Below are positions 1 through 64,000 of a stretch of DNA of 64,000 nucleotides, in pieces. Below the pieces are notes generated by a model. The model made no database searches. It saw only the letters and a list, made by a program, of their open reading frames with translations, and was not told where the DNA came from. Within the stretch, counting starts at the first letter, position 1. Every line of letters starts with the position of its first letter. Source of the stretch: Bacteroidales bacterium. Its GTDB lineage: Bacteria > Bacteroidota > Bacteroidia > Bacteroidales > UBA7960. The DNA is taken from the NCBI GenBank assembly GCA_012521995.1, contig JAAYLH010000078.1:5535-69534 (forward strand), read 5' to 3'. A program made the position numbers and the translations under genes.

Positions 1-542
1 CAAGCTTTACTGTCACAACCAATGAGCTCACTGCTTCTTTCAATGCCGGTAGCTCAAGTGATTCGGATGGCAGCATTGTCAGCTATGCCTGGGACTTCGG
101 GGATGGCGCGCCGGGGAGTGGAGTCAACATCGCTCATACCTATTCATCTGCAGGGACTTATGCCGTTAAGCTTACGGTCACGGATGATGATGGTGCCACC
201 GGAATCAAAACACAAAATGTCACGGTTAGCGCTACCGAACCTCCACCTCCCGGGGGCGAGAACCCTCCCCTTATTGATACCTTTAATGTAACCAAATCAA
301 ATGCAGGTCCCTGGCGTAAAGCCAATGTTAGCTGGGCGGTTTCAGATCCCGACAGCGACCTTTCCCTGGTCAGGCTGGAGCTCTTAAACGGCACAACAGT
401 TTTGCAGGGTGTTGACCTAAGTGTCAGTGGCGGCAGCGCCTCAGGATCCACTGAATTGAAATCGCGTACCCAGCCCACGGCGGTGAAGATCATCGTTACC
501 GATGGCCAGGGCAATCAGACCACAGATACCCGAACCTATTGA
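1..542 (+). CDS. 3' part of a PKD-domain secreted/surface protein (5' end outside window)
   Basis: Absent from the ORF track because it has no in-window start. Frame 3 is open from base 3 to TGA at 540-542 and reads ...SYAWDFGDGAPGSGVNIAHTYSSAGTYAVKLTVTDDDGATG..., a textbook PKD repeat, then a PPPPGGENPP linker and a second beta-rich domain. ORFs 22..291(+) and 158..514(-) are out-of-frame shadows. Confidence 0.75.
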   Translation, partial: SFTVTTNELTASFNAGSSSDSDGSIVSYAWDFGDGAPGSGVNIAHTYSSAGTYAVKLTVTDDDGATGIKTQNVTVSATEPPPPGGENPPLIDTFNVTKSNAGPWRKANVSWAVSDPDSDLSLVRLELLNGTTVLQGVDLSVSGGSASGSTELKSRTQPTAVKIIVTDGQGNQTTDTRTY

Positions 543-564
543 TTTTATATGCGGTTCCTGAATA

Positions 565-599
565 AAAATCGCCCGGATGGTTTCCGGGCGATTTTTTTA
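565..599 (+). terminator. Rho-independent terminator after the PKD-protein gene
   Basis: AAAAATCGCCCGGA (565-578), loop TGGTT, TCCGGGCGATTTTTTT: GC-rich stem followed by a T-run, 23 nt after the stop codon. Confidence 0.8.
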
Positions 600-717
600 T
601 TGGTTTTGTTTCCAAAAGGTTCTGCTTTCGTATCAGTAAGAGGCGAAAGGAATATTTTAATAAATTGAATATTAAATAATTAAGTTGATATTTTTGCCCC
701 GTTTTGATGTGTTTGAC

Positions 718-749
718 TGTTCGAAATCGTACAGTTGGTGTTCGAAATC
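718..749 (+). promoter_or_regulatory. Direct repeat TGTTCGAAATC x2 with 21-bp period (candidate LytTR-type operator)
   Basis: Identical 11-mers at 718-728 and 739-749, in the intergenic region upstream of 903..1241 and near the LytTR regulator gene. Confidence 0.4.
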
Positions 750-902
750 AAAAAAGAGCTTGCCGGAAAATCAGGATATGGTCCGGGAATTTAAAAGATT
801 CACGATATAAATAAATGATAATGAATAGAATATGCGTTTTGGCACATCATTCGATATGGATATAACAGCAACCCTGAATACCCACTTTAAAAACCAACAG
901 CC

Positions 903-1241
903 ATGAAAACAAAAGTTTTAGTACTCCTTAGTTTATTGTTGTTAAGTGCCGGCACTGCTTCGCTGGCCGCTTCAAAAGGAAAAACCACTGCCAGCCTTTC
1001 CGAGCTTGTGAAGAAAGAGATCGCCTATCCAGACTTTGCCCTCAAGAACCAATTGAATGGCACCGTGGACCTCTACTTGCTGGAAGGCGAGAACGGCCCC
1101 AGCCTGGTGACCGTCAGCGATGAGCCCCGCCTGCGCACCTACGTGGAAGGCCGCGTGAGCGAGATTGAAGACGCCCTGCTGGAAGCCTTCGCCAAAGAAC
1201 AGACCAGGCGCTTCCGCTTTACCTTCAGGTATGTGAGGTAA
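903..1241 (+). CDS. Small secreted hypothetical protein, weak TonB-C-like pattern
   Basis: ATG start. N-terminal signal peptide MKTKVLVLLSLLLLSAGTASLAA. YPDFALKNQLNGTVDLYLLEGENG resembles the YP..A....GxV motif of TonB C-terminal domains. Followed by a terminator. Confidence 0.6.
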   Translation: MKTKVLVLLSLLLLSAGTASLAASKGKTTASLSELVKKEIAYPDFALKNQLNGTVDLYLLEGENGPSLVTVSDEPRLRTYVEGRVSEIEDALLEAFAKEQTRRFRFTFRYVR

Positions 1242-1324
1242 GAAGGAAGAAAGAAGTAGAAAGTAAAAAGTAAAAAGCAGGAAGATATTGGAAGTTAATA
1301 AATCCTGCAAGCGTGAAAAAAAGC

Positions 1325-1350
1325 AAAAGGCGCGAGGGATCGCGCCTTTT
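1325..1350. terminator. Bidirectional hairpin terminator between convergent genes
   Basis: AAAAGGCGCG-AGGGAT-CGCGCCTTTT: A-run, GC stem and T-run, so it is usable on both strands. It lies between 903..1241(+) and 1351..2118(-). Confidence 0.75.
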
Positions 1351-2118
1351 CTATAATCTTTTCTCCAGCTCCCTGATCCTGGTGATGGGGATGCAGAACT
1401 CATATTCGTGCCCGTCTTTCATCAGGAAGCATTTACGTGCGAGGCGTCTGACGCGGGTGAGGTAGCTGAGATTGATGATGTTCGAGCGGTTGATGCGCAT
1501 AAAGCCTTTGTCGGGCAGGAGGTTTTCGAGCGCGCCCAGGTTCATCGTGACGGTCTCGTAGGTGTCGGGGCCCGTATATACCTTGGCATAGTTCCAGTCG
1601 GCCTGGATGTAAATGATGTCGGCCAGGTTCATCATCAGGAAGCCCCCGGCACAGGCCAGCTTGATCTTACGCTGATAGTCGACGGTATCGAGCAGGTTCA
1701 GGTATTTGGCCGAGCGTTCTTCCCTGGCGTGGTAGTCGAAAAAGCGCTGGATGCTTTTTTGCAGCTCTCGTTTTTCAATGGGTTTGAGCAGGTAATCGAA
1801 GGCAGCCGACTTAATGGCCTGTATGGCGAAGGTATCGTAGGCGGTGACAAAGATCACAGAAGGCTCGAAGCTGGCTTCCTTCAGGTCGCGTATCACCTCG
1901 AAGCCGTTGATGACGGGCATTTGGATGTCGAGAAAGACCAGGTCGGGTTTGGTCTGCAGGATTTGTTCCACGGCTTGCCCGGGGTCGTGTTCGGTGGCTA
2001 CCACCTCTATGCCCGGCTCATAGGCCAGCAATTTCTTCATCTCCTCGATGAAATGGAACTCATCGTCAACAATGGCGGCTGTGACGGCCGGCTCGTACAT
2101 CTCAAAGGCTCTCTTCAT
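1351..2118 (-). CDS. LytR/AlgR-family response regulator (REC + LytTR DNA-binding domain)
   Basis: Receiver motifs AAIVDDE, DLVFLDIQMP and FVTAY...KP. The C-terminal half (ADIIYIQADWNYAKVYT...FMRINRSNIINLSYL) is the LytTR signature. Confidence 0.9.
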   Translation of the reverse strand: MKRAFEMYEPAVTAAIVDDEFHFIEEMKKLLAYEPGIEVVATEHDPGQAVEQILQTKPDLVFLDIQMPVINGFEVIRDLKEASFEPSVIFVTAYDTFAIQAIKSAAFDYLLKPIEKRELQKSIQRFFDYHAREERSAKYLNLLDTVDYQRKIKLACAGGFLMMNLADIIYIQADWNYAKVYTGPDTYETVTMNLGALENLLPDKGFMRINRSNIINLSYLTRVRRLARKCFLMKDGHEYEFCIPITRIRELEKRL

Positions 2119-2538
2119 TGCGGCTGATTCTGATGGTTACTTTCGTGCCCAGTGGTCTTCCTTCCTCGCCAAACAAGTCCTGAATATCGGCAGAGAAATC
2201 CTTTTTATAATATTTTTTGTTAAGGTTATAAAATTCTTTCATAATTGCAAGCCCTTTTCCGGTGGAGACCGTTTTATTTTCAGCGGCTTGTTTTCTGCCC
2301 ACGCCATTGTCGGAGATGCTGATCAGCAGCCCTGCCCACCTGCCTCGCTGATCCCGGTTGCATCAAGAAAATGTCCGGTGAGGGTTATGGGTGAGGCAGG
2401 CATTGTGGTCACTGCGGTGGATTCATTCGGGAGGTTAAGATAACTGGTGTGGCCCGACCAGTTATTGGAACGCGAAACTGGGGTTTGGCATGGCAGCAAT
2501 GGTGGCCTACTTTCCATGAGCATAGGAGCCTTCGCCAT
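2102..2538 (-). pseudogene. Frameshifted 3' fragment of the cognate sensor histidine kinase (HATPase_c remnant)
   Basis: The frame ending at 2102 reads ...WAGLLISISDNGVGRKQAAENKTVSTGKGLAIMKEF...PLGTKVTIRIS: a G1 box (DNGVG), a G2-like GKGLA and the terminal GT.V.I motif. It overlaps the regulator start by 17 nt, as in intact HK-RR pairs. This frame is closed by TGA about 15 codons upstream of DNGVG. The only upstream ORF (2323..2538) is in another frame, and I could not recognise an H-box or a convincing N-box in it. No TM/sensor or His_kinase region exists before the repeat array at 2600. Confidence 0.55.
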
Positions 2539-2599
2539 GTAGGATGACTTTCCCCGCTTGTCAATGCAGCCTGGCAGGGAGGGTTTTCCTTTGGAGATT

Positions 2600-2698
2600 A
2601 GACGTACTTAAGACGTACTTAAGACGTACCTAAGACGTACCTAATACGTATAAAATACGTTTAAAGTACGTGTGAGATACGTTTGATCTACGTCTGAT
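2600..2698. repeat. Tandem array of nine 11-bp units with invariant ACGT core
   Basis: AGACGTACTTA x2, AGACGTACCTA x2, ATACGTATAAA, ATACGTTTAAA, GTACGTGTGAG, ATACGTTTGAT, CTACGTCTGAT. CpG at 2603, 2614, 2625, 2636, 2647, 2658, 2669, 2680 and 2691, exactly 11 bp apart. Confidence 0.95.
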
Positions 2699-2837
2699 CT
2701 TTGAGACTGATCGAACCCGGAAGAGGCCGCGGAAAAGTTTCACCGGGCTTTAGCCCAAGCCGATGTGAAGTGGGTTTCGATGAAAGTTCAGGCAGGGTTG
2801 GCCTTATTCTACGGGCAACACACAAAAAAGGGCATGG

Positions 2838-2879
2838 GAAAAAAGAAAAAGGCCGGCTCCTTTGCGGGGGCCGGCCTTT
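2838..2879 (-). terminator. Rho-independent terminator downstream of tRNA-Gln
   Basis: Minus strand reads AAAGGCCGGC-CCCCGCAAAGGA-GCCGGCCTTTTTCTTTTTT, starting 9 nt after the tRNA 3' end. Confidence 0.8.
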
Positions 2880-2887
2880 GGGCTGTG

Positions 2888-2958
2888 TTGACCGATCAGG
2901 ATTCGAACCTGAACAGGCAGAACCAAAATCTGCAGTGCTACCGTTACACCATCGGTCA
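2888..2958 (-). tRNA. tRNA-Gln (anticodon UUG)
   Basis: Minus strand TGACCGA TG GTGT AACGGTA GCAC T GCAGA TTTTGGT TCTGC CTGT TCAGG TTCGAAT CCTGA TCGGTCA A folds as a 71-nt cloverleaf with all four stems paired. Anticodon loop is TT-TTG-GT. CCA is not encoded. Confidence 0.9.
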
Positions 2959-3223
2959 GTACCTTTTTGATTCGGGTTGCAAAGATAAAACTATTTTTTT
3001 TTCCGGCAATTATTTTTTCAGAATTTTGATAAAAATCATAACATGCAGTCAAGCGATCCGTTAGAAGGGAAAGAGGGGATGAAGGCTTGTGTGACAGGCG
3101 CTTGTAAAGAATGTTAAAAAGGGGAATTTTTCCTTTGTTTTTTCATAACTTCGCAGGCGGTTTTTGCGGGGTATTATTCCTGCAGGCAAGCTGAACCCTA
3201 ATAACATAAAACCCTTTTCACCG

Positions 3224-6200
3224 ATGGACGAAAAGATGTACAAGAAGTGGAATAACATCCTGGCCTGGGCTGTATTTGCCATAGGGGCCACGGTATTTTT
3301 TTCAAGCCTGGAGCCCACGGCCAGTTTTTGGGATGCAGGCGAGCGCCTCTCGGTTTCGTATAAGCTTCAGATCGGTCACCCCCCCGGAGCGCCGCTTTAC
3401 CAGATGATGGCGCGAATGTTCTCGTTGCTGTCGTTTGGCGACACGAGCAAAGTGGCATTCTGGATCAACGCCATGTCGGCCACGGCAGGTGCCCTGACGG
3501 TCAGTTTCCTGTTTCGCACCATCACCATCCTTGGGCGAAAACTCATTGCCGACAAGGTGGAAGTGACCCGGGAGCGTGCCATCGCCATCTTTGGCAGTGG
3601 ATTTGTCGGAGCCCTGGCCCTTACTTTTAGCGACTCGTTCTGGTTTACCGCCGTGGAAGCCGAGGTATATGTCACCTCCCTGTTTCTTACTGCTTTTGTG
3701 TTCTGGTCGATCCTGAAATGGGAGGCCAGCGAGCATGAAAAGGACTCGCTGCGCTGGCTTGTGATGATCGCCTTTATCATAGGGCTTTCCATCGGGGTGC
3801 ACATGCTCAACCTGCTTGCCATCCCTGCAATCGTATTTGTTTATTATTTCAAGAAGTTCAACCCGACGCCCAAGGGGATTATCATCACGGGGATCATCTC
3901 GGTGCTTTTGCTGGGATTTATCATGAGTGTGCTGATTCCGGGCATCCTGATTCTTGACTGGAGGTTTGAGAAGTTCTTTGTCAATGTGCTGGGCCTGCCC
4001 TTCCATAGCGGTACGATCTTTTACTTTGCAGCCCTCATCGCCGCCATAGCCTATGGCTTGTATTACACCCAAAAGCACAGGAAGGTGGTGCTGAATACGG
4101 TCATCCTTGCCGTGACCTTTATCGTCATTGGGTATTCGTCGTTTTTCATGCTGGTTGTGCGTTCCAATGCCCAGGTTCCCATCAACGAGAATGCGCCCAA
4201 GGATGCCCTGGCGATGAAGGCTTACCTGGGGCGTGAGCAATACGGCTCGTGGCCATTGCTGAAGGGGCCCTATTACAATTCGCCCATGATGGATGCTGTG
4301 GACGGCAAGCCTGTCTATGGCAAGAACAAGGAGAGCGGGCGTTATGAGGTCATCAATCCCCGCACCGGCCTTGAACCAGTTTACCATCCTGAATTTATCA
4401 CCCTGTTTCCCAGGATGCACAGCAACCAGCAGGCTATTCACGCAAGTGGCTATGAGAGCTGGGGCAACGTAAATGGGCGGCCCATACGGTTTACAGGCCC
4501 CGACGGGCAGCAGCGTACCATCACAAAGCCTACCTTTGGCGAGAACCTTCGTTTCTTCTTTGCTTACCAGATGGGTCATATGTACTGGCGATATTTTATG
4601 TGGAATTTCGCCGGCAGGCAAAACGACATCCAGGGACATGGGAGCCCCGTGGAGGGCAACTGGCTGAGCGGCATACGTTTCCTCGACGAGGCGCGGCTGG
4701 GGCCGCAGGATAAGCTGCCCGAGAGCATGGCATCCAACCGTGGATACAATCGTTATTACATGCTTCCTTTGCTGCTGGGCATCTTTGGCATGCTCTTCCA
4801 GCTGCGGCGCCGCCCCGGCGACACCCTGGTGGTTGCCCTGTTGTTTTTCATGACAGGATTGGCCATTGTGATCTACCTCAACCAGACGCCTTACCAGCCC
4901 CGTGAGCGCGACTATTCGTACATTGGCTCGTTTTATGCATTCTCCATCTGGGTGGGGTTGGGGGTGATGAGCCTGTACAACTTCATTGCGAAGAAGCTCA
5001 ACGGTAAGATTGCCGGGGTGCTGGCCATCGTGTTGGGGCTTTTGATGGCACCGGCCCTGTTTGCCAAAGAGAACTGGGACGACCACGACCGCTCGCACCG
5101 TTACCTGGTGAGGGATGTGGCCAAGAACTACCTGGAGTCGTGTGCCCCTAATGCCATCATTTTTACCAACGGCGACAATGATACGTTCCCGCTGTGGTAT
5201 GCCCAGGAGGTGGAGGGCGTGCGCCCGGACGTGAAGGTTGTGAACCTGAGCCTGTTCAACACCGACTGGTATATCAACAATATGATGCGTCGCAAGATGT
5301 ATGATGCCGAGCCCCTGCCCCTGAGCATGGAGCCCCATCAGTATCGCGACGGGACGCGGGATTATGTGTATATGGTTGAGAGCGAGACGCTTCAGGGGCA
5401 TCAGGACCTGCGCAGCGTGATTAACTTTGTGGGCAGCGATAACCAGCGTACGCGCATCAGGACCTCACGTGGCTTTGAAGATTATTTTCCGACAAAAAAA
5501 TTCCGCCTGCCTGTTGACTCGGCCAAAGTAGTGGCCAATGGCACGGTGGCTCCCGAGGATGCACACCTGATCGTGCCTTATGTGGAATGGACTATGGAAG
5601 GTACGGGGTTGCAGAAAAGTCATATGATGGTGCTTGATTTTCTGGCCGCCAACAACTGGGAGCGTCCTGTGTATTTCGCCATCACTACGGGAGGAGATTC
5701 GTATATGGGCCTGGAAGAGTATTTCCAACTGGATGGTATGGCTTATAGGCTGGTGCCCATCCGCACGCCCGATCTGGAAGGGCAGCCCGGACGGATCAAT
5801 ACCCGCATCCTGTATGACAACGTCATGAACAAGTTTGAGTGGGGCAACATCAACGACCCCAGGGTTTACCTCAACGAAGACCACCGCAGGCTTACGGTAA
5901 ACTTCCGTAATATCATGCAGCGGCTGGCCCATACGCTGATTGATGAGGGCAAGGCGGATTCGGCTGTGGTGGTGCTTGATAAGGCCATGGAATTGATGCC
6001 CGAAACGCAGGTGCCCTACAACTATTTCAACCTGCTGATTGGAGAAGCATATTACCGAGCAGGGGAGGTGGAAAAAGGGGCAGCCATTGCAGGACGCATG
6101 CTGGAGCTGTACGCACAGGATTTGAAGCATTACTTTAGTTTTACAGGCCAGCGGGCCACTTTCCTCGAGCGTAACAAGCAGGAAGCTCTTGCGCTGATGC

Positions 6201-6304
6201 AGCGCGTCCAGTTTCTGGCGAGCGAATATGGGCAGGAAGAGCTCAGCGCCAAGGCGCGGGAGCAGTTTGACACCTATTACCAGCTATTCATTCAGGGCTT
6301 TTAA
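3224..6304 (+). CDS. DUF2723-type polytopic membrane glycosyltransferase-like protein (GT-C fold, TMEM260-like) with C-terminal TPR-like region
   Basis: N-terminus ...SLEPTASFWDAGERLSVSYKLQIGHPPGAPLYQM is the DUF2723 signature as I recall it. About 10 or more hydrophobic spans, then a large soluble C-terminal half. I prefer ATG 3224 (MDEKMYKKWNN) to the non-ATG start at 3164. The large antisense ORFs are shadows. Confidence 0.8.
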   Translation: MDEKMYKKWNNILAWAVFAIGATVFFSSLEPTASFWDAGERLSVSYKLQIGHPPGAPLYQMMARMFSLLSFGDTSKVAFWINAMSATAGALTVSFLFRTITILGRKLIADKVEVTRERAIAIFGSGFVGALALTFSDSFWFTAVEAEVYVTSLFLTAFVFWSILKWEASEHEKDSLRWLVMIAFIIGLSIGVHMLNLLAIPAIVFVYYFKKFNPTPKGIIITGIISVLLLGFIMSVLIPGILILDWRFEKFFVNVLGLPFHSGTIFYFAALIAAIAYGLYYTQKHRKVVLNTVILAVTFIVIGYSSFFMLVVRSNAQVPINENAPKDALAMKAYLGREQYGSWPLLKGPYYNSPMMDAVDGKPVYGKNKESGRYEVINPRTGLEPVYHPEFITLFPRMHSNQQAIHASGYESWGNVNGRPIRFTGPDGQQRTITKPTFGENLRFFFAYQMGHMYWRYFMWNFAGRQNDIQGHGSPVEGNWLSGIRFLDEARLGPQDKLPESMASNRGYNRYYMLPLLLGIFGMLFQLRRRPGDTLVVALLFFMTGLAIVIYLNQTPYQPRERDYSYIGSFYAFSIWVGLGVMSLYNFIAKKLNGKIAGVLAIVLGLLMAPALFAKENWDDHDRSHRYLVRDVAKNYLESCAPNAIIFTNGDNDTFPLWYAQEVEGVRPDVKVVNLSLFNTDWYINNMMRRKMYDAEPLPLSMEPHQYRDGTRDYVYMVESETLQGHQDLRSVINFVGSDNQRTRIRTSRGFEDYFPTKKFRLPVDSAKVVANGTVAPEDAHLIVPYVEWTMEGTGLQKSHMMVLDFLAANNWERPVYFAITTGGDSYMGLEEYFQLDGMAYRLVPIRTPDLEGQPGRINTRILYDNVMNKFEWGNINDPRVYLNEDHRRLTVNFRNIMQRLAHTLIDEGKADSAVVVLDKAMELMPETQVPYNYFNLLIGEAYYRAGEVEKGAAIAGRMLELYAQDLKHYFSFTGQRATFLERNKQEALALMQRVQFLASEYGQEELSAKAREQFDTYYQLFIQGF

Positions 6305-6325
6305 TGCTGCCCGGTAAATAAACTG

Positions 6326-6378
6326 ACATCCCTGTTTAAGCACGCCCTAATGTGCTAAAAAACAGGGATGTTTTTTTA
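6326..6378 (+). terminator. Rho-independent terminator
   Basis: ACATCCCTGTT (6326-6336) pairs with AACAGGGATGT (6361-6371) and is followed by TTTTTTT. The 24-nt loop has its own small hairpin. Confidence 0.7.
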
Positions 6379-6476
6379 TTAATTGGAAAAAAAGTATTAC
6401 TTTTGCGCAGAATATTGCAAATCGCCAATTTGTTGAGGGGGCAATTTAGTCCCCTCTTTCATTGGAAGCCGTTGAT

Positions 6477-6947
6477 ATGATAGACGCCAGACAGATTGAA
6501 AGCATCGTAAATGAATACCTAGAGGGTACCGAAAAGTTCCTTGTGAGCGTGCATGTACACCAGGGCAACAGGGTGCAGGTGCTGCTGGATGGTGAGGGGG
6601 GTATTCAGGTTGGTGACTGCGCTTTGCTGAGCAAGCATATTGAGTCATTTTTTGATCGCGACAGGGAGGATTTTGACCTGGAGGTGTCTTCGGTAGGGGT
6701 GGGTTCACCCCTGAAGCTCAAGCGTCAGTATCGCCTCAATGTGGGCCGCAACATTATGGTGTTGGGACAAGACCTGAAGAAGACCCGGGGCAAACTGGCT
6801 GAAGTGCTGGAAGAAGGCATCCGCATTGAAAAGGAAAAAACCGGGAAGAAACCCAAAAAAGGGGAAATCCCTGAAGACCCCGTAGTCTTTTTTGCTTTCA
6901 ATGATATTAAGGAAGCCCGTATCCAGGTTTCGTTCAGCAAGGAATAA
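6477..6947 (+). CDS. rimP: Ribosome maturation factor RimP
   Basis: About 155 aa, immediately upstream of nusA-infB (canonical synteny). ...LVSVHVHQGNRVQVLLDGEGGIQVGDCALLSKHIE...DLEVSSVGVGSPL fits RimP. ATG 6477 preferred over TTG 6462. Confidence 0.85.
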   Translation: MIDARQIESIVNEYLEGTEKFLVSVHVHQGNRVQVLLDGEGGIQVGDCALLSKHIESFFDRDREDFDLEVSSVGVGSPLKLKRQYRLNVGRNIMVLGQDLKKTRGKLAEVLEEGIRIEKEKTGKKPKKGEIPEDPVVFFAFNDIKEARIQVSFSKE

Positions 6948-6990
6948 GAAGGAAAAACAAGAGGTTTAACAAGTAATTGACCGCAAGCGT

Positions 6991-8226
6991 ATGGAAAGTA
7001 TAAATTTGGTTGAGTCGTTTTCCGAGTTTAAGGAGTTTAAAAATATTGACCGCTCTACCATGATGTTGATCCTTGAGGATGTGTTCAAAAGCATGCTTAT
7101 GAAGAAATACGGGTCGGCAGATAATTTTGATATCATTGTCAATATCGATAAGGGAGACCTTGAGGTATGGCACAACAGGGTGATCGTTGAAGACGGTGAG
7201 GTGGAAGACCCCAGCGCCGAGATTGCCTATTCGGAAGCCATCAAGATCGAGCCTGACTTTGAAATCGGGGAAGAGGTATCGGAGCCGGTAAAGATGGCTG
7301 ACTTTGGGCGCCGCGAGATCCTGGCCATCCGTCAGAACCTTGCCTCTAAGATTCTTGAACTGGAGAAAGACAGCATATACAAGAAATACCAGGAGCAGGT
7401 GGGTGACCTTGTCACTGCCGAGGTATACCAGGTATGGAAAAAGGAGATTCTGGCCCTTGACGATGAAGGCATTGAACTGATCCTTCCCAAGACCGAGCAG
7501 ATTCCTTCGGATTTCTTCCGCAAGGGCGATACGGTGCGTGCTGTTGTGGCCCGCGTGGAGATTAAGAACAACAACCCGCTGATCATTCTTTCGCGTACCT
7601 CTCCCGTCTTCCTCGAACGTTTGTTTGAGCAGGAAGTGCCCGAAGTGTTTGATGGGCTGATTACCATCAAGAAGATCGTGCGTGTGCCCGGTGAGCGTGC
7701 CAAGGTTGCCGTAGAGTCGTACGACGACCGTATAGACCCCGTAGGGGCTTGCGTAGGCATGAAGGGATCGAGGATCCATGGGATAGTACGCGAGTTGCGC
7801 AACGAGAACATCGATGTGATCAACTTCACCACCAACCCCAACCTGTTCATCACCCGTGCCCTGAGCCCTGCCAAGATCAACTCGATCACCCTTGACGACA
7901 AGAACAAGCGTGCTGAGGTCTTCCTGAAGCCCGACCAGGTGTCGCTGGCTATCGGGAAAGGCGGTTTCAACATCAAGCTGGCAGGCTTGCTTACAGGCTA
8001 TGAGATTGATGTTTACCGCGATACCGACGTGGAAACCGAGGACGTTGACCTGATGGAGTTCAACGACGAGATCGAACAGTGGGTCATTGACGAATTTAAG
8101 AATATTGGCTGCGATACCGCTAAGAGTGTGCTCAATCTGAGCGTGGAAGACCTGGTGAAACGTACTGACCTGGAAGAGGAAACGATCCAGGAGGTGATGC
8201 GGATACTCAAGGCAGAATTCGAATAA
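6991..8226 (+). CDS. nusA: Transcription termination/antitermination factor NusA
   Basis: S1 domain ([10 protein letters not shown]) and KH domains ([26 protein letters not shown]; [12 protein letters not shown]). rimP-nusA-infB synteny. Confidence 0.97.
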
Positions 8227-8287
8227 AACCCTTAATTTTGCAAGATTTTTCGCCGCCTCCGAATATTTTGAAAACCTAAACCTGAAT

Positions 8288-11215
8288 ATGACAGAAGGTA
8301 CTGCATTAAAACGTTTAAGTAAAGTTGCAAGGGAATTTAACATTGCCACTACTACCATTGTTGAATTCCTTGGCAAGAAAGGCATTTCCGTCGAGAACAA
8401 TCCCAATACCAAGATCTCGGAGGATGCCTATCAGTTGTTGTTTAAGGAGTTCCAGCAAGAGAAGAAGCTAAAGGAAGCCACCCTTGGCAAGGGATTGGAG
8501 CATGTAGAGCGCAAGACCATCTCGCTGGAGCAGCCCAAAGGTACCCATGAAGCTGAGAAAGAAGGACCAGGTAAGGAAGGAGGAGCCCAGGAGAAGGAAC
8601 TGTTGATCAAGGACAGCAAGCCCACGGCAACGTCTCCTGCAGCCAGGGAAGAGGTGCAACTCCCTGGGCCCAAGGTAGTCGGCAAGGTTGAAGAGAAAAA
8701 AGAAAAGGAAGAAGCACCCAAGGAGGCTGAGGCGGTAAAAGAGGAGCCCAAGGCACCTAAGGAGGTTGCTCCCGTGGAACCCAAGGCACCCGATGCTGAA
8801 GTAGTTGCAGAAACCCCTGCAGAAGAGGAGAAGAAAGAGAATGGCGGCTTGAAGGTGCTCGGAAAGATTGACCTTGAAGAACGCAAGGGGCGGAAGAAAA
8901 AGGAAGTAAAGAAAGAAGAGCCGGCGGCATCAAAGGCTGCAGAAGAGCCAAAAGGGGCAGAGCCCGAAAAGCCCAAAGAGGAAGAACCCGTAGCCAAGGA
9001 AGAACCCAAGGCAGCAGAGGAGAAACCCAAAGAAGAAAAGAAGGAGATCTTTAAGATAGAACGCGCCAAGCTTGCAGGCCCCACCATTCTGGGTACGATG
9101 CAGTTGCCCGAGGAGAAGGAGGGCGGCAAGAAATTGGTGGCCTCATCATCGGATGCCAACAAATCGAAGCGCCGCAAGCGTAAGCGCATCAGCAAGAAAG
9201 AAAAGAGCGGTGAGGTGGATGTCACAGCCACCCATGGCGATAAGGGTGTACGCACTGATGCGGGTAAGCCGCGCAAAGCGCCCCGCCGCGATCATATAAA
9301 ACCTGAAGTATCGGAGGAGGAAATCCAGCGTCAGGTGCGGGAAACCCTGGCAGCCCTGAGCGGCACGGGGGGGAAGTCGAAAGCCTCCAAGCACCGCCGC
9401 ACCAAGCGCGACATCCTTGAGAAGAAGCGTGAGAAGGAAATGGAACGGGAAACTTCAGAAGAATCCGTACTGAAAGTGACGGAATTCATTCCCGCAAGCG
9501 AGCTGGCCAACCTGATGAATGTCAATGTGAACGAGGTCATAGCCACGTGTATGAACCTCGGACTCTTTGTTTCGATCAACCAGCGCCTTGATGCTGAGAC
9601 CATTACCATTGTAGCCAGTGAATTTGGCTTTGATGTGGAATTTGTTAGCCTCGACGAACAAAAGGAATTTGAAGAAGAGGAGGATCGTGAAGAGGATCTT
9701 GTATCACGAGCACCTATCGTTACGGTGATGGGCCACGTTGACCATGGAAAGACTTCATTGCTTGACCGCATCAGGCATACCAACGTGATTGGCGGAGAGG
9801 CAGGGGGTATTACCCAGCACATCGGTGCCTATTCGGTAGTGCTGGATTCAGGAAAGACCATTACTTTCCTGGACACGCCCGGTCACGAAGCCTTTACGGC
9901 GATGCGAGCCCGCGGGGCAAGGATCACCGACGTGGCCATTATTGTGGTGGCGGCTGACGATAACGTGATGCCCCAGACCGTTGAAGCCATCAACCACGCC
10001 CAGGCTGCCAACGTGCCCATTGTCATTGCTGTCAATAAGATCGACAAGCCTGCCGCCAACCCTGAAAAGGTGAAGGAAGAGCTGGCAAAGATCAACGTTC
10101 TGGTGGAAGACTGGGGTGGAAAATATCAGAGCCAGGAGATCTCGGCCAAAGCAGGCACCAATATTGACCTGCTGCTTGAGAAAGTACTGCTGGAAGCTGA
10201 AATGCTGGAGCTGAAAGCAAATCCTGCCCGCAGGGCTTTGGGTACTGTGATTGAATCATCGCTTGACAAAGGCCGCGGATACATTGCCACCCTCCTGATC
10301 CAGAATGGCTCGATGAAGGTTGGCGACATCGTTGTAGCAGGGGTGCATCACGGTAAGGTGAAGGCCATGTTCAATGAACGCGGGCAGCGCATTAAGGAAG
10401 CGGGCCCCGCTTCCCCTGTGCTTATCCTGGGTCTCGATGGCGCGCCCCAGGCAGGGGATACCTTCAACGTGATGGAATCGGAAAGCGAAGCCCGCGCGGT
10501 AACCAATAAACGCCAGCAGATATTTCGCGAACAGGGCTTGCGCACTCAGAAACATATTACCCTGGATGAAATCGGACGACGCATCGCCATTGGCGACTTC
10601 AAGGAACTGAATATCATCGTGAAAGGTGACGTGGATGGCTCGGTGGAGGCCCTTGCCGACTCACTGCTTAAGCTCACCACCGAAGAAGTGCAGGTCAACA
10701 TCATCCACAAGGCCGTCGGTGGTATTACCGAAGGCGACGTGCTGCTGGCCTCCGCCTCCAATGCGGTTATCATCGGATTCCAGGTACGCCCCTCGGCTGC
10801 AGCCCGTAAGCTGGCCGAACAGGAAGAGATCGACATCCGGCTTTACAGCGTCATCTACAATGCCATCAATGAGATCAAGTCGGCCATTGAGGGGATGCTC
10901 TCACCCGAGATTGAAGAAAAGATCACTGCCAACCTGGAGGTCAGGGATGTGTTTAAGATCACCAAGGTGGGTACCGTTGCGGGCTGTATGGTGCTTGACG
11001 GGAAGATCCACCGCAACTCGAACATCCGCCTGATTCGCGATGGCATTGTGGTTTACACAGGTACCCTGGGCTCCCTCAAGCGGTTTAAGGACGACGTGAA
11101 AGAAGTGTCCTCGGGATATGAGTGCGGTCTGAACATTGATCGCTTCAACGACCTGAAAGTCGGCGACATTATCGAGGCCTTCGAAACCATAGAAGTGGCA
11201 AGAAAACTGGAATAA
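8288..11215 (+). CDS. infB: Translation initiation factor IF-2
   Basis: GTPase motifs [24 protein letters not shown] and NKID. Long K/E/P-rich N-terminal low-complexity region, typical of IF-2. Confidence 0.98.
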
Positions 11216-11228
11216 TAAACAGTTTGCT

Positions 11229-11274
11229 AAAAAACGCGGTTGCCGGTTTGTTACAGGGCTACCGCGTTTTTTTA
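11229..11274 (+). terminator. Rho-independent terminator after infB
   Basis: AAAAACGCGGT (11230-11240) pairs with ACCGCGTTTTT (11261-11271), followed by a T-run. Confidence 0.8.
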
Positions 11275-11318
11275 TGCCTTTTCGGGAAATTATATTTAAA
11301 TTCAACAAAAAATTAACG

Positions 11319-12668
11319 ATGAGCAAGATCAAGATAAGCCTGGCCAACGCCCGGGAATACATCCGTGATAATGAGATAGCGCTGTTCGAATCGGAAGTGG
11401 CCCTTCACCGATCGAATATCTATAAGAAAACCGGCATGGGAAGCGATTTTCTGGGCTGGGTGGACCTGCCAGCGGGGATTGATGAGGCCCAGCTGGAGCG
11501 GATAAAGGGGGATGCCCTTAAAATGCAGGAGCAATCGGAAGTCGTGGTGGTGTGTGGCATCGGGGGCTCCTACCTGGGGGCGCGCGCAGTGATCGACGCC
11601 CTGAGCAATCCTTTTCTGGCCCTTCAGGAAAAGAAATCACGCAAGGCCCCTCTTGTGCTTTATGCAGGTCATCAGCTCGATGAGGATTACATGGTTCACT
11701 TACTTGAGCTGCTCGACGGCAAGGATTATTCCGTCATTGTGATCAGCAAATCGGGCACCACCACTGAGCCCGCCCTTGCTTTCCGGCTGCTGAAGGCCCA
11801 CCTGGAGCAAAAATACGGTGAAGCCCAAGCTGCTGAAAGGATATTTGCCGTTACCGATGGGGCAAAAGGTGCCCTTAAAAAACTGGCTGCCAAAAAAGGC
11901 TATGCCACTTATGTAATCCCTGATGACGTGGGAGGCCGCTTCTCAGTCCTTACTCCCGTTGGGTTGCTGCCCATCGCAGTGGCAGGCATCGACATCGGTC
12001 AATTGGTGGAAGGGGCCCGTGAAATGCAGGCGGAATTAAAGCAGGAAGACAAGATCACAGCAAACCCTGCGGCACTTTATGCGGTGGCCCGCAATATCCT
12101 TTACCGCAAGGGCAAAACCACCGAGATACTGGCAGGATATACCCCTTCGCTTCATTACCTTGTTGAGTGGTGGAAGCAGCTTTTTGGCGAGAGTGAAGGC
12201 AAGGGGCAGAAAGGCATTTTCCCTGCAGGGGTGAGCTTTACCACCGACCTGCATTCGATGGGGCAGTATATTCAGGATGGCTTACGCAATCTGTTTGAAA
12301 CGGTGCTGACGATTGAAAACCCATCAAAGGCCCTTGAAATCCCCGTTGACCCGCAGGATCTGGATGGGCTCAATTTTCTTTCGGGCAAGCGCCTGGGTGA
12401 GGTAAACCGCATGGCCAGCCTGGGCACTATGATGGCCCACGTGGATGGGGGCGTGCCCAACATCGAGATCACCATCCCACAACTGGACGCCTTGAACCTG
12501 GGCGGGCTGATATATTTCTTCGAGATGGCCTGCGCCATCAGCGGTTATATTCTGGAAGTGAACCCCTTTGACCAGCCAGGGGTAGAGGCCTACAAAAAGA
12601 ACATGTTCGCCCTGCTTGAAAAGCCCGGATTCGAAAAGGAAACGGAAGCCATCAGGAAAAGGATGTAG
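11319..12668 (+). CDS. pgi: Glucose-6-phosphate isomerase
   Basis: [22 protein letters not shown] and GESEGKG motifs. ATG 11319 (MSKIKISL) preferred, because the upstream part of the ORF overlaps the infB terminator. Confidence 0.93.
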
Positions 12669-12783
12669 GAAGTGTTGTGGTAGTTGCCAGGGCTGTGTGG
12701 GCTAACCAGCGCCCTGTCGTTGTAGCCGGATGGTCTTCTTTCTGATGCGGTAACCTTTCTGCTTACTGCTTGCTTCCTGCATC

Positions 12784-13362
12784 TTATTTTTTGTTTTTCT
12801 TCAGGAAGCACGCCCTGCACAGGGGCTCATAAGCTTCGGTCTCTCCCAGCACCACGAGTTTCTCGCTGACGATGGTTCGGTTTGAGAACTGTGCCAGGGC
12901 CCCGCATTCCACGCAAATGGCATGCACCTTGGTGATGTATTCAGCCATGGCAAGCAGTGCAGGCATGGGGCCGAAGGGCTTACCCTTAAAATCCATATCG
13001 AGGCCTGCAACGATAACCCGAATGCCCGCGTTGGCCAGCTGACTGCAGACGTTTGGAAGCTCTGCATCAAAAAACTGCGCTTCATCAATGCCTACTACAT
13101 CCACATCATTGGCAAGAAGGATAATATTGGACGATGAAGGCACAGGGGTGGAGCGTATTTCACGCGCATCGTGCGAGACGACTTTTTCCTCGTCATAACG
13201 AATATCGATGGCGGGTTTGAAAATCTCAACCTTCAGGCGGGCAAATTTTGCCCTTTTCAGACGGCGGATAAGCTCCTCGGTCTTGCCCGAGAACATGCTC
13301 CCACAGATCACTTCTATCCAGCCCCTCCTTCGCGTACGATCTATTTCATTTTCAAGAAACAT
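12784..13362 (-). CDS. tdk: Thymidine kinase
   Basis: P-loop [20 protein letters not shown], and a C-terminal zinc ribbon C.ECG...CR.C. Confidence 0.95.
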
Positions 13363-13498
13363 GCGGCTTTTTTCTTTTTTCTTTGTTACCTTTATGCGAA
13401 ATTTTCAGCCCGGCAGCCACAAAAATAAACATAAACTTTAGATCATCCCGAATTGATTTTTACCTAAGTTTTTTGTACCACCTTTTCTGTTTTTTCCC

Positions 13499-14431
13499 AT
13501 GCATCAAGAAATTAAAGACCGCATCATTCATTTACTGGAAGAAATTGTCGGACGTGCCCATTCCATTAACCAGCAAGACCACGGCCAGGAAGGCCTGGAG
13601 ATAGATTTGGTGATGGAGGATTTGCGTTCATTGTACCGGCAGTTTGACCTATTGCGCAGGCAGCCTGAGGTTGCCGGGGAAAAGCTTGAGGTTCCCTTAT
13701 CGCAGCCCCTGGCCACAAGCCCTGAACAGGGATTTGCAAACAAGGCCCTGGAGGAAGCATCGGAGGCCGTTGACCCTGAGCCCTCGGAAGAGAGAGAACG
13801 GGGTCCTTACGGGGGACAAGGAGCAGGGCTCAAAGATGAAGCAGAACTCTGCCAGCCCGTTCAGGAAGAAGAGCCTTCCGTAGGAGAAGATAAACTGCCC
13901 GTGCCTGCTGAGGAGATTCAGCCTGAGCCTGAACCGAAAAAAGCCCCCGAGCCCCAGCCTGTGAAGGAAACACCTCCCGAGCCCCCCGCCCGCCCGGTCC
14001 GCGAGAGTGCTCTTAAAGCTCAAGGCTCAAAAGGCAATGGCCCCCGTTCGGTGCTTGATTTGTTTGCCGACCAGAGCCCTTCACCCAGTGTTGGGGATAG
14101 CCTGGCAAAGGAAGACAACACCTTGCATAATCGAATCATTGCCCAGAAAGAAGACCGCAGCATAGGCGCCCGCCTTCAGATGACGCCCATCTCCAGCCTG
14201 AAGGAAGCCATAGGTGTCAACGAAAAGTTCCTGTTCATCAACGAACTCTTTGGCGGCAACATTCAGGTCTATAATGAGACCATCGCACGCCTCAATTCCT
14301 TTAAGGATATGTCCGAGGCCTTCAGTTACCTGAATGAATTAAACGAACTGCTAGGCTGGGATGAGCAGCGCTCTGCACAGACCATTGAGAAATTAGCCAA
14401 TTTTGTACAGCGCAGGTATATGGAGCGCTAA
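13499..14431 (+). CDS. Hypothetical protein with central P/E-rich disordered region
   Basis: Long ORF with coding-like ends (helical N-terminus, C-terminal ...NEKFLFINELFGGN...). The middle is a PEPEPKKAPEPQPVKETPPEPPARP low-complexity stretch. No family recognised. Confidence 0.6.
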   Translation: MHQEIKDRIIHLLEEIVGRAHSINQQDHGQEGLEIDLVMEDLRSLYRQFDLLRRQPEVAGEKLEVPLSQPLATSPEQGFANKALEEASEAVDPEPSEERERGPYGGQGAGLKDEAELCQPVQEEEPSVGEDKLPVPAEEIQPEPEPKKAPEPQPVKETPPEPPARPVRESALKAQGSKGNGPRSVLDLFADQSPSPSVGDSLAKEDNTLHNRIIAQKEDRSIGARLQMTPISSLKEAIGVNEKFLFINELFGGNIQVYNETIARLNSFKDMSEAFSYLNELNELLGWDEQRSAQTIEKLANFVQRRYMER

Positions 14432-14451
14432 GCCTGCAGCACAAGCCCCGC

Positions 14452-15156
14452 ATGTCGAAGCTCTATGTCATACCTACCCCTATTGGTAACCTCGAGGACA
14501 TCACCCTGCGTGCCCTGAGGATAATGGGGGAAGTTGACTTATTGCTTGCCGAGGATACCCGCACCAGCAGCAAGCTTTTGCAGCACTACCAGCTGAAGGT
14601 GCCCATGATGGCTCATCACCAGTTTAACGAGCATAAGACCCTGGCCTCGCTGATAGCAAAGCTGAAGTCGGGGATGACCCTGGGTCTGATCACCGATGCA
14701 GGCACGCCTGCCATTTCCGATCCGGGATTTCTGTTGGTCAGGGAATGCATCCGCGAGGGGGTTGAAGTGGAATGCCTGCCTGGGGCCACTGCCTTTGTGC
14801 CTGCGCTTGTCAATTCGGGTATTCCCAGCGACCGCTTTTGCTTTGAGGGCTTCCTGCCGCAGAAAAGGGGACGCACCACCCGGCTGGCCGCCCTGGCCGG
14901 CGAGTCCCGTACAATGGTGTTTTACGAATCACCCCATCGCCTTGTAAAAACCCTGAAGTCTTTTGCCGGGGTGTTTGGCCCGGAGCGCCAAGCCAGTGTT
15001 TCGCGCGAGTTGAGCAAGATGCACGAGGAAAACGCCCGGGGCACCTTGCAGGAGCTTGCCGAACACTTTGAAAAAGGCACGGTGAAAGGAGAGATCTGCA
15101 TCGTGGTGGCGGGCGCCGATCTCAAAATGAGCTTCGATAAGGAAACGGAGGATTAG
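14452..15156 (+). CDS. rsmI: 16S rRNA (cytidine1402-2'-O)-methyltransferase RsmI
   Basis: [20 protein letters not shown]...AEDTR...ISDPG...YESPHR are tetrapyrrole-methylase-fold RsmI motifs. Confidence 0.92.
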
Positions 15157-16952
15157 TCGTCGAGCTTGAGGACGGCCATAAAGGCCTGTTGGGGTACTTC
15201 CACGTTGCCTATCTGGCGCATGCGCTTTTTCCCTTTTTTCTGTTTTTCAAGCAGTTTTCGTTTTCGCGAAATGTCTCCTCCATAACACTTGGCGGTAACG
15301 TCCTTGCGCAGGGCCTTGACGGTTTCCCTGGCGATGATCTTGGAGCCGATGCCTGCCTGGATAGCAATGTCGAATTGTTGCCTGGGGATCAGTTGCCGCA
15401 GTTTTTCGCAGATGCGCTTCCCGAAATCGTAGGAGTTCTCGCGGTGGATAAGGGCAGACAGGGCATCTACCTGGTCGCCGTTCAGCAGGATATCGAGCTT
15501 GACCAGGTCGGAAGGCTTGTAGCCGCTCGGGTGATAATCGAAAGAGGCATACCCTCTGGAAATGGTCTTCAGGCGGTCGTAAAAGTCGAAGACGATCTCG
15601 GCCAGGGGCATCTCAAAGGTCATCTCCACGCGGTCGGTGGTCAGATAGACCTGGTTTTTCACTACCCCCCGCTTGTCGAGGCACAACGACATCACCGGCC
15701 CGATGAATTCAGATTTGGTAATAATCTGGGCTATGATATAGGGCTCCTCTATATAATCGAGGATATTGCTGTTGGGCAGGTCAGAGGGGTTATTGACGAT
15801 TACCATGTTGCCCTTGGTAGTGTAAGCGTGGTAGGAGACGTTGGGCACCGTGTTGATCACAGTCATATCAAATTCCCGTTCCAGGCGTTCCTGGACGATC
15901 TCCATGTGGAGCATGCCCAGGAAGCCGCATCGGAAACCAAAGCCCAGGGCTGCTGATGACTCGGGTTCAAAGGTCAGCGAGGCATCGTTCAATTGCAGTT
16001 TTTCCATAGCCGTGCGCAGCTCTTCAAAGTCGTCGGTATCAACAGGATAAATGCCTGCAAACACCATGGGCTTTACGTTTTCAAAGCCTTTGACTGCCTC
16101 GGGAGTGGGCCGCTTGATGTGGGTGATGGTGTCGCCCACCTTCACTTCGCGGGCGTCCTTGATGCCCGAGATGATATAACCCACATCGCCGGCCGAAATG
16201 ATGGGCTTGGGGAGTTGCACCAGCTTCAGCACGCCTACCTCATCGGCGTGGTATTCGCGGCGGGTATTCATAAACTTCACATGGTCACCGGACCTGATCT
16301 GGCCGTTGAACACGCGAAAATAGGCAATGACGCCACGGAAAGGATTATACACCGAGTCGAAGATCAGTGCCCTGAGGGGTGCTTCAACGTCCCCCGTAGG
16401 AGCCGGGATACGATTAACGATGGCCTCCAGGATGCTGTCTACCCCTAAGCCGGTCTTGCCGCTGGCGGGGATGATGTCATCGTGGTCGCAGCCCGTAAGG
16501 TCGACGATTTGATCGGCCACCTCTTCAGGCATGGCGCCCGGGAGGTCCATTTTGTTCAGCACAGGGATGATCACCAGGTCGTGCTCAAGGGCAAGGTAGA
16601 GGTTGGAAATTGTCTGCGCTTCAATACCTTGCGAGGCATCCACGATGAGCAGGGCGCCCTCGCAGGCAGCAATTGATCGTGAAACCTCATAGCTGAAGTC
16701 TACGTGCCCGGGGGTGTCGATCAGGTTAAGTTTGTATTCCTGCCCATCCAGCACATAATCCATCTGGATTGCGTGGCTTTTGATGGTAATGCCTCGCTCG
16801 CGCTCAAGATCCATGCTGTCCAGCAACTGGTCCTTAAACTCCCTGTCGCTGATCGTGTTGGTGGTCTGAAGCAGCCTGTCAGCCAGGGTGCTTTTCCCGT
16901 GGTCGATGTGGGCAATGATACAAAAGTTCCTGATGTTTTTCATAGCCTGCAA
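15153..16952 (-). CDS. lepA: Elongation factor 4 (LepA)
   Basis: [30 protein letters not shown] and NKMD. The C-terminal ...[12 protein letters not shown] tail is typical of LepA. 599 aa. Confidence 0.98.
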
Positions 16953-17075
16953 AATTACAATTAAAAAACCATATTTTTTTTAATTTTGAAGATTGCACTT
17001 TGCATAAAATAAAAGGCCTGTCTTAACCGTATTTATCTAGTAATAGCAGCATTAAGAAATATTGCTGCAAACAAA

Positions 17076-19142
17076 ATGTTCTTCATGACACCATTCCGAT
17101 TCATCCTGCTAAGCGTTTTTGTCCTGATCAGCCTGGGCGCATTTTCTCAAGTGACCTATCCCATCAATGATTATGACGGTCAGACTATCGAAACCTGCAC
17201 CGGTATTTTTTCCGACAGCGGCGGCAGTTTCCAGATGCCCTACGGTCCCAACGAAGATTACAGTGTGACCTTCTGCAGCAGCGATGACCAGCGCCCGGTG
17301 CTGGATGTCTTTTTTGAGTATTTCAAGCTTGCCCAGGGCGATGTCCTGTTCGTGTATGACGGGGCTGATGATTCTGCGCCCCTGCTCTGGGAAGCCACAG
17401 CCACCGACTTGCAGGGCAAACACGTCTATGCTTCTTCGGGCTGCCTGCATTTCCGTTTTGTCTCTTCCCCTACTGATCAGGATAATGGATGGGTAGCCTC
17501 CATGCAGTGCCTTAGTGTGTGTGAAACGTTTCAGCTTGGCATTACCCCCCAGGGTGACACTTTTGAGTTTTGCCCCGAAACGGGCGACATCACCCTCCAG
17601 GGATCAGCATATTATCTGCCCGAAAACCTCAACGTCAACCCCGCCCAGTTTAGCTATCAGTGGTTGATTGACGGCACTTCCTACAGCGGCAGCCAGGTGA
17701 CACACTCCTTTTTCGATCCTGGCGCCTATTCCGTTGCCCTCCAGGTTAACGATCCCGTCTTAGGCTGTGAAGCCTCCCTGACCGAAGTGATTAAACTGGG
17801 CACCTACCCCAGCTTTGAAGGTACTATGGCCACAGTCGACACGGCCTGTTCGGGCGAGACCTTCTCCTTGCTGGGTATCGCTACACCCACAATCTGGACA
17901 GGCTTCCCCACAGAAGTGGTCGAGACCGTCCCCATCCCCGATGGTACAGGCGAAATTTATGAGTCATCGCTGGTTTTCGATATTTTTGAAGACGAGGATG
18001 TGATCCTTTCGGCAATGGACATTGACAGGGTTTGCCTGAACATTGAGCATGCCGTCAATGGGCAGTTGCAGTTTGAGCTGGAGTGCCCAAGCGGCAACAG
18101 GATCGTCCTGAAGGACTACGGCTCGGGCACCTCCAACCTGGGTGAGCCCGTGATCTGGGACCAGGTGACTCCCGGCCAGGGATACCAGTACTGTTTCTCA
18201 AACGATGCTGCTTATGGCACCATGGCTCAAACCGCTCCACAGTTTCACGAATATACCGATCAGGCCGGCAACTATTACTTCAATGCCGCCTACCTGCCCG
18301 CAGGCTCCTATACGCCCGACGATAACTTCAATGCCCTTACGGGATGCCCCCTCAACGGGACCTGGACCATGAGGGTGAAAGACCAAGTGCCCGGCGACGA
18401 TGGCTTTATGTTCCGCTGGAGCCTTTATTTCAGGGAAGACTTCTATCCCGATTCACTCATTTTCTTCCCCGAGATCACCCAGCGCCGCTGGTATCAGAAC
18501 GATACCCCCTTGCAGGGCAACCCTGTGGCCGTTTCTGTTGAAGAGCCGGGCAACCACACCTTCCGTTTTGAAGCCACCGATTCTTTTGGCTGTCTTTACG
18601 ATACCACCCTCACGGTGTATATCCGTCCCCTGCCCGAAGCGGAAATCCTTTCCGAGTTTGAACTGCCTGTTTGCGAGGGCGATTCCACCCTGCTTACCGT
18701 TTCGCCCATCAACAACCTCAGCCCTGCCTGGTCTTACCAATGGTCGTTCAACACCGTGGAGATCCCGGGGGCCATATACGATACCCTGATGGCAAAAACC
18801 CCGGGCACTTATTCAATACAGGTTACCGACGGCGAAACAGGCTGCTTTGACTTCTTTACCCTCGACGTGACCCAGCAAAACTGCGACCTGACAATCCCCA
18901 ACGTCTTCACCCCCAATGGCGACGGGGTCAATGACTTTTTTGAGATCCTCAACCTGGAGTATTACCAGGCGGAGATGGTAATCTTCAACCGCTGGGGCAA
19001 AAAGGTTTTCGAACATTCGGATTACTTCAACAACTGGTGGGATGGTCAAGGCGCCCCCGAGGGGACCTATTTCTACATCCTTACCTATACCCGCGGCGAG
19101 GAACGCCGTATGACCGAAGGGGTTGTTACAATCGTTCGCTGA
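17076..19142 (+). CDS. T9SS cargo protein: signal peptide, CUB-like and proprotein-convertase P-domain-like modules, T9SS type-B (gliding-motility C-terminal) sorting domain
   Basis: Signal peptide. VCLNIEHAVNGQLQFELECPSGNRIVL...GTWTMRVKD...RWSL resembles a P/Homo-B domain. The C-terminal IPNVFTPNGDGVNDFF...GTYFYIL is the type-B sorting domain. Confidence 0.85.
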   Translation: MFFMTPFRFILLSVFVLISLGAFSQVTYPINDYDGQTIETCTGIFSDSGGSFQMPYGPNEDYSVTFCSSDDQRPVLDVFFEYFKLAQGDVLFVYDGADDSAPLLWEATATDLQGKHVYASSGCLHFRFVSSPTDQDNGWVASMQCLSVCETFQLGITPQGDTFEFCPETGDITLQGSAYYLPENLNVNPAQFSYQWLIDGTSYSGSQVTHSFFDPGAYSVALQVNDPVLGCEASLTEVIKLGTYPSFEGTMATVDTACSGETFSLLGIATPTIWTGFPTEVVETVPIPDGTGEIYESSLVFDIFEDEDVILSAMDIDRVCLNIEHAVNGQLQFELECPSGNRIVLKDYGSGTSNLGEPVIWDQVTPGQGYQYCFSNDAAYGTMAQTAPQFHEYTDQAGNYYFNAAYLPAGSYTPDDNFNALTGCPLNGTWTMRVKDQVPGDDGFMFRWSLYFREDFYPDSLIFFPEITQRRWYQNDTPLQGNPVAVSVEEPGNHTFRFEATDSFGCLYDTTLTVYIRPLPEAEILSEFELPVCEGDSTLLTVSPINNLSPAWSYQWSFNTVEIPGAIYDTLMAKTPGTYSIQVTDGETGCFDFFTLDVTQQNCDLTIPNVFTPNGDGVNDFFEILNLEYYQAEMVIFNRWGKKVFEHSDYFNNWWDGQGAPEGTYFYILTYTRGEERRMTEGVVTIVR

Positions 19143-19213
19143 CAAAACGGCGTGATTTTTTCTCCCTTCACGCCTGACAATTTGCGGGTTTTTTTGTTGT
19201 ATTGATATTAGGC

Positions 19214-21490
19214 ATGCATTTTGAACGGCATGACCTGATATCGTTTCCCATGTATAAAAATTTTAAGCGAATGCTTCATCAGAAGGTTATCAGCGAATAT
19301 CAGAACATTGTATCCATGCTACACAGCCGCCGGGTATATGATGCCATCGGGCGGCTGAGGCTGCTTGTCAGGGAGTCTCAGAAGGAATTCATCAACGAGC
19401 GGATCGACAGCCTGCTTGAGACTTACCGCAACCTCCTGAAGCATTCCTTTGCCGCTGCCCACGATCCTGAACGCGAAAAGGTTTATAATTACCTGATACG
19501 CAGCCTGCTTGAGCTGTCGGATGAGCTCAAGGAACTTTTGCTTACCGAGGCAGGCTCCACCAATACCCACCAGATGAAGTCGCGGCTGCAGCGCGAGCAT
19601 CGCCTCGAGCGGCAGGAAGCCCTGGCTTACCTCGAACGGGTGACCTATGATGACCAATTGGCAGGGCTGCTTAAAGACGTAAAAATAGAAGAGAGCAACA
19701 AACTGCCCGGCCGCGAGGAAGCCCTCATCCGCATCTTTGACATCATCTGGCTGACCGACAAATATACCGAAGCCGAAATGGAACTGCTCAATGCCAGCTG
19801 CGACTCCGCCCGCCTGCCCTGGCACGACAAGGCCCTCATTGTTAGCGCCCTCACCCTGAGCCTCTTGCGTTACTTCGATGTCAGCAAATTTCTCCTCCTG
19901 TTTCGCTTCGCCGAAAAAAGAGAAGAACGGGTGTGGGAACGGGCCATGGTTGGCTTGTTTTTGGCTTCCCTGAAATACAACGACCGCTATTACCTCTATC
20001 CTGTGTTAGAAGAGAAAACCCTGGCGTTCCGCGAGTTTCCCTCCATAGAGCAAAACATCGAAGCCCTGGTAATACAGTTCACCAAGTCGAAGGAAACAGA
20101 AAAGGTGCGCCGTAAATGGGAAGAAGAGATCCTGCCCGCCATGATGAAGATGCGGCCCCGCATTGAAGAAAAACTTGAACTCGACCAGATCTTCTCAGAG
20201 GATTACGGCGAGGAAAAGAACCCCGACTGGGAAACCGTCTTTGAAGACTCCCCCGGCCTGCTCGACAAGCTGCAGGAGTTCACCGAGATGCAGCTCGAAG
20301 GCATGGATGTTTTTATGAGCGCCTTCTCACAACTCAAGGGCTTTCCCTTCTTCCGCGAAATCAGCAACTGGTTTGTGCCCTTTTATCTGGAGAATGAAGC
20401 CATTGCACAGGCGCTGGGCAGCGGTGGCGGGCAAACCGACCTTAGCCCCCTGGCGGGCAAACTCGAGAACAGCTATTTTATGTGCAACAGCGATAAGTAT
20501 TCATTCTGCCTCAACCTGGGGATGGCCCCCGAACAGCAGAAGGCCATGATGATGAATATGCTGAACAATGAGATGAGCAACTTGGCTGAGGTAGAACAGG
20601 ACGAGAACCTGCTGAACAGCTTTGCCGCCACCAAAAGCATTTACACCCAGTATTTCCAGGACCTGTACCGCTTTTTCAGGATCCATCCCTGGCGGCAGGA
20701 GTTTGACGACGTCTTTGAGCTGGATGTAGACCTTTACGAGACCGCCTTCGTCAAGCACCTGGTGTCGGATCATAAGACCATCCGCAACATTGCTGAGCTT
20801 TTCTTTGACAAGAAATTTTATCCTGAGGCCCTTGAAGTCTTTCTCGATATCCTCGAAAATCAAAAGGACAACATTGAATTGTTCGAGAAAATTGCTTTCT
20901 GTTATGAAAAAACGGGGCAGTTCAACAAAGCCTATGATTATTACCTGAAGGCCGACCTGATCGACTCTGACCGCCCCTGGATCATGCGTAAGCTGGCCCT
21001 CACCAGCAAATACCTCAACCGCTGGGAAGAGGCTCTGCGTTATTACCGCATGGTGGAAAAGGCCGAGCCCGAAGACCTGAAGGTGCAGGCCAACATCGGC
21101 CAGTGCCTGGTGCACCTCGAGCGTTATGAAGAAGCCCTCGACTATTACTTCAAGATAGAGGTGCTGGCTCCCGAGAATCACCGTATCCGTCGCCCCCTGG
21201 CCTGGTGCTCGTTTCTGACCGGCAAGCTCGACACCGCCCGCGATTACCTCGAACGCCTCCTGGCTGCCGACCCCGAGAACCCCTATGACCTCGAAAACCT
21301 GGGCCACGTATTGTGGTGCCAGGGCAAACCTTCCGAAGCCCTGAAGTCGTATCAACAGAGCCTGGCACGCATGAAAAATTTCGAATCTTTCACGAAAGCC
21401 TTCAACGAAGATCGCAAGCACCTTGAAACTTTTGGCATCAGCCCCTTCGAAATGGACCTGATGCTCGATGCCGTGAAGCTGGGCGAATAA
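19214..21490 (+). CDS. TPR-repeat protein
   Basis: The C-terminal third holds clear TPR units (EALEVFLDIL..., FNKAYDYYLKA, WEEALRYYRMV, YEEALDYYFKI, PSEALKSYQQSL). The start is uncertain: ATG 19214, or 19250 (MYKNF). Confidence 0.8.
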   Translation: MHFERHDLISFPMYKNFKRMLHQKVISEYQNIVSMLHSRRVYDAIGRLRLLVRESQKEFINERIDSLLETYRNLLKHSFAAAHDPEREKVYNYLIRSLLELSDELKELLLTEAGSTNTHQMKSRLQREHRLERQEALAYLERVTYDDQLAGLLKDVKIEESNKLPGREEALIRIFDIIWLTDKYTEAEMELLNASCDSARLPWHDKALIVSALTLSLLRYFDVSKFLLLFRFAEKREERVWERAMVGLFLASLKYNDRYYLYPVLEEKTLAFREFPSIEQNIEALVIQFTKSKETEKVRRKWEEEILPAMMKMRPRIEEKLELDQIFSEDYGEEKNPDWETVFEDSPGLLDKLQEFTEMQLEGMDVFMSAFSQLKGFPFFREISNWFVPFYLENEAIAQALGSGGGQTDLSPLAGKLENSYFMCNSDKYSFCLNLGMAPEQQKAMMMNMLNNEMSNLAEVEQDENLLNSFAATKSIYTQYFQDLYRFFRIHPWRQEFDDVFELDVDLYETAFVKHLVSDHKTIRNIAELFFDKKFYPEALEVFLDILENQKDNIELFEKIAFCYEKTGQFNKAYDYYLKADLIDSDRPWIMRKLALTSKYLNRWEEALRYYRMVEKAEPEDLKVQANIGQCLVHLERYEEALDYYFKIEVLAPENHRIRRPLAWCSFLTGKLDTARDYLERLLAADPENPYDLENLGHVLWCQGKPSEALKSYQQSLARMKNFESFTKAFNEDRKHLETFGISPFEMDLMLDAVKLGE

Positions 21491-21623
21491 GCTCCCCGGT
21501 CAATCCTCCTGTAATACCTTTACAGAAAAGAAACTCACTGGTCTCAGCAGATCATTGATTTTTATGTTCATTTCTATTTTATTAAGACCATAAGGGTTAT
21601 TCCTTCATAGTATTTACCTATTT

Positions 21624-21680
21624 AATACGGAGTTTATACGCTTTAAACCGTATAAACTCCGTATTAACTCCGTATTAACT
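21624..21680. repeat. 11-bp-phased TACGG/CCGTA unit array containing a perfect 17-bp inverted repeat
   Basis: AATACGGAGTTTATACG (21624-21640), 8-nt spacer, CGTATAAACTCCGTATT (21649-21665, exact reverse complement), then AACTCCGTATT repeated (21655-21665 and 21666-21676). CpG at 21628, 21639, 21649, 21660 and 21671. Confidence 0.95.
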
Positions 21681-22356
21681 TTGAAGCTTATATCGCTTTT
21701 TTTCCTGCCTGGTCAATGTATGCCCGGTTTCTTTTTTGGGTAAGATGGAATTTTTTTAAAAATTTTTTAAGATTTTTATTTCTGGTGAATTAATAAAATA
21801 TATATACGGAGGGCGTTTTGTCGTAGCTAAAAATAAATCTGGATGCTTAAGGCAAGGTCGGTTATTGATTTTTTCCGGTCCTCACGCAGCGTTTGGGCGA
21901 GATTTCGCGTCTAGAGTAATGTAAGCAAGATCGCAATTGTATTTGCTGACAAGAGTTCTTTGTTATCATGAATTGTAATTTGACCATTAGACCTGTTTCT
22001 TAGGAGCGGAAATTTCTCCTTTTTTATATTTTCCGTTTTTTCAGGTTTTGTATGTGTTTCAGGGATACACGGTTATGGCCGCACAAACTTTCCCCGGAGG
22101 TTACTTTGGGTAAAGAAGCTGCAAACAACATTAACCAAACCAACTAACCCGCGGCCATTTCCCTGGAACCTTTTTCTTTCGGCTTGTTTTCCTAAAGTTC
22201 ATATGTGCTTTTTCGCTAAGGCCAGGTTTTTCCCCTGGTCTGTTGCGGGATTGTACCAGGCGGATGCCGGTTTTGTGGCATCCGCCCGTGAGGGGTGACG
22301 GCTTGGGCCGCCATAGGAACGCTCTTTGAGGTTTTTGAAATGCTTTTTTTTCGGGA

Positions 22357-22386
22357 GTTTGCTAATTTGCAGGAATTCTTAACTTT
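22357..22386 (+). promoter_or_regulatory. Candidate Bacteroidota sigma-A promoter (-33 TTTG / -7 TAACTTTG) for the ECF sigma gene
   Basis: TAACTTTG at 22379-22386 matches the TAnnTTTG -7 consensus. TTTG at 22357-22360 lies 18 nt upstream. The start codon is about 22 nt downstream. Confidence 0.45.
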
Positions 22387-22407
22387 GTTTGTGGCTTAAG
22401 CATTCAG

Positions 22408-22959
22408 TTGGTGGACACCCTGAAAAAAATCATAAAAGGCTGCCTGAAGAACAACCAGGCCGATCAGTACCGCCTGTACACGCTTTTTTCGAAAAAGATG
22501 TATGGGGTGTGCCTCCGTTATGCGGGCAGCTATGATGAAGCCCAGGATATCCTGCAGGAAGGGTTTATCAAGGTTTTCGAAAAACTTGACACCTTCCGCG
22601 GGCAGGGTAGTTTTGAGGGCTGGATCAAGCGCATTATGATTCACACTGCAATTGAGAAATACCGCGAACGGATCTATCATTTGTCGGTGGATGACCTGGG
22701 ACATAAGGGGCATGCTTTTGAAGAAAACGCAGGGCCTGAAAAACTCAGGTTCGAAGAATTGCTTAACCTGATTCATTTGTTGCCCGACCAGTACCGCCTG
22801 GTATTTAACCTTTCGGTGCTTGAGGGGATGAGTCATAAGGAGATTGGCGAGGTGCTCGGGATCACTGAATCCACTTCGCGTTCCAATTTGTCGAGAGCAA
22901 GGATGCTGCTGCAGGAAATGATTGCCAGGCAGGATAAAGTAGTTGAAAGAGCCATTTGA
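22408..22959 (+). CDS. ECF-type RNA polymerase sigma-70 family factor
   Basis: Region 2 (DEAQDILQEGFIKVF...FEGWIKRIMIHTAI) and region 4 HTH (LEGMSHKEIGEVLGITESTSRSNLSRARMLLQE). Non-ATG start (TTG 22408 or GTG 22411). Confidence 0.9.
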   Translation: MVDTLKKIIKGCLKNNQADQYRLYTLFSKKMYGVCLRYAGSYDEAQDILQEGFIKVFEKLDTFRGQGSFEGWIKRIMIHTAIEKYRERIYHLSVDDLGHKGHAFEENAGPEKLRFEELLNLIHLLPDQYRLVFNLSVLEGMSHKEIGEVLGITESTSRSNLSRARMLLQEMIARQDKVVERAI

Positions 22960-22967
22960 AGCGTGTT

Positions 22968-24308
22968 ATGGTAATTGATTATAAAAATTTTGACGAGAAG
23001 ATCAGGGAAGCCTTCGACGACTTCGAGCCCAGGCCGCCTGCCCACGTCTGGTACGGGGTGGTGGCAGGGATGACTGAGCCCGCCAGGAAGCGCCTGACTC
23101 CCTTGTTGCTCAGGATTGCTGCGGCAGTGGCTGTATTGATGGTGACTTCTGTTTCCTTTTGGTTTCTGACATTCCAGCCTTACGGCAATGCTCCTGATGA
23201 GATCTTTGCACAGCTTGCTGAAGAAGAGGCCGGGCCTGTCTCTTTGCGGGCCGTTGAAATCCTGGCCGAAAACAATGGGCTGGCTGCCCTTAGCCTCCCA
23301 AGAGGTGTTCCCGGGCTGCAGGCGGGTCACGCTGCGGATAATCGTCCCGGAGTTCCAGCATTCAATCATATCCTTGCTCTGCAATCTCTGCCGGCTTCCC
23401 TTTCGCATGGGAGCCCGGGCTTGAAGATGCCTGTCGCATCAGCCGGCGATCAAAACAATCTCTTCTCTGATATGGGCGAAAGCCTGGCCCTTGTTGATGA
23501 AAGCAGGGACTTTTCCTTCCTGTCGATTGGCATTCATTATGCGCCCCAATACAGTTATCGCCACATCATCAACTCCACGGAAATAAATAATGCGGGCATC
23601 CCCTTCGAGTATCTTGAAGACCCCATCTTTTCGTTCAATCTGGGCTTTTCGCTTCAGGCCAGAGTACGGCCGTGGCTGAGCCTGCAGACCGGGTTCAACT
23701 ACGGGACCATCGGCCAGTTTGTGAGCAACATCATTGCTTTTTCGCATCCCGATAACCTGCCCATTTTTGAACTGGATAAAAATTCGAAATTCAGTCATCC
23801 CCAAACCATTGTCACTTCACAGGGTAACATCCGCCTGAGCGAGCCAAGGCTGTTCTTTGCCGATTCAGAGTCGTACCGGGTGATCACCAACAAGCAGTTT
23901 GATTTTGATGGCGGTCCGGAGTCATTGAAGCTCCGCGATTTTGGCATCAGCCAGCATTTCACTTATCTTGAGATCCCGGTGCTTGCCAGGGTGAAGGTTG
24001 CGACCTTCCAGAATGCTGAGTTTTCGATAAAGGCAGGGGGGTCCTTGAATTATATCCTGGGGAACGAAGTTTTCCTGGGTCGCAAGACCATGCTGAGGCC
24101 CATTGGAGAGACCTATGGACTGCGCAAGTTTAACTTCTCGGCCCATAGCGGTTTTGCTGTGAACATCCCCATAGGTGAGCATTTCCAGCTGCAGTTTGAG
24201 CCCACGGTGCAGATGTATCTCATGCCCATGGTACGCGACCGGCTGATGATAGGCCGCGCCTTGCCCTTCCAGTATTCCCTGTTTACAGGGATCACCTACA
24301 GTTTCTGA
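22968..24308 (+). CDS. Sigma-linked membrane protein: short N-terminal cytoplasmic segment, one TM, C-terminal outer-membrane beta-barrel-like domain
   Basis: Directly follows the sigma gene (alternative TTG 22956 overlaps its stop). TM segment LLLRIAAAVAVLMVTSVSFWF. The C-terminal about 270 aa has alternating beta-strand patterning and ends ...SLFTGITYSF (aromatic terminal residue). No HxxxCxxC anti-sigma zinc motif. Confidence 0.7.
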   Translation: MVIDYKNFDEKIREAFDDFEPRPPAHVWYGVVAGMTEPARKRLTPLLLRIAAAVAVLMVTSVSFWFLTFQPYGNAPDEIFAQLAEEEAGPVSLRAVEILAENNGLAALSLPRGVPGLQAGHAADNRPGVPAFNHILALQSLPASLSHGSPGLKMPVASAGDQNNLFSDMGESLALVDESRDFSFLSIGIHYAPQYSYRHIINSTEINNAGIPFEYLEDPIFSFNLGFSLQARVRPWLSLQTGFNYGTIGQFVSNIIAFSHPDNLPIFELDKNSKFSHPQTIVTSQGNIRLSEPRLFFADSESYRVITNKQFDFDGGPESLKLRDFGISQHFTYLEIPVLARVKVATFQNAEFSIKAGGSLNYILGNEVFLGRKTMLRPIGETYGLRKFNFSAHSGFAVNIPIGEHFQLQFEPTVQMYLMPMVRDRLMIGRALPFQYSLFTGITYSF

Positions 24309-25516
24309 TTTTTTTCCCTGTAGCCCGTCCAGTTGATGGCCAGGCCTCCCTGGCTTGTTTCACGATAGTTTGACTTCATGTCGAGGCCTGTTTCCTTCAT
24401 GGTTTGTATGACGTCGTCGAAGGAGATTCGGTGTTTTCCATCGGAGAGCAGGGCATAGGTGGCGCATTCCAGGGCCCTGACGGCGGCCATGGCATTGCGT
24501 TCGATGCAGGGGATCTGTACCAGGCCCTTCACGGGGTCGCAGGTGAGTCCGAGGTGGTGCTCCATTCCCATCTCGGCGGCATATTCTACCTGCAGGGGAG
24601 AGCCCCCGAGTAATTGTACTGCAGCTCCTGCTGCCATGGAGCAGGCTGAGCCGATCTCGCCCTGGCAGCCAACTTCGGCTCCTGAGATGGAGGCGTTGGT
24701 GCGTATCAGGTTGCCGATGAGGCCTGCAGTGGCCAGGGCACGGATGATGCGGATATCGGAGAGTTTATAGGTTTTTTGCAGGGAGAAAAGCACTGCAGGC
24801 AATACGCCGGCCGAGCCGCAGGTGGGCGCCGTAACGATGCGGCCACCCGAGGCGGTTTCTTCTGCGACAGCAAGGGCAAAGGAAAAGGTCAGGCCCGTGC
24901 GTTTGAGGATGTCCGAAAAGGTCTTGCTGCGGGTGTAATACACAGGGGCCCGCCTGACAAGGTTGAGGCCGCCGGGCAGGGTGCCTTCGTTCTCCAAGCC
25001 CCTTTCAATGGATGCCTTCATCACCGCCCAAACCTTTTCGAGGTAATCGAAGGTGTCGGGCTGATCGCAAGCCTGGACAAACTCCCACATATTCTTTTCA
25101 CGGGCTTCACACCAATGGAGGATGTCTTCCATTGTATGCAGGTTATAAACGTTCTCGTCCATGGAGTTGGCTTCGCCTTCCTCCATCAAGGCGCCGCCCC
25201 CGATGCTGTACACCCGCCATTTCTCGAGGACCTTGCCATTATCGAGTGCCTCAAACTCCAGGCCGTTGGGATGCAGGGGGAGCTCCGCCCCGGGCTTCCA
25301 TATGATCTCGAGGGGTTTGGGTTTGAAAGAATTCTCGAGGATGGTATCGGTCAGGTGTCCCACGCCTGTTGCAGCCAGGCTGCCGAATAGAGTCACCCTG
25401 AATTGCGGGGCTTCGGGATGGCGTAACACAAAGCGCTCGGCCGCCCTGCGCGGACCCATTGTATGGCTGCTGGAGGGGCCATTCCCTATTTTGAATAACT
25501 CCTTGATTGTTTTCAT
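24296..25516 (-). CDS. sdaA: L-serine ammonia-lyase (iron-sulfur dependent, single chain)
   Basis: N-terminal FKIGNGPSSSHTMGP motif. The alpha-domain has the GSAG..P and GAEVGCQGEIG motifs. Confidence 0.93.
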   Translation of the reverse strand: MKTIKELFKIGNGPSSSHTMGPRRAAERFVLRHPEAPQFRVTLFGSLAATGVGHLTDTILENSFKPKPLEIIWKPGAELPLHPNGLEFEALDNGKVLEKWRVYSIGGGALMEEGEANSMDENVYNLHTMEDILHWCEAREKNMWEFVQACDQPDTFDYLEKVWAVMKASIERGLENEGTLPGGLNLVRRAPVYYTRSKTFSDILKRTGLTFSFALAVAEETASGGRIVTAPTCGSAGVLPAVLFSLQKTYKLSDIRIIRALATAGLIGNLIRTNASISGAEVGCQGEIGSACSMAAGAAVQLLGGSPLQVEYAAEMGMEHHLGLTCDPVKGLVQIPCIERNAMAAVRALECATYALLSDGKHRISFDDVIQTMKETGLDMKSNYRETSQGGLAINWTGYREKNQKL

Positions 25517-25530
25517 AGCATTTGTATGAA

Positions 25531-26283
25531 TCAGATTTTTCCGACAGGCATCAAATAAAGGACGTGGTAGTCTTCGCCCAGGTTAAGCAGGGTTTCCAGC
25601 GCTTCGTCGCGATAGGCGCCAATGGCCACTGTGCCCAGGTTAAGGGCAGCGGCTTGCAGGTATATGTTCTGGGCCACATGGCCCACTTCGTTGTGGATAT
25701 AACGGATTCCGCGTTCGCCGTAGCTTTTGGTTGTGCGTTCAAAAATGGCTGCGAAAATGATTACGATACCCGCCTCGCTGATCATGCTCTGACTCAGGGC
25801 AGCCCTAGCCAGTTCCTTTTCAATTTCGCGTTTATCGGTCAATTCGAGCTTGTGACCTTCATGCCAGTAATGGTAAATGCCTTTGCTGAGGCCTTCTGCC
25901 TGGTTGACCATCACAAAAAGCTCGAGGGGATAGGTAGCCCCTGCCGAAGGGGCAGTACGGAGGCCCTTTTCGTGGTTAATGCCCTGGGCAGCCCACAGCA
26001 ATTGCGATATTTCGGCCAGGCTCAATGGTTCATCGGCATAGCTTCGGGTGGAGCGGCGAAGGCTCAGGGCCTTCTCCAGGCTCATGGTGCCATCGATAAT
26101 GGGTTGGGGTAAGGCAATCATGGCTCCGGGGATTTGATCGTGAAAGCTGGACGCCATATTGGCTTCGGTGGTTTGCACTGCCTTTTCCCGTTCAGGGGTA
26201 ACCCCTTTGAAGACGATCTTAAAGAAAAAGGCAGCCAGCAGGGCGAAACCAAATGTTGCTGCTATGGGGATATATTTCTTCAT
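25531..26283 (-). CDS. SagB/ThcOx-type nitroreductase-family protein with N-terminal signal-anchor
   Basis: RRSTRSY...APSAGATYPLELF...GIYHY resembles the SagB-type dehydrogenase domain. The N-terminal MKKYIPIAATFGFALLAAFFF is hydrophobic. Confidence 0.75.
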   Translation of the reverse strand: MKKYIPIAATFGFALLAAFFFKIVFKGVTPEREKAVQTTEANMASSFHDQIPGAMIALPQPIIDGTMSLEKALSLRRSTRSYADEPLSLAEISQLLWAAQGINHEKGLRTAPSAGATYPLELFVMVNQAEGLSKGIYHYWHEGHKLELTDKREIEKELARAALSQSMISEAGIVIIFAAIFERTTKSYGERGIRYIHNEVGHVAQNIYLQAAALNLGTVAIGAYRDEALETLLNLGEDYHVLYLMPVGKI

Positions 26284-26503
26284 TTTTGATTAGGGCATAG
26301 TGGATTGCAAAGGTAAGGCCAAAACGCCAAACTTCCTCCCAAAGCCCTTGTTTAGAATGGGTTTAAATACGGGATTTGGCGTAAAAAAAATTTTAAAAAA
26401 ATTACCTTTGCTGCGTCCATAATTATATGGCAAGCCTTGCCTGCAGGATGCAGCCTTGAATCTTATCTTTTAGTTTTTTTCTGACGTTCAACAGGGTTAA
26501 GAA

Positions 26504-29500
26504 ATGCATAAAATCAGCAAACATCCGATTATCCCCATAGAGGATACAGAAAAGATCAGTTTTTTATATAACGGAAAACAAGTTACCGGCGAGAAGGGTT
26601 TCACCATTGCAGCGGCTCTTCACCAGGCGGGTTTTCCCGTACACAGCCACAGCCTTACCAACCGCAACCGCAGTCTGGAGTGTGGCATTGGCAAATGTGG
26701 TGCCTGCGAGATGCTTGTGGACGGAGAGATCCGCCGTATTTGCATCACCCCCGTCGACGGGGTCAAAGAAGTGAATGAGATTCCCCGCGATTATGTGGCC
26801 AGGCCTTCTGTTTTTGTCAAGGAAGAAGGGATACGCATTTATAAGACCGATGTGGTGATTGTCGGGGCAGGACCTGCAGGACTGGCTGCCCGCGAAATTC
26901 TTCTGGAGAACGGGGTCAGCAATATTGTGATCGACAGCAATGAAAAGATCGGTGGGCAGTTTAACATGCAGACGCACCAGTTTTTCTTTTTCGAGAAGAT
27001 AAAGAAATATGGCGGCCTGCGTGGGTTTGAAATTGCGAAGACCCTGGCGGGTGAAAACCATGAGGGCATTCTGCTGAACTGCACCGTTTGGGATATTTTC
27101 GAGGGCAAGCGCGTGGCCGTGAAGAATTTCAGGACCCGGGAGATCTTTTATGTGGATTGCCAGCACCTGGTGGTGGCCACAGGGGCCGTGCCTTTCCTGC
27201 CCACCTTTTATAATGACGACCTGCCGGGAGTATATACCGCTGCGGTGATTCAGAAAATGATGAACACCGAGTTGACCCTCTTGGGTAAGAATATCCTGAC
27301 CGTGGGGGCGGGGAATATCGGCTACCTCACTTCTTACCAGCTTACCCAGGCAGGGGCTAAGGTACAAGCCATCATTGAGGCCCAGCCGCACGAAGGGGGG
27401 TTCCCGGTGCAGGCCAACAGGGTCAGGAGGCTGGGCATTCCCATCCTGCTGTCGCATATGATTCTTGAAGCCATCCCCAATGAGCAGGGCGACGGGATAA
27501 AAGGAGCCGTGATAGCCAAAGCCGAAAACTTTAACCCCATGCCCGGAACCGAAATGATCCTGGATGGCATTGATGCCATCAATATTTGCACGGGCCTGAT
27601 GCCTGATAACGCCTTGCTTGAGAAGGGGCAGGAGATGTTTGGCCGCAGGTGTTACGGGGCAGGGGATGCCATCCGTATTGGCGAGGGGACCAGCGCAGTG
27701 CTCAGGGGCAAGCAGGTTGCCTATGAGATCCTTGAATCGATGGGACGCCGTTTCAACTATGATGAATTTCTGCAGGTATCCAAGGAATACATTGATTCGC
27801 AGCAACATCCCATTCGGGTGATTGAGAAACCCATGATGCCCGAGGAGGCGCGCATGGATAAACCCTTTGTGCAGATTGACTGCCTTTATGGCTTTGCGTG
27901 CAACCCTTGCGCCTTTGCCTGTAAATACGGGGCCATCACTAAGTCTTCGACAAGCACCGTACCCCAAATCGACTTCGACAAATGCATCGGATGCATGGAT
28001 TGTGTGTATCAGTGCCCCGGGCTGGCTATTTTTGGTTTCAATCCCGGCAAGAACACCTTCTTCCTGCCCATTGAATTTGACATGAAGGAAGGGGAGGACG
28101 TCTTCCTGGTGGACAACAATGCCCATATCCTGGGTGAGGGGCATATCGACAAGATCCTGCGCAAGAAGAACCTTACGCATGTTGCAAGGGTAAAGGCACA
28201 GGATATGCCCAGGGAAGAGCAGCTCAAGGTGCGCGGCTTTATCATCAAGCGCGATTACCCTGCGAAGCTGGAATTCAAGCCTTATGAAGATGATACGCCT
28301 ACCGATATTTTCATGTGCCACTGCGATGATGTCCCTCTGAATGAGGTGCTGGAAGTGATCGGTGACCGCAAGTTTGTTTCCATAGAGGAAGTAAAGCACA
28401 CCACCCACCTGGGTATGGGTCCGTGCCGTGGCAAGCGATGCTTGCAGCGCCTGAAGCAGAACCTGAGGCCGCTGGGGGTGGAGCTGATTGGCGGGTCTAC
28501 GCCCAGGGCACCCATGTCAAACCAGATCTCCGTAGGGGAGTTGTTCCCTGCTGATGCTGCGCCCAGGATCATTACCAGCAACAAGGGGAAGGGCCGGCGC
28601 ATCGTTGAGGTCAAATCGCTGGTGGCAGGCGGTGGTATAGGCGGCAGCGCCCTGTTCCGCTTCCTGGCAGAAGAAGGTTTTAAGCCTGTCCTCGTCAATT
28701 CAGGTTTCGGGTCATCATGGCGCAATATTGCAGGGGGGCGGCCTGCATTCTCAATACCTGAGCTCTCTGACATTGCCCGCCATAACCAGGAGCTCTTTGC
28801 TGAGCTGCAGAAGTTCGGAAACATTGACTTCAGGCAGATCAACTACGTGACCTTCGCCCACGACGAAGCCATGTACATGGCCTTGGAGGAATCCATGGCC
28901 TGGCAAAAGGCGGTCATGCTTCAGCCCGGTCAGTTCCGGGATGAGATTTCGCCTTTCTTCAATGACAGGAACAAAAAATATATTGCTGCCATGAAGACCA
29001 GCGAATGCTGGCAGGCAACCCCCGGCAAGGTCATTGATTTGCTGCGCAAGATTGGGGTGAGCCATGGCGGAACCCTGATGGAAGACTGCAAGCTGATCCA
29101 TGTTGAAAAGCAAGGCGACAGGTTCCAGGTCATTGTGCGTGATCATAAGGGCGAGTATGTTGAATACCACACCCCGGTATTTGTCAATGCCCTGGGCAGT
29201 GAGGGGAACCACTTCGCTCGTATGCTGGATATAGAAACGGGACTCTACCCCGTGAAACACCAGGCCTTTATAACCCGCCGGCTGCCAATGCTCGGGGTAG
29301 GAGGAAGGCCGCTTGACATGCTGATCGATCGCCGTAACTACAAGGGTTTTGTGGCCGTTTATGGACAACAGCTTGGCGAAACAGGGCAGATCATCGGCTG
29401 TGCCTCGCCCGCCGTGGAGCCGCTGGAAACCGACAAGAATCTTAAAGTCAACAGCAAGGACTTTGCTGAAATTGTCTCGGAAATCTTCATCGACTGGATC

Positions 29501-29734
29501 CCTGAAATTTCATCGGTAGGCTTCCAGGCCCTCTGGGCAGGATATTACATTGAGCCCCGAATGATTATTGACGTGGAGAAGGGCCTGTTCCTTGGCTTGC
29601 GCGGCCAGGGGTTTATGCTTGGCCAATACCTTGCCAGGCTTTTTGTGAATGAGCTTACGGGTAAAGAGGTTCCTGCGTACTTCAACCGCCTGAAACTGGA
29701 TGGAGATGCACTCCTGGAAAATGCCTTCAAATAA
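26504..29734 (+). CDS. Single-chain fusion: [2Fe-2S] domain + FAD/NAD(P) pyridine-nucleotide-disulfide oxidoreductase + 2x[4Fe-4S] ferredoxin + BFD-like [2Fe-2S] + DAO-type FAD amino-acid/amine dehydrogenase (HcnA/HcnB/HcnC-like)
   Basis: ECGIGKCGACEM (Fer2_4-like); VVIVGAGPAGLAA (Rossmann); CNPCAFACKYG and CIGCMDCVYQCPG (4Fe-4S); CHCDDV...GMGPCRGKRC (BFD-like); VAGGGIGGSALFRFLAEEG plus a long DAO-like C-terminus. The 614-aa antisense ORF is a shadow. Confidence 0.8.
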   Translation: MHKISKHPIIPIEDTEKISFLYNGKQVTGEKGFTIAAALHQAGFPVHSHSLTNRNRSLECGIGKCGACEMLVDGEIRRICITPVDGVKEVNEIPRDYVARPSVFVKEEGIRIYKTDVVIVGAGPAGLAAREILLENGVSNIVIDSNEKIGGQFNMQTHQFFFFEKIKKYGGLRGFEIAKTLAGENHEGILLNCTVWDIFEGKRVAVKNFRTREIFYVDCQHLVVATGAVPFLPTFYNDDLPGVYTAAVIQKMMNTELTLLGKNILTVGAGNIGYLTSYQLTQAGAKVQAIIEAQPHEGGFPVQANRVRRLGIPILLSHMILEAIPNEQGDGIKGAVIAKAENFNPMPGTEMILDGIDAINICTGLMPDNALLEKGQEMFGRRCYGAGDAIRIGEGTSAVLRGKQVAYEILESMGRRFNYDEFLQVSKEYIDSQQHPIRVIEKPMMPEEARMDKPFVQIDCLYGFACNPCAFACKYGAITKSSTSTVPQIDFDKCIGCMDCVYQCPGLAIFGFNPGKNTFFLPIEFDMKEGEDVFLVDNNAHILGEGHIDKILRKKNLTHVARVKAQDMPREEQLKVRGFIIKRDYPAKLEFKPYEDDTPTDIFMCHCDDVPLNEVLEVIGDRKFVSIEEVKHTTHLGMGPCRGKRCLQRLKQNLRPLGVELIGGSTPRAPMSNQISVGELFPADAAPRIITSNKGKGRRIVEVKSLVAGGGIGGSALFRFLAEEGFKPVLVNSGFGSSWRNIAGGRPAFSIPELSDIARHNQELFAELQKFGNIDFRQINYVTFAHDEAMYMALEESMAWQKAVMLQPGQFRDEISPFFNDRNKKYIAAMKTSECWQATPGKVIDLLRKIGVSHGGTLMEDCKLIHVEKQGDRFQVIVRDHKGEYVEYHTPVFVNALGSEGNHFARMLDIETGLYPVKHQAFITRRLPMLGVGGRPLDMLIDRRNYKGFVAVYGQQLGETGQIIGCASPAVEPLETDKNLKVNSKDFAEIVSEIFIDWIPEISSVGFQALWAGYYIEPRMIIDVEKGLFLGLRGQGFMLGQYLARLFVNELTGKEVPAYFNRLKLDGDALLENAFK

Positions 29735-29844
29735 GGCCGCCAGGAATCCCTAAGCCCCTGGCTTCCTGATGTATTCATGCCTCGTCAAGGTGTTTCTGAA
29801 TAACTTGGGGAAATTGTTTTTTATTTCAAGGATTAGTTTTATCT

Positions 29845-30411
29845 TTGCAACCTTTTAGAAAAGAAAGCACTTTGAATCCGCTGAAACAGTATAATATTGG
29901 TTTCGTTGGCCTTTCGCTGGGGAAACACGAGTTCTCGTTCAGGATAGACGAAAGCTTTTTTTCCTGTTTTGATTATTCGGAGGTCCGCAAGGGAAACCTT
30001 AGCCTGGAGCTGCTGCTGGAGAAGCAGAACAACATGCTGGTTTTCGACTTTCTGATCAAGGGAAATGTTGAACTGATATGCGACCATTGCCTGGAGCCTT
30101 ATCAGCAGGACATTGAGGATGAGCGGAGGCTGTATGTGAAATTTGGTGATGCTTTTTCGGAACAAACCGATGAGATTGTCGTTATCCCTGTAGGGGAGAG
30201 TCACTTCGATGTTTCGCAGTTTGTGTATGAGTATATAACCCTGGCGCTGCCCATGCAGCGCATTCATTCGGAGGATGGAATAGTCGGTAAGGGCTGCGAT
30301 CCTGCGATAACAGATAAATTGAATCAGTACCTTGGGGGCAAAAAGCCCGCAAGCGGGGAAAGGGAAAATTCTCCCTGGGATGCACTCAAGGGCTTGAAAT
30401 TTAATGATTAA
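29845..30411 (+). CDS. DUF177 (YceD-like) protein
   Basis: Sits immediately upstream of rpmF-plsX-fabH (conserved synteny). CDHCLEPY motif and acidic C-terminus. Non-ATG start, so the exact start is uncertain. Confidence 0.8.
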   Translation: MQPFRKESTLNPLKQYNIGFVGLSLGKHEFSFRIDESFFSCFDYSEVRKGNLSLELLLEKQNNMLVFDFLIKGNVELICDHCLEPYQQDIEDERRLYVKFGDAFSEQTDEIVVIPVGESHFDVSQFVYEYITLALPMQRIHSEDGIVGKGCDPAITDKLNQYLGGKKPASGERENSPWDALKGLKFND

Positions 30412-30440
30412 GAAAACCCAATTATAATTGTAACATTGCT

Positions 30441-30626
30441 ATGGCACATCCAAAGAGTAAAATTTCAAAAACCCGCCGGGATAAGCGCAGGACGCATTAC
30501 AAGGCGACAGAACCTGCCTTGACGACTTGCCCTAACTGTGGTGCCGCCAGGTTGATGCACCGTGTTTGCCCCGAATGTGGTCACTATCGCGGCCAGCTTG
30601 CGATTGAGAAATCAGCGAAAGCTTAA
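30441..30626 (+). CDS. rpmF: 50S ribosomal protein L32
   Basis: MAHPKSKISKTRRDKRRTH...CPNCG...HRVCPECGHY. Confidence 0.97.
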   Translation: MAHPKSKISKTRRDKRRTHYKATEPALTTCPNCGAARLMHRVCPECGHYRGQLAIEKSAKA

Positions 30627-30668
30627 TGAATCGCCGGTTTGCCCGGCTTATTCACCAAAAGAACTTCG

Positions 30669-31649
30669 ATGAGGATTGGATTAGACGTCATGGGAGGTGA
30701 TTTTGCCCCCCAAGCAACCATTGAAGGAGCTGTCCTGGCTCAGAAGGAAATCCCTGCCGAGGACAGAATTGTTCTGTTTGGTGATGAAAATTTAATAAAG
30801 GAACATCTGGGCTTGTTAGGAGCTGATGTCAAAGCTTTCGATATTGTACATTCAGCAGAAGTGATCGCGATGGGGGAACAGCCCACCCGCGCTTTTGCCC
30901 AGAAACCTGATTCAAGCATTTCCAAGGGCTTTCGCTGGCTGAAGAAAAACCGTATCGATTCCTTTGCCAGCGCAGGAAACACAGGGGCCATGCTGGTGGG
31001 CTCCATTTACAGCGTGAATGCCCTGCAAGGCGTGATCCGCCCCGCCACCACTTCCATCATCCCCAAAGAGAACGGAAAGCTCGGCGTCCTTATTGACGTG
31101 GGCACCAACCCCGACAGCAAGCCTGATGTGATTTATCAGTTTGGTTTGCTCGGCTCGCTTTATGCCCAGCACGTTTATGGCATAAACAACCCCAAGGTGG
31201 GCCTTCTGAACATTGGTCACGAGGAAGACAAGGGCAGCCTGATGACCCAATCGGCCTTCCGCCTGATGAAAGACTCGACCGATTTCAACTTCATCGGCAA
31301 TGTGGAAAGCCGTGACCTCTTTAAGGATAAGGTCGATGTAGTGGTCTGTGACGGGTTTACAGGGAATATTCTCCTGAAGAATATGGAAGCCATGTTTCGC
31401 CAGATTGTTAAGCGGGGTTATGGTGATGATCCTTTTTTTGCCCGTTTTAACTATGAAAATTATGGGGGCACCCCCATCCTGGGCATCAATGCTACCGTGG
31501 TCATCGGGCATGGTATCTCCAATGGCAAGGCCATTAAAAACATGCTGATTCATTCAAGGGAAGTTTTTTATGCTGGCCTGGCTGATAAAATCCGCCTTGC
31601 TATTGATCAATACACCCAGGGAAAGATTTTTAATGCCGGTATAGAATAG
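30669..31649 (+). CDS. plsX: Phosphate acyltransferase PlsX
   Basis: [15 protein letters not shown]-terminus, SAGNTGA and DGFTGN motifs. ATG 30669 preferred. Confidence 0.95.
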
Positions 31650-31666
31650 GATTTCGTTACCTCCAT

Positions 31667-32665
31667 ATGACAAAAATCAATTCTGTTATTACTGCAGTTC
31701 ATGGTTATGTGCCTGATTACGTACTGACCAATCAGGAACTGGAAGCCATGGTGGATACCACAGATGAATGGATCACCACCCGCACAGGGATTAAGGAGCG
31801 CCGGATCCTGAAGGGGGAAGGCCGTGGCACCTCCGAAATGGGCGCTGAAGCCGTAAAGGGGTTGCTGAAAAAACGCGGCATGGAGCCCTCTGAGGTCGAT
31901 ATGCTGATTTGCTGCACGGTAACCCCCGATATGAAGTTCCCTGCCACTGCCAACATCATCAGCGATCAGGTAGGAATCCTGAATGCTTTCAGCTTCGATC
32001 TGAATGCAGCCTGTTCGGGCTTTATCTATGGCCTGATTACAGGCTCGATGTATGTCCGCTCGGGTCTTTACAAAAAAGTAGTGGTGGTTGGCGCCGATAA
32101 AATGTCATCCATTGTCGATTATTCCGACAGACAAACCTGTGTAATTTTTGGCGACGGGGCAGGGGCCGTCTTGCTGGAGCCCTCAGAAGAAGACCTGGGT
32201 TTACGCGATCACGAGTTTCACACCGATGGCTCGGGCCGTATCCATCTGCACATGAAGGCGGGGGGGTCAGTGAAGCCACCCAGCTATGAGACCATAGATG
32301 CACGCGAGCATTTTGTATACCAGGAGGGCCAGCCCGTGTTTAAGTTTGCGGTCACCAATATGGCAGAGGTATCCGCCTCGGTAATCAGAAAAAACAACCT
32401 TAAGGGGGAAGATATCGCCTGGCTTGTGCCCCATCAGGCCAATATGCGCATTATTGAAGCCACAGCACGCCGCTCGGGTATCCCGATGGACCGCGTAATG
32501 GTCAACATTCAGAAATACGGCAACACCACCAATGCCACCATCCCCCTGTGCCTGTGGGAATGGGAGCACAAAATGAACAAAGGCGACAATATTATTTTAA
32601 CAGCTTTTGGCGGAGGCTTTACCTGGGGAGCCATCTGGCTGAAGTGGGCATACAACCCGAGTTAA
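31667..32665 (+). CDS. fabH: 3-oxoacyl-ACP synthase III
   Basis: Active-site [14 protein letters not shown] and GNTTNATIP motifs. Confidence 0.96.
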
Positions 32666-32756
32666 TTTTCCAATTCTGTTCAAGCGCTTCTTTTGTTAAT
32701 CCCTCTTAAAAGAGACTCCTTTCGCTTTTTTCCCATTTTCTTCTTCATGAACGGGT

Positions 32757-33092
32757 TTAAGGATCTTTCCTAAGTTTTGGGTTCTGCTGATGCCTTTGCC
32801 CGTCGCGCAGGGTTTTTTTCTCCAGGTTTTTTTCTAGGGCCGTGGTGAGGTCAACCCCTGTTTGATTGGCAATGCATATCAGCACAAACAGCACATCGGC
32901 CAGTTCGTCTGCCAGTACCTTTTGGCGGTCACTCTCTTTGAAGGACTGGTCACCATAGCTGCGCGCCATGATCCGGGCCACTTCTCCGACTTCTTCAGTA
33001 AGCATGGCCATATTGGTCAGTTCACTGAAATAACGGACCCCTGTGGTGTTGATCCACTGGTCTACTTTTTCCTGCGCTTCTTTCAGGGTCAT
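32757..33092 (-). CDS. MazG-like nucleotide pyrophosphohydrolase
   Basis: EEVGEVARI...ELADVLFVLICIAN EExxE/D-type helices. 111 aa. Confidence 0.8.
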   Translation of the reverse strand: MTLKEAQEKVDQWINTTGVRYFSELTNMAMLTEEVGEVARIMARSYGDQSFKESDRQKVLADELADVLFVLICIANQTGVDLTTALEKNLEKKTLRDGQRHQQNPKLRKDP

Positions 33093-33111
33093 AGATTTTG
33101 CAGATTACTGT

Positions 33112-33564
33112 TTATTCCTTTGCTTTCGTGTCAATAATAATGGTTACGGGCCCGTCATTAATCAGGGACACCTGCATCATAGCCCCAAAGACGCCTGATT
33201 TTACAGTAAGGGCTGATTCTTTCTGCAACTGCCTGAGGAAAGCCTCATAAAGGGGGACCGCATGTTTGGGGCCCGAGGCACGATAATAGGAGGGGCGGTT
33301 GCCCTTCTTTGTACTTGCGTGCAGGGTGAACTGGCTCACCACCAGGATTTCCCCGCTAATGTCGGTGATGGGCAGGTTCATAACCCCCTCTGGGTCATCA
33401 AAGATGCGCAGCCGTGCAATTTTTCCTGCCAGCCAATCAATATCTTCCTGGCTGTCGCTGTCTTCAATGCCGAGCAGGATGAGCATCCCCCGACCTATGG
33501 CGGCATGCTCCCTTTGATCAATCGCTACACTTGCCTGTTCCACCCTTTGGATCACTACCCTCAT
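33112..33564 (-). CDS. dtd: D-aminoacyl-tRNA deacylase
   Basis: MRVVIQRV...GMLILLGI...VVSQFTLHA...GNRPSY. 150 aa. Confidence 0.95.
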   Translation of the reverse strand: MRVVIQRVEQASVAIDQREHAAIGRGMLILLGIEDSDSQEDIDWLAGKIARLRIFDDPEGVMNLPITDISGEILVVSQFTLHASTKKGNRPSYYRASGPKHAVPLYEAFLRQLQKESALTVKSGVFGAMMQVSLINDGPVTIIIDTKAKE

Positions 33565-33578
33565 GAAATATCTTGTTT

Positions 33579-34499
33579 TTAAGCCCTGGTATCCTCACCC
33601 AGGAGCATATTCAAATAATTCTGATAACGTAAGATGCTGATATTGCCATGCTCTACTTCTTCTTTTACCCTGCATCCGGGCTCGTTATGATGGGTGCAGT
33701 TGTCAAAGCGGCACTTGTTAAAAAGCTCGCGCATCTCGGGGAAGTAATGTGAGAGCTCCCAGGGCTCGAAGTCCACCAACCCGAACTCCTTGATGCCCGG
33801 GGTGTCGATGATGAAGCCCCCATTGCTAAGCTGGAACATCTCCGCAAAGGTGGTGGTATGCCTGCCTTTCAGATGGACCTGCGAAATGGTCTGCACCTTC
33901 AGGTTAAGCCCCGGTTCAATGGCATTGATCAGGGTTGATTTTCCCACCCCCGAATGCCCGCTCAACAGGGTGGTCTTTCCCTTAAGAATATCGCTGAAGG
34001 CCTCCAGGTTATCCTTCTCCGAGGCCGAGACCACCAGGCCGGGATACCCTGCCTGATTGTACATCTCCAGCAGTTGTTTCACGTAATCCAGGCTTACCGC
34101 ATCATAGAGGTCTGCCTTGTTGAAAACAATTACAGCAGGGATGCTGTATGCCTCGCAGGTCACCAGGAAACGGTCGATAAAGCCCGTTGAGGTTCTGGGC
34201 TCTGCCAGGGTGGCAATGATCAGGGCCTGGTCAAGATTGGCGGCAATGATATGGGTGCGGCGGCTCAGGTTGGTGGCCTTGCGGATGATGTAATTCTTGC
34301 GATCCTCAATGGAGGTGATGATGCCTGTGCCTTCCTGCGCATCCAGGGTGAATCCGACATGATCGCCCACGGCAAGCGGATTGGTCGATTGTATGCCCGA
34401 CATTTTGAACTTCCCGCGCAGACGGCACTCGTGGCGCTTGCCGGTTTCATCCATTATGGTGTACCAGCTTCCCGTTGATTTTGTTATGATTCCTTTCAA
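33579..34499 (-). CDS. rsgA: Ribosome small-subunit-dependent GTPase A
   Basis: Circularly permuted GTPase: NKADL...GHSGVGKSTLINA...DTPG. Zinc motif CRFDNCTHHNEPGC. Confidence 0.95.
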   Translation of the reverse strand: MKGIITKSTGSWYTIMDETGKRHECRLRGKFKMSGIQSTNPLAVGDHVGFTLDAQEGTGIITSIEDRKNYIIRKATNLSRRTHIIAANLDQALIIATLAEPRTSTGFIDRFLVTCEAYSIPAVIVFNKADLYDAVSLDYVKQLLEMYNQAGYPGLVVSASEKDNLEAFSDILKGKTTLLSGHSGVGKSTLINAIEPGLNLKVQTISQVHLKGRHTTTFAEMFQLSNGGFIIDTPGIKEFGLVDFEPWELSHYFPEMRELFNKCRFDNCTHHNEPGCRVKEEVEHGNISILRYQNYLNMLLGEDTRA

Positions 34500-34575
34500 G
34501 CCAGGTCTTATGTGAAATTAAATACGGCTGAATTTTTTATAAAATTAGTAATTTAGCGCAAACCCAACATCAGGT

Positions 34576-35493
34576 ATGTCTATTGAAGCAAAAGAAGTAA
34601 GCCGATTGTACGGAACCCAGAAAGCCCTGGACCAAGTATCCTTTTCCATCAGCCAAGGCGAAGTGGCCGCCCTGCTTGGCCCCAATGGCGCAGGGAAATC
34701 CACCATGATGAAGATCCTGACTTGTTACCTCCCGCAAACCCAGGGACAGGTGTCGGTGTGTGGGTTCGATGTGGTTATCCAGCCCCTGGAGGTCAGGCGC
34801 AGGGTAGGCTACCTGCCCGAGCACAACCCCCTTTACCTGGAGATGTACGTGAGGGAATACCTTGAGTTTGTGGCAGGCATCCATAAACTGGGCAGGGATA
34901 CCCGCAAGCGGGTCGCTGAGATGATCGGCATGACAGGCCTGAGCCTGGAAGCAGGAAAGAAAATCGGCGCCCTGTCGAAGGGCTACCGGCAACGGGTTGG
35001 ATTAGCGCAAGCCCTGATCCACAACCCGAGCGTCCTGATCCTCGATGAGCCCACCTCAGGGCTTGACCCCAACCAACTGGAAGAGATCCGTGGGCTGATT
35101 CGCAACATTGGCAGGGAAAAGACAGTTTTGCTTTCCACCCATATCATGCAGGAAGTGGAGGCCATGTGCGACCGCGTGATCATCATCAACCGCGGGCAGG
35201 TGGTGGCCGATGCACCCACCCACCAGGTCCAGCTCCTCAATCAGTCCTCCCGCATCATACGCGTAAACTTCGATAAGCCATTCCCAATACAATCCTTACG
35301 GAAAATGGACGGAGTGGTCGACGTGATCCCCGGCAGCGAAACCGCCTGCAGGATCTTTACCCAGGGCCAACGCGACCTGCGCCACGAGGTCTTTCATTTT
35401 GCCGTGAACAATGGCCTCGTCATCCTGGCCATGGATCACGAGGAACAGTCGCTCGAGCAGGTGTTCCGCCAACTTACAGCTTCAGCAACATAA
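34576..35493 (+). CDS. ABC transporter ATP-binding protein (GldA-like)
   Basis: Walker A GPNGAGKST, signature LSKGYRQR, Walker B LILDEPTSGLD. Overall resemblance to the gliding-motility ABC ATPase GldA. No permease gene is adjacent. Confidence 0.8.
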   Translation: MSIEAKEVSRLYGTQKALDQVSFSISQGEVAALLGPNGAGKSTMMKILTCYLPQTQGQVSVCGFDVVIQPLEVRRRVGYLPEHNPLYLEMYVREYLEFVAGIHKLGRDTRKRVAEMIGMTGLSLEAGKKIGALSKGYRQRVGLAQALIHNPSVLILDEPTSGLDPNQLEEIRGLIRNIGREKTVLLSTHIMQEVEAMCDRVIIINRGQVVADAPTHQVQLLNQSSRIIRVNFDKPFPIQSLRKMDGVVDVIPGSETACRIFTQGQRDLRHEVFHFAVNNGLVILAMDHEEQSLEQVFRQLTASAT

Positions 35494-35552
35494 TTTAATA
35501 ATTATCGTTAACTTTGCAGGTCATTTTTTCCAATAATCAAGAATTTTCAAAG

Positions 35553-36884
35553 ATGGGATATTTATTTACCTCTGAATCCGTTTCAGAAGGGCATCCGGAT
35601 AAAGTTGCCGATCAAATTTCTGATGCATTGCTTGATGAATTCCTTCGTCAGGACCCCAATTCAAAGGTGGCCTGCGAAACCATGGTGACCACCGGTTTGG
35701 TCGTCTGCGGGGGTGAAGTGAAAACCGATGCTTATGTTGATATTCAAAGTGTTGTCAGGGATGTCCTGAAAGAGATCGGATATACCGATTCAGCCCTGAA
35801 ATTTGAAGCCGAGTCCTGCGGGGTGATCTCAGCCCTCCATGAACAGTCGCCCGACATTCGCCAGGGCGTGGAAAGAAGGAATGAACAAGACCAGGGTGCC
35901 GGCGACCAGGGGATGATGTTTGGCTATGCCTCCCGTGAAACCGACGAATATATGCCCCTTTCCCTCGACCTTTCGCATATCCTGTTGCAGCAACTGGCGC
36001 GCATCCGCAAGGAGGGCAAGGTGATGACCTATCTGCGCCCCGACAGCAAGTCGCAGGTCACCATCGAATACGACGAAGGCCATCAGCCTGTGCGCATTGA
36101 AACCATCGTGATCTCCACCCAACACGACGAGTTTGAGCTTCCAGCCGATGATTCGGATGAAGCCAGGGAAGTGGCCGAGAAGAACATGCAGGATAAGATT
36201 ACCGAAGACATCCTTAAATACCTGATCCCTGCAGCCATTGAAGAGCTCCCCGAACGCATCAGGCCATTGTTTAAAAACGGATACCGGCTGCTGGTCAACC
36301 CCACGGGCAAGTTTGTTATTGGGGGCCCTCACGGCGATACCGGGCTTACAGGCCGCAAGATCATCGTCGACACCTATGGGGGCAAGGGTGCCCACGGCGG
36401 TGGCGCATTCTCGGGAAAAGATGCCAGCAAGGTCGACCGTTCGGCAGCCTATGCCGCACGTCATATTGCCCGCAACATGGTGGCAGCTGGCATTGCCGAC
36501 GAAGTCCTCGTACAGCTTGCCTATGCCATTGGCGTTGCTGATCCTGTAGGGGTTTACGTCAACACCTATGGCACGGCCCGCGTCAACATGTCCGATGGCC
36601 AAATTGCCCGCAAAATCCGCGAGCTATTCGACCTCAGACCCTTTGCCATCATCCACAGGTTTGGCCTGAAAAACCCAATCTTCAAAAGAACTACCACCTA
36701 TGGACACTTTGGCCGAAGCCATTATTCCGAAAAAGTCGAGGTGTTCTACGATGGCCCCGGAGTGGAAGAGGTTACCCTTAAAATGGACGGCAGAACCGTG
36801 AAGAAGAAATTCAAGGAAGTTGAATTCTTCGCCTGGGAAAAAGAAGACTATGTGGATATCCTGAAAAACGAATTTGGCCTCTAA
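35553..36884 (+). CDS. metK: S-adenosylmethionine synthase
   Basis: [30 protein letters not shown] and [16 protein letters not shown]. The extended C-terminus is as in other Bacteroidota MetK. ATG 35553. Confidence 0.96.
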
Positions 36885-37477
36885 GCCAGGTATTCCTTCT
36901 CTTTTAGCCTTTTATATACTTTTTCGGGAAGCAGGAAACGGGGGTCCTTGCCCTTGCGGAATGCTTCTCTTATAAAGGTGGATGAGATCTCTATCAGCGG
37001 CGCATCTGCCATCCTTACCCTTTCATAAGTGCTGAACTTCGATCCCTGATAGCCTTTTCGGGGATATACATAGAGGTCGTTTTCAGCCAGGATCCTTTCG
37101 TAGGCCTTCCATTGGTCGAACACCTCCAGGTTATCACTGCCGATGATCAGCACAAAATCCCTTTCGGGGAATTCCTCCTTTAGTACTTCAAGGGTTTTGT
37201 AGGTATAGGAAGGCTTTGGCAGGCTCATTTCCCTGGCACACACGCTGAATCCCGGCTGCTCATCCAGGGCCAGGTGCAGCAGTTCAAGCCTTACCGCGTC
37301 GGGCAGCAATCCGCTTTGCTCCTTCAGGGGATTGTGGGGGGTGATCACAAACCAGATCTCTTCAAGATCGGTATACTGAAGCAGGTGGTGGGCAATGATC
37401 AGGTGCCCGATGTGAACCGGGTTAAACGAGCCTGAAAACAATCCCGTACGAATCTTCTGTCCCTGCCCTTTCATCAT
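36881..37477 (-). CDS. nadD: Nicotinate-nucleotide adenylyltransferase
   Basis: [15 protein letters not shown] (HxGH motif) and a C-terminal ISST motif. Confidence 0.9.
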
Positions 37478-38047
37478 TCATGGGTTTTGGAGAAATTCAA
37501 GGACCAGCTTTTCTGCCTCATCAATAGCCGTTTCCAGCACGTCATTGATTACGATACGGTCAAACTCAGCTGAAAAACTTAATTCATATTCTGCCTTGCT
37601 GAGCCTTTTCTTAAGGCTTTCAGGGGTTTCGGTCTTACGGTTAACCAGGCGCTTTTCGAGTTCTTCCAGCGATGGGGGCATCACAAAAATGGCCAGGGCC
37701 TTATCGCCGAATTGCTTCTTGATGTTGACCCCGCCTGCCACATCCACATCAAAAACAACGTGGTGGCCTTTTTCCCAGATACGGCTGACCTCCGAAAACA
37801 AGGTTCCGTAATAACTGCCCTTATACACTTCCTCCCATTCAAGGAATTCGCCCTGTTCAATCTTTTCGCGGAAGGCTTCCGGGCTGAGGAAATAATAATC
37901 CACCCCATCCACCTCGCCCGGCCTCATGGGCCTGCTGGCAGCCGATACCGAAAATTCCAGCTGGGGCATCTTGCTCAAAAGGGCCTTGACAATGCTGGTC
38001 TTGCCAGCGCCCGAAGGGGCCGAGAAAATGAATAGTTTTCCTTCCAT
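37478..38047 (-). CDS. gmk: Guanylate kinase
   Basis: P-loop SAPSGAGKTS, YYFLS...F, and E..EVYKGSYYGT. Confidence 0.95.
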   Translation of the reverse strand: MEGKLFIFSAPSGAGKTSIVKALLSKMPQLEFSVSAASRPMRPGEVDGVDYYFLSPEAFREKIEQGEFLEWEEVYKGSYYGTLFSEVSRIWEKGHHVVFDVDVAGGVNIKKQFGDKALAIFVMPPSLEELEKRLVNRKTETPESLKKRLSKAEYELSFSAEFDRIVINDVLETAIDEAEKLVLEFLQNP

Positions 38048-38049
38048 GC

Positions 38050-38925
38050 CTATAATATGTTCAGCAGTTGCTCCTTGATCTTTTCCAGCTCATCCTTCAT
38101 TTGCACCACGATCTTCTGGATGTCGGCATCGTTGGCCTTGCTGCCTATGGTGTTGATCTCGCGGCCGATCTCCTGCGAGATAAATCCCAGTTTCTTGCCT
38201 GCAATTTCCTCGCCGCGCATGGTGTCTTCAAAATAGTCCAGGTGTTTTGCCAGCCTGACTTTCTCTTCTGTGATGTCCAGCTTCTCGAGGTAAAAGATGA
38301 GTTCCTGCTCAAAGCGGTTGGGGTCGGGGGCACCTGCTTCCTTAAGGTCGCTGAGGCCCTTGAGCAGCCTGCCCTTCAGGTTCTCGATCCGCTGGCCTTC
38401 CAGGGGGACAATCCGCCCGAGCAGATTCCTGATCCCCTCAATGCGGGCGTGCAGATCAGCCGCCAGGTGAGCGCCTTCCGATTGCCTGAAAGAATCGGCT
38501 TGCTCCATGGCCTCACGGATGCCGGCCTCTATGCGCGACCACTGCCCCGCGTCTTCCTCCTGCGTTTCCTGCTTTAATACTTCGGGAAAACGGGTAATGG
38601 TGGTGATCAGGTCATGGGGCAGCGGAGCGTCCAGCCCTTTGGCTATATCGACCAATTCCCTGTAATATTTCTCGAGCAATGGGCGGTTGATGCTGATATC
38701 GGTCGTGCCCGAGTGGTTTTCAAAGGCCATTTGCACCTCCACCTTGCCCCGTACCAGGATCTGACCGGCCAGGTTGCGGATCAACTGCTCCTTGTCCCTG
38801 AAATTCCCCGGAACCTTCAGCGAAACATCCAGCGACTTGCTGTTGAGTGAACGGACTTCCACCGTGATGTTCTTTCCCTCAAGCTGGCAAGCCGACTTGC
38901 CAAAGCCCGTCATCGATTTGATCAT
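38050..38925 (-). CDS. YicC-family stress-induced protein
   Basis: MIKSMTGFG N-terminus and the C-terminal EKVRL..H...F....EIGREINTIGSKA motif. 291 aa. Confidence 0.9.
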   Translation of the reverse strand: MIKSMTGFGKSACQLEGKNITVEVRSLNSKSLDVSLKVPGNFRDKEQLIRNLAGQILVRGKVEVQMAFENHSGTTDISINRPLLEKYYRELVDIAKGLDAPLPHDLITTITRFPEVLKQETQEEDAGQWSRIEAGIREAMEQADSFRQSEGAHLAADLHARIEGIRNLLGRIVPLEGQRIENLKGRLLKGLSDLKEAGAPDPNRFEQELIFYLEKLDITEEKVRLAKHLDYFEDTMRGEEIAGKKLGFISQEIGREINTIGSKANDADIQKIVVQMKDELEKIKEQLLNIL

Positions 38926-39104
38926 ATTGTTTTTTTTACAAAATTAACATAAATGGCCATTTGTGCATGAAAACCATTTCCCTGGCCTTGAAAACGCAAA
39001 CAGCAGTTTTCTCTTTTCGGCCTGATCATTTCTTATCCCGCAAAGGCATAATTCTTAAAGTTCATAACAGGAGAAAATCAACTGATAAATTTAACCAAAT
39101 CTCA

Positions 39105-39203
39105 ACCGTATCATGACCGTAAAAATACGGTCATGATACGGTCATGATACGGTCGAGATACGGTTGAGATACGGTCGAAATACGGTCGAAATACGTTTTA
39201 CGT
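39105..39203. repeat. 11-bp-phased ACCGTA/TACGG unit array (2 inverted + 7 direct units) containing a perfect 17-bp inverted repeat
   Basis: ACCGTATCATGACCGTA (39105-39121), AAAA, TACGGTCATGATACGGT (39126-39142, exact reverse complement). Direct units follow: TACGGTCATGA x2, TACGGTCGAGA, TACGGTTGAGA, TACGGTCGAAA x2, TACGTTTTA. CpG at 39107, 39118, 39128, 39139, 39150, 39161, 39172, 39183, 39194 and 39201. Confidence 0.95.
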
Positions 39204-39248
39204 AATTATCGATTTTCATCCCGTTTCAGAAGAAAGCTTGCGGAGGGC

Positions 39249-39304
39249 AAAAAAAGGAGGGGGGCTGCCTGAAAGCCACTTGTTAAATGTCAGAGACAGC
39301 CCCC
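39249..39304 (-). terminator. Possible terminator of the GT2 operon
   Basis: Minus strand GGGGGCTG-(29 nt)-CAGCCCCC-CTCC-TTTTTTT begins about 27 nt after the GT2 stop. The large loop lowers confidence. Confidence 0.4.
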
Positions 39305-39330
39305 GGGGGTTGGGAAAAAACAGGAAAGGT

Positions 39331-40812
39331 CTATGATTCGAGGGTTTTGGGCGATACGCCTTCCACCTCCCGGACGTCTTTTTCTTGATCATCGTTTTCG
39401 GCAAAGCCCTGGCGTTCCATCTTACCCCAGGTTTTCTCGCCGATGAAGAACTTAAAGTTACCGCGAATGGTCGAGAACAGGATGACGGGGTGATAAAAAA
39501 TGGGCTCGAGCACCGAGGTGATCAGCATTTTCACCACTTCACGCCGCTTGTTGTATCGGTGGAATGAGAGCTCTTCGAAGAGCACGGCCCAGAAGCTGAG
39601 GGTGATGGCAAACAGGAACACCGTGGCCAGCAGCAGGAAGAAGAAGGGCCAGTTGGGATAACCCAGGATGGCAATGATGATGAAATAAACGATCCCGATG
39701 AATTCGATGATGGGTGCGAGCCACTCGAGGAAGAACCAATAGGGGTGACCCAGCAAGCCCAGGGCTTTGTACCTGGGGTTGAAGAACAATTTGAAGTGCT
39801 TGAAGAGGCTTTCCATGGTGCCGCGGGTCCAGCGGTCGCGCTGACGGGTGAGGACCCTCAGGGTGGAAGGTGCCTCGGTCCAGCACAGCGGGTCGGGGAT
39901 ATAAATCACGCGGTATTTCTCATTATGCTCGGCCATATAGCGCCGCATCCTGACGATAAGCTCCATGTCCTCGCCCACCAGGTCGGTGTTGTAGCCCCCG
40001 CATTTGATGACCACATCGCGGTTGAACATTCCGAAGGCTCCCGATATCAGCAGCAGGCCGTTGAGCTTGCTCCAGGCCATGCGGCCCATCAGGAAGGCGC
40101 GGGTATATTCAAGCACCTGCATGCGGGGCAGGAAACGCTTGGGCAGTTTGATTTCGGTGATCCTCCCGTCTTCGATCTTGCAGGAGTTAGCAATACGGAT
40201 TACCCCGCCCGAGGCAATGATCTTGTGGCCGTCTTCTTCGAGGAAGGGCTTGGCCATGATCAGCAAGGCGTCTTCCACAAGGATAGAGTCGACGTCGATG
40301 GCTGAGATAAAATCTTTTTGGGCAAGGTTGATGCCTGCGTTCAGGGCATCGGCTTTTCCGCCGTTTTCCTTGTCTACGACAACAAGTTTTGAGAAAGCCT
40401 TGTTGCGCGATTTATAAATAGCCTTAACAGGCTGGGTGTTTAGCTTTTGCTCAAACATGAGCTTTACGGGTTCCAGGTCGTAGGCCTTGACGACCTTTTC
40501 AAGGGAGTCGTCGGTACTGCCATCATTGATGATGATGACCTCAAAGTCGTTGTAATGCAGCGAGAGGAGGCTCCTGATGTTGTCCACAATGGTTTTGCCC
40601 TCATTGTAGGCCGGGGCGATTACCGAAATGGAAGGGGCCAGGGGAGATGATAACAGGACATTATAGTCAACAAAGCTGTTTTTCCTCATGTAACGCAGCA
40701 TGGCAATGGCCGAGAATATGGCCAGGGCGGTATACGACCCGAAGATGAAAATGGTCAGAATAATGATGCCATTCTCAACGATAAATTGCAAGACTTTGAA
40801 AAATTCTATCAT
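39331..40812 (-). CDS. Processive family-2 glycosyltransferase (PgaC/IcaA/cellulose-synthase-like polysaccharide synthase)
   Basis: N-terminal TM. IAPAYNEG...IINDGSTD (DxD region), GGKADALNAG, ISAIDVDS, catalytic QRDRWTRG (Q-x-x-R-W), and 3-4 C-terminal TM helices. Confidence 0.88.
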   Translation of the reverse strand: MIEFFKVLQFIVENGIIILTIFIFGSYTALAIFSAIAMLRYMRKNSFVDYNVLLSSPLAPSISVIAPAYNEGKTIVDNIRSLLSLHYNDFEVIIINDGSTDDSLEKVVKAYDLEPVKLMFEQKLNTQPVKAIYKSRNKAFSKLVVVDKENGGKADALNAGINLAQKDFISAIDVDSILVEDALLIMAKPFLEEDGHKIIASGGVIRIANSCKIEDGRITEIKLPKRFLPRMQVLEYTRAFLMGRMAWSKLNGLLLISGAFGMFNRDVVIKCGGYNTDLVGEDMELIVRMRRYMAEHNEKYRVIYIPDPLCWTEAPSTLRVLTRQRDRWTRGTMESLFKHFKLFFNPRYKALGLLGHPYWFFLEWLAPIIEFIGIVYFIIIAILGYPNWPFFFLLLATVFLFAITLSFWAVLFEELSFHRYNKRREVVKMLITSVLEPIFYHPVILFSTIRGNFKFFIGEKTWGKMERQGFAENDDQEKDVREVEGVSPKTLES

Positions 40813-42161
40813 TGTACTGCGATTTGTTTTGCGTTTTCAATAATCTTTTTCAGGTCATCGGTAGATCCTGTCATTACCCTGTTGAGCAACTCAGGGCCAC
40901 CCGGGTCAAGGTCGTGGACAATGGCTGTGGTTTTCTTGAGAATGTCGAAGTTCTTCTCGATTCTTAAGACCTGCTCGAAGAAGGGGAGGTCATCGGGGGT
41001 AGCGATGGTTCCCATGGCTTCGATGACTGCCAGGCGGTTGCGGTCTAAATGGAGGTTGTAGAAGACATCATCTTCTTTTTCTTCCACAGGCTGGTCTTTA
41101 AAATAAACCTCTTTGAGCAGGCTTGCATTTTCGGATACTTCAAACATATCGAGGGTTTTTACTGCTGCCCGTCTCACCTCAGGGTTTTTGTGGTTGAGCA
41201 ATTCAAGTACCCTGGGCCAGGATTGCAACTGCTTGTACAAGCCTGCCAGTTTTGTGACAAATATCACCACACTGTCGTTGCTGCTGTCCATCCAGCGGTC
41301 AAAGGATTCGATATTAATCTGGTGATAACTCAGGGAATTGAGGATGTTGATCTGTTCCCATTCGGTAAGTTTATATTTCAGTTCATCGAGGTAACCAAGG
41401 GGGTCTTCTTCATTGAGTTTTACCAGGGCCACCTGCGATTCCATGCGCAGGATCTTATTCTTCGAGTTGATGAATTTGGCGATGTGGCGGTTGGCGTCTT
41501 TCACGTCCATCTGGGCAAGCTCTCTGAAGCCTTTGGCTTTGACGTTCCATTTGCCTGAGCTGACCTTTTGCAAGGAGTCTTTATACAACTCAAGGTTGAA
41601 ATAAAGGTCGCGCAAGCGGTTGGCCGCTTCTCCATAGAGGTTGTTATGCAGTGAGATCAACTCATCGATGAAGATTTCGCGGTTGACATTGTGATTAATT
41701 CCCGTGAATTCAAAGGTTTGATTATCCTCTCCGAAGAGGAAGCCGGTAAGTTCATCCTGGTAGATTTCTTTGATTTCCTTGGCTTGTCTTCGCTCGCGGG
41801 ATTTAATGGTGCGGTTAATGATGATAAAGAGAAACAAAAGGGTGAGGCTGATGATCAGGTAGATGACGATCACCAGGAGGATCTTGACCTTAAGGCTTGC
41901 CTGGCGGTAACGGTTCACAAACCATTCCCAGGTTCCATTGGCCGACAGTTCGGTGGGCTTAAGGGAGGGGTTTGATGAACCATAGGGGGGGGTGGGGCTT
42001 TCGCTGATTTCAACGGAGGAAGGGGAAGCATTGACAATGGCCTCCGGAGCATTGGCTCCTGAAGCCTCAAAACTCAGCATTGAAACCAGCAAAAATCCCA
42101 GTATGGTGAAAACAACCCTAATGGTTTTAATTCCTGCAGTCATTGTGTTAGGTTTTTTCAT
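40809..42161 (-). CDS. Membrane-anchored HEAT-repeat protein
   Basis: Two hydrophobic segments (residues about 15-35 and about 95-120) bracket an S/P-rich loop. The cytoplasmic remainder has HEAT-like units (NPEVRRAAVKTLD...). A 4-nt overlap (ATGA) with the GT2 start implies translational coupling. Confidence 0.7.
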   Translation of the reverse strand: MKKPNTMTAGIKTIRVVFTILGFLLVSMLSFEASGANAPEAIVNASPSSVEISESPTPPYGSSNPSLKPTELSANGTWEWFVNRYRQASLKVKILLVIVIYLIISLTLLFLFIIINRTIKSRERRQAKEIKEIYQDELTGFLFGEDNQTFEFTGINHNVNREIFIDELISLHNNLYGEAANRLRDLYFNLELYKDSLQKVSSGKWNVKAKGFRELAQMDVKDANRHIAKFINSKNKILRMESQVALVKLNEEDPLGYLDELKYKLTEWEQINILNSLSYHQINIESFDRWMDSSNDSVVIFVTKLAGLYKQLQSWPRVLELLNHKNPEVRRAAVKTLDMFEVSENASLLKEVYFKDQPVEEKEDDVFYNLHLDRNRLAVIEAMGTIATPDDLPFFEQVLRIEKNFDILKKTTAIVHDLDPGGPELLNRVMTGSTDDLKKIIENAKQIAVQ

Positions 42162-42176
42162 TTTGCCTGGCCAGTT

Positions 42177-43460
42177 TTAAAAAAGGTAAGCAATGCCGGC
42201 CTCGACCGAGTATTTGTTGCCATAGACCCCGTCTTTGTAATGCTGATAACCTGCGCCGGCCCTGATGATGAGCTGAGGGGTGGCTTTCTGCTGATACCAT
42301 AGCATCACTTTATTGCTTTCCAGGTTATAAACTTCCGCTCCGATCAGGGCATCGTCGTCTGCAGAGAAGCCAGTCCCGGCGGTAATGGACAGGTGGTGGT
42401 CAGGCGAGGAGAAATACCTGCGGATGGTAAAGAAGTAGGATTGCGAATTGGGGGTGTTGCTGGCAAAGGTGAAGAATGGCCTGAAACTGAAGTAATACTG
42501 TTTGTAGTATTTGCTCAGTGAGCCCGTAAGGATAAACAGGTCATTCTCTTCAAAGCTAAGGAGCCTGAATCCTGCTGAAGCTTCCCAGGCCCTTGGCAGT
42601 TTTTGAAACAGTTCCAGCCCTCCCCTGAAAATGGGAAAAAGCTCACTGTGGGGTGAATACCCTGCATTGAGATAAAGGTAAGTGCCCGGGCCCAGGGAAG
42701 GATATGCATCCACTTCAAACTGAGCTCCAGTCTTATCATAACGGTTTGCGACGTTCAGGCGGGCGATAAGGGTTCCGAGGGTTTGGGTGCGGCGGCCATA
42801 TTCGGCATAGAACAGGTGCCATGAGTTGGCCATTTGGAAATAATCGCCGCGGTATCCCAGGCCCACAAAGTTCTTGAGTCGCCCTACTTCAATGGTGGAT
42901 AAGAGCATCTTGGCTTCGCGATAGCTTGGATCAATGTCAAGGATCTGGTTCAGCAGGATAACCGAGGGCTGGTACTCACCCAACTCGTTGAGCATCTGTG
43001 CTTTTCTGAACAAAAGGTCCAGGTTGTTGGGGTCGGTGATAATGACCTTATCGAAATACTCGATGGCTTCCTGATACTGACCAGCCCAGGCCAGTACGTC
43101 GGTGATGGCCAGCAGTGCTGACTTGTTGGCGGGTTCCTTTTCAAGGACGCCCAGCAGGATCTCCTTGGCCTCATCGTAGCGTTGCTCCCAGCCAAGGGTA
43201 CGCGCCATCAGGATGCTGGCATCGTGGTAATCGGGATTGATGTCGAGGATTTGCTTACACAGCTCCCTTGCGGCTTCCCCTTCCTGATCGAAGGCCAGGT
43301 CCTGTGCCTGGAAGAACAGGTCATCAAGATTAAGCTGGGGGACAGGGAGCCCCTGAGCCCTTGAATCAACAGGCATTACCATGACAAGCATCATAAACAT
43401 TGCCAGGAGTCTCAGGCCGCTGAGGTAAGGGTTCAATATTTGGTTGGAATTTTTTTTCAT
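42177..43460 (-). CDS. TPR + YaiO-like outer-membrane beta-barrel protein (PgaA/BcsC-type exporter candidate)
   Basis: Signal peptide. N-terminal TPR units (EAARELCKQILDINPDY, YDEAKEILLGVLEKEP, YQEAIEYFDKVI, YQPSVILLNQIL). The C-terminal about 230 aa is strand-patterned and ends ...EAGIAYLF. It resembles the YaiO barrel family as I recall it. Confidence 0.7.
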   Translation of the reverse strand: MKKNSNQILNPYLSGLRLLAMFMMLVMVMPVDSRAQGLPVPQLNLDDLFFQAQDLAFDQEGEAARELCKQILDINPDYHDASILMARTLGWEQRYDEAKEILLGVLEKEPANKSALLAITDVLAWAGQYQEAIEYFDKVIITDPNNLDLLFRKAQMLNELGEYQPSVILLNQILDIDPSYREAKMLLSTIEVGRLKNFVGLGYRGDYFQMANSWHLFYAEYGRRTQTLGTLIARLNVANRYDKTGAQFEVDAYPSLGPGTYLYLNAGYSPHSELFPIFRGGLELFQKLPRAWEASAGFRLLSFEENDLFILTGSLSKYYKQYYFSFRPFFTFASNTPNSQSYFFTIRRYFSSPDHHLSITAGTGFSADDDALIGAEVYNLESNKVMLWYQQKATPQLIIRAGAGYQHYKDGVYGNKYSVEAGIAYLF

Positions 43461-43548
43461 AAAAAATCTTCATTGAAAGTCCCTGAATTTTCCCGATTCA
43501 ATAGGATACGGGCATCCGGGTCTTGTTTTTCAATGGATGAAATTTTTG

Positions 43549-43911
43549 TTATCGCTTGATCAGGAAGCGTTTTACCCTGATGGATAGTTCGTTGGGACTG
43601 AACGGCTTGGTGAGGTAATCATCGGCCCCCAGTTTAAAGGCCTCAATGATTGTTTCCTCATTGCCAACTTTTGAAAGGACGATGATGGGCGTTTCCTTTT
43701 TCATCTCGTTCTTCATCAGGTTGATCAACTCCAGACCCCCACTGAAGGGCATCAGCAGGTCGGTAATGACCAGGTCGTAAGTAAGGGTTTTAAGCTTTTC
43801 GGTAGCCATTCGCCCGTCGTTGGCAATGTCAACCTCGTATCCTTCACGGGTTAATTTGTGCTCAATAGCTTTGATGACCATATAGTCATCTTCGCAAACG
43901 AGTATTTTCAT
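43549..43911 (-). CDS. Stand-alone receiver-domain response regulator (CheY-like)
   Basis: MKILVCEDD...DLVITDLLMP...LSKVG...DDYLTKPF. 120 aa, no output domain. Confidence 0.9.
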   Translation of the reverse strand: MKILVCEDDYMVIKAIEHKLTREGYEVDIANDGRMATEKLKTLTYDLVITDLLMPFSGGLELINLMKNEMKKETPIIVLSKVGNEETIIEAFKLGADDYLTKPFSPNELSIRVKRFLIKR

Positions 43912-44318
43912 CTCTAAAGGGTTTAAAAGTGTAAAGTTCTTGTTCGATAGTTGCCTTTTGGTTCTTATTTGCTGTTTGATTCAATGATTTGGTTTGCTGA
44001 AGGTAAAGCATTTTTTGCTTTTTTTTCGTTTGCCGAAGGGATTGCCCATTTCGTCATTACAAAGATTGAACAAAAATTGGCCCAAAATAATCAGGGAATT
44101 TACTGAATTTTCGGGTGTTTTGCGCCTGAAATCAATCCGTATAACTACCGAATCCATGTTTTAACAAAGAATTCAAATTAAAAAAAACTGCTCAACGGAC
44201 AAAGAATTCACTGTAATTAAATTTTTTCAGGCAAGCTTTTTAAGTAAAGGCAAACCAATAGTATCCTGATTGTTAAAGGCAGGATAAATTTCAAATTCCA
44301 ACAAGGGAAAGGGAATAC

Positions 44319-46244
44319 TTAAATAAAATGTTTAAGTTCTTCCTCCAGTTGAGCGATGGATTTGGAAATGATTATTGCAGTTTTTTCCACCAGGCCCGGT
44401 ATTTCATGAAGGTTTTCGCGATGTTGTGCAAAGTGTTCCACCTTTTCTACATCATCGGCAACCTGGTGTATGCCCATATAAACCACTTGGGGTTTAAGTT
44501 TATGGGCAATTTGGCGAACTTCATCCCAGTCCTGTTCCTGAACCTTTTTTTCAAGGTTTTCCATCACAGGAGGCGTATTGTCAATAAAGTAGGAAATCAT
44601 GGTAGCAGAAAAATCCCGGTCACCCTCACTGATCTCTTCGAGGTAACTCAAGTCGAAGTACTTCTCTGTTGTTGTCATAACTGTTTCTTTGGGAGGTTTT
44701 TCTTTAGTAGAATTCAATTTTTGTCGATATTCCGCAATGAGTTTCTTTAATTTTTGCTTTAAGTCGTCCAGGTTGTAGGGTTTGGGAACGAAGTCGTCGG
44801 CCCCTGCCCGGATGCATTTTTGCCTTGCATTTTCTCCGATGCTTGCGGTAATGCCAATGATTGGAATCTGGTGCCAGGGTTTGGAGGCGTCGGAGCGGAT
44901 GACTTCAATGGTTTGAAGGCCGTTCATGCCCGGCATTTGGACATCCATAAGGATCAGGTCGTAGGTATAGGCCCTGAGCTGTTCGAGCACATTGAAGCCT
45001 GTCCTGACGAAATCGGCTTCCAGTCCTATTTTCTGCAACTGGTGCTTCATTACCAGTTGGTTTAATTCAACGTCTTCTGCCACCAGGATTCTTGCATCGG
45101 CAGGCAACTCAGGGGCAGGCTCTTCCTCGGCCGGAGTCAGAACCCGGGGCTCGGGCAGGGGTGAGAAACGGAAGGGGAGGATAAAATGCAGATAAAATGC
45201 TTTGTTGGAATTTTCTTCCAGCATGACCTTTCCGTTGAGTGCTGCTATCTTTTCCCGGGTATCCTTTAGCCACTGGTCTGGATCATCTACTGATGCATCT
45301 TTCCGGGATACCTCGATCTCTGCAGGGGTTGAATACTGCCCGAGGAAGAAAAAAGACACATCGCAGATTTTATTTTCAGTGTCTTCCCTTAAAGCCGATA
45401 ACCTGACCGAACGCAGGCCAGACCTGGAGAAAAGAAAATCGGTTATGTGTTGAATCAGCTTTTTGAGCTGGCTTTCATCACCGAATACCTTTTCGGGAAG
45501 GTCCTCATCGGCCTCAAGCCAGGTAGCAATACCGAGGGCAGAAGCCTTTTGAAAAAACAAAGCAGGGAAGTTTTCAATCGTTTTCCTTAGGTTAAAGGAC
45601 CCGGAATAAGCAATATGCTCCTCCCTGCCTTTGATAAAGGATTGCAAGAATTCGTCAAGCATGCCCGACAACAAAGCGGAAGAGTCCTTTATTTTGGTAA
45701 CATATTCCAGTTGGTTGTCGTTGAGGGGGGTCTCGAGCAAAAGTCCGCACAGGCCGGAGATATTGTAAAGGGGATTACGCAGATCGTGGGCCATGGAAGA
45801 GAACCGTTCCACAACGGGCTCAGGAAGTGCCTTCTTCTCAGTAGGAATATTCTGTTCGGGAAGGAAGATGAGCAGATGCTGGCGTGAGGGGTCATCCCCG
45901 GGGCTTGGAAAGAAGGAGGCCTTAAAACACACAGGGTGCCCATCCTTATGTCTTAAACAGACCTTCTTCTTCCAGGCCTTTCCCGAACGGATTTGTTCAG
46001 TAAGTTTGCCAACAAACTCTTTGCCATGGGAGCTGAGGTGAAGCAGTTTGGAAAGGGCACAGTGGGCATCTTCACTGCTGTGACCCGTAAGCTCAGTAAG
46101 CCTTTCGTTGAAATAGGTGATCCTGCTATTCAGGTTTATCATGGCCAGTGGACAACTCTCATCAAGGGCATACCAGTAAAGGTCCAGAACTTCTTCGTTT
46201 TTCATCCCCTCAAGGGCTTTGTTAAAGAATTCGGTTGCGATCAT
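44319..46244 (-). CDS. Hybrid sensor kinase: PAS, HisKA, degenerate HATPase-like region, REC, HPt
   Basis: H-box SSMAHDLRNPL. REC is ILVAEDVELNQ...LILMDVQMPGMNG...KPY. HPt is ...EVRQIAHKLKPQVVYMG. Between HisKA and REC I cannot find N, G1 (DxGxG) or G2 (GxGxG) boxes. Confidence 0.8.
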   Translation of the reverse strand: MIATEFFNKALEGMKNEEVLDLYWYALDESCPLAMINLNSRITYFNERLTELTGHSSEDAHCALSKLLHLSSHGKEFVGKLTEQIRSGKAWKKKVCLRHKDGHPVCFKASFFPSPGDDPSRQHLLIFLPEQNIPTEKKALPEPVVERFSSMAHDLRNPLYNISGLCGLLLETPLNDNQLEYVTKIKDSSALLSGMLDEFLQSFIKGREEHIAYSGSFNLRKTIENFPALFFQKASALGIATWLEADEDLPEKVFGDESQLKKLIQHITDFLFSRSGLRSVRLSALREDTENKICDVSFFFLGQYSTPAEIEVSRKDASVDDPDQWLKDTREKIAALNGKVMLEENSNKAFYLHFILPFRFSPLPEPRVLTPAEEEPAPELPADARILVAEDVELNQLVMKHQLQKIGLEADFVRTGFNVLEQLRAYTYDLILMDVQMPGMNGLQTIEVIRSDASKPWHQIPIIGITASIGENARQKCIRAGADDFVPKPYNLDDLKQKLKKLIAEYRQKLNSTKEKPPKETVMTTTEKYFDLSYLEEISEGDRDFSATMISYFIDNTPPVMENLEKKVQEQDWDEVRQIAHKLKPQVVYMGIHQVADDVEKVEHFAQHRENLHEIPGLVEKTAIIISKSIAQLEEELKHFI

Positions 46245-46469
46245 TCTTTCCTTCCTTCCGCATTTAAACCGTAGTTTTCCTTCTGATCACATAGAAAAAA
46301 CTAACCAGCGATAAGTATTCGTCGTTTAATTATCTATTTCAAAATTATTGTATTTTCTTCTATTTTTGATCATTTGTCGTAAAAAAAATTAAATAAAAGA
46401 GTTATTTTTGTTTGAAATGGTTTGAAAAGCAAAGATTGTACACCCTAATTCTTTTTTAAACAGGGGATT

Positions 46470-47117
46470 ATGAAGAATCATGGTATGTTCTTTTTTCTCG
46501 TCCTGATATCTTTGTTATTCTGCCCCGGGAAGCATGTTATGGGGCAAAGGTTTGTTGGGGGGCTGAAAGGAGGCTTGGCTGCCAGCGAGGTTTCAGGTGA
46601 TAACCTAAGCAGCCCGAATAAACTGGGATGGTTTGGGGCGGTGTTCACCAATATCCGGGTGGGGGATTTCAGCAGGGTTCAGCTTGAGCTGATGTACATT
46701 CAGAAAGGGAGCCGTTCCACCCCCAATGAGAAAAACAACTTTTACGATTATCGTTTTACCCTTCAATATGCGGAAATTCCCTTCTTGCTGGTGGTGGATT
46801 TCCCCTGGGGTGATGCAGGTGGTTTTGCCGACCGTATCTCGCTTGAAGGGGGCCTTTCGGCTGCATTCCTTGTTGGATCAAATGAAGTGGAGAACGACCG
46901 TGTCCTCGACCTGTCAGGTGAAAAACCCTACCATAACCAAGAGCTTAACCTGCTGATGGGCTTGTATTACCCCATTACGGGCCAGGTGCATTTTCATTTA
47001 CGTTTTTCACAAGGCATTACGCCTCTGAGGCCCCATGAAGGCGGTACTGCCATGTGGTATAACCGCGGGCAGTACAATACGGTATGGACCTTTGGTCTTG
47101 TCTGGGAGTTGCTTTGA
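46470..47117 (+). CDS. Small outer-membrane beta-barrel (porin-family) protein
   Basis: Signal peptide, alternating strand pattern, about 215 aa, C-terminal ...TFGLVWELL. Confidence 0.65.
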   Translation: MKNHGMFFFLVLISLLFCPGKHVMGQRFVGGLKGGLAASEVSGDNLSSPNKLGWFGAVFTNIRVGDFSRVQLELMYIQKGSRSTPNEKNNFYDYRFTLQYAEIPFLLVVDFPWGDAGGFADRISLEGGLSAAFLVGSNEVENDRVLDLSGEKPYHNQELNLLMGLYYPITGQVHFHLRFSQGITPLRPHEGGTAMWYNRGQYNTVWTFGLVWELL

Positions 47118-47256
47118 CAGCCCTGATCCACAACCTCACTGTTAAGAAAAGTTTAAGTTTTCTTTAAGGAAACAATAAATGAGCTTGTTGGTTTGGGATC
47201 ATGGCCCGTCTCCCCAAAAAATATCGTAATTTTGCTTTGTCTCTTAATCCAAGGAA

Positions 47257-47940
47257 ATGAGCGAGGAGAACTTCCGCATTTTGCTTGTCGACGACGAGCC
47301 CGATATTCTGGAGTTTATCGGTTACAACCTTACCCGTGAGGGCTATGCCGTTTCCAAGGCTTTGAATGGCCTTGAAGCCATCAGGAAGGCAAGGGAGGTA
47401 CAGCCTCACCTGATCATTCTAGATGTGATGATGCCGGAGATGGATGGCATGGAAACCTGCCGTGAACTGCGTAAACTGCCCGAGCTTTCGCATAGTGTGA
47501 TTGCATTTCTTACGGCACGTGGTGAAGATTATTCACAACTTGCAGGATTCGATGCAGGAGCCGATGACTATATTGCCAAGCCCATCAAGCCAAGTCTGCT
47601 CATTGGTCGTGTTAAGGCCTTGCTGAGGCGCTCAGGTCAGCCGGTGACGGAAACCGGGAGCATCCAGGCAGGCCGGGTGCGCATTGACCGTGAACGCTAC
47701 CTGGTCATCAAGGATGAACAGGAGATCACCCTTCCCAAAAAGGAATTTGAATTGCTTACCCTGCTGGCCTCCAGACCCAATAAGGTGTTTTCGCGCGAAG
47801 AAATCTTCGCCAGTGTTTGGGGCAGCGATGTGGTGGTGGGTGACCGCACCATTGATGTGCATGTAAGGAAATTGCGCGAAAAAATTGGCATAGAAAATAT
47901 CAAAACGGTCAAGGGCGTTGGCTACAAATTTGAGGTTTAA
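47257..47940 (+). CDS. OmpR/PhoB-family response regulator
   Basis: ILLVDDEPDI...LIILDVMMPEMDG...KP. Winged-helix output: EFELLTLLASRPNKVFSREEI...DRTIDVHVRKLREKI...TVKGVGYKF. Confidence 0.93.
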   Translation: MSEENFRILLVDDEPDILEFIGYNLTREGYAVSKALNGLEAIRKAREVQPHLIILDVMMPEMDGMETCRELRKLPELSHSVIAFLTARGEDYSQLAGFDAGADDYIAKPIKPSLLIGRVKALLRRSGQPVTETGSIQAGRVRIDRERYLVIKDEQEITLPKKEFELLTLLASRPNKVFSREEIFASVWGSDVVVGDRTIDVHVRKLREKIGIENIKTVKGVGYKFEV

Positions 47941-47943
47941 GCC

Positions 47944-49038
47944 ATGATCAGGAATGCTACCCCCCGTAAACTGGCCCTTATCACTTCACTGTTGGTTTCC
48001 CTGGGCTTCTCGCTGGCATATGGCATCACCTCCAAGCTGGTGTACGATGAAGTATTGTGGAAGACCCTTCTGGTGGGCAACATTGCCTTGTTTGGCATTA
48101 CCTTTTTTCTGTTCCGGTATATCCTCGAGCGGTTTATTTACGATCGCATAAGGTTGATATACAAGACCATTCACGAAATGAAAGCCCCCAAGAGCCAGAA
48201 GAAGAAAAGATTCTCCGACAATTCGGACATCATTCAGGAGACCAATCAGGAGGTGCTGGCCTGGGCTTCCGACAAGAAAAAGGAGGTGGAAGAACTGAAG
48301 AAATTGGAGACTTACAGGCGGGAGTTTCTGGGCAATGTCTCCCATGAGCTCAAGACCCCCATTTTCAACATCCAGGGTTATGTGCTCACCCTGCTCGATG
48401 GGGGCATGGACGATCCTGAGATCAACCGCAAATACCTTTTGCGTACTGAGCAAAGCATCGACCGTATGATCAGTATTGTTGAAGACCTTGAGTCCATTGC
48501 CAGGTTGGAATCGGGTGAATTGAAGCTCAACCTTTCGTCCTTCGATATCGTAGCCCTGGCCGGTGAAGTCATGGAGTTCATTGAGATTAAGGCTTCTGCC
48601 CGCAACATCCAATTGTTTTTCGGGCGGAATTATGACACCCCCATTTATGTGCATGCCGACCGCCAGGGCATACAGCAGGTTCTGACCAACCTCCTGGTAA
48701 ATGCCATCAAATACACTGCCGAAAACGGTCGCACCAAGATTAGTTTCTTCGACATGGATGAGAACATATTGGTTGAGGTGACCGACAGTGGGATAGGGAT
48801 TCCGCGGGAAGAGCTTCCCCGGGTTTTCGAACGTTTTTTCAGGGGCGACAAGAGCAGATCGTTTCGTGAGGGCGAAGGGGGAACGGGTTTGGGCCTTGCC
48901 ATCGTAAAGCACATCATTGAGGCCCACAATCAAACCATCAATGTGAGGAGCACCCTGGGGGTAGGTACCACCTTTGCCTTTACCCTCAGCAAGGCCAAGG
49001 GGCCTTCAGGTCACAGGCGTAATGTATTCATGTTATGA
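47944..49038 (+). CDS. Sensor histidine kinase (two TM, HisKA + HATPase_c)
   Basis: FLGNVSHELKTPIF (H-box), NLLVNAIKYT (N), VTDSGIGIP (G1), GGTGLGLAIVKHI (G2). Starts 4 nt after the regulator gene. Confidence 0.92.
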   Translation: MIRNATPRKLALITSLLVSLGFSLAYGITSKLVYDEVLWKTLLVGNIALFGITFFLFRYILERFIYDRIRLIYKTIHEMKAPKSQKKKRFSDNSDIIQETNQEVLAWASDKKKEVEELKKLETYRREFLGNVSHELKTPIFNIQGYVLTLLDGGMDDPEINRKYLLRTEQSIDRMISIVEDLESIARLESGELKLNLSSFDIVALAGEVMEFIEIKASARNIQLFFGRNYDTPIYVHADRQGIQQVLTNLLVNAIKYTAENGRTKISFFDMDENILVEVTDSGIGIPREELPRVFERFFRGDKSRSFREGEGGTGLGLAIVKHIIEAHNQTINVRSTLGVGTTFAFTLSKAKGPSGHRRNVFML

Positions 49039-49338
49039 ATTTCAGTTTTCATGAAAGTTATTTATTAGGCTCAGAAATGGTTAATTTCTCGTTAATAACT
49101 TTTTTGGGAAGCTGTTTGAAAAAAAGATACTTTTGCCCATCTTTAACAACCCTGAAAAAAGGAATGTACAATGTTTAAACAAAAAGTTTAAATCCGGCTG
49201 AAATGAAGTGTTTCTTGTTTCGCAGCAAGCCTTTAAATTTGTAAATTCTTTCCGGCGACGGAAATTCATTCATAAATCTGTAAACCATTAACCAATAGTT
49301 TCATTAATTCTAACCATTCAATCACAAAACAAAAAGCA

Positions 49339-52300
49339 ATGAGAAAGCAGACTTTTTTGATGTGTGTTATTGCAGCATTGTTCCTTGTGTTGGGAGCAAA
49401 CACTGCGTATTCTCAGGTTACAACCTCCGGCATGAACGGCAGGGTAGCGGATACTGAGAATCTTACCCTCCCCGGTGCCACGGTTCTGGCAACCCATGTG
49501 CCTTCTGGTACCCGTTACGGGGCTATCACTGATGCCAATGGTTTCTTCCGAATTCTGAACATGCGTATTGGTGGACCTTATGAGATCACAGTATCTTTTG
49601 TAGGTTACACGACCTTTGTTCAAAGCGACATTTACCTCAGCCTGGGTCAGACTCTTGGATTAAACGTTGTCCTGGCCGAATCGGCAGAATATCTGGAAGG
49701 CGTTGAAGTAGTAAGTTCAAGGTACGACATCTTTGACGGTAACCGCATGGGTGCAGGTACTAACTTCAACGACGAGCAGATTTCTGCGCTTCCCACAATC
49801 AGCCGCAGTATCAACGACTATACCCGCCTTACCCCTCAGACCGGTGTGGGTAATAGTTTTGCTGGACGTGACGGACGTTACAACAACATCACCATCGACG
49901 GTGCAAACTTTAACAACAACTTTGGTTTGAGCTCGACGAACCTTCCCGGTGGTGACGCTCAGCCCATCAGCCTAGACGCTATCGAAGAGGTAACCGTTAA
50001 CATAGCCCCCTTTGATATTCGTCAGTCAAACTTCACGGGTGCCAACATCAACGCAGTAACCCGCAGTGGTGACAACACCTTCAAGGGATCAGCCTATACT
50101 TTTTACCGCGACAAATCTTTTAATGGTACAAAAGTAGGTGACTCTGAACTTGATCTTGAAAAAACCTCTACTTATACCCTGGGTGCCAGGGTGGGTGGTC
50201 CTATCATTAAAGACAAACTGTTCTTCTTTGCCAATGCCGAAATGGAAAGCTCTTCATTCCCCGGTATTCCATGGAAACCCAGTGATCCAGCCAATGGAAT
50301 CAACCCCAGCGCAGATGATTTCATCAGCCGCACCACCGTTTCCGACCTGGAGACCATGCGTAATTACCTGATCAACACCTACAACTACGATCCGGGCAGT
50401 TATCAGGGATTTGGCAACTTTGCCAGCGAGAACTACAAGCTCCTTGGCAGGGTTGACTATAACATCAATCGTAACCATAAGCTGACCCTTCGCTATAACT
50501 ATGTGGAGTCGAACAACGACCAGCAGGTGAATGCCACCAGTGCTCCCCTGCCGCGTTCTACTCAAGGACGAATTGGTTCTCAGTCTATGGCTTTCGAGAA
50601 AGCCAATTATGGCTTCCTGAATACGGTTAGCTCAATCACCGGTGAATTGAACAGTGTGTTCGGAAACAAAGTTGCCAACAAATTCCTGGCTACTTACACC
50701 AAAATCCGCGACACCCGCAGCAGCCCCAGCGAGATGTTTCCCTTTGTTGACATCTACAAGGATGGCGATCCTTATATGAGTTTCGGTTATGAGTTGTTCA
50801 CCTTCGATAACGACGTAATAAACAACGTATTAACCCTTACCAACAACCTTTCCTATTTCCTTGGTAAACACACCCTGACCGCCGGTGCTGCTTTTGAGCA
50901 TCTCTATTTTGGCAACAGCTACAAGCGTTATGGTACCAGCTATTATCGTTTTGCCTCCATGGATGACTTCTTTAACAATGCAGAGCCCACTGCCTTTGGT
51001 CTTACCTATCCTTATGAAGGTGCCGGAGATGGCTATGCTGAGTTGAACTTTGGCTGGGGTAGCGTTTATGCCCAGGATGAGATACAGGTGTTCGATAACC
51101 TGAAGGTAACCGCAGGGGTTCGTTTCGAACTGCCTTTCTACTTTGATGATCCCATCGACAATGATGCCATTTCTGATCTTACCTTCCGTGACAATGATGG
51201 TTTCCCCGAGACCCTCGACGTAGGCTCATGGCCCGATCCCCAGATCCTTGTGTCACCCCGTGTGGGTTTCAACTATGACGTCAGAGGCGACCGCAGCCTC
51301 CAACTTCGCGGGGGTAGCGGTCTGTTCACCGGACGCTTGCCTTTCGTTTGGTTTACCAACCAGCCAACAAACAGCGGTACCCTGCAGAACACGGTAGAAG
51401 TGAACAACCCCGAAGTTCTGGGTAACTACCTATTCAACACTGATCCTCACGCACATCTGAATCAGTTCTCCCTGACTCCCGGAAGCACCCCTCCCGGAAA
51501 TATTGCCGTAGTTGACAAGGACTTCAAAATGCCCCAGATATGGAGGACAAACCTGGCTGCTGATACCAAACTTCCCTGGGGGGATTTGGTCTTTACTTTC
51601 GAAGGCTTGATCTCTAAGGACATCAATGCCATTGTTCAGCGTAACGCAAACCAGGATACCCCCACCGAGACCTTTGCAGGTCCCGATAACCGTTCCTATT
51701 TTGTTGGTGGAAACAATGGCCGTCGTATTAACGACAACATCTCAACCGCAATGGTACTGGACAATGCCAAAGAAGGTTACTCCTATTCGGCTACCTTCCA
51801 GTTGACAAAACCCTTCACCCAGGGGTTCTTTGGAACCTTGGCCTACACTTACACCATTACCAAGGACCTGACCGCTAACCCGGGTTCTGCTGCCAACTCA
51901 GCTTGGCAAAGCAACCCCTCCTACAACAACCAGAACCTTCCCGGTCTTGGTTACTCACAATTCTCCGTTCCTCATCGCGTCGTTGGTGCCATTTCCTATA
52001 ACAAGGAATACTTTGGCCATGCCGGAACCACCTTCTCCCTGTTCTACTCAGGTAGCCACCAGGGAAGGATGTCTTACATCTATTCCAACGACATGAACGG
52101 CGATGGCAACACCGCCGACCTGATGTACATCCCCAAGGATGACAGCGAGATAATTTTTGTTGACGTTGTTTCAGGTGGGGAGGTGACCTTTACTGCCGCT
52201 GAACAGCGTGCTGCTTTCTGGGCATTCGTTGACCAGGACAAATTCCTCAGCAAGAACAAGGGTGGCTATGCCGAACGTTATGCCGGTTTGATGCCCTGGC

Positions 52301-52614
52301 TCAACCGCTGGGACTTCCGCATCCTTCAGGATGTATTTGTTCATACCAACAATGGAAGGAAACATAACCTGCAAATCAGCCTCGACGTGCTGAATATTGG
52401 AAACTTACTGAACTCTGCCTGGGGTATCCGCCAACAGCAGGTTATTGGACGCTATGATATGACCCTTCTGCGTTTCGAGGGTGTTAATGAAGGTGGCGTT
52501 CCCACATACACCTTTAACAGAGTTGGTTCTTCTTTTCCCACCCAGTCTTATGTTGACTACAGGGATGTTTCATCCACCTGGAGTGCTCAGGTTGGTTTGA
52601 GGTATACGTTCTAG
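49339..52614 (+). CDS. TonB-dependent receptor with N-terminal carboxypeptidase-regulatory-like domain (Oar-like)
   Basis: Signal peptide. GRVAD...LPGATVLATHVPSGTRYGAITDANGFFRILNM (CarboxypepD_reg). Plug region, a long barrel, and C-terminal ...QVGLRYTF. Confidence 0.88.
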   Translation: MRKQTFLMCVIAALFLVLGANTAYSQVTTSGMNGRVADTENLTLPGATVLATHVPSGTRYGAITDANGFFRILNMRIGGPYEITVSFVGYTTFVQSDIYLSLGQTLGLNVVLAESAEYLEGVEVVSSRYDIFDGNRMGAGTNFNDEQISALPTISRSINDYTRLTPQTGVGNSFAGRDGRYNNITIDGANFNNNFGLSSTNLPGGDAQPISLDAIEEVTVNIAPFDIRQSNFTGANINAVTRSGDNTFKGSAYTFYRDKSFNGTKVGDSELDLEKTSTYTLGARVGGPIIKDKLFFFANAEMESSSFPGIPWKPSDPANGINPSADDFISRTTVSDLETMRNYLINTYNYDPGSYQGFGNFASENYKLLGRVDYNINRNHKLTLRYNYVESNNDQQVNATSAPLPRSTQGRIGSQSMAFEKANYGFLNTVSSITGELNSVFGNKVANKFLATYTKIRDTRSSPSEMFPFVDIYKDGDPYMSFGYELFTFDNDVINNVLTLTNNLSYFLGKHTLTAGAAFEHLYFGNSYKRYGTSYYRFASMDDFFNNAEPTAFGLTYPYEGAGDGYAELNFGWGSVYAQDEIQVFDNLKVTAGVRFELPFYFDDPIDNDAISDLTFRDNDGFPETLDVGSWPDPQILVSPRVGFNYDVRGDRSLQLRGGSGLFTGRLPFVWFTNQPTNSGTLQNTVEVNNPEVLGNYLFNTDPHAHLNQFSLTPGSTPPGNIAVVDKDFKMPQIWRTNLAADTKLPWGDLVFTFEGLISKDINAIVQRNANQDTPTETFAGPDNRSYFVGGNNGRRINDNISTAMVLDNAKEGYSYSATFQLTKPFTQGFFGTLAYTYTITKDLTANPGSAANSAWQSNPSYNNQNLPGLGYSQFSVPHRVVGAISYNKEYFGHAGTTFSLFYSGSHQGRMSYIYSNDMNGDGNTADLMYIPKDDSEIIFVDVVSGGEVTFTAAEQRAAFWAFVDQDKFLSKNKGGYAERYAGLMPWLNRWDFRILQDVFVHTNNGRKHNLQISLDVLNIGNLLNSAWGIRQQQVIGRYDMTLLRFEGVNEGGVPTYTFNRVGSSFPTQSYVDYRDVSSTWSAQVGLRYTF

Positions 52615-52636
52615 TTTTTTTTGGAATCTAAACCAC

Positions 52637-52672
52637 AGGGGCTGTCCGCTTTTGGGCAGCCCTTTGTTTTTT
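52637..52672 (+). terminator. Rho-independent terminator after the TonB receptor gene
   Basis: GGGCTG (52639-52644) pairs with CAGCCC (52657-52662), followed by TTTGTTTTTT. Confidence 0.65.
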
Positions 52673-52740
52673 ATTCTTACGAGGCTTTTCTTGCCTGAAT
52701 GCAATTTTCCATTAAATTTGGGGCTCAAAATCATGAACAG

Positions 52741-53253
52741 ATGAAAAGACGTCCTTTCCTTATCCTGACCCTTGTTTTTTCAACCTTTTTGTTTTCGGGG
52801 TTGACTGCCTGCAAGTCTGACAACCATCCAGGCAAAAAAGACCTGCGGCTGGTGCTTGAAGACCATTTTAACAGGCCAATCTATAAGGGCTATGTTGAGG
52901 TGCTTGACGTTAAAGTGCTGGAAGATGGGGAAGCCGAGTATATGGGGGGACAGTACTATGATGTCCGAATTAGCGCCCGCATTCGGGTAAAAAAAGGATT
53001 TGTTGTTTCCAAGCGCTTTACAGCTACAACTTTTGAAGTGAACGAAGAATGGCCCGGGCGCTACCAGAAGGATCTGGCTGAGGCCAAAACCGAAGAAGAA
53101 CGCGAAGAAATCGACAAATTGTTCAACGCCAACACGTTCAGCGAAGGCGAACACGAAATTGAAGGCATGCTCGGTTTTGCCCTCCTCGAAGGGAAATGGC
53201 ACCTGCTTTCCCTGATGCTTGGCCCTCAGGCCCCCAAATCCCTCGCTAATTAA
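52741..53253 (+). CDS. Hypothetical lipoprotein
   Basis: MKRRPFLILTLVFSTFLFSGLTAC: signal peptide with a lipobox (LTAC). No family recognised. Confidence 0.65.
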   Translation: MKRRPFLILTLVFSTFLFSGLTACKSDNHPGKKDLRLVLEDHFNRPIYKGYVEVLDVKVLEDGEAEYMGGQYYDVRISARIRVKKGFVVSKRFTATTFEVNEEWPGRYQKDLAEAKTEEEREEIDKLFNANTFSEGEHEIEGMLGFALLEGKWHLLSLMLGPQAPKSLAN

Positions 53254-53310
53254 AAAAACTTTTCAGACAATCACTTGTTATTTAGAATAATTTTAAATAA
53301 CTTAGTATTG

Positions 53311-53781
53311 ATGAAAGAAGTCTTAAAGAATATTGCAGTACTGTTTGTGCTGGGTGCTTTCCTGGTTTCCGCCTCAGGATTCAGGCTGATCAGGCACACC
53401 TGTCCGTCATGCAATATCGTTGAATACTCCTTCCATCAACCGGAAGACTGCTGTGGAGGGACTACCCCTGTGCCTGATGCCGGTCCTGTTTCCTGCTGTA
53501 CCGTTCCGGAGGATCCCTCAAATTGTAACGCTGTCTTTGAAGGCATTACTTGCTGTGAATACGAGTCACAGTATTATGTGGTGGATGAAGTAATATCCCC
53601 GCAAACCCTGAAAGTGGAGGCCCAAATAGCTACCATTCCCTTGCCGGATGAAATCCTTCCGGTTCCTGTTGGAGATGACAGCCCTGTCTTAAAGGAAGCC
53701 TTTCTTCACCCCCCGCCACCTGCCTTCACAGGAACGGATTACCTGGTTTTTCTCCAACAACTTAAGATCACCTTCTGTTAA
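53311..53781 (+). CDS. Cys-rich membrane-anchored protein (H-x-C / CC / PP motif family, possibly the family annotated HYC_CC_PP)
   Basis: N-terminal TM (IAVLFVLGAFLVSA), then RHTCPSC, DCCGG, SCCTV, ITCCEY and a C-terminal HPPPPAF. The family name is recalled from annotations, not verified. Confidence 0.6.
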   Translation: MKEVLKNIAVLFVLGAFLVSASGFRLIRHTCPSCNIVEYSFHQPEDCCGGTTPVPDAGPVSCCTVPEDPSNCNAVFEGITCCEYESQYYVVDEVISPQTLKVEAQIATIPLPDEILPVPVGDDSPVLKEAFLHPPPPAFTGTDYLVFLQQLKITFC

Positions 53782-53887
53782 TTAAGAATGCATCCCCTGC
53801 AGTTTAAAGGGTCCCTTTCTTGCCCCTGGTAAGGAAAGGCATGGCCTTTTTGTATCCAATCCTTAATTAATACCAAAAAATATTGTT

Positions 53888-54289
53888 ATGAAAACCATTT
53901 CATCTTTAATAATAAGTCTTTTTGTTGTACTCATTTCAGGCATTCCATCCCCTGCCATTGCTCAGGAACCTGTCGGCCAGGGCAGGGTAGATACGGAGAT
54001 CAAGGTCCTGGGCATTTGCGGGATGTGTAAGGATCGCATCGAACGTGCAGCCTTCAGTGTGCGCGGGGTTCGCTCCGCCAGTTGGGACCAGAAACAACAA
54101 TTGCTCACAGTAAATTTCCGTGCCGACCGCACCAGCCAGGAAGAGATCGAACGCAGCATCGCAAAAGCTGGTCACGATACCGAGCACTTCATCACCGATG
54201 AGGAAACCTATTCCAACCTGCATAGTTGCTGCAAGTACCCAAGGGATCCTGAGATGCTCAGAAACAACAAATTGTATAATCAGGAATAA
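53888..54289 (+). CDS. Secreted heavy-metal-associated (HMA) domain protein
   Basis: Signal peptide. Ferredoxin-like HMA fold with GICGMCKDRIERA (CxxC) and an extra C-terminal HSCC. Confidence 0.8.
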   Translation: MKTISSLIISLFVVLISGIPSPAIAQEPVGQGRVDTEIKVLGICGMCKDRIERAAFSVRGVRSASWDQKQQLLTVNFRADRTSQEEIERSIAKAGHDTEHFITDEETYSNLHSCCKYPRDPEMLRNNKLYNQE

Positions 54290-54297
54290 ACGGACCC

Positions 54298-54513
54298 ATG
54301 ATGATTAAAACCTATTCAGTGACCGGGTTACACTGCAATGCCTGTGTGAACCGTGTTCAGAAAGCCCTGGCCAACGAGCCCGGGGTGGATCAGGTGAAGG
54401 TGGATCTTCCCTCTGCAACCGTGGAGATCTTTACCCGGCAAACCCTTGACACTGCACACCTGAACTCCATTCTGGAAGAGCTTGGCGAATACCGTTTGTT
54501 CCCAAAGGAATAA
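54298..54513 (+). CDS. Small cytoplasmic HMA-domain metallochaperone-like protein (CopZ-like)
   Basis: 71 aa. YSVTGLHCNACVNRVQKAL (CxxC in HMA context). Confidence 0.8.
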   Translation: MMIKTYSVTGLHCNACVNRVQKALANEPGVDQVKVDLPSATVEIFTRQTLDTAHLNSILEELGEYRLFPKE

Positions 54514-54517
54514 AACC

Positions 54518-56764
54518 ATGAAAAACCGGATAAAAATCTTGTTTGTAATAATACTTGTTGTGACTTCAGCCGTTATACGGGCCCAGGACAACAAGCTTAG
54601 GGGAGTGGTGCAGGAATCTGTTGACCACGATGGGCACGCCCATCTTTCCCCTCTGGCGGGGGCCAATGTGGTATGGCTTGGCACCACCAATGGGGCGGCT
54701 ACCGATGCCGAGGGGCGTTTCGTATTGGATAAGCCTGCCGGGCTGCCTCAGCAGTTGGTGGTCAGTTATATTGGCTACCAAAGCGATACCTTGACCATCA
54801 CCGCTGCCGATGCCGAGATTTCTGTAGTACTGGAAACCGCCCGCCAATTGGATGAGGTGGTAGTTGCTGGACGCAGGCCCGGCTCACATTACTCCAGCCT
54901 CGAACCCATGCTGACGGAAGTCATTACTCAAAGTGAGTTGCAGCGGGCCGCCTGCTGTAACCTCTCTGAGGCTTTTGAGACCAACGCCAGCATCGATGTA
55001 TCATACAGCGATGCCGTCTCTGGAGCCCAGCAGATCCAGTTGCTGGGCTTGGCGGGCATCTACAGCCAAATCCTCACCGAGAACATGCCTACCTTGCGGG
55101 GACTGGGCCAGCCCTTTGGCCTGAGCTATACCCCCGGACCCTGGATGGAATCGATTCAGGTGTCGAAGGGAGCGGCCAGCGTCATTAACGGCTATGAGTC
55201 CATTACAGGACAGATTAATGTGGAGCTTAAAAAACCTCAGAATGCCGAAAAGCTGTTCTATAACTTCTACGCCAACGACTTCGGCAGGCTCGAAAGCACC
55301 TTAAACGCTGCAGTGAATCTTAGCTCGCTATGGAGTACGATGGTGATGGCCCATGGCGAATTTCTGAACAACACTATTGACCACAACCACGACTCCTTCC
55401 TGGACCATCCCCTGGTCAGGAAATTCAATGTGGTCAACCGCTATCGTTATGACCGCCCAGGCATCATGGAGTCGCAGTTTGGGGTGAGGCTGATGCAGGA
55501 AGACCGTGAAGGAGGGCAGCAGTCTTTTTTCCAGGATAAGGAAGAATGGGGTTCACTGAACGCCTATGGCTTTGGCGTCAATACCCGCCGTTACGAGGCC
55601 TTTGCCAAGACAGGTTTTTTCTTCAGCAAAATGCCCAATGCCAGCCTGGGTACGCAGTTCGATTTTTCACACCACAGCCACGACTCGAACTATGGTCCTA
55701 CGACCTACGAGGGTACCCAGAATACCTTTTACGCCAACATCCTCTTTGAGAATACAATCGCCCAAAATCCTGACCACAGGTTTACCACCGGTGTGAGTTT
55801 CTTGATGGATGACTATCGTGAGATTCTGGCCGATAGCCTGTTCGATCGCCGCGAAGCAGTGCCTGGCATTTTCGGACAATATACAATGACCCGTGGTGGG
55901 CATTTCACTTTAATTGCAGGTTTGCGTGGTGACTTCCATAACATTTATGGTCCATTCCTTACGCCCCGCTTCCACCTGCGCTACAAGGCGGGTGAGTACA
56001 CCACCTTCCGAGCCTCTGCAGGGAGTGGTTTCCGCGTGCCCAACCTCATCGCCGAAAATACGGGGCTGCTGGTGAGTAATCGCAGTATACGCGTGCTTGA
56101 GGACATTGAACCTGAAAGGGCCTGGAATTATGGGGGCAGCATCACCCGCAGCCTCACCCTGATGGGCAAGGATGCTTCCATTACAGCCGAGTATTACCGG
56201 ACCGATTTCCAGAACCAGCTTATTGTGGATGTGGATGCCAAGCTTACCGAGGCCCGTTTCTACAACCTCGAAGGGCGTTCCTATGCCAACAATGTCCAGG
56301 TCGAGATGGGCTTCGAGCCCATTCGCAGGTTGGAGATGACCGCGGCCTACCGCTTCACCGATGTGAAGACCACCATCAACGGGGTGCTTGATACAAAGCC
56401 CTTCGTGAACCGCTACAAAGGGCTGCTCTCAGGCTCGTATGCCTCGCGCAACAACCGCTGGCAGTTCGACCTTACGGCTCAGTTCAACGGGCCCAGCCGC
56501 ATTCCTTCAACTGACATGCTGCCCGAAGCCCTCCGTATGCCCGAATCTTCCCCTGCCCATACCATCCTTCACGGACAGGTGACCTATAGTCTCAGGGCTT
56601 TCGACCTCTACCTGGGCGGAGAGAACCTGACCAATTTCAGGCAGATGAATCCCATTATTGCATCCGCTGAACCCTTCGGCGAGTACTTCGATGGCTCCAT
56701 GATCTGGGGGCCCATCCTGGGACGCATGTTTTATCTCGGCCTGCGCTATGCCATCGACAGGTAA
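54518..56764 (+). CDS. TonB-dependent receptor (CarboxypepD_reg + plug + barrel)
   Basis: Signal peptide MKNRIKILFVIILVVTSAVIRAQ, LRGVVQE...GANVVWLGTTNGAATDAEGRF, a plug region, and a long barrel. ATG 54518 preferred over the upstream start that overlaps the HMA gene. Confidence 0.88.
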   Translation: MKNRIKILFVIILVVTSAVIRAQDNKLRGVVQESVDHDGHAHLSPLAGANVVWLGTTNGAATDAEGRFVLDKPAGLPQQLVVSYIGYQSDTLTITAADAEISVVLETARQLDEVVVAGRRPGSHYSSLEPMLTEVITQSELQRAACCNLSEAFETNASIDVSYSDAVSGAQQIQLLGLAGIYSQILTENMPTLRGLGQPFGLSYTPGPWMESIQVSKGAASVINGYESITGQINVELKKPQNAEKLFYNFYANDFGRLESTLNAAVNLSSLWSTMVMAHGEFLNNTIDHNHDSFLDHPLVRKFNVVNRYRYDRPGIMESQFGVRLMQEDREGGQQSFFQDKEEWGSLNAYGFGVNTRRYEAFAKTGFFFSKMPNASLGTQFDFSHHSHDSNYGPTTYEGTQNTFYANILFENTIAQNPDHRFTTGVSFLMDDYREILADSLFDRREAVPGIFGQYTMTRGGHFTLIAGLRGDFHNIYGPFLTPRFHLRYKAGEYTTFRASAGSGFRVPNLIAENTGLLVSNRSIRVLEDIEPERAWNYGGSITRSLTLMGKDASITAEYYRTDFQNQLIVDVDAKLTEARFYNLEGRSYANNVQVEMGFEPIRRLEMTAAYRFTDVKTTINGVLDTKPFVNRYKGLLSGSYASRNNRWQFDLTAQFNGPSRIPSTDMLPEALRMPESSPAHTILHGQVTYSLRAFDLYLGGENLTNFRQMNPIIASAEPFGEYFDGSMIWGPILGRMFYLGLRYAIDR

Positions 56765-56786
56765 AGGATCCATGATCCTTTCCGGT

Positions 56787-56824
56787 AAACCGCCATGGCC
56801 CTCCGGTCTTGGCGGTTTTCTTTT
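56787..56824 (+). terminator. Rho-independent terminator
   Basis: AAACCGCCA (56787-56795) pairs with TGGCGGTTT (56810-56818), followed by TCTTTT. Confidence 0.75.
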
Positions 56825-56930
56825 GAGCCGTTGATGAAAATTTGATCAAAAATAGTGCCCTTTAGGGGTCTTTTTTGAGAAAAAAATTTCCTTTTCTTGC
56901 TGATTATGCATACATTTTAGGGTTTCGTTT

Positions 56931-56947
56931 TGATTAATTTTTAATCA
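56931..56947. promoter_or_regulatory. Perfect palindrome TGATTAA-TTT-TTAATCA (candidate operator) 18 bp upstream of the radical-SAM gene
   Basis: 7-bp arms are exact reverse complements. An extra TGATTA half-site lies at 56901-56906. Confidence 0.4.
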
Positions 56948-56964
56948 TTAAAAGATATAAACCC

Positions 56965-58215
56965 GTGAAGGAACAGGTCCTGAAAAAATTACAGGTACTT
57001 GCCGATGCAGCCAAGTACGACGTGTCCTGTTCTTCCAGTGGAAGTACGCGCCCCGCCAAGGATGGAGCCCTGGGCAATGCCGCCAGGGCCGGCGTCTGTC
57101 ATTCGTTCACCGAGGATGGCCGTTGCATTTCCCTGCTCAAAATCCTCTATACCAATTATTGCATCTACGACTGTGCCTATTGCATCAACCGCCGCAGCAA
57201 TGACTTGCCCAGAGCCGCCTTCTCGGTGGATGAGCTGGTGGACCTGACGCTGAATTTTTATCGGCGAAACTACATCGAAGGCCTGTTTCTCAGCTCAGGG
57301 GTGGTGGTCAGCCCCGATCACACCATGGAGCGCCTCATTGCCGTGGCCCGCAAGCTCCGTAACGAGCATCATTTCAATGGTTACATCCATATGAAGGCCA
57401 TCCCCGGCGCCAGCGCTGAGCTGGTGGCTGAAGCAGGCCTCTGGGCCGACCGCCTCAGTGTCAACATTGAGATCCCTTCCGAGAATAACCTGCGGCTGTT
57501 GGCTCCCGAAAAGAACTTCGGCAGCGTCCTCAGCCCCATGAACCAAATCCACCAGGGCATTGTGGTTAACAAGGAAGAACGCAGGAAATTTCGCAAGGCC
57601 CCCCGCTTTGTCCCTGCAGGGCAAAGCACCCAGCTCATCGTGGGGGCCAGCCCCGAAAGCGACTTCGATATCCTGCGTCTGGCCTCAGGCTTTTACAAGC
57701 AACAGCAACTTAAACGCGTTTACTATTCTGGTTTCGTGCCCGTTAACCTCAACGACAGCCGCTTGCCTGCCTTACTTAAGCCTCCCCTGGTTCGGGAAAA
57801 CCGCCTGTACCAGGCCGATTGGCTGATGCGCTTCTATCAGTTCAGCTTTGACGAGATTCTTGACGACAACCACAGTTTCCTCGACCCCAATTTTGATCCC
57901 AAGCTGACCTGGGCTTTGCGTAACCCCGCATTCTTCCCCATCGACCTGAACACCGCTTCCTATGAGATGATACTCAGGGTGCCCGGTATTGGGGTGCGCT
58001 CTGCCAAACTCATCGTTACCAACCGTCGTTTTGGAAGCATCACCTTCACCCACCTCAAGCGCATGGGCGTAGCCCTCAAACGTGCACGCTATTTCATCCT
58101 GTGCCGCGAACTACCCTTGCAGCTCAAAGAAGTGGACCCTGTTTACATACGCCGCAAACTGTCGCCCTCTATTCAACCCAAAGCCGTCCAGCTAAGCCTC
58201 TTCGAACATGCATGA
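56965..58215 (+). CDS. Putative DNA modification/repair radical SAM protein (TIGR03916-like)
   Basis: N-terminal LADAAKYDVSC. Radical-SAM cluster motif CIYDCAYC. C-terminal helix-hairpin-helix LRVPGIGVRSAKLIV. GTG start. Confidence 0.85.
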   Translation: MKEQVLKKLQVLADAAKYDVSCSSSGSTRPAKDGALGNAARAGVCHSFTEDGRCISLLKILYTNYCIYDCAYCINRRSNDLPRAAFSVDELVDLTLNFYRRNYIEGLFLSSGVVVSPDHTMERLIAVARKLRNEHHFNGYIHMKAIPGASAELVAEAGLWADRLSVNIEIPSENNLRLLAPEKNFGSVLSPMNQIHQGIVVNKEERRKFRKAPRFVPAGQSTQLIVGASPESDFDILRLASGFYKQQQLKRVYYSGFVPVNLNDSRLPALLKPPLVRENRLYQADWLMRFYQFSFDEILDDNHSFLDPNFDPKLTWALRNPAFFPIDLNTASYEMILRVPGIGVRSAKLIVTNRRFGSITFTHLKRMGVALKRARYFILCRELPLQLKEVDPVYIRRKLSPSIQPKAVQLSLFEHA

Positions 58216-59008
58216 AATGAAAGCCTCCTCTCTCAGCCTGGTGTATGACGGCAGCTACGATGGCTTCCTCTGTGCGGTATTCGAAGCCTTTGAACGCCGT
58301 ATCCTTCCACAAGCCCTGTTGCCTGCCAGCAGGCCCTTACAGCTTTTGCTTGGCGATCAACAGATGCTTGAAACCCATCCCAACCTTGCCGAACGGGTGC
58401 GCAAAGGGATAATCCGCAAGTCATCGCCTCGCAATGCCAGCCTGCTGCACGTGGCTTTCCTTTCGGAACTGCCGGGGGTGGAGTTGCTGTTGTTGCGCTA
58501 TCTGGTCAAGTTGTTTGCCGATGCCGGGGGCCGCTACTGGCAAAATATGCTCGACGAGGAGGTGTTTGAGGTGGTTCAGATTGCCCGCAAAGTCAAAAAG
58601 GAAGTCCACCGTTTCAATGGCTTTGTGCGTTTTCAGGAAACCGCCGATGGAATGTTCTTCGCGCCTATCGACCCCGACCATAACATCATCCGCCTGCTGG
58701 CCCGCCATTTTAGGACCCGCTTCTCAGGTCAGCAATGGATTATTTACGACACCAAGCGTAACTACGGCATTTATTACGATCTCCATACTGTGCAGGAGGT
58801 GGTGCTTCAAAACCACCGCATCAACTTCAATGCAGGCAATGTGGCCGGCGAAGTCAAAGCCCTAGATGAGGACTTTTACTGCCGCCTCTGGCAGGAATAC
58901 TACGATGCCGTCAACATCCTCGAGCGCCAAAACCATCGACAGATGACCAATCTGATGCCCCGGCGTTACTGGAAATACCTCCCCGAAAAGAACAAGGCAG
59001 GCAAGTAA
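58208..59008 (+). CDS. DUF4130 / TIGR03915-like putative DNA repair protein (no fused UDG domain)
   Basis: LVYDGSYDGFLCAVFEAFE N-terminus and ...RFNGFVRFQE...FAPI.PDHNI... core. An 8-nt overlap with the radical-SAM gene. Confidence 0.8.
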   Translation: MHEMKASSLSLVYDGSYDGFLCAVFEAFERRILPQALLPASRPLQLLLGDQQMLETHPNLAERVRKGIIRKSSPRNASLLHVAFLSELPGVELLLLRYLVKLFADAGGRYWQNMLDEEVFEVVQIARKVKKEVHRFNGFVRFQETADGMFFAPIDPDHNIIRLLARHFRTRFSGQQWIIYDTKRNYGIYYDLHTVQEVVLQNHRINFNAGNVAGEVKALDEDFYCRLWQEYYDAVNILERQNHRQMTNLMPRRYWKYLPEKNKAGK

Positions 59009-59088
59009 AATTGCTTGCCTCCGGCAATGGGAATGCGCTGCAGGTTTGGAAAAAAATGACCAAATTTGTGGTGCAGATCCCAAAGCCA

Positions 59089-60903
59089 ATGAAGCGCCCC
59101 GGCACCCCTCATAAAGAACGCATCCAACTTGCCCTGAAAACCCTCCCGGGTAAGCCCGGCGTCTACCAGTTCTATGACGAGCAGGGGCGCATCATTTACA
59201 TCGGTAAGGCCAAAAACCTGAAGAAAAGGGTGTCGTCCTATTTTAACCGGGAGCATTACGACAGCGGCAAGGTAATGGTGATGGTGAAGCGTGTGGCCGA
59301 CATCCGCCACATCATTGTCGACAGCGAACTCGATGCTTTGCTGCTCGAAAACAACCTCATCAAGAAGTATCAGCCGCGCTACAACATCATGCTCAAGGAC
59401 GACAAGACCTACCCCTGGATCTGCATCAAGAATGAGCCCTTCCCCCGCATCCTAACCACCCGTAACCTGGTGCGCGACGGCAGCAAATACTTCGGCCCCT
59501 ATGCCTCGGGCAAGATGATGCACGCCCTGCTCGACCTCATCCGCCACCTTTTCCAGTACCGCACCTGTCGCCTCAACCTCAGCCCCGAAAACATCAGTGC
59601 AGGCAAGTTCAAGGTCTGCCTCGAATATCACCTGGGCAACTGCCTGGGGCCCTGCGAGGGACTGCAGTCGCCCGAGGACTATCAGGAGACCATGGACCAG
59701 ATCGAGGAGATCATCAAGGGCAACCTGGTGGAGGTCAAGGCAAAGCTCAAAGCAAGGATGAAAACCTATGCCGAAGCCTATGAATTTGAGAAAGCCCAGG
59801 CCGTCAAGCAAAGGATCGAACTGCTCGAGCATTATCAGGGCAAATCTACTGTAGTCAATATGTCGGTAACCAATGTGGATGTCTTCTCGGTCATCAGCGA
59901 CGAGGATTATGGTTATGTGAACTTTATGAAGGTGATCAACGGAGCAGTGGTCCAGTCGCATACCCTTGAGGTGCGCAAAAAGCTTGATGAAACCGATGCC
60001 GAGCTCCTTGAGATGGCTATGGTAGAGTTGCGGCAGCGCTTCCAGAGTGAGGCCGTCGAATCAGTGGTGCCTTTCAAGCCCTCTATCCCTGTGCCGGGGG
60101 TACGCATTACCATCCCGCAAAGGGGCGACAAGAAAAAACTGCTCGAGCTCTCAGAGCGCAACGCCAAATATTATCGCCTCGAGAAACTCAAGCAAAAGGA
60201 ATTGGTCGACCCCGAGCGTCATACCCGCCGCATCCTGAAAAAAATGCAGGATGACCTGCACCTGCCGGCTCCGCCCGCCTACATTGAGTGTTTCGACAAC
60301 AGCAACACCCAGGGCACCTATCCCGTGGCGGCCATGGTGGTGTTTCGCGATGCCCGCCCCAGCAAGAAGGATTACCGTCATTTTAACATCAAAACCGTGG
60401 AAGGCCCCGACGACTTCGCCAGCATGGAAGAGGTCGTCACCCGTCGCTATAAGCGTTTGCAGGCCGATGGCCAGCTCCTGCCCGACCTGGTGGTGGTTGA
60501 TGGGGGCAAGGGTCAGCTCAGCGCCGCCGTTGAGGCTCTGCAGAGCCTGGGCCTGCGTGGGAAAGTACCCATTATTGGCATCGCAAAACGCCTCGAAGAG
60601 ATTTATTTCCCCGGCGACACCATCCCCATTTATATTGACAAGAAATCGGAAACGCTCAAGGTCATTCAGCACCTGCGCGACGAAGCCCACCGCTTTGGAA
60701 TCACCCACCATCGCAAACGCCGCGAGAAGGGGAGCCTCAAATCGCAGCTTTCAGAAATAAAGGGCATCGGCCCCCAAACCGAACAAATCCTGCTGAACAC
60801 CTTTAAATCGGTGGCAGGCATCAAACGCGCCAGCGAAGAAGAACTGAAAAAAGTCGTCGGAAAAGCCAAAACCAGGATACTGAAGGATTTTTTTAAAGAT
60901 TGA
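59089..60903 (+). CDS. uvrC: Excinuclease ABC subunit C
   Basis: GIY-YIG (PGVYQFYDEQGRIIYIGKAKNLKKRVSSYF...YNI), UVR domain (FEKAQAVKQRIELLE), endonuclease domain, C-terminal HhH2 (IKGIGPQTEQILLNTFKSVAGIKRAS). The start is ambiguous: ATG 59089 fits UvrC N-termini best; ATG 59056 and TTG 59011 (2 nt after the DUF4130 stop) are alternatives. Confidence 0.93.
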   Translation: MKRPGTPHKERIQLALKTLPGKPGVYQFYDEQGRIIYIGKAKNLKKRVSSYFNREHYDSGKVMVMVKRVADIRHIIVDSELDALLLENNLIKKYQPRYNIMLKDDKTYPWICIKNEPFPRILTTRNLVRDGSKYFGPYASGKMMHALLDLIRHLFQYRTCRLNLSPENISAGKFKVCLEYHLGNCLGPCEGLQSPEDYQETMDQIEEIIKGNLVEVKAKLKARMKTYAEAYEFEKAQAVKQRIELLEHYQGKSTVVNMSVTNVDVFSVISDEDYGYVNFMKVINGAVVQSHTLEVRKKLDETDAELLEMAMVELRQRFQSEAVESVVPFKPSIPVPGVRITIPQRGDKKKLLELSERNAKYYRLEKLKQKELVDPERHTRRILKKMQDDLHLPAPPAYIECFDNSNTQGTYPVAAMVVFRDARPSKKDYRHFNIKTVEGPDDFASMEEVVTRRYKRLQADGQLLPDLVVVDGGKGQLSAAVEALQSLGLRGKVPIIGIAKRLEEIYFPGDTIPIYIDKKSETLKVIQHLRDEAHRFGITHHRKRREKGSLKSQLSEIKGIGPQTEQILLNTFKSVAGIKRASEEELKKVVGKAKTRILKDFFKD

Positions 60904-61005
60904 TTTGGTTAACTGAAATAAATAGCCTTTTTTTGCTTTTGCCTCTGGTTTTGAGGCCAGGTATCCTATTCAGATAAGCCCTTATTAAGTCTTCTTGTTT
61001 TTTTA

Positions 61006-61788
61006 ATGACTACAGAACGATTCGGGGAACAGGACAACAGGCTCTATTCACAAGCCGCAATTGCCATTGCCACCTATCTTGGCGGCCCCGTGGCAGCAGT
61101 TGCACTGATGCGCCGGAACTTTATCAATCTTGGCCAGGAACAATGGGGGAAGCATGCCTTTTTCATTGGATTTATCGTCACCGTAATGATTTTCCTGGGG
61201 ATTTTTATGATGCCTGAGGCCATTCTTGAAAAAATTCCTGAACCCCTGATCCCTGCCATCTATACCGGTATTATTTTCCTCATCGTGGAGCGCCTGCAGG
61301 GAACTAAAATAAAGGAGCACAATGAAAACAACCTCCCTTTCTTCTCTAAATGGCGGGCTGCAGGCATTGGCGCAATTTATCTTTCTGGATTACTGGCAGT
61401 AATATTTACCTATGCGTATTTAAGCCCTGATGATTTCGATAGCGTGGCCTACGACCAGGGAATCAGTGAGTTCGTGCACAACGAGGAACAATCGATGGAG
61501 GTTTTCATTTTGCTTGAAAGCGGGCAGATAAGCCAAGTGGTTCGTTTTATCCCCGAAAGGGCTATTCCCCTCTGGCAACGCAACCTGGAAATTACCAGGG
61601 ATATTGCAGGAATTGAGGGCCTTTACCCCGAGCTGAAAACCCAAGCCGAACAACTTCAGGAATATGCACATTTGCGCATTAAATCACTGGAACTGATCAG
61701 AAAGGGGCTGGTGGAGGATACCGATGATTATGATACAGAAATCGATATGATTTTCATGGAGATCAATGAAATCCTTGAAAATTTGTAA
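61006..61788 (+). CDS. Hypothetical membrane protein
   Basis: Four predicted TM helices in the first 140 aa, then an acidic helical soluble domain. No family recognised. Confidence 0.6.
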   Translation: MTTERFGEQDNRLYSQAAIAIATYLGGPVAAVALMRRNFINLGQEQWGKHAFFIGFIVTVMIFLGIFMMPEAILEKIPEPLIPAIYTGIIFLIVERLQGTKIKEHNENNLPFFSKWRAAGIGAIYLSGLLAVIFTYAYLSPDDFDSVAYDQGISEFVHNEEQSMEVFILLESGQISQVVRFIPERAIPLWQRNLEITRDIAGIEGLYPELKTQAEQLQEYAHLRIKSLELIRKGLVEDTDDYDTEIDMIFMEINEILENL

Positions 61789-61845
61789 AGGTTTGGTTTA
61801 AAAGGTATTTTTTAGGAAATTCGCTTTTTATTTAAGAAACGGGCA

Positions 61846-63624
61846 ATGGAACTCCAACCTTGGGTTGACAAGTTTTTGGTCTGGCGGCAGAAGCACCTCA
61901 GCGACCGCAATTTTTTGATCCTCCTGTCGATGATCATAGGAATGCTGGCCGCCGTAGCAGCTGTGGCGCTGAAAACGGGGGTCCATTATTTTGAGGCCTG
62001 GGTAAGGCGCATTCCCGGGCTGCATATGGAAAATTACTTCTTCCTGGTGTTCCCGCTCATCGGCATCCTGGTCACTGTGCTGTTCATTCGTTATTTCGTC
62101 CGCGATGACATCAGCCACGGGGTCTCGCGCATCCTGTACGCCATCTCGAGAAACAAGGGGGTGATGAAGCTTCACAACACCTGGACATCAGTGGTGGCCT
62201 GTACTTTCACCAGCGGCTTTGGGGGCTCGGTGGGGATGGAGGCCCCCATCGTCAGCACAGGGGCGGCCATTGGCTCAAACCTGGCACAGGCTGCCAGGCT
62301 GGGCCACAAGCGTACAATTCTGCTTATAGGTTGCGGCTCGGCAGCCGCCGTGGCAGCCATTTTCAAAGCTCCCATAGCAGGGCTCATCTTTGCCCTCGAG
62401 GTGCTGATGCTCGACCTCACCATGGCCTCCATCATCCCCCTGCTCACCGCGGCAGTGACAGGCGCCATTTTCTCCGCCTTTTTCCTGGGCGAAGGCGTCG
62501 AGTTTTATTTCACCCTTAAGGATGCCTTCAACTATTCGTCCATCCCCTTTTATATCATCCTGGGGGCCTTTACAGGGATGATCTCTCTTTACTTCTCGTG
62601 GATGAACGGCAAGGTGGAGGGGCGTATGAAAAAGATCGGCCGAACCTGGAAAAGACTCTTGATCGGGGGCCTGGTGCTGGGGGTGCTCATCTTCCTGTTC
62701 CCGCCCCTTTTTGGCGAAGGTTATTTTACGATGCGCAGCATGCTCTCGGGACAACCTGAGCAGCTGCTTCTGGAAAGCCCTTTCGGGCACCTGGTCGACC
62801 ATTCAGGCCTGCTGTTCATCGGCTTCCTGGTGGCCGTGCTCTTCCTTAAGGTAGTGGCCATGTCGCTCACCACCGGGGCAGGCGGAATCGGCGGGGTGTT
62901 CGCCCCAAGCCTCTTTGTGGGCAATATCGCTGGATTTATTTTCGCCCGCCTGATCAACACCTTCAGTGGCTTCAGGGTCTCTGAATATAACTTCACCCTG
63001 GTGGGCATGGCTGGGCTGCTGGCAGGGGTGATGCACGCACCCCTCACTGCTATATTCCTCATCGCCGAAATCACGGGAGGCTATGAGCTTTTCATCCCCC
63101 TCATCATCACCTCTTCCATCTCCTATCTGACAGCCCACTATTTCCAGTCCCATTCCATTTATACCAAGAACCTGGCGGCCCGGGGCGAACTCCTTACCCA
63201 CGACCTCGACCAGAACGTCTTGACCCTGCTCAACGTGGAATCTGTCATTGAAACCAGCCTTGACACCGTGAACCCTGAAATGAACCTGGGCGAGCTGGTT
63301 AAGGTCATCGCCAGGTCTAAGCGCAACATCTACCCCGTACTCGACCCCGACAACAACTTCCTGGGCATTGTCTGGCTTGACGACGTGCGCGAGATTATGT
63401 TCGACCGAAGCCAGTACGACGAACTGAAGGTGCGCAACCTCATGTTCTATCCCCGAGCTACGGTCAACCTCACCGACACCATGGAAACCGTGATGCAGAA
63501 ATTCCGCGACAGCGGCCTGTGGAATATGGCGGTGCTGCAGGATGGAAAATACAAAGGCTATGTGTCGCGCTCCAACGTTTTCAATGTCTATCGCGGAATG
63601 CTGCTCGAGTTTTCGGAAGAATAA
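61846..63624 (+). CDS. ClC-family voltage-gated chloride channel/antiporter with C-terminal CBS pair
   Basis: GGSVGMEAP and GGIGGVFAPSLFVG selectivity-filter motifs, more than 10 TM helices, and a C-terminal CBS pair (YPVLDPDNNFLGIV...; MAVLQDGKYKGYVS). Confidence 0.9.
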   Translation: MELQPWVDKFLVWRQKHLSDRNFLILLSMIIGMLAAVAAVALKTGVHYFEAWVRRIPGLHMENYFFLVFPLIGILVTVLFIRYFVRDDISHGVSRILYAISRNKGVMKLHNTWTSVVACTFTSGFGGSVGMEAPIVSTGAAIGSNLAQAARLGHKRTILLIGCGSAAAVAAIFKAPIAGLIFALEVLMLDLTMASIIPLLTAAVTGAIFSAFFLGEGVEFYFTLKDAFNYSSIPFYIILGAFTGMISLYFSWMNGKVEGRMKKIGRTWKRLLIGGLVLGVLIFLFPPLFGEGYFTMRSMLSGQPEQLLLESPFGHLVDHSGLLFIGFLVAVLFLKVVAMSLTTGAGGIGGVFAPSLFVGNIAGFIFARLINTFSGFRVSEYNFTLVGMAGLLAGVMHAPLTAIFLIAEITGGYELFIPLIITSSISYLTAHYFQSHSIYTKNLAARGELLTHDLDQNVLTLLNVESVIETSLDTVNPEMNLGELVKVIARSKRNIYPVLDPDNNFLGIVWLDDVREIMFDRSQYDELKVRNLMFYPRATVNLTDTMETVMQKFRDSGLWNMAVLQDGKYKGYVSRSNVFNVYRGMLLEFSEE

Positions 63625-63752
63625 GCCGCCCCTTCCTGCATTTCTTTTTTGATCCTTATCCCTACGGGATCGCCACCTTCCTGAATATTCTTTTCAGGGG
63701 AGTCAACCCTTCATTGATCCCTTCACGGGATCTTTCGCTTTTTTATTTTAAC

Positions 63753-63808
63753 CGTATCATAAACGGGTCATAAACTTTTTAGAACGGCTAAGACCCGTTT
63801 ATGATACG
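63753..63808. repeat. Perfect 17-bp inverted repeat built from 11-bp-phased CCGTA/ACGG units
   Basis: CGTATCATAAACGGGTC (63753-63769), 22-nt spacer, GACCCGTTTATGATACG (63792-63808, exact reverse complement). CpG at 63753, 63764, 63785, 63796 and 63807. The left arm shares AACCGTATCAT with the array at 39104. Confidence 0.95.
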
Positions 63809-64000
63809 ACTGAAGTAAGACCCCTAATAAAGCCCGAAGGGGGGCTGAATCCACCCCAAACCTGCTTCAGCGACCTGCCATGGTCTTGTACGGCAGGGCC
63901 ACATACGAACCTGGCACGAGGCATACAAGAGGATGGTACGAGCGTGCCTGAATGAAAAATAGAAAAATAAAAATGAAAAATAATAAAAATGAGATAAAAG

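Follow-up and report, generated by a model that had tools for sequence, protein, structure and literature searches.

The window analysed here is a stretch of 64,000 nucleotides from a Bacteroidales bacterium, and its intergenic regions contain four short tandem arrays with a unit of 11 bp, called A1 to A4; the arrays and the non-coding blocks that carry them are given without strand. A1 (2600..2698) lies between a truncated kinase gene and a tRNA gene. On one side, both on the minus strand, are a gene for a response regulator with receiver and LytTR domains (1351..2118), which is the next intact gene, and a remnant of a LytS-type histidine kinase gene (2108..2332) encoding the last 75 residues, which correspond to residues 620-694 of a 695-aa homologue (P0361) with 65% identity. 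On the other side is a gene for tRNA-Gln (UUG; 2887..2958, minus strand), whose terminator, a hairpin followed by a T-run, is visible in the minus-strand sequence at about 2836-2882. This tRNA is the only Rfam match at the gathering threshold, and a cutoff of E <= 1 adds only spurious microRNA-hairpin matches on A2; a known RNA family was rejected. About 550 bp of lineage-specific non-coding DNA (2333..2886), extending from the kinase stump to the 3′ end of the tRNA gene, carry A1 and have neither kinase homology nor a counterpart in relatives. The flanking genes, those for tRNA-Gln, a TMEM260-like protein and the LytTR regulator, belong to a chromosomal synteny common to many Bacteroidota. 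Synteny with all relatives ends exactly at the tRNA-Gln 3′ end, and A1 itself is in non-syntenic DNA. A break at this very point would favour an integrase attachment- or arm-site array; neither an integrase nor a repeat of the tRNA end is visible in the available sequence, and this idea was set aside as unproven.

The 99 bp of A1 parse exactly into nine 11-bp units, and TRF likewise gives a period of 11. Each unit contains an invariant ACGT at 2602+11n, with the CpG at 2603+11n (n = 0-8). When the whole window was shuffled 200 times with its dinucleotides preserved, the longest run of CpG at period 11 was 3 in 141 shuffles, 4 in 55, 5 in three and 6 in one, well below the runs of 9 and 7 observed in the window. 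The nine exact units with their invariant core, first pointed out in a sequence-only reading of the same DNA, are thus confirmed by the parse, by TRF and by the shuffled controls. The 11-bp phasing described there stands; a plain direct repeat does not, as orientation flips within the array: units 1-4 (2600-2643) are in the CGTA orientation, unit 5 holds a palindromic centre (ATACGTAT, 2644-2651) and units 6-9 (2655-2698) are in the TACG orientation. With its 12-bp terminal inverted repeats (AGATTAGACGTA, 2595-2606; TACGTCTGATCT, 2689-2700) the whole dyad-symmetric element spans 2595..2700, and its single strand has a folding energy of -22.6 kcal/mol (z = -5.7), a value equalled by none of 200 shuffles. 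All 15 differences between neighbouring units fall in the seven non-core positions and none in the four core positions, which would have a probability of (7/11)^15 = 0.001 if changes were spread evenly; conservation is indeed confined to the core, as had been suggested. Adjacent units are identical or near-identical and their likeness declines along the array, which supports the earlier proposal of unit-wise slippage.

The other three arrays, at 21624-21680, 39105-39203 and 63753-63808, make with A1 a real multi-locus family of CpG-phased 11-bp arrays, as the same reading had it. A2 (21624..21680) consists of ATACGGAGTTT-type units, two forward and three reverse, with CpG spacings of 11, 10, 11 and 11, and includes a palindrome with a 19-bp stem at 21622-21665 (fold z = -6.9). 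A3 (39105..39203), between the terminator of a GT2 gene and the promoter of yicC (-7 box at 38946), has two reverse units, the centre GACCGTATTTTTACGGTC and then seven to eight forward ATACGGTCnnn units; its in-phase CpG series runs from 39107 to 39194 with one 10-bp step (fold z = -5.9). A4 (63753..63808) is an inverted repeat whose arms each hold two units (CGTATCATAAACGGGTC / GACCCGTTTATGATACG), with CpG spacings of 11, 21, 11 and 11 (fold z = -7.9), and it sits in a block of 231 bp (63626..63856) composed of a terminator hairpin, A4 and a second hairpin. All four arrays are intergenic and dyad-symmetric, with unit orientation flipping at a palindromic centre, and in A2-A4 the CpG register is 11 bp save a single 10-bp or 21-bp step at the dyad. 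Together with the orthologs of A3 and A2 in two related sequences (L305 and L315, respectively), they fold far better than shuffles (z from -5.7 to -11.7). They lie 118-141 bp past the stop codon of the upstream gene, usually just beyond its terminator. The three strong period-11 TRF arrays in the window all contain TACG/CGTA (3/3) with unrelated unit flanks, and BLAST among the four loci gives only matches of 11-13 bp and no common flanks, and copies of one mobile element within the window were rejected. The units of A1-A4 contain no A-tracts. Matches to TAnnTTTG, the Bacteroidetes -7 box, occur in A1 (TACGTTTG at 2678) and at the end of A2 (TAACTTTG at 21676); the latter is absent from the A2 orthologs in L315 and L316, and a promoter mimic was rejected. 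A dCas12f-sigma guide system (PMC13472631), considered because an ECF sigma gene follows A2, is unrelated to tandem 11-mers.

How do the arrays behave between strains and species? Within the species, neither copy number nor sequence varies among the assemblies L001, L002, L005 and L241 for A1, L011 and L013 for A3, and L309-L311 for A4, so that three to four independent assemblies per array are identical, yet some short-read contigs (L004, L006) break at or inside A1 and may hide heterogeneity. The strain comparison proposed earlier as a test of VNTR behaviour thus gave no variation among these assemblies, and a VNTR or contingency locus was rejected. Between species, the GT2-yicC spacer carries an 11-bp array in the window and in L305 and L306, whose YicC is 85-86% identical. 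These arrays have a common centre, ACCGT-N6-ACGGT, and a one-sided expansion with differing unit sequences; that of L306 keeps the cores and the orientation switch without a significant hairpin (z = -1.0). In relatives at 77-78% YicC identity the spacer is 105 bp long and the array is absent. In the TPR-sigma spacer, the A2 palindrome is 0.67 identical to that of L315 (shuffles, 0.52 +/- 0.03), while both flanks are at chance (0.50 and 0.51). In L315 both arms carry the same central change, TACG to TTCG, in mirror image, and this ortholog is a perfect palindrome of 58 bp; in L316 the ortholog has decayed to two units. The A2 and A3 sites therefore retain period, core and dyad centre in sister species while the surrounding intergenic DNA has been randomised. 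The 231-bp block of A4 is found in this species only and is missing from relatives with an 89-91% identical ClC protein, a clean insertion when filled and empty sites are compared, with a possible, imperfect target duplication of 7-8 bp, CC(G/A)CCCC. No array was found in about 150 kb from relatives with a 66-82% identical TMEM260 protein. Because A1 and A4 are lineage-specific and the A2 ortholog has decayed in L316, the arrays are dispensable.

A scan of other genomes with five TACG at period 11 matched 119 loci, 59 in Bacteroidota and five in Ignavibacteria, often several per genome; the class is enriched at the phylum level, and the TACGGAG unit recurs across distant genera. Since the scan was defined by TACG, the generality of this core is partly circular; in relatives chosen without a TACG criterion, CpG and not TACG is common to about 10 of 12 units, as tallied by eye. 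The same pattern has 90 matches in IMG/VR, an uncontrolled count. Tandem repeats in protein-anchored DNA of relatives (677 kb) have two preferred periods, 7 with 22 arrays and 11 with seven; four more arrays are at 21-22, one is at 10 and two are at 12, shuffled sequence has none, and 7-bp arrays occur alongside 11-bp ones. Elsewhere 65 arrays are direct-only versus 35 with a dyad, some of the latter scoring through a partly palindromic unit, and thus the dyad is not a property of the class. Around the 119 loci no neighbour gene recurs: 107 flanking ORFs contain 168 Pfam families, none in more than three ORFs, which would place the gene for any factor that reads the arrays elsewhere. Between co-directional genes the arrays favour neither strand (8 vs 11), and arrays lie between divergent genes in 15 cases versus convergent genes in three; both observations argue for action at the DNA rather than the RNA level. 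A strand-specific RNA element (5′ or 3′ UTR, Rho site or protein sponge) was rejected on this lack of bias and on the position of arrays beyond terminators.

That these arrays belong to no described class of element, as had been claimed, is too strong, since constant-period repeats (PMC8161180), long simple sequence repeats of 5-11 bp and BrickBuilt (PMC4596501) are relatives. None of these has a known mechanism. Long simple sequence repeats, including a 5-11-bp class, were reportedly described by Mrazek, Guo and Shah in PNAS in 2007, and our arrays share with them head-to-tail 11-bp units, an intergenic location and several sequence families of one period. The constant-period, variable-sequence bacterial tandem repeats of Subirana and Messeguer have periods of 20-23 and 52 nt, and 20-21 nt corresponds to two helical turns; a polymerising protein was proposed by these authors (PMC8161180). 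Both classes resemble the window arrays in being intergenic, in forming many families per genome of one length and differing sequence, in the short motifs conserved in each unit, in a helix-related period and in having a function without accepted explanation. Unlike the constant-period repeats, the window arrays have a period of one turn (11 bp), are short (5-9 units) and dyad-symmetric, have a single CpG-centred 4-5-mer as the conserved motif, and keep their position between species while their units turn over. The arrays are accordingly a variant of the known constant-period tandem repeats, new in their 11-bp period, CpG core and dyad. The STRR and TAACTGA heptamer repeats of cyanobacteria, Beggiatoaceae and some Bacteroidetes (PMC4679880) are similarly abundant, intergenic, short and patchy in phylogeny, but they have a period of 7, and TAACTGA repeats are strand-oriented just upstream of start codons, suggesting a role at the RNA level (PMC4679880), whereas arrays of the window type have no strand bias.

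Rows of short units are also a familiar form of operator, as these resemblances to systems with known binders illustrate. The 11-bp iterons of plasmid R1 parC are bound by ParR, omega heptads occur in either unit orientation, and other ribbon-helix-helix proteins use repeat operators such as the MetJ met-boxes (AGACGTCT, CG-centred palindromes) and Arc subsites 11 bp apart. These rows are cooperatively bound by symmetric dimers, but they adjoin the gene of their binder, on plasmids or in defined regulons, whereas the window arrays are chromosomal with random neighbours. The comparison with parC and ParR drawn in the sequence-only reading matches in its 11-bp iteron form and fails in context: the setting is a chromosomal housekeeping synteny with no partition genes, and neither a partition nor a ribbon-helix-helix gene is among the flanking genes of A1 that were examined. 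Direct-repeat operators of the OmpR/PhoB family (Pho boxes, the 11-nt units of Streptomyces PhoP, and ArcA boxes at 11 bp centre-to-centre) share the head-to-tail 11-bp spacing, two to about nine units and only 5-7 conserved positions per unit. Unlike the window arrays, which flip orientation and have unrelated neighbours, they overlap or abut promoters of coherent regulons; A3 is 160-260 bp from the nearest -7 box.

We tentatively favour a reading, a fair possibility in our view, that makes A1 a member of a genome-wide class of helically phased repeats in intergenic DNA; these would serve as platforms on which a factor whose gene lies elsewhere binds cooperatively or wraps the DNA. An array would originate from a short dyad seed, in which two half-sites centred on CpG (TACGT or TACGG) are separated by roughly one turn of the helix, and would grow through slippage of whole 11-bp units. 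Selection would then hold the core, the 11-bp register and the dyad while the other 6-7 positions of each unit drift and turn over, leaving in double-stranded DNA a row of equivalent sites, one per helical turn. The putative reader would be a symmetric or oligomerising DNA-binding or -wrapping protein, not the adjacent LytTR regulator but the product of a gene elsewhere in the genome, perhaps a factor of global or nucleoid type, or a topoisomerase-like wrapper that acts where transcription units meet. The arrays seem to be selectively maintained, and they probably have a role as a protein-binding platform; that a protein does sit on them, and which one, we infer. Their layout would allow cooperative binding, with a site on every turn of the helix. 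In favour of the reading are the spared core of A1, the 11-bp register, the conservation of the A2 and A3 sites between species, the lack of strand bias and of a recurrent neighbour gene, and the distribution among Bacteroidota. It had been suggested that every core faces the same side of the helix: this holds for neighbouring units but not for the whole nine-unit array, as at 10.5 bp per turn the phase drifts by about 17 degrees per unit, or about 137 degrees over nine units, unless the DNA is underwound.

Several points weigh against the platform reading. Nine units at 10.5 bp per turn leave one face of the helix. The binder is putative, and the neighbouring genes are functionally random, unlike a transcription-factor regulon. 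The distance between A3 and its nearest -7 box (160-260 bp) is too great for an operator. The arrays are dispensable, the dyad is not general and the generality of TACG is in part circular. In addition, the mirrored change and the 58-bp palindrome in L315 can arise free of selection, via template switching between the arms.

This last point leads to a neutral origin, according to which the arrays are harmless slippage-born minisatellites (long simple sequence repeats), chance short duplications or quasi-palindromes that would have expanded via replication slippage and template switching and that owe their period and CpG core to mutational or structural bias. The near-identity of adjacent units, decaying along the array, would follow from it, as would the patchy lineages, with none in the 150 kb of TMEM260-anchored relatives, the absence of A4 and the decay of A2 in sister species (the latter in L316), the random neighbours and perfect palindromes such as that of L315, which are the expected product of quasi-palindrome template switching. 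We nevertheless find it somewhat doubtful. The A2 palindrome remains alignable between species after both flanks have been randomised, the A3 site keeps period, core and dyad in three species despite complete turnover of its units, and none of the 15 changes in A1 has touched the core. Something must also cause periods 7 and 11 to be so sharply preferred to 8-10 and 12, and copy number does not vary among independent assemblies.

Alternatively, the long imperfect palindrome itself may be what matters, extruded as a cruciform when the DNA is supercoiled or folded into a hairpin in single strands of DNA or RNA, with possible roles as a topological sink, a replication or repair signal or a 3′-end RNA structure. 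The folding of the four window arrays and of L305 and L315 (z -5.7 to -11.7), the compensatory mirrored change in L315 and the location 118-141 bp after a stop codon, usually just past a terminator, are all in keeping with this idea, which we judge unlikely. The A3 ortholog of L306 has no significant hairpin, most arrays elsewhere are direct-only (65 vs 35), the strand bias expected of an RNA element is not seen, and the 11-bp register is left unexplained. Moreover, transcription from the upstream gene probably does not reach the arrays, as intrinsic terminators precede them.

Could the arrays instead be remnants of MITE or foldback elements, or miniature forms of them, whose ends are tandem transposase-binding sites and which decayed after dispersal by transposition? 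BrickBuilt of Porphyromonas gingivalis is a precedent: a MITE bearing a 23-nt minisatellite, in 19 copies per genome, with a common leader and tail, inverted-repeat ends and promoter activity (PMC4596501). It too belongs to the Bacteroidales, is strictly intergenic, combines conserved and non-conserved positions in its tandem units, has housekeeping neighbours without common function and has a period of about two helical turns; unlike it, the window arrays have an 11-bp unit instead of 23 nt and no common flanks. The clean insertion of A4 with its possible target duplication, the 12-bp terminal inverted repeats of A1 and its place at a rearrangement junction beside a tRNA gene point the same way, as do array modules of 100-330 bp dispersed with conserved flanks in other genomes: CALAUA01 (L016, L017, L021, L026), JAFZXE01 (L040, L048), DASRWB01 (L028, L051) and JADKCC01 (L032, L066). 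Copies with a common leader or tail thus exist in those genomes, but not among the window arrays and the loci compared with them. The four window arrays share no flanking sequence, the blocks of A1, A3 and A4 have no other copy among the compared loci, which cover parts of genomes, and no transposase is noted in the annotated parts of the window. A2 and A3 are positionally stable across species, the target duplication of A4 is imperfect, and the terminal repeats of A1 are merely part of the array dyad. We therefore hold a mobile origin to be distinctly unlikely. REP and BIME elements, which a RAYT transposase mobilises, occur as hundreds of nearly identical short, imperfect palindromes; the arrays are palindromic without being near-identical copies. 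A RAYT-like Y1_Tnp gene is found only in one relative (L314), together with unrelated GGTGCAGCGCACC palindromes.

Least probable, and very unlikely in our view, is the proposal that the neighbouring kinase/LytTR operon regulates itself through A1 as its operator, with A2-A4 as additional targets of LytTR. Bacteroidota have many LytTR regulators, one of them is the next intact gene here, and their sites are paired imperfect 9-bp direct repeats with a 12-13-bp spacer, hence a period of 21-22 bp; the PlnC/D motif is TACGTTAAT and AlgR sites contain CCGT. Units 6 (TACGTTTAA) and 8 (TACGTTTGA) of A1 are 22 bp apart and resemble such pairs, yet all units at 11-bp spacing carry the core and half of them are inverted. 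The array had been placed 60-160 bp upstream of the operon, which is inaccurate: it lies 268 bp from the end of kinase homology (2332) and 482 bp from the LytTR ATG, in unrelated DNA, with no TAnnTTTG promoter box in between. A LytTR gene is found by phmmer within about 4 kb of only two of the 119 loci, and in L043 the array sits at its 3′ end; LytTR is not among the recurrent Pfam families of the 107 flanking ORFs, and the window has one LytTR gene for four arrays. The operator was rejected because the kinase is a stump cut to its last 75 residues, synteny breaks there and arrays and LytTR genes do not co-occur.

Returning to the platform reading, a bolder form of it can be imagined, which we regard as doubtful: a so far uncharacterised factor of Bacteroidota, and perhaps of other phyla, might polymerise on CpG half-sites one underwound turn (11 bp) apart, and the arrays, born by slippage and selected for core, register and dyad, might be boundary, topology or nucleoid-organising elements, that is, a chromosomal iteron-like system without an adjacent cognate gene. 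On the practical side, such arrays break short-read contigs and tempt one to over-read them as operators of the adjoining gene. Constant-period intergenic tandem repeats are widespread in bacteria and have no accepted function, and the present case makes the problem testable. It adds a period of one turn with a minimal CpG-centred core, a mirror symmetry, and sister species in which the other unit positions and the neighbouring DNA have been exchanged but position, core, register and dyad persist. If no protein reads the arrays, they would be a clean model for the shaping of non-coding DNA by slippage and palindrome-templated repair. If a protein does read them, Bacteroidota, which are central to gut and digester microbiomes, would have a new factor that organises DNA or regulates genes globally, and cultured Bacteroides strains carrying TACGGAG arrays, such as B. 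oleiciplenus YIT 12058 (L129) and B. timonensis AP1 (L038, L131), may offer a route to it.

The array A1 (2600-2698) is a real, non-random feature. It parses exactly into nine 11-bp units (AGACGTACTTA twice, AGACGTACCTA twice, then ATACGTATAAA, ATACGTTTAAA, GTACGTGTGAG, ATACGTTTGAT and CTACGTCTGAT) with nine ACGT at 2602+11n, and TRF calls a period of 11, so that the constant, phased ACGT described in the sequence-only reading stands. Neighbouring units differ 15 times in all, each time in one of the seven non-core positions (p ~0.001 if the differences were spread evenly). The phasing also withstood a shuffled control: the window has CpG runs of 9 and 7 at period 11, and the longest such run in 200 dinucleotide-preserving shuffles of the window was 3-4 in 196 and never exceeded 6. 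The CpG register is kept at each of the three further loci claimed in that reading, with spacings of 11, 10, 11 and 11 in A2 (21624-21680), one 10-bp step in A3 (39105-39203), and spacings of 11, 21, 11 and 11 in A4 (63753-63808). What had been missed is that all four arrays have dyad symmetry. Units 1-4 of A1 read CGTA, unit 5 is the palindrome ATACGTAT and units 6-9 read TACG, with AGATTAGACGTA and TACGTCTGATCT forming an inverted repeat at its ends. In A2 two units point forward and three point in reverse; in A3 a reverse pair is followed by the centre GACCGTATTTTTACGGTC and a run of seven to eight forward units; each arm of A4 holds two units. As single strands all fold far better than shuffles (z = -5.7, -6.9, -5.9 and -7.9 for A1 to A4). 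Comparison of the four loci found no common flanking sequence, which means that they did not arise as copies of a single element; period, TACG(G/T) core and architecture are all that they share. The sole cluster of CGTA/TACG motifs within coding sequence (six at 7710-7752, spacings 8, 2, 9, 11 and 12; long ORF 6991-8226 on the plus strand or 6934-8412 on the minus strand) is probably due to chance.

The most informative result is the comparison of orthologous sites. At the A3 site, between the GT2 and yicC genes, the spacer of relatives whose YicC is 77-78% identical is 105 bp long and consists of a terminator and a promoter; in the window and in relatives with 85-86% identical YicC it measures 339-406 bp and holds an 11-bp array in the same position. 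Their unit sequences are wholly different (GTTTAACCGGT in the relative locus L305, CATCTCCGTAC and TTTAACCGTAG in L306, TCGACCGTAT in the window), and the centre ACCGT-N6-ACGGT and the one-sided expansion are common to all three. At the A2 site, the relative L315 has a perfect 58-bp palindrome built of A2-type units, in which both arms carry the same central change, TACG to TTCG, in mirror image; its identity to the A2 block is 0.67, against 0.52 +/- 0.03 for shuffles, with the flanks at chance (0.50 and 0.51). Another relative, L316, has only two units left there. A4 lies within a clean 231-bp insertion (63626-63856), with a possible short target duplication, that relatives at 89-91% identity lack. 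For each of A1, A3 and A4, three to four independent assemblies of the species have the identical sequence, and some short-read contigs stop at A1; the arrays are not hypervariable. Some arrays have outlasted speciation with core, register and dyad constrained, and others were gained recently.

Several other features lie near these sites. Between A2 and the ECF sigma gene, a non-coding block of ~400 nt (21880-22290) shows 87% identity to L315 when aligned globally, and long stretches are invariant across both orthologs (L315 6627-7000, L316 6588-6962); the proteins on either side reach only 86-87% identity, and the spacer around the block is randomised. It has no Rfam match even at E <= 1, and among its predicted helices is one whose stem is conserved and whose loop varies (CCCCGG...CCGGG). 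The block is a candidate for an ncRNA yet to be annotated, or for a long leader of the sigma operon. The A4 insertion directly follows the ClC stop codon; besides A4 it supplies a terminator (hairpin plus T-run) and one more GC hairpin. The region downstream of ClC is a hotspot of variable cargo, holding aquaporin and acetyltransferase genes here and an ABC ATPase, S9 peptidase or Y1 transposase elsewhere in relatives. In L314 (7795-8566; 82% identical ClC) a Y1_Tnp (RAYT/IS200-like) gene right after ClC has GGTGCAGCGCACC / GGTGCGCTGCACC palindromes on either side; this resembles a REP/RAYT system with no relation to the 11-bp arrays. Compared with L309 of the same species, L310 (10298-13637) has an extra segment after the aquaporin/acetyltransferase pair, with an HTH_Tnp_1 ORF, an ECF sigma gene and a second copy of the pair, a strain-level structural variation just past the window end. 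Also downstream of ClC, an A-rich degenerate 7-bp repeat (AATGAAA / AAAAATn, 63951-63992) keeps its position in L312 and L313.

How widespread are such arrays? A scan of 185,579 species genomes with the exact pattern of five TACG at period 11 matched at least 119 loci; among the 119 matches listed, 59 are in Bacteroidota, 5 in Ignavibacteria and 12 in Rhodobacterales, and several genomes have more than one. The TACGGAG unit recurs in Prevotella, Bacteroides, Saprospiraceae, Ignavibacteria, a Dadabacteria MAG and A2, and CCTACGTATAT recurs in Paludibacteraceae. In an unbiased sample of 677 kb of relatives, tandem-repeat periods peak at 7 (22 arrays) and 11 (7 arrays, and 4 more at periods 21-22), with one array at period 10, two at 12 and none in shuffles. 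The common feature of the 11-mer units in this sample is CpG, not TACG; within the clade of the window the core is TACG(G/T). Arrays are often compound, adjoined by other 11-mer or 7-mer arrays, and in several genomes they lie in dispersed 100-330 bp modules with conserved flanks. Composite modules of this kind in a Bacteroidales MAG (JAFZXE01; L040, L048) and a Saprospiraceae MAG (JADKCC01; L032, L066) combine 7-mer runs with two or three different 11-mer arrays (for example AGGGGTATAGG, or GTGGGAACTnn then GATACGGAGTT) and adjoin 100-200 bp of conserved unique sequence with promoter-like TAnnTTTG boxes; here the arrays may belong to the transcript of a multi-copy RNA gene or MITE. Near-identical TGCCATACGCT x5 arrays in several Rhodobacteraceae genomes (L022, L073, L082, L084, L130) suggest a conserved site of their own, such as origin or regulatory iterons.

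Tests of membership in known systems failed wherever they turned on gene context. The 107 flanking ORFs represent 168 Pfam families, none found more than three times, and this census revealed no cognate adjacent gene (regulator, integrase, transposase or partition protein). Scored by the TACG strand, co-directional neighbours are on the same strand in 8 cases and on the opposite strand in 11, and divergent pairs (15) outnumber convergent ones (3). The lack of strand bias and the divergent excess speak against a strand-specific RNA element and favour a DNA-level feature of promoter-bearing spacers.

We tentatively take the best explanation, itself somewhat short of an even chance, to be that the arrays are read as double-stranded DNA by a putative symmetric or oligomerising protein encoded elsewhere, unit slippage supplying the raw material. 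This reading draws on core-only conservation, the strict one-turn register, the optional dyad, persistence in randomised spacers, the absence of strand bias and the lack of a cognate neighbour gene. A neutral minisatellite would account for the patchiness, the dispensability and the similarity of neighbouring units, but it leaves the cross-species conservation and the period preference unexplained and is rather unlikely. A hairpin or cruciform role, suggested by the palindromes and the mirrored change in L315, is unlikely, as neither L306 nor direct-only arrays elsewhere fit it and the register is left unexplained. An origin as MITE or foldback element finds support in A4 and in other genomes but none in the window arrays themselves, and is quite improbable.

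The sequence-only reading had placed A1 where an autoregulatory site of the adjacent LytTR operon would lie. On one side of A1 is tRNA-Gln (2887-2958, minus strand, with its own terminator); on the other, also on the minus strand, are the pseudogene stump of a LytS-type histidine kinase (2108-2332) and the LytTR response regulator gene (1351-2118), intact and identical in 23 contigs. The stump is the last 75 residues (620-694 of ~695), its homology running from 2332 to 2108, with no kinase match upstream beyond 2332. The tRNA-Gln/TMEM260 pair is conserved across 80 orthologous loci, for which the TMEM260-like gene served as anchor; A1 is absent from every relative at 82% identity or below, and synteny with all relatives breaks at 2884-2887, the exact 3' end of tRNA-Gln. 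This places A1 at a rearrangement junction, within ~550 bp of DNA specific to its lineage. As A1 is also 268 bp from the stump and 482 bp from the regulator ATG, with no TAnnTTTG promoter box between it and the regulator, the positional case for an autoregulatory site is gone. A1 is judged not to be connected with the LytTR gene. An operator model, with a LytTR gene in only 2 of the 119 matches listed, is very improbable.

Left of the tRNA-Gln end, the array, kinase stump, LytTR regulator and an S8/PKD peptidase are all lineage-specific, and the junction resembles a hotspot of rearrangement or of island integration; the sequence examined showed neither an integrase nor an attachment-site repeat. 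In relatives at ~55% identity, 7-bp arrays (AATTACG, TACGAAT, ATTGACG, AAGTTAG; 3-9 copies) lie directly upstream of tRNA-Gln (L255, L256, L259, L262, L263, L272), and 11-bp arrays (TTTCCTTCGTC, TTAGTCTTCCG) lie ~310 bp downstream of it in L264 and L269 (3322-3422), an independent array in a position analogous to A1.

Known systems in which symmetric or oligomerising proteins read double-stranded DNA in this way include ribbon-helix-helix proteins, which bind repeat operators and centromeres; OmpR/PhoB-type regulators, which bind direct repeats of 11 bp; Fur-like proteins, which polymerise on hexamers in either orientation; and two-fold-symmetric DNA wrappers such as gyrase. The arrays resemble these systems in layout. 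Among described bacterial tandem repeats are the 'enigmatic' repeats of constant length (20-21 and 52 nt), variable sequence and short characteristic motifs, for which a polymerising protein was suggested (Subirana and Messeguer, PMC8161180), BrickBuilt, a MITE with a 23-nt repeat in Porphyromonas (Klein et al., PMC4596501), and TAACTGA heptamers, Bacteroidetes included (MacGregor, PMC4679880); prokaryotes do not suppress 4-11-bp tandem repeats, unlike 1-3-bp ones (Huang and Mrazek, PMC4060949). The window arrays differ in being one-turn, CpG-core and dyad-symmetric, a variant of which no description was found in the literature searched, and the kind itself is poorly understood. The arrays are of moderate interest, mainly because the cross-species pattern and the cultured carriers make their putative reader experimentally approachable.

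What the first reader, a model, noticed from the sequence alone, without database searches (positions are those of the whole stretch)
21624..21680. Second phased array: 17-bp perfect inverted repeat plus tandem AACTCCGTATT, CpG every 11 bp
AATACGGAGTTTATACG (21624-21640) and CGTATAAACTCCGTATT (21649-21665) are exact reverse complements separated by 8 nt. The right arm continues as a direct repeat of AACTCCGTATT (21655-21665 and 21666-21676, then AACT again). CpG steps fall at 21628, 21639, 21649, 21660 and 21671, giving spacings of 11, 10, 11 and 11. The single 10 falls exactly where unit orientation flips, and the array at 39105 shows the same thing. Each arm is two 11-bp units (ATACGG n5 ATACG). 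The hairpin starts 134 nt after the TPR gene stop; the arrays at 39203 and 63753 lie 128 and 129 nt from the preceding stop codons. One extra ATACGGAG unit sits at 21804-21811. This could be a protein-binding palindrome, a T-tract-less transcription terminator or RNA hairpin, or a miniature palindromic element.
Basis: seen in the sequence. Interest (0 to 1): 0.6.

Follow-up and report, generated by a model that had tools for sequence, protein, structure and literature searches.

The report
Orphan docking array of DUF6266 family
The 57-base palindrome is one gene-less copy of a repeat built from 11-base units; about 90 to 120 such arrays are scattered through this Bacteroidales genome, and each repeat family has one copy sitting in front of its own version of an uncharacterised gene (DUF6266), which points to an undescribed protein-repeat partnership.

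Summary
It is not a terminator and not a lone curiosity.

- **What it is.** It is one of 22 copies of "family A", units (A)GTTnATACGG arranged 2+3 head to head around TTTAAA. Family A belongs to a superfamily of at least 91 strictly intergenic, quasi-palindromic arrays with an exact 11-bp period (families A-F and more).
- **The gene link.** All seven full-length DUF6266 (PF19781) genes of the genome have an 11-bp array 48-92 nt upstream of their ATG. Six array families are represented; the two family D genes are recent duplicates. The family A gene lies on another contig. The other copies, including this one, are orphans.
- **Co-occurrence.** Arrays and multi-copy DUF6266 occur together in relatives (6 of 6 against 2 of 19, p=1.6e-4). 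A congener without DUF6266 has no period-11 arrays in 400 kb. The same gene-plus-orphans layout recurs in another family of the order.
- **Position versus content.** The sister species keeps arrays in the same gaps (25 or 26 of 28), but unit numbers change and the occupying family often differs.
- **Best reading.** A helically phased row of docking sites for the cognate DUF6266 paralogue. Binding itself is inferred, not shown.
- **Not supported.** A RAYT link, an RNA hairpin, a terminator, and a classical MITE.

The parts
21603..21686 (.). Full quasi-palindromic element (family A orphan array), 42-nt arms
   Evidence: the repeat finder I1, 81% complementary. The RNA/DNA fold includes the outer CTTCA/TGAAG pairs. 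11-bp periodicity in family A is confined to about 110 bp around the core. 66 of 74 nt are identical to the gene-linked family A copy at G000 C93:19915-20010.
21620..21630 (+). Left outer unit ATTTAATACGG (consensus AGTTAATACGG)
   Evidence: Read; family consensus.
21631..21641 (+). Left inner unit AGTTTATACGC (consensus AGTTTATACGG; the final C breaks the palindrome)
21642..21647 (.). Symmetry centre TTTAAA, where unit orientation flips
   Evidence: invariant in 14 full copies. A vestigial GGTTTAAAC is all that remains at one orthologous site.
21648..21680 (-). Three right-arm units CCGTATAAACT, CCGTATTAACT, CCGTATTAACT (inverted orientation)
   Evidence: the repeat finder D1, spacing 11 and 11; TRF period 11 at C111:27182-27214.
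21676..21685 (+). TAACTTTGAA at the right edge. It matches the TATATTTGAA that follows the gene-linked family A array and fits the Bacteroidetes -7 consensus TAnnTTTG. Function here is untested.
   Evidence: Alignment. Only 2 of 22 family A copies carry TAnnTTTG on this side, which is background level.
21804..21811 (+). Lone ATACGGAG octamer; chance-level, probably not part of the element
   Evidence: Expectation is about 2 per 64 kb on both strands.
39094..39207 (+). Family B array of the same superfamily (2 inverted plus 6-7 direct ATACGGTCGAG units), also an orphan. Its gene-linked copy is at G000 C51:6810-6902.
2600..2697 (.). Another 11-bp array of the superfamily (AGACGTACCTA units, G-type), an orphan. 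The G-type gene-linked copy is at G000 C25:4495-4609.
   Evidence: TRF at C111:8134-8231.

Best explanation
The element is an orphan (gene-less) copy of a family A 'DUF6266-type phased array'. It is a DNA-level row of five 11-bp docking units, two facing three across a TTTAAA centre, so that equivalent contacts (GTT, A, CG) recur once per helical turn on one face of the duplex.

The cognate protein is most likely the family A paralogue of DUF6266. This is a 212-aa protein encoded on G000 contig C93 (19244-19879, minus strand), outside the window. Its own gene is preceded, 52 nt before the ATG and abutting its promoter-like TAnnTTTG box, by a nearly identical 2+3 array.

The model has three parts:
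- One monomer binds per unit. An 11-bp rise is about 37 Å, roughly the diameter of a 23-kDa protein. Binding is cooperative, and the two oppositely oriented rows meet at the centre.
- At the gene-linked copy this autoregulates the gene.
- The 21 orphan copies are extra chromosomal binding sites in long, mostly terminator-side gaps.

Arrays are kept alike by unit gain and loss, arm-to-arm correction and conversion between arrays, rather than by frequent transposition.

**Shown:** family membership, the exact period, the array-gene linkage for every paralogue, phyletic co-occurrence, positional conservation with turnover of content.
**Inferred:** that DUF6266 itself binds the units, the stoichiometry, and any role of the orphan at this site (for example as a protein-DNA boundary between the TPR gene and the ECF sigma operon).
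For: 1. **Family.** There are 22 family A copies of 88-100% identity with unrelated flanks. The superfamily has at least 91 copies. 53 of 54 strict clusters are intergenic, against 0 clusters in shuffled sequence.
2. **Period.** 73 of 172 strong tandem repeats in the genome have period 11, against 2 with period 10 and 5 with period 12.
3. **Gene linkage.** All 7 full-length DUF6266 genes have an 11-bp array 48-92 nt upstream. Six array families are represented: A, B, C, D (twice), E and G-type. The chance estimate is about 5e-11. A 793-bp duplication (C31/C78) spans exactly the gene plus its array.
4. **Other genomes.** Exact 11-bp arrays with quite different unit sequences lie upstream of DUF6266 in G014 (3/3), G017 (2/2), G006 (2/4), G004 (1/1) and G027 (3/4), and in two unrelated metagenome contigs. 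The G001 orthologue, only 66% identical in protein, keeps a family A 2+3 array.
5. **Co-occurrence.** Within the taxonomic family, arrays occur in G000, G001, G004, G006, G014 and G017, and DUF6266 is multi-copy in exactly these. 17 of 19 array-free genomes lack it (Fisher p=1.6e-4).
6. **Sequence-agnostic control.** There are 0 period-11/22/33 arrays in 400 kb of DUF6266-free congener G005 (9.4 expected, P=8e-5). In 380 kb of DUF6266-rich G027, 13 of 14 strong repeats have a period that is a multiple of 11.
7. **Orphans elsewhere.** In G027 one family has 1 gene-linked copy plus 6 orphans and another has 1 plus 7.
8. **Constraint.** The element is kept at the orthologous G001 site at about 91-94% identity, with a compensatory ATACGG..CCGTAT to ATTCGG..CCGAAT change in both arms, while the flanks are barely alignable.
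Against: - No binding experiment exists.
- The AlphaFold model of the family A paralogue (pLDDT 78.8) shows a disordered basic N-terminus, a beta-hairpin, three helices and an FN3/Ig-like sandwich. None of these is a recognised bacterial DNA-binding fold. Foldseek finds only generic FN3 domains.
- The N-terminal half modelled alone is low confidence.
- Across the seven paralogues, protein similarity and unit similarity correlate only weakly (rho 0.21), although the closest pairs do match.
- Family F (11 orphans) has no identified paralogue in this draft assembly.
- High-scoring single-copy 'canonical' DUF6266 genes (G010, G025, G035, G038, G006:C22), and the single lower-scoring copy of G009, have no upstream array.
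- Earlier AI notes from other genomes place DUF6266 next to lysis cassettes and suggest a particle protein. A different factor could therefore bind the arrays.
Confidence: 0.55

Rival explanations
1. A selfish, REPIN-like repeat whose spread and persistence depend on DUF6266 acting as a maintenance or mobilisation protein, as RAYT does for REP sequences. On this view the orphan at 21624 has no host function. This overlaps with the best explanation, since DUF6266 would still recognise the units, but it differs on purpose and on mobility.
For: - One gene-linked copy plus many orphans per family, several families per genome, each with its own paralogue.
- Patchy phyletic distribution, and absence wherever DUF6266 is absent.
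- Copy number differs between sister species: 22 in G000 against about 39 in G001.
- Copies are enriched in convergent gaps, 35-42% against 16% background.
- The element is absent from the orthologous gap in four congeners.
- DUF6266 modules have no conserved neighbours.
Against: - No target-site duplication or sharp ends.
- All 8 tested G000 family A copies have an array at the orthologous G001 gap (7 of family A, 1 with F-type units), and 17-18 of 20 G001 copies lie in gaps that also hold an array in G000. There is therefore no clear recent transposition.
- DUF6266 has no recognisable nuclease or recombinase fold.
Confidence: 0.2
2. The arrays are bound by some other factor, or act as DNA or RNA signals such as packaging or regulatory sites. 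On this view DUF6266 is merely the regulated cargo, for example a small particle or coat-like protein with a basic N-terminal arm.
For: - The DUF6266 fold is a beta-sandwich with a disordered basic arm, not a classical DNA-binding domain.
- Earlier unchecked notes from other genomes link DUF6266 to lysis cassettes, and in one case to a neighbouring BldC-like regulator.
Against: - Six array families in one genome would need six separate factors. The only gene family with matching multiplicity and linkage is DUF6266.
- No conserved small neighbour gene or lysis cassette lies beside the G000 paralogues.
- Orphans carry no gene remnants.
Confidence: 0.13
3. A transcribed RNA hairpin acting as a U-tract-less terminator or mRNA 3' stabiliser for the TPR gene.
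For: - A very stable predicted hairpin: -34 kcal/mol, z = -8.9.
- It lies 134 nt downstream of a stop codon, and the family is enriched in convergent gaps.
Against: - No T run within 10 nt of the stem, and the scan does not call it a terminator.
- Family orientation is unbiased relative to co-directional genes: A 6 against 3, D 7 against 5.
- Arm mismatches are not wobble-biased: A has 9 G:T, 15 A:C and 84 other.
- Copies also occur in divergent promoter gaps and directly upstream of DUF6266 promoters.
- Real terminators (a GC-rich stem flanked by A and T runs) flank an array at a convergent site.
- No Rfam family matches; only sub-threshold miRNA-hairpin noise.
Confidence: 0.05
4. A functionless minisatellite born by replication slippage and hairpin-templated repair, with no protein partner.
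For: - Unit number changes between orthologues: 2+3 becomes 3+2, and 2+2 becomes 3+2.
- Arm-to-arm compensatory changes occur.
- Hybrid arrays exist.
Against: - It does not explain the exclusive 11-bp period.
- It does not explain the strict linkage to DUF6266 genes.
- It does not explain the absence from DUF6266-free relatives.
- It does not explain conservation well above that of the flanks.
Confidence: 0.05

Closest known systems
REP/REPIN elements and their RAYT (TnpA-REP, Y1 transposase) genes in Proteobacteria
   Same: - Short palindromic extragenic repeats in tens to hundreds of copies.
- Several repeat families per genome, each tied to one cognate single-copy protein gene that is itself flanked by the repeat.
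- Vertical persistence at orthologous sites and a patchy distribution.
- Enrichment at operon ends.
   Different: - The units here are 11-bp iterons in phased head-to-head rows, not 20-40-bp GTAG/CGTC-tagged hairpins.
- The linked protein is DUF6266 (beta-sandwich plus basic arm), not an HUH/Y1 enzyme.
- The array lies only upstream of the gene.
- The genome's one RAYT (C20:154-492) is flanked by unrelated GTAG hairpins, and Y1_Tnp occurs in 34 of 41 relatives regardless of arrays.
parC centromere/operator of plasmid R1 bound by ParR (11-bp iterons), and related omega/ParG-type operator arrays
   Same: - Rows of about 5 contiguous 11-bp iterons around a promoter, just upstream of the gene proposed to encode the binding protein.
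- Direct and inverted unit orientations.
- Cooperative binding once per helical turn is the proposed mode.
   Different: - The system is chromosomal, with 5 to 25 orphan arrays per family dispersed over the genome.
- No partner ATPase or partition operon.
- DUF6266 is not predicted to be a ribbon-helix-helix protein.
- Binding is untested.
Constant-period, variable-sequence tandem repeats of bacteria (Subirana and Messeguer, PMC8161180)
   Same: Within one genome there are many repeat families with the same unit length but different sequences. They are intergenic and of unknown function, and that paper proposes nucleoid-protein binding or small RNAs.
   Different: That work describes 52-nt and 20-21-nt periods in Bacillus and has no linked gene. 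Here the period is 11 bp, the arrays are quasi-palindromic, and a candidate partner gene family is identified.
BrickBuilt / MITE239-type MITEs of Porphyromonas gingivalis (PMC4596501)
   Same: A dispersed intergenic element of Bacteroidales that contains a minisatellite.
   Different: BrickBuilt has 23-nt direct repeats between leader and tail segments, with terminal inverted repeats that match ISPg elements. The present arrays have no such TIRs, leader or tail, or related IS.

Membership tests
DUF6266-type phased 11-bp array, family A (defined here) | Exact 11-bp unit period with (A)GTTnATACGG units | tested here: met
DUF6266-type phased 11-bp array, family A (defined here) | Head-to-head 2+3 arrangement around TTTAAA | tested here: met
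   14 copies are 2+3, 3+2 or 3+3. The window copy is 2+3.
DUF6266-type phased 11-bp array, family A (defined here) | High identity to the copy that precedes the cognate DUF6266 gene in the same genome | tested here: met
   66 of 74 nt identical to C93:19915-20010; 98% to the family consensus over 59 nt.
DUF6266-type phased 11-bp array, family A (defined here) | Bound by the DUF6266 paralogue | not testable with these tools
   Inferred only, from linkage and co-occurrence.
REP/BIME with RAYT | 20-40-bp imperfect palindrome with a terminal GTAG or CGTC tag | tested here: not met
   Family A units carry GGAG, not GTAG. The element is an 84-bp iteron palindrome.
REP/BIME with RAYT | Cognate Y1 transposase gene flanked by the repeat and co-distributed with it | tested here: not met
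   The single RAYT is flanked by different hairpins. Y1_Tnp is present in 34 of 41 relatives irrespective of arrays and is only a weak fragment in array-rich G001.
MITE | Defined terminal inverted repeats and a target-site duplication | tested here: not met
   Conservation fades gradually into degenerate units, and no direct duplication lies at the edges.
MITE | Parent IS or transposase with matching ends | tested here: not met
   No multi-copy protein families in the assembly. A draft MAG may have collapsed IS copies.
MITE | Presence/absence polymorphism at orthologous sites | tested here: inconclusive
   The element is absent from four congeners at this site, with a gap 280-330 bp shorter. 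But 25 or 26 of 28 sites are shared with the sister species, and the one 'empty' site keeps a vestigial centre.
Intrinsic (Rho-independent) terminator | GC-rich stem immediately followed by a U tract | tested here: not met
   AT-rich stem. The nearest T7 run starts 10 nt after the extended stem, and the scan does not call it.
ParR/parC-type partition centromere | 11-bp iteron rows at the promoter of the gene for the binding protein | tested here: met
   True of the gene-linked copies. The window copy is an orphan.
ParR/parC-type partition centromere | Ribbon-helix-helix adaptor plus partner NTPase in an operon | tested here: not met
   The model shows no RHH fold, and the neighbours are variable with no conserved partner.
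Any Rfam RNA family | Score at or above the gathering threshold | tested here: not met

The most novel reading that the evidence does not exclude
Array-linked DUF6266 paralogues and their cognate 11-bp iteron arrays form a previously undescribed multi-channel protein-DNA system of Bacteroidota. Each paralogue recognises its own unit sequence at a fixed helical period and autoregulates from a gene-linked array. It also occupies tens of orphan arrays placed in conserved intergenic 'slots', whose family identity is overwritten over evolutionary time. Functionally this would be either a new kind of chromosome-marking or nucleoid-organising system, or a REPIN-RAYT-like genomic symbiosis run by a non-enzymatic, capsid-like protein.
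Probability: 0.45. Interest if true: 0.85.

Novelty: new variant of a known kind. Interest (0 to 1): 0.74.

Why it matters
Bacterial tandem repeats with a constant period but variable sequence have been described, but without a mechanism or a partner. Here an entire class (about 75% of the strong non-coding tandem repeats... in fact 77 of 172 strong repeats of this genome) is tied to one uncharacterised protein family that no paper in the searched library mentions.

This makes two unknowns testable at once:
- what DUF6266 does (at least 2,300 sequence clusters in metagenomes);
- why 11-bp phased arrays persist.

EMSA or DAP-seq with seven paralogues against six array families would be a natural specificity matrix. 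If confirmed, it is a compact natural set of orthogonal protein-operator pairs, and a new example of repeats that survive only with their cognate gene. For annotation, the arrays break assemblies and should not be called terminators or CRISPR-like features.

Tried and rejected
1. **RAYT link.** The only Y1_Tnp gene is flanked by different GTAG hairpins and its phyletic pattern does not match.
2. **RNA-guided transcription (dCas12f-sigmaE, PMC13472631).** Considered because an ECF sigma gene follows the gap. The downstream 450-aa protein is an OMP beta-barrel protein, not Cas12f.
3. **RNA hairpin signature.** G:U against A:C mismatch asymmetry is absent.
4. **Terminator scan.** Negative at the element.
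5. **Rfam.** Nothing at gathering or E-value thresholds.
6. **Hidden longer element.** The flanks show no 11-bp periodicity or shared sequence.
7. **Orphans as decayed gene modules.** No DUF6266 remnants by tblastn at E<1, and no retained promoter box above background.
8. **A conserved small DNA-binding gene beside DUF6266.** The small neighbouring ORFs are unrelated and look spurious.
9. **Parent IS.** No multi-copy proteins in the assembly.
10. **Regional clustering of one family.** All 7 copies of one G027 family lie on one contig, but the second family tested is spread over 6 contigs, and G000 families are interspersed.
11. **N-terminal domain model for a fold search.** Confidence too low (pLDDT 56), so it was not searched.
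13. **BrickBuilt MITE comparison.** Different architecture.
14. **Phylum-wide pattern scan.** 0 of 200 genomes. It tests only the GTTnAnnCG skeleton and so understates the class.

Full report
**1. Observation**

- The two 17-nt arms at 21624-21640 and 21649-21665 are perfect reverse complements.
- The right arm continues as CCGTATnAACT units at 21648, 21659 and 21670.
- CpG steps fall at 21628, 21639, 21649, 21660 and 21671.
- The element begins 134 nt after the stop of a 762-aa TPR protein gene (19202-21490). It lies in a 917-bp ORF-free gap ahead of an ECF sigma gene (22408-22959) and an OMP-barrel protein gene.

A perfect 17-nt inverted repeat is expected about 5e-5 times per window. The symmetry extends to 21603-21686. 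As single-stranded RNA it would fold at -34 kcal/mol (z = -8.9). The lone ATACGGAG at 21804 is chance-level.

**2. It is one copy of a dispersed family inside a superfamily**

The window is C111:5535-69534 of a 3.26-Mb, 140-contig draft genome. Earlier notes describe the organism as an uncultured Bacteroidales.

Scanning the genome for phased TACGG clusters and for long palindromes showed about 22 near-identical copies with unrelated flanks. Their consensus is ..ACCATnnTCnTAG TTAATACGGAG TTTATACGG TTTAAA CCGTATAAACT CCGTATTAACT CCGTATTAAC TATGnnCnTGGT... Most copies are 2+3 or 3+2.

Five more families are built the same way:

| Family | Typical units | Copies |
|---|---|---|
| B | ATACGGTCGAG | 6 |
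| C | GTTTAACCGTA around AATTA\|TAATT | 20 |
| D | GTTCAGACGTA | 27 |
| E | not listed | 5 |
| F | GTTTAGACGGT | 11 |

There are further types too, such as CTTAGACGTAC (G-type) and TACCATGCTCG.

- A strict unit pattern gives 54 clusters, against 0 in shuffled sequence, and 53 of the 54 are intergenic.
- Among 172 strong tandem repeats, 73 have period 11, against 2 with period 10 and 5 with period 12.
- The periodicity is confined to about 110 bp (family A) or about 170 bp (family D); the flanks are ordinary DNA.
- Arrays are enriched in convergent gaps (18 of 51, against a 16% background) but occur in all gap types.
- Asymmetric families show no orientation preference relative to co-directional neighbours.

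**3. RNA and terminator readings fail**

- There is no U tract next to the stem, and the scan does not call a terminator.
- This genome's true terminators are GC-rich stems between A and T runs. At one convergent site two such terminators flank an array.
- Arm mismatches are mostly transversions and are not wobble-biased: family A has 9 G:T, 15 A:C and 84 other.
- Rfam gives nothing.

**4. The link to DUF6266**

A self-comparison of the proteome found almost no multi-copy genes. It did find a pair of 211-213-aa paralogues (C31, C78) whose 793-bp duplicated segment ends exactly at a family D array. The protein is DUF6266 (PF19781). The genome has nine DUF6266 hits. Two are truncated at contig ends.

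All seven full-length genes have an 11-bp array 48-92 nt upstream of the ATG, followed by a TAnnTTTG-type box. Six array families are represented:

| Array family | Gene-linked contig |
|---|---|
| A | C93 |
| B | C51 |
| C | C122 |
| D | C78 and C31 |
| E | C127 |
| G-type | C25 |

With about 3.4% of gaps holding an array, 7 of 7 has a chance probability of about 5e-11.

- The window element matches the gene-linked family A copy at 66 of 74 positions, including the first bases of the promoter-like box.
- Orphans have no gene remnants and, as a class, no retained promoter box.
- The DUF6266 modules have no conserved neighbours.

**5. The association is general**

Upstream regions of DUF6266 genes in other genomes carry arrays of exact 11-bp period but with unrelated unit sequences:
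- GGGTTGAGCCG, GGGTTGAAGCG and ATTTCAACCGG in G014.
- CCAATGTTCAA and TGAACTTGGTG in G017; these have no CpG.
- TCTACCTTTTG (with inverted GGTAGACAAAT), ATAGACATGAG and GACAACAGGGG in G027, which belongs to another family of the order.

Two metagenome contigs encoding 52-53% identical proteins show palindromic arrays of yet other units, followed by the same CAGAATTTG..TAnnTTTG motif. The G001 orthologue of the family A paralogue is only 66% identical in protein, yet it keeps a family A 2+3 array.

In G027 the TCTAC family has 1 gene-linked copy plus 6 orphans, and the ATAGA family has 1 plus 7. High-scoring 'canonical' single-copy DUF6266 genes have no array, so the linkage belongs to a divergent, multi-copy clade.

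**6. Phyletic co-occurrence**

- The GTTnAnnCG three-unit pattern is absent from 200 phylum-wide genomes. Among 40 relatives it is present only in G001, G004, G006, G014 and G017.
- DUF6266 is multi-copy in exactly those genomes plus G000. It is single-copy in G009 and G010, and absent from the other 17 genomes of the family (Fisher p=1.6e-4).
- A sequence-agnostic control agrees. In 400 kb of DUF6266-free congener G005 there is no period-11/22/33 array (9.4 expected at G000 density, P=8e-5). In 380 kb of G027, 13 of 14 strong repeats have a period that is a multiple of 11.
- Y1_Tnp (RAYT) is present in 34 of 41 genomes and does not track the arrays.

**7. Evolution at orthologous sites**

At the window site, G001 (82-86% identical in the flanking genes) has the element. 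Four more distant congeners lack it and have a gap 280-330 bp shorter.

- **G000 copies in G001.** All seven further G000 family A copies tested have an array at the orthologous G001 site.
- **G001 copies in G000.** Of 20 further G001 family A copies, the G000 gap holds family A in 7, C in 6, D in 2, B in 1 and G-type in 1. One gap keeps only a vestigial GGTTTAAAC centre, and two are unresolved.
- **Changes within orthologous pairs.** Unit number shifts from 2+3 to 3+2. Both arms show the compensatory change ATACGG..CCGTAT to ATTCGG..CCGAAT. At the C20 site family A units are replaced by F-type units, with both flanks conserved up to the array edges.
- **Hybrid arrays exist.** C17:37002 has a family C-like centre, and C125:13260 is a mosaic.

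The positions are therefore old and stable, while the content turns over by slippage, arm correction and conversion. This is not the signature of an actively hopping MITE. No target-site duplications or sharp ends are seen.

**8. What DUF6266 looks like**

The AlphaFold2 model (13-sequence alignment, pLDDT 78.8, pTM 0.71) has these parts:
- a disordered basic N-terminus (residues 1-16 and 34-38);
- a beta-hairpin (19-32);
- three helices (43-93);
- a confident C-terminal beta-sandwich.

Foldseek matches the sandwich only to generic FN3/Ig domains in the PDB and in viral models. There are no hits in PDB sequences, PHROGs or NCBIfam, and no paper in the library mentions DUF6266. The family is large: 2,305 clusters at E<=1e-3.

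The fold neither proves nor excludes DNA binding. A basic arm plus hairpin is compatible with it. Earlier AI notes from other genomes independently report phased arrays upstream of DUF6266 and orphan copies. They also report DUF6266 beside lysis cassettes, with a particle-protein suggestion. These notes are leads, not evidence.

**9. Verdict**

The element at 21624-21680 is a real, non-random orphan member of family A of a lineage-restricted superfamily of 11-bp phased, quasi-palindromic arrays.

The best-supported mechanism (confidence about 0.55) is a DNA-level docking row for the cognate DUF6266 paralogue. The gene-linked copy would act as an autoregulatory operator, and the orphans would be additional chromosomal sites.

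A REPIN-RAYT-like selfish partnership is the main rival and overlaps with this reading. Terminator, RNA and plain-slippage explanations are unlikely.

Nothing comparable is in the literature searched. The closest known analogues are REP-RAYT pairs and ParR-parC iteron operators, and defining features of both were tested and not met.

Noticed in passing
window 22013-22190: A non-coding block upstream of the ECF sigma gene is conserved at 73-82% identity in at least 9 genomes of several genera, while the surrounding gap is not. There is no Rfam match. It may be an sRNA, a leader or a small ORF.
   Followed up: partly
G000 whole genome (e.g. orthologous gap in G009/G004: AATCATC repeats): Besides period 11, 31 strong tandem repeats have period 7. 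This is a second over-represented class of short intergenic arrays.
   Followed up: no
G027:C6:120255-515730: All seven TCTACC-type arrays of this genome lie on one 520-kb contig. The six orphans are 43-61 kb apart (about 50 kb); the gene-linked copy lies 134 kb before the first. A second family is not clustered in this way.
   Followed up: partly
G000 C20:61238-61297 vs G001 C36/C44: At an orthologous site with conserved flanks, all five units are A-type in one species and F-type in the other. The whole array has been rewritten in place.
   Followed up: partly
G000 C31:21723-22514 and C78:6000-6791: A 793-bp duplication at 86% identity comprises exactly one DUF6266 gene plus its upstream family D array. 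This suggests the gene-plus-array module duplicates as a unit.
   Followed up: partly
G000 C20:1-900: The single RAYT-type Y1 transposase gene is flanked by GTAG-tagged hairpins (AGTAGCCATGAGTCGCGTAGCACTCATGG) unrelated to the 11-bp arrays.
   Followed up: yes
G000 C93:19244-19879 vs G001 C151 (L047:1201-1839): The orthologous family A DUF6266 proteins are only 66% identical, although the flanking DNA is 70-88% identical and the arrays are the same. The protein evolves fast.
   Followed up: no
window 63753-63808: Another inverted repeat shares AACCGTATCAT with family B, but its internal units are different. It was not classified here.
   Followed up: no
G000 C13:1609-1995 and C111:1-189: Two truncated DUF6266 genes of the high-scoring 'canonical' type lie at contig ends. 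Their upstream regions are missing from the assembly.
   Followed up: no

Follow-up and report, generated by a model that had tools for sequence, protein, structure and literature searches.

A radical-SAM/DUF4130 gene pair behind a predicted non-canonical LexA box, next to uvrC, in a Bacteroidales family

Introduction

In the Bacteroidetes, non-canonical LexA proteins (COG2932; Sanchez-Osuna et al. 2021, PMC8565304) recognise dyad-N5-dyad boxes, and one operon under their control is COG1573-COG4277; the COG4277 + COG1573/TIGR03915 operon is reported to be SOS-regulated in Bacteroidetes, Verrucomicrobia and Alphaproteobacteria (PMC8565304). The same pair belongs to the DdaA-dependent DNA-damage-response genes of Acinetobacter (PMC12392091). 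Regulation of UvrC by Bacteroidetes LexA has also been reported for some species, and both LexA ortholog groups were reported to be absent from the order Bacteroidales (PMC8565304). The radical-SAM/DUF4130 pair, an already catalogued two-gene DNA-repair module, is among the most widespread of those damage-induced gene pairs whose chemistry is uncharacterised; no biochemical characterisation of the TIGR03916/TIGR03915 family was found in the literature searched. Its often-cited analogue SplB (COG1533) is likewise a radical-SAM protein that is predicted to act on DNA and is SOS-regulated in several phyla, but it belongs to a different family from the radical-SAM enzyme described here.

Here we analyze such a pair in a 64,000-nucleotide stretch of DNA ("the window", whose first letter is position 1) from a 3.26-Mb Bacteroidales genome. 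We estimate a probability of about 80% for the following overall explanation: the pair is SOS-controlled through a predicted LexA box, its radical-SAM enzyme docks on the sliding clamp, and the adjacent uvrC is a housekeeping gene with its own promoter.

The Locus and Its Gene Families

The features of the locus are as follows (a dot marks features without strand):

56787..56824, +, terminator-like hairpin with T-run, following the TonB-dependent receptor gene upstream (RNA fold, terminator scan, sequence)
56830..56850, strand., weaker SOS-type box GTTGATGAAAATTTGATCAAA, distal to the main box and 99 bp upstream of it (matrix score)
56857-56877, second terminator-like hairpin, downstream of the first
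56911..56918, +, "-7"-like promoter element TACATTTT (consensus likeness and conservation peak)
56929..56949, strand., predicted main operator TTTGATTAATTTTTAATCATT (ortholog conservation; same motif at lexA-like/dinB and ssb)
56965..58215, +, radical SAM/HhH protein gene (TIGR03916, COG4277), GTG start, 416 aa (HMM)
58208..59008, +, DUF4130/TIGR03915 partner gene, 266 aa (HMM)
59043..59068, +, promoter-like element GGTTTGGAAAAAAATGACCAAATTTG in the 80-nt spacer (conservation upstream of uvrC)
59061-59068, +, "-7"-like CAAATTTG, part of GGTTTGGAAAAAAATGACCAAATTTG, ending 20 nt before the uvrC ATG
59089..60903, +, uvrC (TIGR00194), 604 aa (HMM)

Every locus feature listed in an earlier sequence-only reading of this DNA is present, and its coordinates and gene arrangement agree with the sequence: the open reading frames, the 8-nt overlap of the radical-SAM and DUF4130 frames, the 80-nt spacer between the DUF4130 gene and uvrC, the palindrome and its half-site. 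The families that it had named were borne out by HMM searches, in which all three proteins exceed the curated cut-offs. The 416-aa protein matches TIGR03916 at 642.6 bits (cut-off 343.5; model positions 2-401 of 415), its 266-aa partner matches TIGR03915 at 237.8 bits (cut-off 112.25) and Pfam DUF4130 at 165 bits, and the uvrC product, with Pfam domains GIY-YIG, UvrC_RNaseH, UvrC_RNaseH_dom and HHH_5, matches TIGR00194 at 540.9 bits (equivalog cut-off 285.45). The locus thus resembles the SOS-regulated COG4277 operon (PMC8565304, PMC12392091) in having the same two families above cut-offs, encoded by adjacent and overlapping genes. The reading frame of uvrC is open from position 59011 onward, with the conserved ATG at 59089; another possible ATG, at 59056, is not conserved in relatives. 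Two terminator-like hairpins set the radical-SAM unit apart from the upstream operon.

A Conserved 21-bp Box Upstream of the Radical-SAM Gene

The core palindrome TGATTAATTTTTAATCA (56931-56947) is separated from the GTG by 17 nt (56948-56964), and a TGATTA half-site lies at 56901. The palindrome forms the core of one copy of a conserved 21-bp box, TTTGATTA-N5-TAATCAAA. In 11/11 family orthologs with available upstream DNA this box precedes the radical-SAM gene at a conserved position; their flanks diverge, and the distance from box to start codon is 28-38 nt. In every ortholog an element of the TACATTTT type begins 17-18 nt before the box, and 12 anchored orthologous promoters show a further maximum of conservation between -18 and -13 relative to the box. 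The Bacteroidetes "-7" consensus is TAnnTTTG, and TACATTTT, by its resemblance to this consensus, may act as the promoter. The distal box scores 19.9-20.7 bits, compared with a reversed-genome control maximum of 15.4, and only one other ortholog (locus L030) has two boxes.

The Same Box at lexA-like, dinB and ssb Genes

The genome was searched with a matrix built solely from the radical-SAM-upstream sites, and later with a refined matrix, with the reversed genome as control. The best other matches (C69:10184, C69:10207 and C94:52564) score 24-25 bits with the first matrix and 25.7-30.8 bits with the refined one, against a control maximum of 15.4. The first two are tandem boxes 23 bp apart, between dinB and a gene for a 281-aa protein with HTH_3 and Peptidase_S24 domains ("lexA-like" here), and the third lies 29 nt before ssb. 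One or two boxes are present between dinB and lexA-like in all 20 relatives checked, including three other families of the order, and much of the genus, as well as two other genera, has the ssb box at an unchanged position. The regulon seen consists of three promoter regions; recA carries only a half-site (4.9 bits), which makes the predicted regulon unusually small. Because the box is conserved in orthologs and the relaxed motif recurs at SOS genes, the palindrome is very probably an SOS operator. The repressor or damage-response operator suspected by the sequence-only reading is thereby supported in silico, as a predicted non-canonical LexA box common to lexA-like/dinB and ssb. The genome-wide search for the exact TGATTAA-N3-TTAATCA that had been suggested as a check was run and gave a single occurrence, a result that would wrongly count against the operator; the exact word is misleading because the motif proper, TGATTA-N5-TAATCA, is degenerate at some positions.

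The 281-aa lexA-like protein matches HTH_3 (PF01381) at 54.7 bits over residues 8-62 and, as a divergent member, Peptidase_S24 (PF00717) at 35.1 bits over residues 113-220 (E = 1.2e-8); no solved S24 structure matched it in a sequence search. Across 19 homologs the motifs KA-AGY, G(D/N)SM and (F/Y)K are kept without exception, and by motif analogy to LexA they supply a conserved Ala-Gly scissile bond and Ser-Lys dyad. The autoregulation pattern predicts that the box is the binding site of this protein. It resembles the non-canonical LexA of PMC8565304 in its HTH_3 N-terminus, S24 C-terminus and Ala-Gly/Ser/Lys residues, in the divergent orientation of its gene and an error-prone polymerase gene with boxes between them, and in a dyad-N5-dyad operator with the same outer TTTG...CAAA bases; the likeness is one of domains, motifs, gene order and box layout. 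It differs in that two of the six half-site bases are changed (TGATTA here, TGCTAA published), in its small regulon of three promoter regions with no full recA box, and in its occurrence in a lineage labelled Bacteroidales, an order from which both ortholog groups were reported absent. The published boxes CTAA-N5-TTAG and GGA-N5-TCC, which serve the described COG4277 operons, are not matched here; CTAA-N5-TTAG was found only in loci of other orders, namely those of Hymenobacter, Pontibacter and Mucilaginibacter, where it precedes the radical-SAM gene. Judged by sequence, the box is very probably a diverged form of CTAA-N5-TTAG. No published report of a TGATTA-N5-TAATCA binding site was found in the literature searched. 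The Bacteroidetes non-canonical LexA system would thus extend to uncultured lineages labelled Bacteroidales, and a defined operator variant with two changed half-site bases and a very small regulon should be useful for studying SOS-box drift.

Could the palindrome have arisen by chance, as an AT-rich inverted repeat within promoter DNA that has no regulatory role? Perfect 7-N3-7 palindromes are at chance frequency in the window (5 observed, 3.6 ± 2.0 expected from shuffles), and the exact word, allowing at most one mismatch, occurs once in the genome and equally often in the reversed control. However, the box arms carry 1.75 bits per column in 12 orthologous promoters, whereas the upstream and downstream flanks carry 0.59 and 0.29, and the top genome matches of the relaxed motif all lie at SOS genes, at least 10 bits above the control, so we consider a chance origin extremely improbable. 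That the box belongs to another regulator, for example a local or stress regulator that also controls dinB and ssb, is improbable to a lesser degree: the lack of a full recA box would fit it, and an AT-rich 6-N5-6 dyad could be recognised by several HTH proteins, but boxes in the S24 repressor gene's own promoter region in 20/20 relatives are a LexA-type autoregulatory signature, the dyad-N5-dyad layout and outer bases agree with the boxes described for this family of repressors, and the gene set dinB, ssb and COG4277 pair matches its published regulon.

Under the SOS explanation, the radical-SAM and DUF4130 genes would form a translationally coupled cassette that is part of a small SOS regulon in this Bacteroidales family and, like the described COG4277 operon, stands behind a palindromic box common to dinB and the repressor gene. 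The phage-CI-like repressor (HTH_3, S24) would bind TTTGATTA-N5-TAATCAAA as a dimer and, because the box is just downstream of the "-7"-type element, block transcription. DNA damage would activate RecA and lead to repressor self-cleavage, which would release the cassette from repression along with dinB, the repressor's own gene and probably ssb.

uvrC as a Neighbor of the Pair

The sequence-only reading took the proximity of uvrC as independent evidence that the pair acts in repair, and this argument does not hold. The pair and uvrC are adjacent in two of 80 diverse loci, both of the same synteny group, and the adjacency is limited to the TonB-receptor / pair / uvrC / ClC synteny of a single family, a point in which the locus differs from other SOS-regulated COG4277 operons. 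The box accompanies the pair rather than uvrC: none was found upstream of uvrC in 13 genomes of the family that lack an intact pair, and in genome G014, where the pair is located elsewhere, the pair has retained its boxes with no uvrC behind it. In addition, family genomes have AAAAAWTnnCCAAMTTTG ahead of uvrC whether they contain the pair or not, and the corresponding spacer element GGTTTGGAAAAAAATGACCAAATTTG may, from its resemblance to the consensus, act as a uvrC promoter. That uvrC lies so close seems to be an accident of gene order particular to this family, and a false clue to the pair's function is thus removed, since one family's synteny is not a recurrent association.

These observations also weigh against the reading in which radical-SAM, DUF4130 and uvrC form one SOS operon with a single damage-inducible transcript, the pair and UvrC acting on the same lesions, as does the fact that this uvrC is the genome's sole full-length copy and must be expressed constitutively. 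We regard that reading as unlikely, in spite of the fact that the genes are codirectional with a spacer of just 80 nt, that a terminator scan found no + strand terminator between 58215 and 59089, that LexA is reported to control UvrC in some Bacteroidetes species (PMC8565304), and that a deletion in genome G006 has put box and promoter directly in front of uvrC. The order pair-then-uvrC is moreover kept in nine family loci with uvrC directly downstream, spanning about six genera, and where the pair is present this could reflect selection for co-expression. In our preferred explanation uvrC would be the family's housekeeping nucleotide excision repair (NER) gene beside the cassette insertion site, with its own promoter retained, and would gain at most some extra damage-induced expression by read-through, which is conceivable since there is no + strand terminator between the genes. 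A broader conjecture, slightly more doubtful than the single operon, is that environmental (non-gut) families of the Bacteroidales run a minimal SOS response with a non-canonical LexA and a retuned operator, TGATTA-N5-TAATCA. The conserved core of this response would consist of lexA-like and dinB, plus the cassette in genomes that have it, and in one family the cassette would be wired before uvrC such that NER incision capacity rises by read-through after damage. If so, the pair would, at stalled forks with bound clamp, either supply excision repair with lesions or tidy up behind it.

The Radical-SAM Enzyme and Its DUF4130 Partner

The cluster motif C66-x3-C70-x2-C73 lies within NYCIYDCAYC, and its three cysteines are invariant in 57 sequences; C22, C45, H46 and C54 are further invariant residues, and Pfam Radical_SAM scores 37.8 bits. 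The CIYDCAYC cluster pointed out by the sequence-only reading is confirmed; the match to the C-terminal helix-hairpin-helix that it also named is marginal (HHH_3, residues 326-355, 26.7 bits against a cut-off of 27; ComEA-like PDB match, E = 0.037). A sequence search gave no PDB relative of the enzyme. Its predicted fold is a generic radical-SAM core that matches HydE, viperin, BioB, PFL-AE and LipA with TM of about 0.36-0.39, and no photoproduct lyase was among the top 50 of the fold search; the locus does not reveal the chemistry.

The C-terminus carries a clamp-type motif, QLSLF (encoded at 58189-58203), and such a motif is present in 75 of 79 radical-SAM homologs, so the protein resembles most homologs in this respect. 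Through QLSLF the enzyme may dock on the beta sliding clamp and, with DUF4130 as a nucleic-acid-binding partner, would then direct its 5'-deoxyadenosyl radical at a DNA lesion or base where forks have stalled. This peptide directs attention to clamp-loaded, fork-associated DNA substrates.

Pfam finds DUF4130 as the sole domain of the 266-aa protein, in accord with the earlier statement that it has no uracil-DNA glycosylase (UDG) domain. All 69 complete DUF4130 genes in a mostly Bacteroidota sample encode 252-316 aa, too short for a UDG domain, so a partner without the family-4/UdgX-type UDG of described operons is the rule in this sample. The suggestion that uvrC has here replaced the UDG fails on these lengths, and outside this family uvrC stands beside none of the genes. 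The genome's one UDG-like gene is unlinked (contig C24), scores 132.7 bits against a cut-off of 189.95 and is without a box. In the TIGR03915 family, fusion to a UDG (family-4, TIGR03914/UdgX-type) is optional.

Gene Anatomy and Family Assignments

The layout that the sequence-only reading gave for this region is borne out by the coordinates of the ORFs, the palindrome and the half-site, and the features are as follows:

56787–56824 and 56857–56877: terminator-like hairpins after the upstream TonB-receptor operon
56901: TGATTA half-site
56931–56947: perfect palindrome TGATTAA-TTT-TTAATCA
56965–58215, + strand: radical-SAM ORF, GTG start, 416 aa
58208–59008, + strand: DUF4130 ORF, 266 aa, overlapping the radical-SAM ORF by 8 nt
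59011 onward, + strand: uvrC (TIGR00194), frame open from 59011, conserved ATG at 59089

The two terminator-like hairpins end the TonB-receptor operon, and the radical-SAM gene thus opens a new transcription unit. An alternative uvrC ATG at 59056 is not conserved (the relatives have TCGCC where the window has TGACC). The families claimed for the three genes were confirmed by profile HMM scores over the cut-offs: the first protein matches TIGR03916 at 642.6 bits (cut-off 343.5), the second matches TIGR03915/DUF4130 at 237.8 bits (cut-off 112.25), and the uvrC product scores 540.9 bits against TIGR00194 and contains GIY-YIG and HhH domains as well as two RNase H-like ones; no other full-length uvrC copy exists in the genome. 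The radical-SAM/DUF4130 gene pair is of an already known kind.

It had also been proposed that the uracil-DNA glycosylase (UDG) domain is missing here and that uvrC takes its place. The first part stands, since profile HMMs find no UDG domain in the 266-aa DUF4130 protein, but the second does not: all 69 complete DUF4130 genes in our sample encode proteins of 252–316 aa, which are too short for a UDG fusion, so absence of UDG is the rule in this (mostly Bacteroidota) sample and uvrC is not compensating for it. The genome's one UDG-like gene is unlinked to the pair and scores under the TIGR03914 cut-off.

A Conserved Box Upstream of the Radical-SAM Gene

By itself the palindrome is no more than chance would supply, and it is the comparison with relatives that decides; the window contains 5 perfect 7-N3-7 palindromes, and shuffled sequences contain 3.6 ± 2.0. 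The genome search for the exact palindrome that was suggested in the sequence-only reading proved too strict to inform, as TGATTAA-N3-TTAATCA, exact or with ≤1 mismatch, occurs at one site in the 3.26-Mb genome (the palindrome itself), the same as in the reversed control.

Orthologous loci were therefore taken from genomes of the same family, and the box was scored in those orthologs with upstream DNA available. All 11 of them have TTTGATyA-N5-TrATCA 28–38 nt ahead of the start codon, in intergenic DNA that is otherwise unalignable among the family orthologs. When 12 promoters are anchored on the box, its arms carry 1.75 bits per column, and the values for the 45 nt upstream and the 12 nt downstream are 0.59 and 0.29, respectively. 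These anchored promoters display a second conservation peak, TAyATT, at −18 to −13 relative to the box. This peak is similar to TAnnTTTG, the consensus of the “−7” promoter element in Bacteroidetes, and with such an element just upstream the box would overlie or directly follow the transcription start, a predicted position that suits a repressor. A sigma-70 promoter scan was uninformative because the promoter elements of this phylum differ from the sigma-70 consensus, and an Rfam search of 56600–61100 found no credible RNA family.

Recurrence of the Box in the Genome

A weight matrix built from the radical-SAM-upstream sites alone was used for a whole-genome scan and was then refined, with the reversed genome (maximum 15.4 bits) as the control. 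The top non-training matches to the refined matrix, 30.8 and 27.9 bits, are 23 bp apart at C69:10184 and C69:10207 (C69 and similar labels are contigs of this genome), in the divergent region between the gene for a 281-aa lexA-like HTH_3+Peptidase_S24 protein and that for DinB polymerase IV. A 25.7-bit match at C94:52564 lies 29 nt ahead of ssb. Below a gap in the scores there are a 20.1-bit match within a toxin-like ORF and a distal site in the window itself (56830–56850, 19.9 bits). The dinB/lexA-like intergenic boxes are present in 20 of 20 relatives examined, three other families of the order included (two boxes in 17 and one in the rest). Of 9 further genomes examined in the genus, 7 have the ssb box at an unchanged offset, as do 2 other genera; one of its arms is often degenerate. 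The conservation in orthologs and the boxes at lexA-like/dinB and ssb lend in silico support to the idea that the palindrome is a damage-response repressor operator, and its identification as the SOS box, variant in form, of a non-canonical LexA is strongly supported in silico.

Several other candidates were set aside. Weaker matches on contigs C136, C76, C37, C79 and C78 were dropped, being within genes or between convergent genes; recA was rejected as a box-controlled gene (its best box scores 4.9 bits and is only a half-site), as was the unlinked UDG-like gene, which has no box.

The Predicted Repressor and Published SOS Systems

The predicted 281-aa repressor and the boxes match the Bacteroidetes “non-canonical LexA”, which combines a PF01381 HTH with an S24 domain, binds dyad-N5-dyad sites (CTAA-N5-TTAG or GGA-N5-TCC), and has a regulon that takes in dinB, ssb and a COG1573-COG4277 operon (Sanchez-Osuna et al. 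2021, PMC8565304); COG4277 is the present radical-SAM family. Both repressor groups were reported there to be absent from the order Bacteroidales, and yet close homologs of the 281-aa protein are encoded in the present family, and 7 or more further families of that order also have them. The KA-AGY, G(D/N)SM and (F/Y)K motifs of the 281-aa protein are invariant in 19 homologs; a PDB sequence search matched only the HTH, and BLASTP against E. coli LexA was uninformative.

Among the sampled loci, those with CTAA-N5-TTAG upstream of the radical-SAM gene include loci of Hymenobacter, Pontibacter and Mucilaginibacter. One such box of the published type is TTTGCTAA-N5-TTAGCAAA, and the present TTTGATTA-N5-TAATCAAA has identical outer bases but two changed inner bases in each half-site. 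No such box was found upstream of the radical-SAM gene in the gut Bacteroides, Prevotella and Parabacteroides loci of the sample, and a literature search found no paper on the TGATTA-N5-TAATCA box. New here are the box variant, its occurrence in Bacteroidales-labelled lineages and its family-specific position before uvrC.

Other loci have different arrangements. Those of Maribellus and Draconibacterium (L060, L067) have two TGATAA-N5-TTATCA-like sites, 24 bp apart and 126–239 nt upstream of the radical-SAM gene, a further box variant that is intermediate in form to the present box. A rumen Bacteroidales MAG locus (L095), from a lineage without the SOS box, has three 21-bp palindromes of the ATGCTGAAATAAATTCAGCAT type, spaced ~65 bp apart and 111–242 nt upstream of that gene, which may be an array of another regulator. 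In another family of the order (L003, G033:C112), a 41%-identical lexA-like paralog at 2320–2601 lies divergently beside the radical-SAM gene and may be a dedicated repressor copy; the palindromes in the region between them are AT-rich and of other sequence. The repressor gene of the present genome (C69:9187–10032) encodes a coiled-coil-looking C-terminal tail of ~50 aa past the S24 domain (residues about 225–281), which terminates in TGxLF, conserved within the genus.

Linkage to uvrC

The adjacency of uvrC had been taken as independent support for a role of the pair in lesion repair, and this is not borne out. The order TonB receptor, radical SAM, DUF4130, uvrC, ClC channel is found in the 9 family loci with uvrC directly downstream (about 6 genera), and uvrC is within 6 kb of the pair in only 2 of 80 diverse loci (mostly Bacteroidota, some Proteobacteria and Fibrobacter), both with this same family synteny; limited in this way to one family's synteny, the linkage is a single historical arrangement and the uvrC coupling contributes little. 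The pair is patchily distributed (5 of 11 genomes of the genus), and in genome G014 it is located elsewhere, with its boxes retained and uvrC not alongside. In 13 family genomes that lack an intact pair, the 400 nt upstream of uvrC contain no box (in one of them the contig reaches only about 120 nt upstream). Genomes with and without the pair share an element, AAAAAWTnnCCAAMTTTG, ~20–30 nt ahead of the uvrC start (59043–59068 in the window), which has the look of a “−7” promoter element belonging to uvrC itself, and uvrC is probably expressed independently of the pair. A terminator scan found no + strand terminator between the pair and uvrC, so transcriptional read-through into uvrC is possible.

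The DUF4130-uvrC spacer (58985–59090) has a very stable predicted RNA fold of −50.8 kcal/mol (z = −7.7), with a 10-bp hairpin whose loop holds the DUF4130 stop codon and a 16-bp hairpin across the promoter-like element. We do not claim it as an RNA element: the family shares no consensus structure, conservation of the fold does not extend past the genus, and within the genus no covariation is seen and none can be assessed because the core stem is invariant.

In a same-genus genome (G006:C14:346500–352500, locus L039, about 3700–4150) a deletion has removed the pair but spared the box and the initial 37 codons of the radical-SAM gene, which now abut the uvrC promoter region. In the window, the positions that correspond to the two breakpoints, 57073 and 59023, each carry the direct repeat GGCAATG, which suggests a microhomology deletion. 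At 61006–61788, in a gene that separates uvrC from the ClC channel gene, the window encodes a 260-aa predicted membrane protein with no Pfam/NCBIfam match and no tblastn match in the relatives' syntenic loci, where ClC directly follows uvrC; its gene is probably a genome-specific insertion.

The Radical-SAM Enzyme

No PDB relatives were found by sequence for the radical-SAM enzyme or DUF4130. An AlphaFold2 model of the enzyme (pLDDT 73.9, moderate quality) matched only generic radical-SAM cores in Foldseek (HydE, viperin, BioB, PFL-AE, LipA), with no spore photoproduct lyase among the top 50 matches, and a “SplB-like” label is thus unsupported by this model. In a 2026 preprint the radical-SAM protein and DUF4130 are predicted with confidence to form a heterodimer; its authors propose a non-catalytic, nucleic-acid-binding role for DUF4130 and leave the chemistry open.

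Besides the cluster motif C66x3C70x2C73, residues C22, C45, H46 and C54 are invariant in 57 homologs, which hints at either an additional metal site or cysteines with a catalytic role. These four residues, which may be auxiliary-cluster ligands, are held in an invariant AAKYDVSCSSSG...CHSFTEDGRCISLLK segment ahead of the cluster motif (window 56965–57190, residues 16–59), over which AlphaFold2 confidence is low. The protein ends in ...QLSLFEHA, and 75 of 79 homologs have QLxLF or QLxLxF within their C-terminal 25 residues, a motif that we take to resemble beta-clamp-binding peptides.

Follow-up and report, generated by a model that had tools for sequence, protein, structure and literature searches.

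Plasmid Rep iterons are usually 17–22 bp long and mark a replication origin, and proteins of the BldC/Xis type form head-to-tail filaments on direct repeats. In the REP/REPIN–RAYT systems, each repeat type is reportedly tied to one single-copy gene, which is flanked by repeats of that type. The parC centromere of plasmid R1 consists of two sets of five 11-bp direct iterons flanking a 39-bp promoter segment (PMC2241845). Approximately one ParR dimer binds per 11-bp iteron, and the cooperative binding represses the promoter (PMC2241845). Tandem repeats of constant period and variable sequence, with units of 52 or 20–21 nt, were described in Bacillus by Subirana and Messeguer, who suggested that such repeats might bind proteins or shape the nucleoid (PMC8161180).

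The element analyzed in this study occupies positions 63753–63808 of a Bacteroidales contig segment of 64,000 nt; the whole of this segment is referred to as the window. Upstream of the element lies an ORF (61846–63624) encoding a ClC channel with Voltage_CLC and CBS domains. A first-pass annotation of the window had placed the element 129 nt behind the ClC stop, in agreement with the ORF end at 63624, and had described two arms, CGTATCATAAACGGGTC (63753–63769) and GACCCGTTTATGATACG (63792–63808), as exactly reverse-complementary across a 22-nt gap; both coordinates and sequences were recovered when the region was read again. With a repeat finder, the arms could be extended to 30 nt with 83% complementarity (63743–63772 and 63789–63818). 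The CpG steps of the element start at 63753, 63764, 63785, 63796, and 63807, which gives a register of 11/11/(lost)/10/11/11. The 21-bp step, previously explained by one skipped unit, is indeed the sum of 11 and 10, with the 10-bp step at the mirror centre (63780.5), and the missing CpG, expected at 63775, reads ACT at 63774–63776, where the sister genome G001 has ACG. Judged from its sequence, the element is a six-unit mirror array with the unit ACGTATCATAA, a type that we designated T7; four units are intact, two per side in mirror orientation, and the two central units are decayed. The features of the region are as follows.

63716–63741, plus strand: terminator-like hairpin GATCCCTTCACGGGATC with a T-rich tail, 92 nt past the ClC stop, from a pattern scan (L001 1617–1633)
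63750–63771, no strand assigned: left array half, units AACCGTATCAT and AAACGGGTCAT, holding the perfect arm 63753–63769
63772–63791, no strand assigned: decayed centre, AAACTTTTTAG AACGGCTAAG, which reads AAACGTTTTAA AACGTTTATG in relatives; one CpG gone according to the alignment
63792–63811, no strand assigned: right array half, mirror of the left half, GACCCGTTTATGATACG, holding the perfect arm 63792–63808
63848–63999, no strand assigned: dispersed repeat R2, a G+C-rich part and then an A-tract-rich tail, separate from the T7 array

By chance, approximately 1.5e-4 perfect inverted repeats of 17 nt, with up to 40 nt of loop, are expected per 64 kb (our estimate, 64000 x 41 x 0.25^17), and the palindromic stretch folded as RNA at -34.3 kcal/mol, with z = -8.4 against shuffled sequences. 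This rarity and the fold score indicated that the palindrome did not arise by chance. The outer unit AACCGTATCAT matched the unit GACCGTATCAT of another array type, T3, at 10 of 11 positions, and it was identical to the head of the T3 array at 39105 of the window, so that the sharing noticed in the first-pass annotation was correct. The same annotation had also proposed that a longer conserved element surrounds the repeats. Pairwise BLAST of approximately 400 bp around the four array loci of the window, run with 7-nt words, gave only matches of 8–14 nt (best E 0.15), and a longer element common to the four loci was rejected as unsupported. The flanking sequence GAAGGGGGGCTG, on which that proposal had drawn, is present downstream of the element at 63838–63849 and is not conserved in the syntenic copy in G001; the similar AGGAGGGGGGCTG near 39245 reads as a terminator hairpin arm of the convergent gene 39331–40812, with its T-run on the minus strand.

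When positions 63200–64000 were searched against 40 related genomes, the DNA beyond the ClC stop was alignable in the closest relative alone, G001 of the same genus, which carries the same element at the syntenic spot. Positions 63747–63823 by themselves also matched several unrelated places in G001, G006, and G017, and the palindrome is present in G001 as five near-identical copies at unrelated places. In the comparison with the syntenic copy, both 17-nt arms were identical (17/17 each, 34/34 together) and the left stretch 63747–63772 was identical at 25 of 26 positions, whereas the identity was 73% (16/22) in the centre, 70–72% in the non-coding DNA on either side, and 85% at the end of the ClC gene. 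The probability of 34 identities in 34 positions at a per-site identity of 71% is approximately 9e-6 by our estimate. Conservation was thus selective for the arms, which have been kept by selection or by gene conversion, and the centre has not been kept. Conversion could be reflected in the arm identity with G001, where four other copies exist. On this comparison, orphan copies such as this one, with perfect arms beside spacer DNA of 70% identity, are apparently not simply junk, though conversion could mimic selection.

An alignment of 13 copies (A1), consisting of the element and 12 copies from G001, G006, and G017, gave the consensus AAACGTATCAT AAACG(G/T)GTCAT AAACGTTTTAA AACGTTTATGA (C/T)ACGTTTATGA TACG. 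The two central units account for most of the departures of the window copy from this consensus, and hence for its "skipped" CpG. No target-site duplication was evident at the 13 aligned copies. The other members of the genus have unrelated DNA behind their ClC gene, so that no clean empty site was readable; the intergenic region at this place varies within the genus. In G006 (C14, L033:219–698), a 159-aa minus-strand ORF, which by eye resembles an IS200/IS605-type Y1 transposase, lies directly behind the ClC orthologue in place of the palindrome. The T7 unit ACGTATCATAA was found in much longer arrays in G017, with the arrangement (ACGTATCATAA)n - ACGTTTTAAA - (ACGTCTATGAT)n, and these arrays are sometimes joined to units of another type. 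G084, of a different genus, contains arrays of a near-identical unit, ACGCTTATGAT, close to T7, and this unit of its orphan arrays is the same as the unit upstream of one DUF6266 gene of G084. T7 occurs in the present genome as a single copy.

To define the class to which the element belongs, the whole 3.26-Mb assembly was scanned for chains, a chain being at least three TACG or CGTA at a fixed spacing. At 11-bp spacing there were 48 TACG and 47 CGTA chains, and at spacings of 7–10 and 12–15 bp (14 other spacing–motif combinations) the only chains were two of CGTA at 9 bp. ACGT chains numbered 65 at 11 bp and 0 at any other spacing. The earlier assignment of the element to an 11-bp CpG-phased family was borne out by these counts and by the longer homologous arrays in relatives. 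The enrichment of its cores throughout the genome, on the other hand, was seen for the 11-bp TACG/CGTA chains as a class and not for the words of the T7 unit, which occurred at chance frequency.

Merging of the chains gave approximately 60 array loci, and 56 of 61 were intergenic. A typical array has about 10 units in two mirrored halves, one well preserved and the other degenerate, and a motif near ATTTGAAACAG comes after it. In large arrays the halves are only 68–86% complementary, whereas the lag-11 self-identity within the stronger half is 0.75–0.92, which points to a constraint on phase and core and not on base pairing; arrays of the T3 type are mostly direct repeats. Five unit types, in addition to T7, are distinguished here.

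Unit type T1: ACGTAGTTCAG
Unit type T2: ACGTACCTTAG
Unit type T3: GATACGGTC(AT/GA)
Unit type T4: ATACGGAGTTT
Unit type T5: AACCGTAGTTT

Five T1 arrays (C11:41769–41869, C40:929–1029, C70:18607–18697, C89:23521–23621, and C125:13222–13323) have common flanks of approximately 140–170 nt on both sides, each of which ends in a bidirectional terminator-like hairpin. The result is a composite repeat of approximately 400 bp, in the order terminator, flank, array, flank, terminator, and no conserved ORF was seen in the five composite repeats. Hybrid arrays were also observed, T1 with T2 in this genome (C79:13880–13982 and C115:4789–4890) and T1 with T7 in G017 (e.g. C115:8229–8275 and C143:13128–13174). 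They suggest that arrays have recombined, or that a single array offers sites to two binders.

BLAST searches with the array flanks revealed a gene for a protein of approximately 212 aa beside four arrays, and the protein belongs to DUF6266 (PF19781; E 5e-18, Pfam). By tblastn, seven full-length paralogues with 45–87% identity were found in this genome. In all seven, an array ends approximately 45–80 bp before the ATG and is followed by a TAnnTTTG-type box. The unit type differs for each of the seven. Among further DUF6266 genes in 12 other genomes, 18 of 26 had an array upstream. Of the 33 DUF6266 upstream regions from the 13 genomes together, 25 had 11 as their strongest lag and the remaining 8 gave no clear lag-11 signal; the median lag-11 score was 0.68 for DUF6266 upstream DNA, whereas the 95th percentile over the whole gene set of this genome was 0.55. 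Across these genes, the units are unrelated between paralogues (e.g. AGTTCACACCA, GTTCAACCAAT, GTTGAGCCGGG, and TGTTGTCCCCC) and homogeneous within an array. In a family survey of 77 genomes, ACG-core arrays were present in 6 and DUF6266 in 12, with arrays in 6 of the 12 DUF6266-positive and 0 of the 65 DUF6266-negative genomes (hypergeometric probability 3.9e-6, uncorrected for phylogeny, from three genera). DUF6266 was the sole consistent neighbour of the arrays, and no other gene family recurred beside them in an all-against-all BLAST of the flanking proteins. These results link the array class to DUF6266, and we named it "11-bp phased palindromic arrays of DUF6266 type"; the definition is ours and was not taken from the literature.

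For each of the orphan types T1–T5, this genome also contains an array of that type linked to a DUF6266 gene. A DUF6266 gene with the exact T7 unit was not found in this genome, G001, or G017; the nearest in this genome is the T3 array of the paralogue on C51, with its outer unit 10/11 identical, and a T7-like gene-linked array is present in G084. Two C-terminal fragments of DUF6266 genes (C111:1–189 and C13:1609–1995) are cut by contig ends and lack upstream DNA, so that the assembly lacks at least one paralogue together with its upstream array. The two fragments are nearly identical and belong to a different, more canonical subfamily; one of them lies on the contig from which the window comes. 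Behind the stop codons of several DUF6266 genes, e.g. at C78:5540–5977, C31:21650–21706, C127:47900–48108, and C13:1309–1608, short tandem words rich in G and T were observed (GGTTTCAGG, GGGTGTCGGGTG, and AACCTTGAAC). A small BldC- or Xis-like partner gene beside DUF6266 was ruled out, as no conserved ORF of 35–130 aa was present there.

The element at 63753–63808 shares the characters of this class, namely the strict 11-bp CpG register (10 bp across the mirror centre), the two mirror halves (17/17 in the arms and 83% over 30 nt), and homology to longer arrays of the same unit (the 12 copies in G001, G006, and G017, and ACGCTTATGAT in G084). It does not lie just upstream of a DUF6266 promoter. 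Its neighbours are the ClC gene and a MIP/aquaporin gene, with no DUF6266 match nearby, and it is an orphan copy in the same way as approximately 50 other arrays of this genome. We assign it to the class with high confidence.

The AlphaFold model of DUF6266, obtained from a 44-sequence alignment, had a pLDDT of 86.9 and consisted of N-terminal beta-hairpins with a basic loop, three helices (residues 44–93), and a C-terminal FN3/Ig-like sandwich. The best structure matches in the PDB were FN3 domains (E 9e-4), and the PDB contained no sequence relatives. A DNA-binding fold was looked for and rejected, since the full model had no recognizable one and was FN3-like instead; a ribbon-helix-helix fold was absent, as was any nuclease or transposase fold. 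The N-terminal half modelled alone reached a pLDDT of 64 and gave no structure matches. The N-terminal 100 residues have a pI of 10–11.5, and the C-terminal half has a pI of approximately 5.3. The predicted protein would be compatible with nucleic-acid binding, of which the modelled fold itself gives no sign. No mention of DUF6266 was found in the searchable literature.

Taken as a DNA-level site, the element would be a short orphan of the phased palindromic arrays, whose home position is just upstream of DUF6266 promoters. The 11-bp unit is approximately one helical turn, and all the CpG-centred cores would therefore face the same side of the helix. Such a row of identical sites would suit the cooperative assembly of a sequence-specific protein with one binding event per turn, like that of ParR on parC. 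A docking site for a protein, and not a terminator or a chance hairpin, is the most likely single interpretation of the element, and we hold it at about even chances; the same balance applies to a protein-binding function of this particular copy, which, with four intact units and a decayed centre, may perhaps be dying. The binder could be a DUF6266 paralogue acting through its very basic N-terminal half, a tentative prediction on our part, which we consider less likely than not. The likeliest candidate would be the C51 paralogue (6995–7624), whose own array unit GACCGTATCAT is nearly identical to the T7 outer unit. The match between paralogue and array type could, however, simply reflect the common descent of a gene and its adjoining DNA. 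At a gene-less place such as this one, the array might serve as an extra docking or titration site, or as an anchor for DNA organization. A wider proposal, in which DUF6266 proteins are undescribed sequence-specific DNA binders that polymerize on 11-bp arrays of their own, one subunit for each helical turn, regulate their own promoters, and occupy matching gene-less arrays, with 63753–63808 as a selected satellite site, is speculative and we consider it rather doubtful as a whole.

The main rival of the docking-site interpretation is a selfish or relic origin, in which orphan arrays were spawned from DUF6266-linked arrays, spread in harmless intergenic DNA, and now decay with no function of their own. 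The relation of REPINs to the RAYT gene and of MITEs to a transposon would be the comparison. We judge this origin to be possible but on the unlikely side, and it overlaps in part with the docking-site interpretation, as a mobile repeat can also be a docking site. The copy numbers are burst-like and differ strongly among close relatives: this genome has approximately 55 loci, G001 and G017 have fewer, and five genomes belonging to the genus have none. Between divergent genes the arrays are depleted (4 observed versus approximately 17 expected), whereas behind genes they are enriched, a distribution like that of REP and MITE sequences, although these context statistics rest on gene calls from a simple ORF picker. 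The five scattered palindrome copies of G001, the five arrays with common flanks of approximately 140 nt on both sides in a composite repeat of approximately 400 bp, and the decayed centre of the window copy also fit a spreading repeat. A relic, however, would not readily retain arms perfectly conserved in the sister genome beside neighbouring DNA of 70% identity, with the reservation about conversion in G001 made above, and no target-site duplication is evident at the aligned copies, nor any nuclease or transposase fold in the DUF6266 model. No tblastn match to DUF6266 was obtained in phage and plasmid collections. A link to RAYT was ruled out, as the sole Y1_Tnp gene of the genome (C20:154–492) is flanked not by 11-bp arrays but by a different, GTAG-type palindrome, AGTAGCCATGAGTCGCGTAGCACTCATGG (C20:1–153 and C20:860–900); this gene and its palindromes may form a small REP/RAYT pair of the classical kind, separate from the arrays.

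An improbable alternative is that the ClC transcript reads into the 17–30-bp stem, which would act as an RNA hairpin that stabilizes or terminates the 3' end, as REP hairpins do. The position of the element behind the ClC stop on the same strand and its very stable fold are consistent with this, as is the lack of conservation in G001 of the small terminator-like hairpin ahead of it (63716–63741), whose own role is uncertain because it is not conserved there. However, no U-run follows the stem on either strand (plus strand, ACUGAAGUAAG; minus strand, UUAAAAUAAAAAAG), and the T-rich tract is in front. A Rho-independent terminator was therefore rejected, in view of the 22-nt loop, the absence of a T-run on either strand, and the absence of a call in the terminator scan. 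A known RNA family was likewise rejected, as an Rfam search over the element gave no match at the gathering threshold or at E <= 1. Furthermore, related arrays keep the 11-bp phase and the core while the complementarity of their arms is poor, the T3 arrays being mostly direct repeats, and the DUF6266-linked arrays lie upstream of a putative promoter box, from which, on that reading, they would not be transcribed.

Still less probable is an operator for a neighbouring unit, either the aquaporin gene or a small RNA in the 1.09-kb gap between the ClC and aquaporin genes, e.g. R2. Extension of the window, as had been advised in the first-pass annotation, identified the downstream gene as MIP/aquaporin, which starts at approximately 64715. 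The DUF6266-linked arrays are themselves directly upstream of a putative promoter, and R2, which starts approximately 40 nt downstream of the element, is more conserved than its surroundings; these two points speak for an operator. The aquaporin start, however, is approximately 900 bp away, too far for an obvious partner of the palindrome, and the gene has its own leader, a DUF805 RNA motif (RF03081) at 64632–64701 (L001:2533–2602) with 72.1 bits against a gathering score of 51.1. This motif is here directly upstream of a MIP/aquaporin gene, not of a DUF805 gene. No TAnnTTTG box was present past the element at the distance seen in the DUF6266 copies, and Rfam found no RNA family over 63500–64600.

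The relation to R2 was also inconsistent, as a phased array lies beside R2, approximately 45–60 nt upstream, in merely two of its eight copies (those in the window and on C20). These copies are approximately 130 nt long with 70–84% identity, and they have no consistent neighbouring gene. They are located as follows.

R2 copies: window 63848–63999; C91:66181–66331; C12:57049–57166; C76:25885–25993; C76:3351–3472
Further R2 copies: C37:523–601; C20:61358–61469; C109:28774–28901

In the G+C-rich part of R2, the minus strand has CTCGTA-type cores phased at 11 bp, and two inner segments (63878–63890 and 63924–63936) form an inverted repeat. This part is 86% identical to G001, where the neighbouring spacer is approximately 70% identical; the A-tract-rich tail contains AATGAAAAAT. 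Approximately 30 nt beyond the T4 array at 21624–21680 of the window, the sequence CCTGCCTGGTCAATGTATGCCCGG (21706–21730) is like the R2 start CCTGCCATGGTCTTGTACGGCAGG (compare C20:61300–61380).

The element alone is a small worn copy, and its value is that of a further independent data point for the rule connecting the arrays with DUF6266, which is absent from the searchable literature. According to this rule, arrays of 11-bp units precede the widespread DUF6266 genes in Bacteroidales with a unit that changes for each paralogue, and matching gene-less arrays can reach dozens of intergenic sites. If DUF6266 proteins read the arrays, the family would gain a testable function, a natural set of orthogonal protein–DNA pairs would be available, and a conspicuous class of bacterial intergenic repeats would be explained.

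Among the known systems, the arrays resemble parC in having units of exactly 11 bp, in numbers of approximately 5 + 5 in the large arrays here, beside or around a promoter. The parC iterons are direct repeats, whereas the array halves are inverted and abutting, with the promoter outside; parC is plasmid-borne beside parM and parR, whereas the arrays are chromosomal, dispersed (approximately 55), and without adjacent genes of the ParM/ParR type. A partition site of the parC/ParR type was rejected for the present element, as the 11-bp unit fits but the inverted orientation and the ClC and aquaporin neighbours do not. Under the docking-site interpretation, the arrays would share several traits with iterons and BldC/Xis-type filaments, namely rows of short repeats with one protein on each, an adjacent gene that regulates itself, and a specificity that differs between paralogues, whereas no small Rep, BldC-like, or excisionase-like gene was found beside the DUF6266 genes of this genome. 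The Bacillus repeats of constant period are alike in that one genome has many families with one unit length and differing sequence, whereas neither 11-bp mirror arrays nor an associated gene family is described in the abstract of that report (PMC8161180).

The arrays and REP/REPIN sequences are both extragenic palindromes found mostly behind genes, with every repeat type paired to a single-copy gene that this type borders, several gene–repeat pairs per genome, and a copy number that varies greatly among relatives. REPs, however, are single hairpins of 20–40 nt with a GTAG head, whereas the arrays are phased at 11 bp, and RAYT is a Y1 transposase, whereas DUF6266 has no such fold. If the proposed relation between DUF6266 and its arrays is true, it would be a chromosomal partnership of a gene and a repeat like that of RAYT and REPIN, formed without a transposase.
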